Source: Candidatus Margulisiibacteriota bacterium (GTDB taxonomy: Bacteria > Margulisbacteria > Marinamargulisbacteria > JBFWNS01). Taken from it: 10,560 nucleotides of DNA. Shown here in pieces: positions 1 to 10,560 of this stretch. The stretch spans positions 1-10,560 of the forward strand of contig JBFWNS010000011.1 of assembly GCA_050250935.1 (NCBI GenBank), read 5' to 3'. Position 1 is the stretch's first letter, and each line of letters opens with the position of its first letter. The position numbers were made by a program, and so were the translations under genes. Below the pieces are notes generated by a model. The model ran no database searches, was not told the DNA's origin, and saw only the letters and a list, made by a program, of their open reading frames with translations.

Positions 1-135
1 CTTACTTCGTGCAGAGGCACGATTGTACATAAGCCTCAAACACAAAGCCCTTTAATATTTGAGGTTTTTTCTCTATACTTTCCAGCTGAGTTGTTACTCG
101 ATTTTTTGTGTTGTTCATTGAAGGAGAACAGAACC

Positions 136-732
136 ATGGAATTTGAAAAATTAAGCGCATCCGTTAGAAAAGAACTGGGTAAAAATAAAATCAAAGCTCT
201 TCGAGCTCAAGGTCTTATTCCGGCCATCATTTACGGGCAAAATTCAGAACCTCAACCCGTCAGTGTAGACCCCAGAGAACTGCAAAAATTGTTCCGTAGT
301 GGACAAGGCAAAAACAGCATCATTTCGTTGTCCATTTCGGGTGGCGCTGCCGCTTCAGAGCAGTTGGTGATTTCTTATAGAACCGATATGGATGCCATTC
401 GTCAGGAATTGACCCACGTTGATTTTCTTCGTGTAGACCTTAAAACCCCCATCAAAACGGTGGTTAAGTTGGAACTGACTGGCGTTTGCCCAGGCGTTAA
501 AATGGGTGGAAACTTGGTTCAAAAAATGCGCCAAGCCACCATTAAATGTTTGCCTCAAGAAATCCCATCTGTTATCCAAGTCGATTTGAGCAGCCTTGGG
601 TTGGGCGAAACCATTCGGATTAAAGACTTGTCTGAAGGAAAATCTTATTCTTTCTTGGCCCAAGATCACGATATCGTGGTTGGCGTTGAAGGCCAAAAAG
701 TTGAAGAAGCCAGCACAGAAGACGCTAAATAA
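136..732 (+). CDS. rplY: 50S ribosomal protein L25 / general stress protein Ctc (long form)
   Basis: L25 motifs R..GK..(I)KALR..GLIPAIIYG and HVDFLRV, plus a Ctc C-terminal domain (GVKMGG.L, CLPQEIP..I.VD.S.L.LG..I.IKDL). Start moved from TTG 91 to ATG 136, which follows AAGGAG at 121-126. Confidence 0.93.
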   Translation: MEFEKLSASVRKELGKNKIKALRAQGLIPAIIYGQNSEPQPVSVDPRELQKLFRSGQGKNSIISLSISGGAAASEQLVISYRTDMDAIRQELTHVDFLRVDLKTPIKTVVKLELTGVCPGVKMGGNLVQKMRQATIKCLPQEIPSVIQVDLSSLGLGETIRIKDLSEGKSYSFLAQDHDIVVGVEGQKVEEASTEDAK

Positions 733-734
733 GC

Positions 735-1259
735 ATGTCCACCAGTCTGCTTAAAAAATTAAAAGAAGCAGCCTATTTAGAAGGTCATTTTGTTACCCGT
801 TCAGGTAAAGAAACGACTTACTACATCGATAAATATTTATTTGAGACCAGGCCCGAAATTCTCGGGCCTTTGGCCAAAGAATTGGCCGCACTTTTTCCAG
901 ATCCCAGCACTTACGATGTCATTGCGGCTCCTGAACTCGGTGCGGTTGCTTTGGCAGCTGTTGTTTCTTTAGAACTTCAAAAGCCCTTTGTCATCGTTAG
1001 AAAAGAAACCAAAGGTTACGGTACAAAGCGCCTTGTAGAAGGGAAGCTAGACCCTGGAAGTCGTGTCGTCGTTTTAGAAGATATTCTAACCACTGGCGGG
1101 GCTGTTTTAGCGGCTTGCGATGTCCTCGTGCGATCTGGTGCCGTTATCCAACAGCTGGTTGGTGTCCTCAATCGGCAAGAAGGTGCTTTTGAAAACATTC
1201 AAAAACAGGGCTATTCCGTTACCGCCTTATTCACCACATCCGACCTTCAGTCGTGCTAA
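735..1259 (+). CDS. pyrE: Orotate phosphoribosyltransferase
   Basis: GHFVTRSGK..YYID, VRKETKGYG loop and PRPP-binding VVVLEDILTTGGA; adjacent to pyrF. Confidence 0.93.
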   Translation: MSTSLLKKLKEAAYLEGHFVTRSGKETTYYIDKYLFETRPEILGPLAKELAALFPDPSTYDVIAAPELGAVALAAVVSLELQKPFVIVRKETKGYGTKRLVEGKLDPGSRVVVLEDILTTGGAVLAACDVLVRSGAVIQQLVGVLNRQEGAFENIQKQGYSVTALFTTSDLQSC

Positions 1260-2059
1260 GCCAACACCCCTTTTATCAAAAGCTCTATGCCCAATCTCAG
1301 CAGAAAAAGAGCGTCCTCTGTGTGGGGCTGGATCCAGATTTATCGCAACTCCCCCAAGGATTTGACCGAACAATCCAAGGCATAGAAGCCTTTTTGGCCA
1401 CGGTTATAGACTGCACTCAAGGGGCCTGTATTGCCTATAAACCCAATATTTCTTTTTTTGAAGGACTGGGTTTGGAAGGGCTTCACTTGCTTAAACGCAT
1501 TCGACACCGGATTCCACAAGAAATACCCGTCATCCTAGACGCCAAACGTGGGGATATTGGCAATACATCCCGCATGCAAGCCCGATTTATTTTTGAAGAA
1601 TTCGAAGCAGATGCAACAACCCTTCATCCCTACATGGGACATGATAGCCTGGTTCCTTTCTTTGAATACCGGGACAAGTATCATTTTGTATTGGTTTTAA
1701 CCTCGAATTCCGGAGCAAGTGACCTTGAAAAACAACCTCTGGCTTCTGGCAAAAGACTTTTTGAACATACAGCAGAATTGGCAAGAAACTGGCACAGAAC
1801 CTATCAAAATATAGGGTTTGTTGTCGGCGCTACTCAAACCGAGTTGGAGACCCTTCGACATCAAGATTCTGAAACACTTTTTTTAGTGCCTGGGGTAGGC
1901 GAGCAAGGAGGAGACTGGAATTCTGCTGTTGCCAACAGTCAAAACCAAGACGGACTTACTCTAATCAATGTAGGGCGGGGCATTTTGTATCAACATAGCA
2001 TCCCCTGGAAACAGCCAGAAATACACACTTGGTTGAGTAACAAATTTTCAATCGCATAA
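1253..2059 (+). CDS. pyrF: Orotidine-5'-phosphate decarboxylase (subfamily 2 type)
   Basis: LCVGLDP, AYKPNISFFE, catalytic DAKRGDIGNT, TLHPYMG.D, LTSN, GFVVGAT and LVPGVGEQGG. GTG start overlaps the end of pyrE. Confidence 0.95.
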   Translation: MLSQHPFYQKLYAQSQQKKSVLCVGLDPDLSQLPQGFDRTIQGIEAFLATVIDCTQGACIAYKPNISFFEGLGLEGLHLLKRIRHRIPQEIPVILDAKRGDIGNTSRMQARFIFEEFEADATTLHPYMGHDSLVPFFEYRDKYHFVLVLTSNSGASDLEKQPLASGKRLFEHTAELARNWHRTYQNIGFVVGATQTELETLRHQDSETLFLVPGVGEQGGDWNSAVANSQNQDGLTLINVGRGILYQHSIPWKQPEIHTWLSNKFSIA

Positions 2060-2066
2060 AATTTTG

Positions 2067-2097
2067 TTGACAAACGCTGGGGATTTCAAAATACTAT
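2067..2097 (+). promoter_or_regulatory. Sigma70-type promoter for the precursor/MNIO operon
   Basis: Perfect -35 TTGACA at 2067-2072. Candidate -10 is AATACT at 2090-2095 (17-nt spacer) or TACTAT at 2092-2097 (19-nt spacer). RBS AAGGAG at 2115-2120. Confidence 0.6.
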
Positions 2098-2125
2098 ACG
2101 CATCCCATTTTTTTAAGGAGTTCTT

Positions 2126-2425
2126 ATGAACAAGAGTTTGATGTCTGCTGCTGTTGCTGGCATTTTGTTGACAAGTGTTTCTGCTTCCTCAATTTTTGCT
2201 CAAGCTCATGCTGCCAAACCAGCAGAAGCCACTAAAAAGGTAAAAGCTGAAGCCAAGAAAGACTCTTGCAAAAGCAAAGAATGCAAAGATTGCAAAGAGA
2301 AATGCAAAGGCAAAGAAAAGTGTAAAGGTAAAGAAGGCTGCAAAGGCAAAGAAAAATGCAAAAGCAAAGCCAAAGAAGCTTGCAAAGGCAAAGAAGGCTG
2401 CAAAGCCCAAGACGCTAAAAAATAA
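2126..2425 (+). CDS. Secreted Cys/Lys-rich RiPP precursor for an MNIO (bufferin BufA2 / HvfA-like)
   Basis: Strong RBS. Sec-type signal peptide MNKSLMSAAVAGILLTSVSASSIFA(QAHA). Nine Cys, each followed by Lys, and four CKGKE motifs. Lies directly upstream of DUF692-DUF2063-DoxX. Confidence 0.85.
   Translation: MNKSLMSAAVAGILLTSVSASSIFAQAHAAKPAEATKKVKAEAKKDSCKSKECKDCKEKCKGKEKCKGKEGCKGKEKCKSKAKEACKGKEGCKAQDAKK
2303..2407 (+). repeat. In-frame ~18-nt tandem repeat TGYAAAGGYAAAGAA(AAR/GGC) encoding CKGKE(K/G)
   Basis: Units at 2303-2320, 2321-2338 and 2339-2356, a 24-nt variant at 2357-2380, another unit at 2381-2398 and a partial unit at 2399-2407. Confidence 0.9.
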
Positions 2426-2441
2426 GTTTTAGCACTTACCC

Positions 2442-2471
2442 GGCCCCTGGAAACAGGGGCCTTTTTATTTT
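2442..2471 (+). terminator. Intrinsic terminator between the precursor and the MNIO gene
   Basis: Perfect 8-bp stem GGCCCCTG / CAGGGGCC with a GAAA loop (2442-2461), followed by TTTTTATTTT. Confidence 0.85.
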
Positions 2472-2488
2472 ATCTGTGGTGGTGTCCC

Positions 2489-3346
2489 ATTCAAAATCAA
2501 TCTAGACGTCCTTTTCTTGGCTTCGGGCTAGGCCTTCGGGCAGAGCATTACGACGATTTATTGTCGGATACTTACGCGGGCCAAGTGGATTGGCTTGAGA
2601 TTATTTCTGAAAATTTTTTGTTTGAGGGTACCCGATCACAGTATTACTTGGATCAATTTCTTGAGCGTTATCCCATTATTGCCCACGGCGTTGGGCTTTC
2701 AATTGGCAGTGCAGATGCCCTAGACTGGGACTATTTGGCACGGCTCAAAAAATTAATTCACAAACTCGATCCGCCTTGGGTTTCGGATCATTTGTGTTGG
2801 GGACACGTCAAGGGACAGCATTTTCATAATCTGATGCCCTTGCCCTATACAGCCGAAACAGCTCGCTATGTGGCAGGCCGGATTGCCATTGTTCAGGACT
2901 ATCTTGAAAAACCGTTTATTATTGAAAACGTGTCCAGTTATGCCGAATTCAAAAGCTCGGAAATGACAGAATGGGACTTTGTGGCCCAAATTTTGGACCA
3001 GGCCGATTGTGGGATGTTATTTGATGTGAACAATGTTTATGTTTCTGCGGTTAACCATGAGTTCTCGCCAGACACCTATTTAAATGCCATCGATCCAAGC
3101 AGGGTGTATCAGTTTCATTTGGCTGGGCACCGTCGCAAAGAGAATTTTATTTTGGATTCCCATGATTCTCCGGTGTGTCGGGATGTTTGGGACCTGTATG
3201 CCAAAGCCGTTGCTCGTTTTGGCGACGTCTCGTTAATGATCGAGCGTGATGATGACATCCCCCCTTTAAGCGAGCTGTTGATCGAGCTTAACGAAGCCAA
3301 GACCATACACCATGAAACCAGAACCAAAACCGCCAGCAGAGCTTAA
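2489..3346 (+). CDS. DUF692 multinuclear non-heme iron-dependent oxidative enzyme (MNIO; BufB/HvfB/MbnB family); start uncertain
   Basis: Motifs WLEIISENF, HGVGLSIGS, VSDHLCW, LMPLPY, IENVSSY, FDVNNVYVSAVNH, HLAGH, DSH and IERDDDIP. The family N-terminus PFLGFGLGLRAEHY (2510-2551) is in frame upstream of the ORF-track TTG at 2561. The start is tentatively placed at ATT 2489. Confidence 0.93.
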   Translation: MQNQSRRPFLGFGLGLRAEHYDDLLSDTYAGQVDWLEIISENFLFEGTRSQYYLDQFLERYPIIAHGVGLSIGSADALDWDYLARLKKLIHKLDPPWVSDHLCWGHVKGQHFHNLMPLPYTAETARYVAGRIAIVQDYLEKPFIIENVSSYAEFKSSEMTEWDFVAQILDQADCGMLFDVNNVYVSAVNHEFSPDTYLNAIDPSRVYQFHLAGHRRKENFILDSHDSPVCRDVWDLYAKAVARFGDVSLMIERDDDIPPLSELLIELNEAKTIHHETRTKTASRA

Positions 3347-4079
3347 AGACATCCAAGAATGGATGGCCGATGTTGTGTCCTTTGATCAACCGCTTACTGT
3401 GGCAATGCGAACCGCTGCCAAAAAACGCATTACCGCCACATCCAAACAAAGTGCAGAAGACCGCATCGAAATCTACACCAACGATTTTTGGCCACGCTGT
3501 TACGAATCCCTAGCCGAAGATTTTCCTTCCTTGGTTGCGTTGTGGGGAGAATCCGACTTTGACGTATGGATGACACGATACATAAAAGCCCACCCCTCGG
3601 TTTCTTATACCTTGTATTATCTGGGCCAATTTCTTCCTCACTTTTTAGAAACCCATTATCACGAAGCGAATCGAGAAATTGTCCTTGATGAAGCGCTTTA
3701 CGACTGGGCCTGTAGTTGGGCCTATTTTGCGGATGCAAAACCTTATTTTGATCCCGAGCAATTGTCTGAGGAAGCAAAAGCCCAAGTGGCCACGTTGCCG
3801 CTGATTCTTCAACCTCATGTCACCTTACTTTCTTCTAGAAGCAAAAGTCGTATTGTCTATCGAAACCGAGAGTTTAAGGTTTGTTGCGAGACCATTCCGA
3901 AACAATTTCTTAAAATTTTGGCCTTGCTGGATCAGTCTTTGAGTCTTGAAGCAGCATTAACAGATCCTTCAATAACCGGTAAACTGGGACGACTTAATCT
4001 GGAAAAATGGTTTGCGTATGCCATTGGCTCTGGATGGTTCCAGATGCCCCCAATACCCACCAAAAGGAGTCCGCAATGA
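3312..4079 (+). CDS. DUF2063 MNIO partner protein (BufC/HvfC-like, peptide-recognition partner)
   Basis: L..IQ.W at the N-terminus and RIEIY.N......SLAEDFP.L....G...F......YI.AHPS.S.TL...G.FLP.FL, as in DUF2063. Overlaps the MNIO gene by 35 nt. Confidence 0.85.
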   Translation: MKPEPKPPAELKDIQEWMADVVSFDQPLTVAMRTAAKKRITATSKQSAEDRIEIYTNDFWPRCYESLAEDFPSLVALWGESDFDVWMTRYIKAHPSVSYTLYYLGQFLPHFLETHYHEANREIVLDEALYDWACSWAYFADAKPYFDPEQLSEEAKAQVATLPLILQPHVTLLSSRSKSRIVYRNREFKVCCETIPKQFLKILALLDQSLSLEAALTDPSITGKLGRLNLEKWFAYAIGSGWFQMPPIPTKRSPQ

Positions 4080-4537
4080 TTCGACATTTACTGGCCAAAA
4101 CCTTCCATCTGATTTCTGCTCAACGAAGCTATTGGCTCCTCTTGATTCGCGTTACTCTGGGGATTATTTTTATTCAGACAGGATTTGGCAAACTGACCCA
4201 TTTGGATGCTACAACGGACTTTTTTCAAAGTATCGGTGTTCCTTTTCCCTTTTATAACGCTATTTTGGCTTCTTCGACGGAATTGATTGGCGGGGCTTGT
4301 TTGATTCTTGGTTTTTTCACCCGAATGGTTGTGTTGCCCCTATCGTTTACGATGGTAGTTGCCATTTTTACAGCCTTACGAGGCGATATTCATAGCCTTT
4401 CCGACTTTGTTCGTCTTCAAGAATGGGACTACATTTTGATGTTTCTCTTGCTCTTTTTTACAGGAGCCGGGAAGTTCAGCTTGGACAACATTTTGGCCAA
4501 GTGGTTTAACCTTTACCCTGACGACTATAAGGTTTAG
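4076..4537 (+). CDS. DoxX family membrane protein (BufD-like)
   Basis: LLIRVTLGIIFIQTGFGKL, F.SIGVPFP, ELIGG.CLILG.FTR and GAGKFSLD. Start moved to ATG 4076, which forms an ATGA overlap with the DUF2063 stop and follows AAGGAG at 4064-4069. Confidence 0.92.
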   Translation: MIRHLLAKTFHLISAQRSYWLLLIRVTLGIIFIQTGFGKLTHLDATTDFFQSIGVPFPFYNAILASSTELIGGACLILGFFTRMVVLPLSFTMVVAIFTALRGDIHSLSDFVRLQEWDYILMFLLLFFTGAGKFSLDNILAKWFNLYPDDYKV

Positions 4538-5385
4538 CCTTTAACCATCTTTCGAAAAGTTGTTGGACTTTGGCCCGTGTTGCGTTTAAAGTACCGACAA
4601 AATTGGTCAGCATCTTCAAATTGCAAAGCAACGGCGATGCTAGACAGGGGCTTATCGGTGTGTGCCAGTTCTCGTTTGGCTTCCAAAATCAATCGACTTC
4701 GAATCCAGTCTCCGACCGTTCGTCCGGTTTTTTCTTTAACCACTTGGTTCAAATGTTGTGGGGAAACAAACATGAGTTTGGCATAATCCGACACCTGTTG
4801 GTGGGTCTTAAAATAAAAAGCCAGTAACTTCTTGAATTGCACCACTATATCTTCATTGGGTTTTTCAGGGCGAACTTCTCTGCACAACCGCGAAAGTTTA
4901 AGCAGCATAATTCTTAAATACCCAGCCAATAAATCCAATCGATCGGGTTCATCATTTTTAAATTCGAGTTCCATTTCTTTTAAAAGGGCCTGAAAAGGTG
5001 CTGGTGTGTCCAAATCCAAATAGGGGAGGGCATCAAAAATCGAAAAAAAAGCCAAGGGCGAAAAGTCCGAGCTTGGCCAAGCTTTTAATAAAAATTCTTC
5101 GGAAAACGAGATAAAAATCCCTTTAACACCCACTGGTTTTCGCCAAAAGTGTACTGCCCCTGGATACATAAAAAACAAACGGTTGTGACGAAGGGGATGA
5201 TCTTCAAAATCGATTACCCGAACGCCAGTCCCTTCCAGGATCCAAATAATCTCATAAAATTTCACGGTGTGGGGACGCGGATGTTGTACATAGGGATTTG
5301 AATCATCAAAAAAATGAATATCAAACACAGGCGCTGTGTGTAGCCAAGACGGATTTAAATGATGCTGAATCTCTTGCCTCGCCAT
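4534..5385 (-). CDS. AraC family transcriptional regulator
   Basis: N-terminal cupin-like domain (PH...FYEIIWI.EG.G...IDF..H, PGAVH). C-terminal double HTH (VSDYAKLMFVSPQHLN..VK..TG, EAKREL......IA..L.F.D...F.RYFKR.TG.SP..FRK). Confidence 0.93.
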   Translation of the reverse strand: MARQEIQHHLNPSWLHTAPVFDIHFFDDSNPYVQHPRPHTVKFYEIIWILEGTGVRVIDFEDHPLRHNRLFFMYPGAVHFWRKPVGVKGIFISFSEEFLLKAWPSSDFSPLAFFSIFDALPYLDLDTPAPFQALLKEMELEFKNDEPDRLDLLAGYLRIMLLKLSRLCREVRPEKPNEDIVVQFKKLLAFYFKTHQQVSDYAKLMFVSPQHLNQVVKEKTGRTVGDWIRSRLILEAKRELAHTDKPLSSIAVALQFEDADQFCRYFKRNTGQSPTTFRKMVKG

Positions 5386-5390
5386 AAGGT

Positions 5391-6461
5391 TTATCCTGCG
5401 TTAATCTGACTGACGATATACTGGGCTGTGTCCACAGTGGGTTTAAATCGCATCAGGGCTTGTCGTTGGGCTTGCCAAGGCTCTGGCTCTAGAGTTCGAA
5501 GAACAGCGTCTGTAACGCCGTCTACGGTAACCTGTCCCACCATCTCTGGAACCAAGGCTTCATTGGCAATGCGATTGGGTAGGGCATAAAACCGTTTTTG
5601 CTTGGCCAGGAACCAAACGATTATTTTTTTAACCAGTAGACCCAACCCTGGAATTTTTCCAACGAGGCCAGCCAGGCCGTCCAAAATAATCAGATCAACA
5701 CGGTTGGTGGGAACCAGAATCAGCATGGGCAAATGCATGTACATGGCCTCGGCTGTGTTTGTTCCCGGCAGCGAAACCAATAAATCCGATTCGGCCATGG
5801 TGGCCAAAGAATCGCCTCGGCTAAATGATACGTGTCCCAGCTGATGTTCAAACTGAAGCCGATTTAACTGGGTTTCAGAAATAAACGGAGAAACCATAAC
5901 CGTGGTTTTAAGTTCTGGACGACGGTGGTTAAGTTGTTGAATGACCTCGCCAATAAAGGGTAAAAAAGCTTCAAAATGGGGAGGCCTAGAACCACAAAAA
6001 AACAAAATATGCTGATGCCGTTCTGGACCTTTTTGAATGGCCTTAAGCGCCACGCGTGCAGCCATTAAATCCCCAATTTTTTGTTTAAAAAAGGTTTGCT
6101 TAAATCCCATGCCCAAAGACCGTTGATGTTCCGTATAGCCAAAGACTGGATAGCCCCACTTAAGCCCAAACAATTGGCTATAAAAGGGATCTCCACCCAA
6201 ATACAACACAGCTCCATCTGTACCCCATTTTTTAGAACTCAACAACAATTTGAAGGTTTCTTTGGGCGAAAAAACCTCGGAAACACCTTCGATGGCTTGT
6301 GCCCGCGCTTTCTCTTGGCCGCTGGCATATTGGCATGGGGTTAAGGCGACAATAACCCTGGCATCGGGGCGGCTGGCTTTAAATAAACTCACCACCGGCT
6401 CCACCCAACTGGTCAACTCTCCGGGGGAATTCGATTGAATGATCAGGGTAAACGGCGTCAT
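5391..6461 (-). CDS. Lipid-A-disaccharide synthase-like (LpxB-related) GT-B glycosyltransferase
   Basis: SNSPGELTSWVEP N-terminus, YLGGD, GSR, PGTNTAE and ALPNRIA....VPE. These resemble the divergent LpxB-like proteins of Cyanobacteria and other diderm Terrabacteria. Confidence 0.7.
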   Translation of the reverse strand: MTPFTLIIQSNSPGELTSWVEPVVSLFKASRPDARVIVALTPCQYASGQEKARAQAIEGVSEVFSPKETFKLLLSSKKWGTDGAVLYLGGDPFYSQLFGLKWGYPVFGYTEHQRSLGMGFKQTFFKQKIGDLMAARVALKAIQKGPERHQHILFFCGSRPPHFEAFLPFIGEVIQQLNHRRPELKTTVMVSPFISETQLNRLQFEHQLGHVSFSRGDSLATMAESDLLVSLPGTNTAEAMYMHLPMLILVPTNRVDLIILDGLAGLVGKIPGLGLLVKKIIVWFLAKQKRFYALPNRIANEALVPEMVGQVTVDGVTDAVLRTLEPEPWQAQRQALMRFKPTVDTAQYIVSQINAG

Positions 6462-7531
6462 TGAAAATGGGGGGGAAGTTTTTGATACAGATCTCGAATG
6501 CGTTGGTCGCTGGATTTGGGTAGAATCATGAGGGCATCTGGGGTATCGACCACAATCAGATGGTCCACATCGACCAAACTGACCAAGGGTTTATCCGAGA
6601 ATACCACGTTGTCGTGACTGTCCAGTGCCAGCAATTGTTTGGGGCCTCGATAGGCGTTTCCAAAACGATCTTGAGGCCAAAAATCGCCCAGGGCCGACCA
6701 ATTTCCAATATCGCTCCAGCGAAAGGTGGCTGGGATCATCATGGTTTGAGACACGGCTTTTTCCATGACGGCAAAATCGATAGACAACGAGGTGATTTGG
6801 GCATACAAACGCTTAAATTTTGCACTTTGATTGGCTTGCTCTTGAAAAGACAGGGCAGCGACTTTCCCCAAACACTCAAAATCTCTGGGGTGAAAGTGCT
6901 CCAATAAACTTAAAATGTGTTTGGCTTTCCACACGAACATCCCAGAATTCCAAAAAAAACGCTTGGTGTTTACATATTGCTCGGCGGTTTCATAGTTTGG
7001 TTTTTCTCGGAACAATTTAATGGGGAAGGCTGGCAATTTTTGCTTGAGGTGTGCCCCTGAAATCTCGATGTAGCCATACCCTGTATGCGGAAAGGTTGGC
7101 TTGATCCCAATGGTGACCAGAACATCTTGCTTCGTTACCAATTGGATAGCTGCTTCAACAACCTGCTGAAAAGCGCTGGTCGAATCGATATAAGCATCTG
7201 CTGGCAGCACAACCATAATGGCATCTGGGTCTTTTTTCAGGACCTCAAGCGCCGCCCACCCTATACAGGCCATGGTATTTCGGCTTTGTGGTTCGTACAA
7301 AATTTGATCTGTGGGGTAGGGCCCCACATAAGCCTCCAAAAAGGGCTTTTGATTGATATTGGCCACCATCCACGTATTTTGGGCAGGAACAACGGTTTTA
7401 ACTCGGGTTAGAGCATCCTCTAGCAGCGTTGTTTCGCCTATGATGCTTAAAAACTGCTTGGCCTTTTTAGAGCGAGACAGTGGCCAAAACCGAGTTCCAC
7501 TTCCACCAGCCATAAGAATTGCGTGAACCAT
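6458..7531 (-). CDS. manC: Mannose-1-phosphate guanylyltransferase (no C-terminal PMI domain)
   Basis: ILMAGGSGTRFWPLSR...KQFL, EP.SRNT, PAD, TGYGYIE, FREKP, WNSGMF, SIDFAVMEK and WSDIGNW. Start is most likely ATG 7531 (or 7537); the ORF-track start at 7573 abuts the tRNA. Confidence 0.92.
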   Translation of the reverse strand: MVHAILMAGGSGTRFWPLSRSKKAKQFLSIIGETTLLEDALTRVKTVVPAQNTWMVANINQKPFLEAYVGPYPTDQILYEPQSRNTMACIGWAALEVLKKDPDAIMVVLPADAYIDSTSAFQQVVEAAIQLVTKQDVLVTIGIKPTFPHTGYGYIEISGAHLKQKLPAFPIKLFREKPNYETAEQYVNTKRFFWNSGMFVWKAKHILSLLEHFHPRDFECLGKVAALSFQEQANQSAKFKRLYAQITSLSIDFAVMEKAVSQTMMIPATFRWSDIGNWSALGDFWPQDRFGNAYRGPKQLLALDSHDNVVFSDKPLVSLVDVDHLIVVDTPDALMILPKSSDQRIRDLYQKLPPHFQ

Positions 7532-7547
7532 GGGCATAGTATAGTAT
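7519..7547 (+). promoter_or_regulatory. Putative sigma70 promoter for tRNA-Arg
   Basis: TTGCGT (7519-7524), 17 nt, then TAGTAT (7542-7547), about 30 nt upstream of the tRNA. Confidence 0.5.
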
Positions 7548-7576
7548 ATTTGCGCTGATTTGGCCGCTGTCATTTT

Positions 7577-7652
7577 GCGCCTGTAGCTCAGTGGATAGAG
7601 CGTTAGACTCCGGATCTAAAGGTCGTGGGTTCGACTCCCGCCAGGCGCACCA
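7577..7652 (+). tRNA. tRNA-Arg (anticodon CCG)
   Basis: Acceptor stem GCGCCTG/CAGGCGC, D-arm GCTC..GAGC, anticodon stem TTAGA/TCTAA with loop CT-CCG-GA (CCG at 7610-7612), T-loop TTCGACT and encoded CCA; 76 nt. Confidence 0.97.
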
Positions 7653-7704
7653 CTCCCCCCAACACACTTCATTAAAAATAGTTTGTAGTATTTCAGAATT
7701 TTTC

Positions 7705-7713
7705 TGCTATTAT
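7705..7713 (+). promoter_or_regulatory. Putative extended -10 promoter for the LolA-like gene
   Basis: TGcTATTAT in an AT-rich spacer; AGGA at 7744-7747 precedes ATG 7758. Confidence 0.35.
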
Positions 7714-7757
7714 TTACACAATTATTTTATTTTCAGCATTTTTAGGATAAAAACCCC

Positions 7758-8426
7758 ATGAAAAAATACAGTCTTGTCTTGGCTTTGTTGTTTTTACCTC
7801 GATTAATCTTGGCCGACACAACCGCAGATATTTTAAAGCATATCAAAGAACAACAAGACAAAGTTCAAGATTTTAAGGCCTATTACACACAAACGGTAAC
7901 ATCGAGTTTGATGAAAGATCCTCAAGTTGAATCTGGGGTATTTTATAAAAAGGGAGATCAGATTCGCAAAGAAACCCAAAAACCCAGTGCCAAACTTTTA
8001 ATCACAACCCGCAAATACGTGATTGAAAAAGACCTCAGCACTGGGCGTGTTAGCAAGCTAGAGTTGTCCGAAGAAGACAAAGCCAAATTGAGCCCCGAAG
8101 AAGCCATTAGCAAATTTGATTTTAAATTGGTTACCGAAAATGCCACTTCTTATTTTCTATCTGGAACCTACCAAGGATCTACTTTGGATATGGAAGTCAC
8201 GAAAGGCAGCTACCTGACCCGAAAACTGGTCATGACCTTTAACCAAATCCCCATGACCTTGCTGATGGATTACGCCCAGACCAGTGGCAATATTTATGTG
8301 CTTAGCAAAGCCACCACGACCATGAGCGTAAAAATGGGGACAACCAACAACGACATTCAAATGGTTTTAAGCTACAAGGACATCAAAAGCAACGTCGGGC
8401 TTTCCGACTCTCTGTTTGATCTCTAG
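7758..8426 (+). CDS. Secreted LolA-like (outer-membrane lipoprotein carrier fold) protein
   Basis: Signal peptide MKKYSLVLALLFLPRLILA. LolA-like pattern: F.A.Y.Q......G.FY.K...IR.E...P....I, ending LSYKDIKSNVGLSDSLF. Confidence 0.65.
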   Translation: MKKYSLVLALLFLPRLILADTTADILKHIKEQQDKVQDFKAYYTQTVTSSLMKDPQVESGVFYKKGDQIRKETQKPSAKLLITTRKYVIEKDLSTGRVSKLELSEEDKAKLSPEEAISKFDFKLVTENATSYFLSGTYQGSTLDMEVTKGSYLTRKLVMTFNQIPMTLLMDYAQTSGNIYVLSKATTTMSVKMGTTNNDIQMVLSYKDIKSNVGLSDSLFDL

Positions 8427-8455
8427 GCTTTACTAGATTTAATTTCTAGTTTTGT

Positions 8456-9991
8456 CTATTCCCATTCAATGGTTGCTGGGGGTTTTGAAGAGATGTCGTA
8501 AACCACACGATTAATCTCGGGAACTTCGTTGATGATTCTGGAGGAAATCTTTTCCAGAAGATCGTAGGGAAGTCGGGCCCAATTGGCGGTCATTGCGTCT
8601 TCGGAGGTAACCACCCGAAGCGCAATGGTATTCAGGTAGGTTCTGTTGTCGCCTTGAACCCCAACAGTTTTGATGGGAAGCAAAACGGCAAAAGCTTGCC
8701 ATACTTGGCGATACAACCCTGCTGCTTTGATTTCGTCCATGACAATTACATCTGCGTTTTGCAGAACGCGTACCCGTTCTTTGGTGACTTCGCCAATCAC
8801 ACGAATGGCCAAACCAGGTCCTGGGAAAGGTTGACGGTGAATAATTTCTTCGGGAACACCCAATTCCAAACCGGCACGACGAACCTCGTCTTTGAACAGT
8901 TTTTTAAGGGGTTCGATGATTTTAAAATCCATTTTCTCTGGCAAGCCTCCCACGTTGTGGTGGGTTTTAATTTTAACGGCTGTATTGGCCACACCAACGG
9001 TTGCTGATTCGATGATATCTGGATACAAAGTGCCTTGAGCCAAGAAAGGATATTCGTTTTTAAGTTCTTTTGCGATTTCTTCGAAACAGCGGATAAATTC
9101 TTCGCCAATGATTTTTCGTTTTTGTTCTGGGTCTGTGATGCCCACCATGCGCTTAAAAAACCGCTCTGACGCATCGACATACTTCAGATCGATGTGAAAA
9201 TCATTTTGAAACAGTTTTTGAATGCGTTCGGCTTCACCTTTGCGCATAAAGCCTTGGTCGATAAACACACAGGTTAACCGATCGCCAATGGCTTGTTTTA
9301 ACAAGGCAGACACGGTTGTCGAATCCACGCCACCAGACAAGGCACACAATACTTTTTTGTCGCCTACCTCTGCATGAATTTCTTCTAGCGCTTGTTTAAT
9401 AAAGGAACCTGCAGTCCAATCGGGGCTACAGTTGCAAATGCTATAAACAAAGTTGCGAATGACTTCGGTTCCGCTTTGGGTATGCACCACTTCTGGGTGA
9501 AATTGGACAGCATAAAATTGCTTATCGGTATTTCCCATGGCAGCAATGGGGGTGTTGTCGGTATGGCCCAACACCGAAAAACCCGCTGGCAAGTTTGTAA
9601 CACTGTCACCATGGCTCATCCAAATGGTGATTTCTTCAGGAACACCCAAAAACAAAGCCGATTCAGACTCGACCTTGAAATGGGCTTTGCCATATTCGTG
9701 CTTGCTGCCTTTAACCACATGTCCACCCAATTGTTTGGCCATAAGCTGCATGCCATAGCAAATGCCAAGCATGGGAAGCCCCATTGTAAACAAAGCTGGA
9801 TCGCATTGGGGTGCATTTTCGTGAAAAACAGAAGAAGGCCCACCCGATAGAATGATGCCCTGAACCCCTTTTTCTTTTAGCTTTTCAGGCGTAATGGTGT
9901 GAGGAACAACTTCGGAATAGACATTGGCCTCGCGAATACGTCTGGCAATTAACTCGCTGTACTGGGAACCGAAATCTAGAATGGCGATCAT
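8456..9991 (-). CDS. guaA: GMP synthase (glutamine-hydrolysing)
   Basis: [52 protein letters not shown] and C-terminal [10 protein letters not shown]. Confidence 0.98.
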
Positions 9992-10560
9992 TTGTACATG
10001 CCCAACTGTTGAGCTTTTTGATAGATTTTACCCTCGGTCAGAAGTGAAGGGGCTACAACCACTTCGATGCCGTGCATTTCTTTAATATTGGCCGCACCAA
10101 CTGTTGCCAAACAGGTTTTAATGGCGCCAGAAAAATTTTGAGACCCATCGTCGGTATTTGAAGGTCCCATCAAAATTTCTTTGATCGTCCCAATGGTACC
10201 CACCTGAATTCTTGAACCGCGTGGGAGTAGGGCATTGGGCGTGGCCATCCCCCAGTGAAAGCCATTTCCAGGGGCTTCTGCAGACTTGGCAATCGGCGAA
10301 CCGATCATGACCGCATCAGCACCACAGGCCAAAGACTTACAAATATCACCAGAATTAACGATTCCGCCATCTGCGACAATCGCAACATATTTGCCACTTT
10401 CGACCAAATAAGCGTCTCTTGCCGCAGCACAGGTTGCAATTGCAGACGCCATGGGAACACCGATTCCCAACACACCGCGTGTGGTACAGGCGGCGCCGGG
10501 CCCGATGCCAATAAAGACAGCGCTTACGCCAGTTCTCATCAGGTCTAGGGTAACTTCGTA
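9988..10560 (-). CDS. guaB: GuaB3-type IMP dehydrogenase family protein, 3' part (5' end outside the window)
   Basis: [19 protein letters not shown] with the catalytic Cys, [24 protein letters not shown] and HWGMATP...LPRG.RI.VG. The frame is open to the window edge ([10 protein letters not shown]). ATGA overlap with guaA. Confidence 0.88.

Follow-up and report, generated by a model that had tools for sequence, protein, structure and literature searches.

A probable Cys-Lys captophorin operon with an inferred AUU-initiated maturase gene in a likely member of the Marinamargulisbacteria

The DNA analysed here (the window, 10,560 nucleotides) carries an intact four-gene operon that, judged from its sequence, is of an already described kind (bufferin/captophorin; Table 1). 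The complete, co-oriented set reported in the initial annotation was present at 2126-4537, with the last three genes overlapping as described, by 35 nt (MNIO/partner) and by an ATGA (partner/DoxX). The operon probably encodes a Cys-Lys (bufferin-2-related) captophorin, in which 5-thiooxazoles would form on the precursor cysteines and the Sec-exported peptide would bind excess copper; we infer both the cysteine modification and the copper binding from the gene set.

Table 1. Predicted features of the operon (window coordinates).
Feature	Position	Strand	Description
Predicted sigma70-like promoter	2067..2095	+	TTGACA 2067-2072, 17-bp spacer, AATACT 2090-2095
Precursor	2126..2425	+	BufA-like, 99 aa
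Intrinsic-terminator-like hairpin and U-rich tail	2442..2470	+	separates precursor from enzyme gene
Shine-Dalgarno-like GGTGGTG, then inferred ATT (AUU) MNIO start	2478..2491	+	
MNIO / DUF692 maturase, BufB type, putative Cys-Lys subgroup	2489..3346	+	285 aa
Partner, PME1 / BufC type	3312..4079	+	DUF2063 and C-terminal RRE-like domain, 255 aa
DoxX / HvfX-family membrane protein, BufD type	4076..4537	+	153 aa; PF07681, NF050144

The HMM checks named earlier (DUF692, DUF2063 and DoxX) placed all three families above cut-off, and these family models support the proposed class of a metal-buffering RiPP system with MNIO, DUF2063 and DoxX. The MNIO matched PF05114 with 349 bits (cut-off 25) and passed the BufB equivalog NF050167 (343 versus 310). 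It scored below the cut-offs for HvfB (NF003818, 265 versus 360), MbnB (71 versus 325), ChrH (46 versus 600) and ApyH (81 versus 400), and a TglH-specific model was not among its profile matches. Its best fold matches were 3BWW, TglH and MbnB. All seven motifs listed in the initial annotation were found (H66, SDH99-101, IEN145, DVNN179, HLAGH210, DSH223 and ERD252), and H66, H101, E146, D179, N182, H210, D223, H225, E252 and D254 were invariant in a 54-sequence alignment. On the strength of work on MbnB and TglH, we take these invariant residues to be iron ligands or catalytic.

The MNIO reads ERDD and GLGLRA where the aligned 3BWW has ERDF and RR; the Asp was mapped to the FonB-Phe250 site by motif, FonB itself being outside the alignment. 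D after ERD was also found in 52 of the 62 other MNIO matches, and F in none. Cys-Lys enzymes are described as having Asp at FonB Phe250 and as having lost the second N-terminal Arg (PMC13097082); the Asp thus marks the enzyme as one of the Buf2-related group of 'Cys-Lys' captophorin enzymes. In the MNIO tree the enzyme nested among Buf2-associated MNIOs, and the enzymes of the host class formed their own clade (support 0.997), sharing no more than about 60% identity with any other match. This separate clade, and the fact that a biochemical study of six-residue Cys-Lys repeat precursors was not found in the literature searched, could be taken to favour a different chemistry on the repeat precursor (oxazolone-thioamide, or partial oxidation with disulfides), giving a product unlike bufferins. 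We consider this very improbable: all characterised MNIO-PME1 systems yield 5-thiooxazoles (PMC13097082), and the enzyme scores above the BufB equivalog cut-off and far under that of MbnB. The oxazolone-type product suggested earlier is likewise less likely, because oxazolin itself was revised to 5-thiooxazole in the same paper.

The partner matched PF09836 (DUF2063; 51.7 versus 27.2) and, by profile, the PME1 structure 3DEE (E 4.7e-4), which was also the best Foldseek match (E 4.4e-5, TM 0.56/0.69) of its model (pLDDT 94; C-terminal domain three-strand plus helical). A single-sequence phmmer search of the partner against the PDB returned no match, and it scored below the HvfC equivalog NF050145 (28 versus 142). 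The DoxX protein passed PF07681 (77.6 versus 23.6) and NF050144 (82.1 versus 80).

The precursor has a Sec-type signal with likely cleavage after AQA27 or AHA29, as read from its hydropathy and A-x-A sites. Its core contains nine Cys, all nine followed by Lys (about 2e-4 expected by composition), mostly in six-residue C-K-G-K-x-x repeats preceded by a Lys-rich linker. Cys-Lys makes up 51 of the 70 core Cys across 12 class precursors, the present one included, and the precursor Cys count across class genomes varies from 2 to 10. No DUF2282 match (Buf1 type, with four Cys) or EGKCG motif was detected in the precursor, and its nine Cys do not fit the 6- or 12-Cys Buf2 layout (BUF_6/12Cys). Only one characterised Cys-Lys precursor was found in the literature, of 6-Cys layout; since the present precursor lacks that layout, any count of modified Cys is guesswork.

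The precursor had been called divergent, which is borne out by its score against the BufA2 model NF050166 (22.1 bits, cut-off 60; none of seven scanned precursors of class relatives passes either), but the same six-residue Cys-Lys repeat design is already catalogued in Data set S2 of PMC13097082, for example in WP_083270191.1 (KDGCK x5) and WP_058459518.1 (KNGCK x6). The exact repeats CKGKEGCK and CKGKEKCK were absent from one supplementary file of that paper (file 2). With repeat precursors catalogued and the operon common in the host class, the possible novelty is smaller than had been claimed.

An intact MNIO, an adjacent PME1 and an exported Cys-rich precursor directly ahead of the MNIO identify the operon as a predicted captophorin, and the repeated Cys-Lys of the precursor, with the Asp and the lost second Arg of the enzyme, place it in the putative Cys-Lys subgroup. 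It shares with the Cys-Lys captophorins of PMC13097082 the MNIO, PME1 and DoxX, an exported precursor with many Cys-Lys in six-residue repeats and the Asp at the FonB-Phe250 site, and differs in its host, likely Margulisbacteria, and in the inferred AUU start of the enzyme; 'Margulis' had no match in two supplementary files of that paper. Bufferin 2 of Caulobacter vibrioides (BufA2-BufB2-BufC2; PMC11626156, PMC12452194) has in common a BufB-type enzyme, the order A-B-C(-D), a Sec signal, a C-x5-C unit with Lys after Cys and no linked sigma/NrsF, but has a 6-/12-Cys layout with a terminal disulfide in place of nine Cys in simple repeats, and C. vibrioides buf2 is without the DoxX present here. 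Oxazolin (HvfABC), fontiphorin, gonophorin and bulbicupramide share the repeat-type exported precursor, the MNIO-PME1 pair and DoxX/HvfX, but are Lys-Cys (EGKCG) rather than Cys-Lys (EGCKG), and the present enzyme is without that group's Phe and second Arg. Buf1 differs in its DUF2282 precursor and in its linked ECF sigma/NrsF. The bufferin/oxazolin kinship proposed at first is accordingly narrowed to the Buf2-related Cys-Lys captophorin group, excluding the Lys-Cys oxazolin/HvfA group.

As to the operon's own promoter and ribosome-binding site, the Shine-Dalgarno (SD) site of the precursor is clear (AAGGAG, -7.4 kcal/mol), while the predicted promoter (score 10/12) is weak on its own, because the region holds 9 such matches versus 3.9 +/- 1.9 in shuffles. 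Strain X4, from another study and about 95% identical, has four listed substitutions in the promoter spacer (2075, 2076, 2079 and 2080) and none in the hexamers. The hairpin at 2442-2461, which like the lack of a canonical MNIO start went unremarked in the initial annotation, has an 8 bp stem and a GAAA loop (-18.9 kcal/mol), followed by the U-rich tail; in X4 the stem is identical and the loop reads as the reverse complement.

For the MNIO gene the most likely start is ATT 2489, which follows a strong SD site. The MNIO frame has no ATG, GTG or TTG upstream of TTG 2561, which falls 12 codons after the conserved GLGLR strand begins, so a non-canonical start is needed. The SD site at ATT 2489 pairs with the 16S tail of the same genome at -8.8 kcal/mol, the strongest value among in-frame positions 2426 to 2561, the ATT lies 12 codons ahead of the GLGLR motif, which is the usual distance, and the NCBI gene call for the contig also gives a 285-aa MNIO from this codon. 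The same SD and ATT layout is found in infC of the host. Translation from the first canonical start would omit five residues that are invariant in 54 MNIO homologues, and in the MNIO model strand 1 of the barrel is made up of residues 12-15; starts at TTG 2561 or GTG 2585 were rejected for losing these residues and this strand, although their products still pass NF050167. CTG 2474 was judged less likely, its score of -5.7 being due to a G-run inside the terminator stem, and a programmed +1 frameshift at 2500-2505 was dismissed on the reasoning that AUC/UCU permits no tRNA re-pairing.

An assembly error behind the missing canonical start was rejected, as X4 is collinear with the window across the site (2478-3749), and of its listed differences 17 of 18 changed codons are silent and 17 of 19 changes fall in third position; for the AUU, X4 provides one contig of depth about 4.5 with one unplaced difference near the contig end. 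X1 is identical to the window and possibly its source, and so gives no independent support. X2 and X3 do not reach 2478-2560, and X5-X7, whose small shares say nothing about habitat or expression, do not reach the enzyme start, which none of the RNA contigs searched spans. Since no relative exceeded 61% and 57% identity in genome and metagenome collections, the AUU start could not be traced further.

A canonical start ahead of the GLGLR-type motif was found in all 12 class relatives examined (11 and L005), most with a weak SD site, and none shares the AUU. In the window, the GTG codons at 2476, 2479 and 2482 begin a short frame that is shifted by one base relative to the enzyme and stops at 2503-2505. 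Both observations would suit a decaying enzyme gene, in which a one-base insertion near 2492-2503 severed a GTG 2482 start and only unmodified precursor is made. Little credence is given to such decay: GTG 2482 and 2479 are without a usable SD site (-1.1 and +1.9), the -4.7 of GTG 2476 is due to the terminator stem, X4 retains the enzyme frame with its third-position changes, and the ATT stands at the usual distance from the motif with all active-site residues intact. The preferred AUU start has parallels in infC, pcnB and Enterococcus ebpA (PMC4447247), where the same rare codon replaces AUG and lower translation is expected; at the MNIO gene it is deduced from sequence, and a description for a RiPP maturase was not found in the literature searched. 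A predicted outer helix could mask the SD site (unpaired probability 0.15-0.27), but the folding of the region does not stand out from that of shuffled sequences (z -1.2), and the helix is a weak lead.

The earlier suggestion of a non-proteobacterial host holds up, the host being likely one of the Marinamargulisbacteria. Mis-binning was rejected: five housekeeping genes in the window are single-copy genome-wide, guaB3 continues on contig C9, and by tetranucleotide distance the window ranks at the 78th percentile among 174 genome windows. In the ESM Atlas, the best feature matches (0.85-0.87) were mostly Verrucomicrobiota and below the 0.9 bar, and structure matches were meaningless at pLDDT 0.32. 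The genome (95.85% complete) encodes a heme-copper oxidase, which makes O2 use and Cu demand plausible. No linked copper regulator emerged, as searches of the genome returned neither NrsF nor CsoR; three MerR-HTH frames (243-415 aa) were seen where a CueR-type regulator was sought.

The same chemistry might serve another job than detoxification, as a copper store or relay for the heme-copper oxidase or in other metal or redox buffering, which we regard as unlikely. COX1 was found in 13 of 13 same-class genomes with full BufB, and BufB in none of the eight without COX1; however, 33 of the 41 genomes have COX1 in any case (the nominal one-sided P is about 0.03, and the genomes are related and incomplete). 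CopA was not found in the host genome, but it exceeds the cut-off in only 4 of the 41 class genomes, so its absence is not specific, and the genome does hold a multicopper-oxidase domain. A reservoir role of multi-site bufferins is speculation in PMC11626156. Nor can a copper-stress role be assumed, since a related Microbulbifer cluster reportedly went undetected in the proteome both with and without copper supplementation (PMC12538549).

For the favoured captophorin, transcription would start near 2067-2095 and most transcripts would end or be trimmed at the 2442-2470 hairpin, so that the precursor message would exceed the enzyme message. On the read-through message the enzyme would start at AUU 2489, a weak codon that may keep it scarce, with the partner and DoxX translated via the overlapping genes. 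A dimer of MNIO and partner, using O2 and a mixed-valent iron centre, would take four H from each modified Cys (-4.03 Da), acting on several or all of the nine Cys-Lys sites. Signal peptidase would free a Lys-rich peptide of 70-72 residues, probably unstructured, which would chelate Cu outside the cytoplasm, preferring Cu(I). The calculated mass of this peptide is 7786.0 Da when it begins at residue 28 or 7577.9 Da when it begins at residue 30, and would fall to 7749.7 or 7541.6 Da with all nine Cys modified.

The captophorin class is already established and the gain is therefore incremental. In gene calling and cloning, the inferred AUU start can easily mislead: one public gene call of the contig cuts the MNIO to 253 aa without the first barrel strand, and an enzyme cloned from it would probably be dead. 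Six-residue Cys-Lys repeat precursors are catalogued and apparently unstudied biochemically in the literature searched, and this short precursor would be a handy substrate for asking whether a Cys-Lys enzyme modifies every repeat and how much Cu an unstructured product binds. Captophorins would be extended to the Margulisbacteria, with the full enzyme in roughly one in three of the class genomes sampled (13 of 41). More speculatively, captophorins may be lineage-wide in Marinamargulisbacteria, aerobic relatives of cyanobacteria, where the folded Buf2 scaffold may have been swapped for an expandable C-x-G-K-x-x repeat, giving an unstructured poly-thiooxazole peptide that would soak up or store copper in place of CopA in small genomes, with a very high peptide:enzyme ratio set post-transcriptionally by the terminator and either a weak SD site (relatives) or an IF3-sensitive AUU (here).

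The initial annotation had placed four genes in a complete MNIO (DUF692) operon. All were recovered at the positions it gave, and profile searches matched DUF692, DUF2063 and DoxX above cut-off. The overlap described for the last three genes was seen as 35 nt shared by enzyme and partner and an ATGA shared by partner and DoxX, and the flanking genes agree with the proposed housekeeping setting. An AraC-family regulator converges on the operon, its stop overlapping the DoxX stop by 4 nt; no AraC-family gene was seen beside the cassette in the 1.5-kb flanks of 12 relatives. In the genome carrying the window (G000), with which the window contig is consistent, this enzyme is the single PF05114 match and the precursor type occurs in one copy only.

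Features of the window, with profile matches (Pfam, NCBIfam)
Feature	Position	Strand	Profile match or content
Upstream flank			rplY, pyrE, pyrF
Precursor (BufA-like)	2126–2425	+	BufA2 model 22.1, sub-threshold (60)
Terminator-like hairpin with U-rich tail	2442–2470		
Enzyme (MNIO/DUF692)	2489–3346 (start probable)	+	PF05114 349 bits; NF050167 BufB 343, cut-off 310
Partner (DUF2063/PME1)	3312–4079	+	PF09836 51.7 bits, cut-off 27.2
DoxX	4076–4537	+	PF07681 77.6; NF050144 82.1, cut-off 80
AraC-family regulator	4534–5385	-	
LpxB-like protein, adjoining manC	5391–6461	-	Partial match only: Pfam 39.8 bits, far under TIGR00215 cut-off
Downstream flank			Convergent AraC gene, LpxB-like gene, manC, tRNA-Arg, LolA-like gene, guaA, guaB3

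The precursor (99 aa) has a hydrophobic N-terminus with A-x-A at 25–27 and 27–29 and no lipobox Cys. Its Cys residues (48, 53, 56, 60, 66, 72, 78, 86 and 92; spacings 4,2,3,5,5,5,7,5) are each followed by Lys. The C-x5-C unit is shared with Buf2, but the 6/12-Cys layout of Buf2 described in PMC11626156 and PMC12452194 is absent. A homologue search gave 3 matches among 514 candidates, all sharing its repeat design. Data set S2 of PMC13097082 contains same-design precursors as ‘CK-style’ (e.g. WP_083270191.1, WP_058459518.1); a motif search of it for CKGKEGCK and CKGKEKCK gave no match, nor did ‘Margulis’ and three repeat motifs in the two supplements of PMC12452194. The exact precursor is contained in the ESM Atlas and missing from a 15-billion-protein collection that does contain its neighbours; certain gene callers therefore overlook it or predict it in another form. 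In X4, a metagenome run of another study with a related strain ~95% identical to the window, the listed precursor changes preserve the frame; they include a 3-nt and a 6-nt deletion, which may remove one Cys.

All seven MNIO motifs named in the initial annotation were found in the enzyme, and their key residues, which we take to be iron ligands, are invariant across 54 aligned homologues. The enzyme structure model (pLDDT 93) gave 3BWW, TglH and MbnB as best fold matches. The partner had no PDB match by single-sequence search; a 57-sequence profile matched 3DEE, the PME1 structure, as did the partner structure model. The enzyme has GLGLRA where aligned 3BWW has RR, and ERDD against ERDF, the FonB site being mapped via 3BWW. 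According to PMC13097082, Cys-Lys enzymes carry Asp at the site of FonB-Phe250, and all characterised MNIO-PME1 cases yield 5-thiooxazole, to which oxazolin has been revised. We consider it likely that the operon makes a Cys-Lys captophorin acting as a 5-thiooxazole copper buffer; some other chemistry by the enzyme is highly improbable. A close enzyme and partner pair (L018:2900–3300, enzyme identity 61%) has no Cys-rich precursor ORF of at least 50 aa directly upstream.

Among the best enzyme matches are proteins that carry the labels Candidatus Margulisbacteria and Marinamargulisbacteria, and the genome match listed first is labelled UBP8, a name for Marinamargulisbacteria (10.1101/521922). 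Margulisbacteria- and UBP8-labelled matches have N-termini common to loci from same-class genomes. A Marinamargulisbacteria host is therefore probable. PF05114 was found in 14/41 same-class genomes, full-length in 13 (G000 counted); the 12 relatives keep the order precursor–enzyme–partner, with 2–10 Cys and differing genomic neighbourhoods. Class precursors (loci L004 / L002–L013) vary from an Ala/Lys/Thr-rich chain with 2 Cys to forms with 10 Cys, several with C-S, C-Q, C-N or C-P in place of C-K, and two class enzymes have ERDE in place of ERDD. A distant PF05114 match (L014, genome G010; 53.8 bits) lies in a sugar-nucleotide/NeuB-type cluster, not a bufferin operon. FastTree on 77 enzymes, omitting L005, L014, L015, most odd-numbered L016–L094 loci, all metagenome loci and any characterised enzyme, placed the 12 class enzymes included in one 33-member clade (support 0.997), whose remaining members are L018 and 20 further database proteins, nested inside Buf2-associated enzymes, deep nodes being weakly supported. 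The window stretch is present in landfill-metagenome runs from one study, one run possibly being its source.

The open frame of the enzyme begins at 2426, and its earliest ATG/GTG/TTG is at 2561, downstream of the invariant L10, G11, G13, G15 and R17 (54-sequence alignment); residues 12–15 form barrel strand 1 in the structure model. The N-terminal motif was located in 83/94 loci, and a canonical start at most 30 codons away, the distance searched, was missing only from the window enzyme, L083 and L089, the latter two having longer open frames. ATT 2489 lies 6 nt downstream of GGTGG, with SD pairing to the G000 16S tail of -8.8 kcal/mol, attained by 2.5% of 2,826 internal ATT codons versus 7.7% of 831 ORF starts. 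Each of the four codons at 2489 to 2498 has this score, ATT being the only near-cognate one among them. Of the two gene calls, both predictions, NCBI gives 285 aa starting at ATT 2489 and Logan 253 aa. G000 infC (L175, C1 near 428931, -) has AAGGAGG, 8 nt and in-frame ATT, the classic AUU start. AUU initiation in E. coli is ~1–2% of AUG (10.1101/063800) and an AUU start reduces ebpA expression (PMC4447247). Decay of the enzyme gene could be proposed instead, and is very unlikely: X4 (depth about 5) and the window differ over 2478–3749 at 63 positions with no gaps, and listed enzyme-frame differences are third-position in 17/19 and silent in 17/18 codons. The two are identical across 2478–2523, as deduced from listed versus total differences, one unplaced difference lying within 2460–2489 near the end of a neighbouring X4 contig. 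An AUU start at 2489 is probable.

A hairpin with U-tract between precursor and enzyme genes occurs in the window and 4/11 relatives examined; two others have a strong hairpin without U run and five little or no spacer. All 7 relatives scored have precursor SD values between -7.4 and -10.3, and enzyme scores are weaker than -3.6 in 7/10 (others -4.9, -5.5, -7.4). A predicted peptide surplus over enzyme looks like a class trait achieved by differing means. Just upstream of the terminator, 2432–2441 can pair with 2476–2485, the enzyme SD, and could mask it in read-through transcripts, the predicted fold being no better than shuffles. In X4 the terminator loop (2450–2453) is TTTC for GAAA, its exact reverse complement, with the same stem (one contig, depth 5), likely a hairpin micro-inversion.

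COX1 was present in all 13 full-length enzyme carriers and 33/41 genomes overall, an association whose test overstates because the genomes are related; its presence in all carriers fits the O2 requirement of the enzyme. Aerobic respiration is predicted for Marinamargulisbacteria (PMC6349859). Alternative-complex-III-like, SCO-like and cytochrome oxidase ORFs group around COX1 (G000:C6 80000–87000), COX1 being HMM-supported and the others named by sequence reading. CopA was above cut-off in 4/41 same-class genomes; neither a CopA-type ATPase nor CsoR was found in G000 (95.85% complete), which has one multicopper-oxidase domain and two RND pumps under the CusA cut-off; an internal stop interrupts one of these two matches. 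A copper-stress role is weakened by the failure to find a linked regulator and by a report that proteomes of Microbulbifer, even with copper, did not show its related cluster (PMC12538549). Unchanged chemistry serving storage or another stress is unlikely, and copper buffering stays the preferred reading.

A literature search thinly covering subscription journals found no paper linking Margulisbacteria with MNIO, DUF692 or bufferin, nothing on a six-residue Cys-Lys product and no RiPP gene initiated at AUU. The operon kind is known and ‘CK-style’ precursors are catalogued in PMC13097082; this member has a precursor subtype as yet uncharacterised and a probable AUU start of the enzyme.

Follow-up and report, generated by a model that had tools for sequence, protein, structure and literature searches.

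A six-residue Cys-Lys repeat in the precursor of a bufferin-type MNIO cluster from Candidatus Margulisiibacteriota

The locus described here encodes an unnamed variant, with a six-residue repeat, of a known family of copper-defence peptides; it is not a new system. It lies in the window, i.e., the whole stretch of 10,560 nucleotides that was analysed, and its first gene encodes a small precursor in which nine cysteines are each followed by lysine. By homology with characterised relatives, this protein is probably the precursor of a four-gene bufferin-type cluster, in which an MNIO and its DUF2063 partner would oxidise most of the nine Cys to 5-thiooxazole and the product, after predicted Sec export, would act as a flexible multivalent periplasmic copper buffer. 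The sequence-only reading of the locus had proposed a Cys-Lys-type precursor for an MNIO (DUF692), and the comparisons below support this assignment. The pathway type is already known; the precursor architecture is missed by current Pfam and NCBIfam models.

Organization of the cluster

The features of the locus are as follows.

2067..2095, + strand: sigma-70-like promoter candidate (TTGACA, 17 nt, AATACT; 10 of 12 consensus positions, a consensus match only)
2115..2120, + strand: Shine-Dalgarno sequence AAGGAG of the precursor
2126..2425, + strand: precursor gene (bufA-like), 99 aa, nine Cys-Lys, from the ORF translation
2126..2212, + strand: predicted Sec signal peptide, from hydropathy (a hydrophobic h-region preceded by a basic n-region, with AQA/AHA motifs that would place the cleavage after residue 27 or 29)
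2267..2404, + strand: Cys-Lys core, residues 48-93 (irregularly spaced C48/C53/C56, followed by hexads at 60, 66, 72, 78, 86 and 92)
2442..2471, + strand: GC hairpin (8 bp) with U-tract, intrinsic-terminator-like, between precursor and MNIO
2489..3346, + strand: MNIO/DUF692 maturase, BufB type (PF05114; NF050167 343.1, cut-off 310)
3312..4079, + strand: DUF2063 partner (PME type 1, BufC-like), 255 aa (PF09836 51.7 bits, cut-off 27.2; alignment)
4076..4537, + strand: DoxX membrane protein (BufD/HvfX-like; PF07681; NF050144 82.1, cut-off 80, scanned from 4079 without Met)

The genes thus run in the order precursor, MNIO, DUF2063 and DoxX, with the hairpin after the precursor, and the last three overlap at their ends. 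This corresponds to bufABCD, the order given for the core of bufferin clusters (PMC12452194; the cited papers are drawn on throughout for their accessible parts). As in captophorin/bufferin-type MNIO-PME1 clusters, the PF05114 enzyme belongs to the BufB/HvfB group, the Cys-rich precursor is shorter than 200 aa and lies directly 5' of it, and DUF2063 (PME type 1) follows directly 3' with a length close to the expected 250-260 aa or so. The window genome holds a single PF05114 gene and a single precursor of the Cys-Lys type.

No copper regulator and no copper gene is present in the window, in which the cluster is flanked by pyrE/pyrF and an AraC gene. The latter (AraC-family regulator, 4534-5385, - strand) is convergent with DoxX, and it is followed by an LpxB-related protein (5391-6461, - strand) and a tRNA gene (7577-7649, + strand), the sole hit of an Rfam scan of the window; no link of any of these three to the cluster is shown. 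Hairpins resembling that at 2442..2471 are present in several relatives; the segment 2423-2530, folded as a whole, is no better than its shuffles (z -1.1).

Properties of the precursor

The precursor ORF is a real gene, as indicated by its Shine-Dalgarno sequence, the sigma-70-like site and homologues in the same context. The counts of the sequence-only reading are confirmed: the nine Cys at residues 48, 53, 56, 60, 66, 72, 78, 86 and 92 each have Lys as the next residue, 28 Lys stand against 12 acidic residues (3 Asp and 9 Glu), and past the signal peptide there is neither an aromatic residue nor Asn, the sole Phe (residue 24) and the sole Asn (residue 2) both lying within it. When residues 30-99 were shuffled, Lys followed all nine Cys in 9 of 200,000 shuffles, which excludes chance for the Cys-Lys pairing given the protein's own composition. 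The exact unit CKGKE(K/G) occurs four times, at residues 60, 66, 72 and 86, and TRF reports an 18-nt period with 4.3 copies at 2292-2369. C53 and C56 form a CxxC preceded by acidic residues, which is uncommon in the family. Synonymous differences between the repeats, which had been read as a sign of selection on the peptide, are real; across the four exact hexads they come to just three sites, of which a single unit holds two, and they are therefore weak evidence of selection when taken alone. The polycationic character is likewise real in the window member (net charge about +14 to +15, pI 9.5) but is not a trait of the family, whose median is +7 and whose 10th-90th percentile range is +1 to +10.

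AlphaFold gave no confident fold (pLDDT 48, from a 19-row alignment and thus weak evidence), in line with what would be expected of an unstructured array. The Atlas structure rows are all below TM 0.5 and the feature matches below 0.9, so that these are leads only. Two depth-2 contigs of RNA run X7 are almost identical to the precursor, which is not evidence of expression. Four other RNA contigs of that run, covering window positions 2292-2405 at depth 3-15, come from other organisms and carry related Lys-rich repeats.

In run X4, from a study different from that of the possible source run, a related strain of approximately 93% identity differs by nine gap letters and a loose end that matches window 2266-2273 (one contig, depth 5), and it appears to have lost one 18-nt unit, which would leave eight Cys for nine. 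All four loop bases of its hairpin are changed while the stem is intact. The X4 loop is the reverse complement of window 2450-2453 on the same stem, i.e., a micro-inversion.

Comparison with existing models and named systems

Consistent with the expectation that the precursor would match no existing family, none of the models compared (BufA1/DUF2282, BufA2 and HvfA) is reached at cut-off. Against BufA2 (NF050166) it scores 22.1 bits with a cut-off of 60, compared with 85 and 88 for two canonical BufA2 controls, and none of 15 phylum relatives reaches 60 either. The HvfA-type models give no match at E up to 1 and there are no EGKCG repeats; the BufA1/DUF2282 Pfam model does not match. Matches to collagen-like and EntB/EntC models, far below cut-off, were rejected as low-complexity noise.

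Among the closest named systems is Bufferin 2 (BufA2-BufB2-BufC2 of Caulobacter vibrioides; Buf_6/12Cys; NF050166, NF050167), with which the window shares gene order, the predicted Sec signal, a BufB-class MNIO with the Cys-Lys Asp, the DUF2063 partner and Cys-Lys at six-residue spacing. However, the Buf_6/12Cys pattern of six or twelve Cys with an outer disulfide and a small fold is absent from the window precursor, which has nine Cys, no flanking Cys pair and no confident fold. Additionally, the hexad places Asp or Glu at the Asn and Gly positions of Buf2, its repeat number is variable, and the signal-peptide motif differs. Bufferin 1 (DUF2282, BufA1) shares the cluster type and the likely chemistry but is a folded four-Cys peptide, and its sigma/anti-sigma control is absent from the window.

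The Lys-Cys group of oxazolin/HvfA, fontiphorin and gonophorin (Buf_EGKCG) resembles the window in its multivalent low-complexity Cys array, signal peptide and combination of MNIO, DUF2063 and DoxX. The window repeat is a 6-mer with Cys-Lys, whereas theirs is the 5-mer EGKCG, and the window MNIO fails the HvfB model and has neither a second Arg nor a Phe following the catalytic Asp. FonBC left substrates with Lys after Cys unprocessed (PMC13097082).

Published sequences of this kind are found in the Cys-Lys or CK-style captophorin category of Gadgil et al. 2026 (PMC13097082), whose Data set S2 includes hexad-only ORFs (for example in rows WP_083270191.1, WP_129046240.1, WP_220165998.1 and WP_348217638.1), most of them marked CK-style, and a chimera (row of WP_091056841.1). 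In the accessible text of that paper the hexad is neither named as a type nor tested, and 'Margulis' is absent from its two spreadsheets. PMC12452194 reports hundreds of unassigned precursors with 1-18 Cys; its two spreadsheets, apparently accession lists alone, contain no match to the motif. PMC8692599, as far as it is accessible, describes the six-Cys type only. Across the literature covered, from which most subscription journals were absent, no paper was found that names or tests either the hexad type or the clusters of this phylum, and the accessible parts of the papers found report no hexad-type peptide as modified or metal-bound.

The hexad family and its linkage to MNIO genes

A single-sequence search gave 3 matches, and a 19-row profile was then used, which yielded 261 proteins at 90% clustering (best 120 of 261 taken) and 928 at 50% clustering (best 150 of 928 taken), with source names that include Verrucomicrobiota, Bacteroidota and Bdellovibrionales. 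Regular expressions divide 240 proteins from the matches listed into 77 hexad-only, 71 with hexads and a Buf2-like core, 80 with a Buf2-like core only and 12 others. The hexad consensus is C-K-G-K-D-G. Spacing of six dominates in the hexad-only, chimera and Buf2-like-core classes, with 285 of 438 Cys-Cys spacings equal to six. The hexad-only proteins have 3-13 Cys, odd in 33 and even in 44; together with the apparent eight Cys of the approximately 93% identical strain, this removes the earlier argument that an odd Cys count points to modification or metal ligation.

Within the phylum, PF05114 is found in 25 of 146 genomes, of which 19 are BufB-like (50-62% identity), one is divergent and five are weak or partial. 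Directly upstream of 18 of the 19 BufB-like genes is a Cys-Lys precursor, of the hexad type in 16 (3-10 Cys) and with one or two short NKCKGxNxCK motifs in two; at the nineteenth locus the hexad gene is on another contig. No canonical six-Cys BufA2 lies beside any of the 19. In genome G033, a ten-Cys hexad precursor with a CxxC start like that of the window (L182:1501-1851) is off the MNIO contig, and the MNIO (L002) has no upstream precursor; it is possible that this MNIO acts on the precursor in trans.

The association was also recovered by the DNA motif of the repeat alone. This search found 62 metagenome loci (59 distinct ORFs), many of which are kin, so that the counts are not independent events. 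An MNIO lies within 2.5 kb in 46 of them, as would be expected if homologues occur mostly beside DUF692 genes: 39 within 400 nt downstream, one at 603 nt and six at about 1.5 kb, behind DoxX, ECF sigma and anti-sigma-like genes. The other 16 are cut within 600 nt (six), have DoxX only (seven) or have neither (three, two of these unlike precursors). Hexad precursors with no nearby MNIO include L114, L115 and L148 (DoxX only, with more than 2.4 kb downstream covered), L118 (neither), L182 and L186. The L186 gene has a degenerate Cys core beside DoxX, followed by a peroxiredoxin-like ORF, and at L154 the precursor adjoins DoxX with no MNIO in the stretch covered. The hexad precursor at L015:1138-1410 has a Cys straight after the hydrophobic region and is likely a lipoprotein form. 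The MNIO loci labelled Rickettsiella/Aquirickettsiella (L042, L045, L046, L053, L054, L057, L063, L081 and L100) carry another precursor type that is not Buf2-like, CETPCxPPC...CNTCKCMSRCKQV, with a His/Arg-rich tail. The repeat motif was found in no stretch (0) of the viral contigs.

The nearest MNIOs in genome contigs (best 80) are mostly paired with canonical Buf2 precursors. In a quick tree with midpoint root, the 18 full-length MNIOs of the phylum form one side of a branch with SH-aLRT 99; a record labelled UBP8, which we take to be Margulisbacteria, falls within the MNIO branch of the window. Hexad-only and chimeric precursors are intermixed within another branch of the quick tree. On a 46-row subset, hand-chosen from 123 distinct rows with class labels fixed before the first tree, the AU test rejects a single clade for the hexad-only MNIOs (p 8e-17 with LG+G4, 3e-8 with a mixture model). 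Since these MNIOs are not one clade, we infer that hexad-only types arose by repeated loss of the Buf2-like core or by precursor exchange.

The chimeras join the hexad to Buf2-like cores, which indicates that the hexad is Buf2-derived and not HvfA-like, and the scores of non-proteobacterial Buf2-like cores against BufA2 (31-38, four scored) form a gradient toward canonical BufA2. The description of the window array as HvfA-like thus holds for its multivalent, apparently unfolded architecture only; ancestry and enzyme are of the Buf2 type, and the resemblance is by convergence only. The suggestion of a new subfamily is similarly narrowed, in that the sequence type is unnamed but hexad-only ORFs have already been published as CK-style and their MNIOs are not one clade.

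A motif in the signal peptide

The hydrophobic region of the precursor contains a conserved motif, AA[AIVLM][AS]G[LIF], at residues 8-13. The pattern, written after the sequences had been seen, is present in 46 of the 53 precursors found by motif whose N-terminus could be read, in 4 of 99 signal-like ORFs of the window genome and in 1 of 65 proteobacterial Buf2-type precursors. PMC12452194 offers preliminary evidence that the sequence recognised includes the Buf1 signal peptide, and the same peptide was dispensable on overexpression (PMC11626156). No shared upstream operator is evident by eye in 16 upstream regions.

Type and translation of the MNIO

The MNIO retains all conserved motifs and has the marks of the Cys-Lys group of Gadgil et al. 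2026, namely an Asp that follows the catalytic Asp, GLGLR without a second Arg next to it and a precursor with several Cys-Lys. In that paper Phe after the catalytic Asp denotes Lys-Cys MNIOs and Asp denotes Cys-Lys MNIOs, and it is inconsistent on which group keeps the second Arg (PMC13097082). Compared with 3BWW, a solved structure of the Lys-Cys type, the window enzyme has GLGLR-A for RR and ERD-D for ERD-F, and its score against the HvfB model (NF003818) is 265.4 with a cut-off of 360. Asp follows the catalytic Asp in 112 of 127 full-length MNIOs, and Phe in none of the 127. A methanobactin identity was rejected, as MbnB (TIGR04159) scores 71 bits against 325 and the partner is DUF2063, not MbnC.

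The start codon of the enzyme is unusual. In the MNIO frame there is no ATG, GTG or TTG before the conserved GLGLR, the only in-frame candidates being ATT 2489 and CTG 2474 or 2447, and the window MNIO alone among 141 loci (overlapping loci included) has none of the three within 30 codons of the N-terminal motif. A run of three GTG codons at 2476-2484 is out of frame and ends in a stop. Translation of the MNIO in the window genome is therefore uncertain, and it is conceivable, though unlikely, that in this strain the enzyme is barely translated or its start broken, the peptide being mostly unmodified and serving as a metallothionein-like or thiol/disulfide buffer balanced by DoxX. The hairpin that precedes the MNIO, the precursor and DoxX pairs with no MNIO at L114, L115, L148 and L186, and the failure to find DsbB in the window genome would fit such a buffer. 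However, ATT 2489 stands where relatives start, with GGTG 7 nt upstream, and infC of the window genome also has an ATT start; the MNIO motifs are all kept, and the gene is gap-free over 2478-3749 in a strain of approximately 95% identity. Furthermore, DoxX is dispensable for Buf1, for which structure and copper binding are established (PMC11626156). An AUU start at ATT 2489 is likelier than a damaged start.

Proposed mechanism

For the modified peptide, the steps may be drawn from characterised relatives. The hairpin at 2442..2471 may cause the precursor message to outnumber the enzyme message. The BufB/BufC pair would bind the precursor in the cytoplasm, perhaps via the conserved signal-peptide motif, and with O2 would remove 4 H from each Cys; the Lys next to that Cys would presumably face the Asp just after the catalytic Asp (D254-D255, numbered from ATT). 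Cleavage of the signal peptide is predicted after A27 or A29, which would leave about 70 residues with no confident fold. With about one Cu for every two rings, a chain could hold at most about four Cu, and chains would probably be cross-linked to each other, as in fontiphorin. The hexad may be viewed as a simplified, repeated form of the C-x5-C spacing with Cys-Lys that the Buf2 core shows, in which case the repeat number would set copper capacity.

The chemistry of the relatives is consistent with these steps. In Caulobacter Buf2 the central Cys are each -4 Da, with absorbance at 305 nm, and buf2 is copper-induced (PMC11626156); PMC12452194, in its accessible part, reports the Buf2 modification with no structural assignment. 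All characterised MNIO-PME1 products are described as 5-thiooxazole-containing and copper-binding, and fontiphorin takes up to four Cu with aggregation (PMC13097082). HvfA has six modified Cys and one N-terminal disulfide, with about one Cu(I) per pair (PMC11252979).

Host context and alternative functions

The window genome encodes an aa3-type oxidase operon (haem-copper oxidase) and a multicopper oxidase domain, which indicates that O2 and copper are in use. No P-type ATPase of any kind, no DsbB and no CusA over cut-off was found in it; at 96% completeness these absences are not proven. A search for a complementary distribution of the cluster and CopA-type ATPases found none: a P1B ATPase over cut-off is present in 7 of 19 cluster-bearing genomes, and in many genomes of the class neither occurs. 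A tie to aerobic life is not discriminating: a COX1-family gene is present in 18 of the 19 cluster genomes, but also in 45 of 55 of the class.

These data bear on the possibility that the same ring chemistry does another job, such as copper storage or delivery for the aa3-type oxidase, handling of another soft metal, or a role in oxidative stress, in place of copper detoxification. Such a role, to which we assign a small chance, would agree with a host that has the two oxidase functions and no P-type ATPase found, with a promoter that resembles a housekeeping sigma-70 site and with the existence of MerC-Buf2 fusions (L106; PMC12452194). The lack of a complementary ATPase pattern stands against it, as does the behaviour of characterised relatives, which are induced by excess copper and protect against it (PMC11626156).

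It is very improbable that the MNIO makes another modification on the hexads, such as an oxazolone-thioamide or cross-links. MNIO chemistry is diverse and the phylum enzymes have a branch of their own in the quick tree, but the MbnB, ChrH and ApyH models give 45-79 bits against cut-offs of 325-600, and oxazolin/HvfA itself has been reassigned to 5-thiooxazole (bioRxiv 2026.06.05.730506). A cationic surface or antimicrobial peptide with incidental MNIO adjacency is scarcely credible despite the high charge and pI of the window member, since charge is not conserved in the family while Cys spacing and MNIO linkage are.

Implications

Beyond the copper-buffer assignment, a wider reading is put forward tentatively and is rather less probable. 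The hexad-only proteins might constitute a fourth captophorin architecture, unfolded copper sponges without disulfides, derived on several occasions from Buf2-like cores, with a capacity tuned by gain and loss of 18-nt units even between strains and with AA[AIVLM][AS]G[LIF] as a leader read by DUF2063. In a streamlined aerobe with neither P-type ATPase nor DsbB, such a peptide could act as the principal copper buffer of the envelope, at a dose governed by the terminator and an AUU-started enzyme.

The hexad precursor, in a hexad or short-motif form, is the only precursor type found beside BufB-like enzymes in the phylum. The natural series from six-Cys core through chimera to pure repeat bears on two questions raised in the cited papers, how one MNIO may process many successive Cys and whether the signal peptide may double as a recognition leader, and the hexad precursor offers a simple substrate for the proposed Cys-Lys specificity rule.
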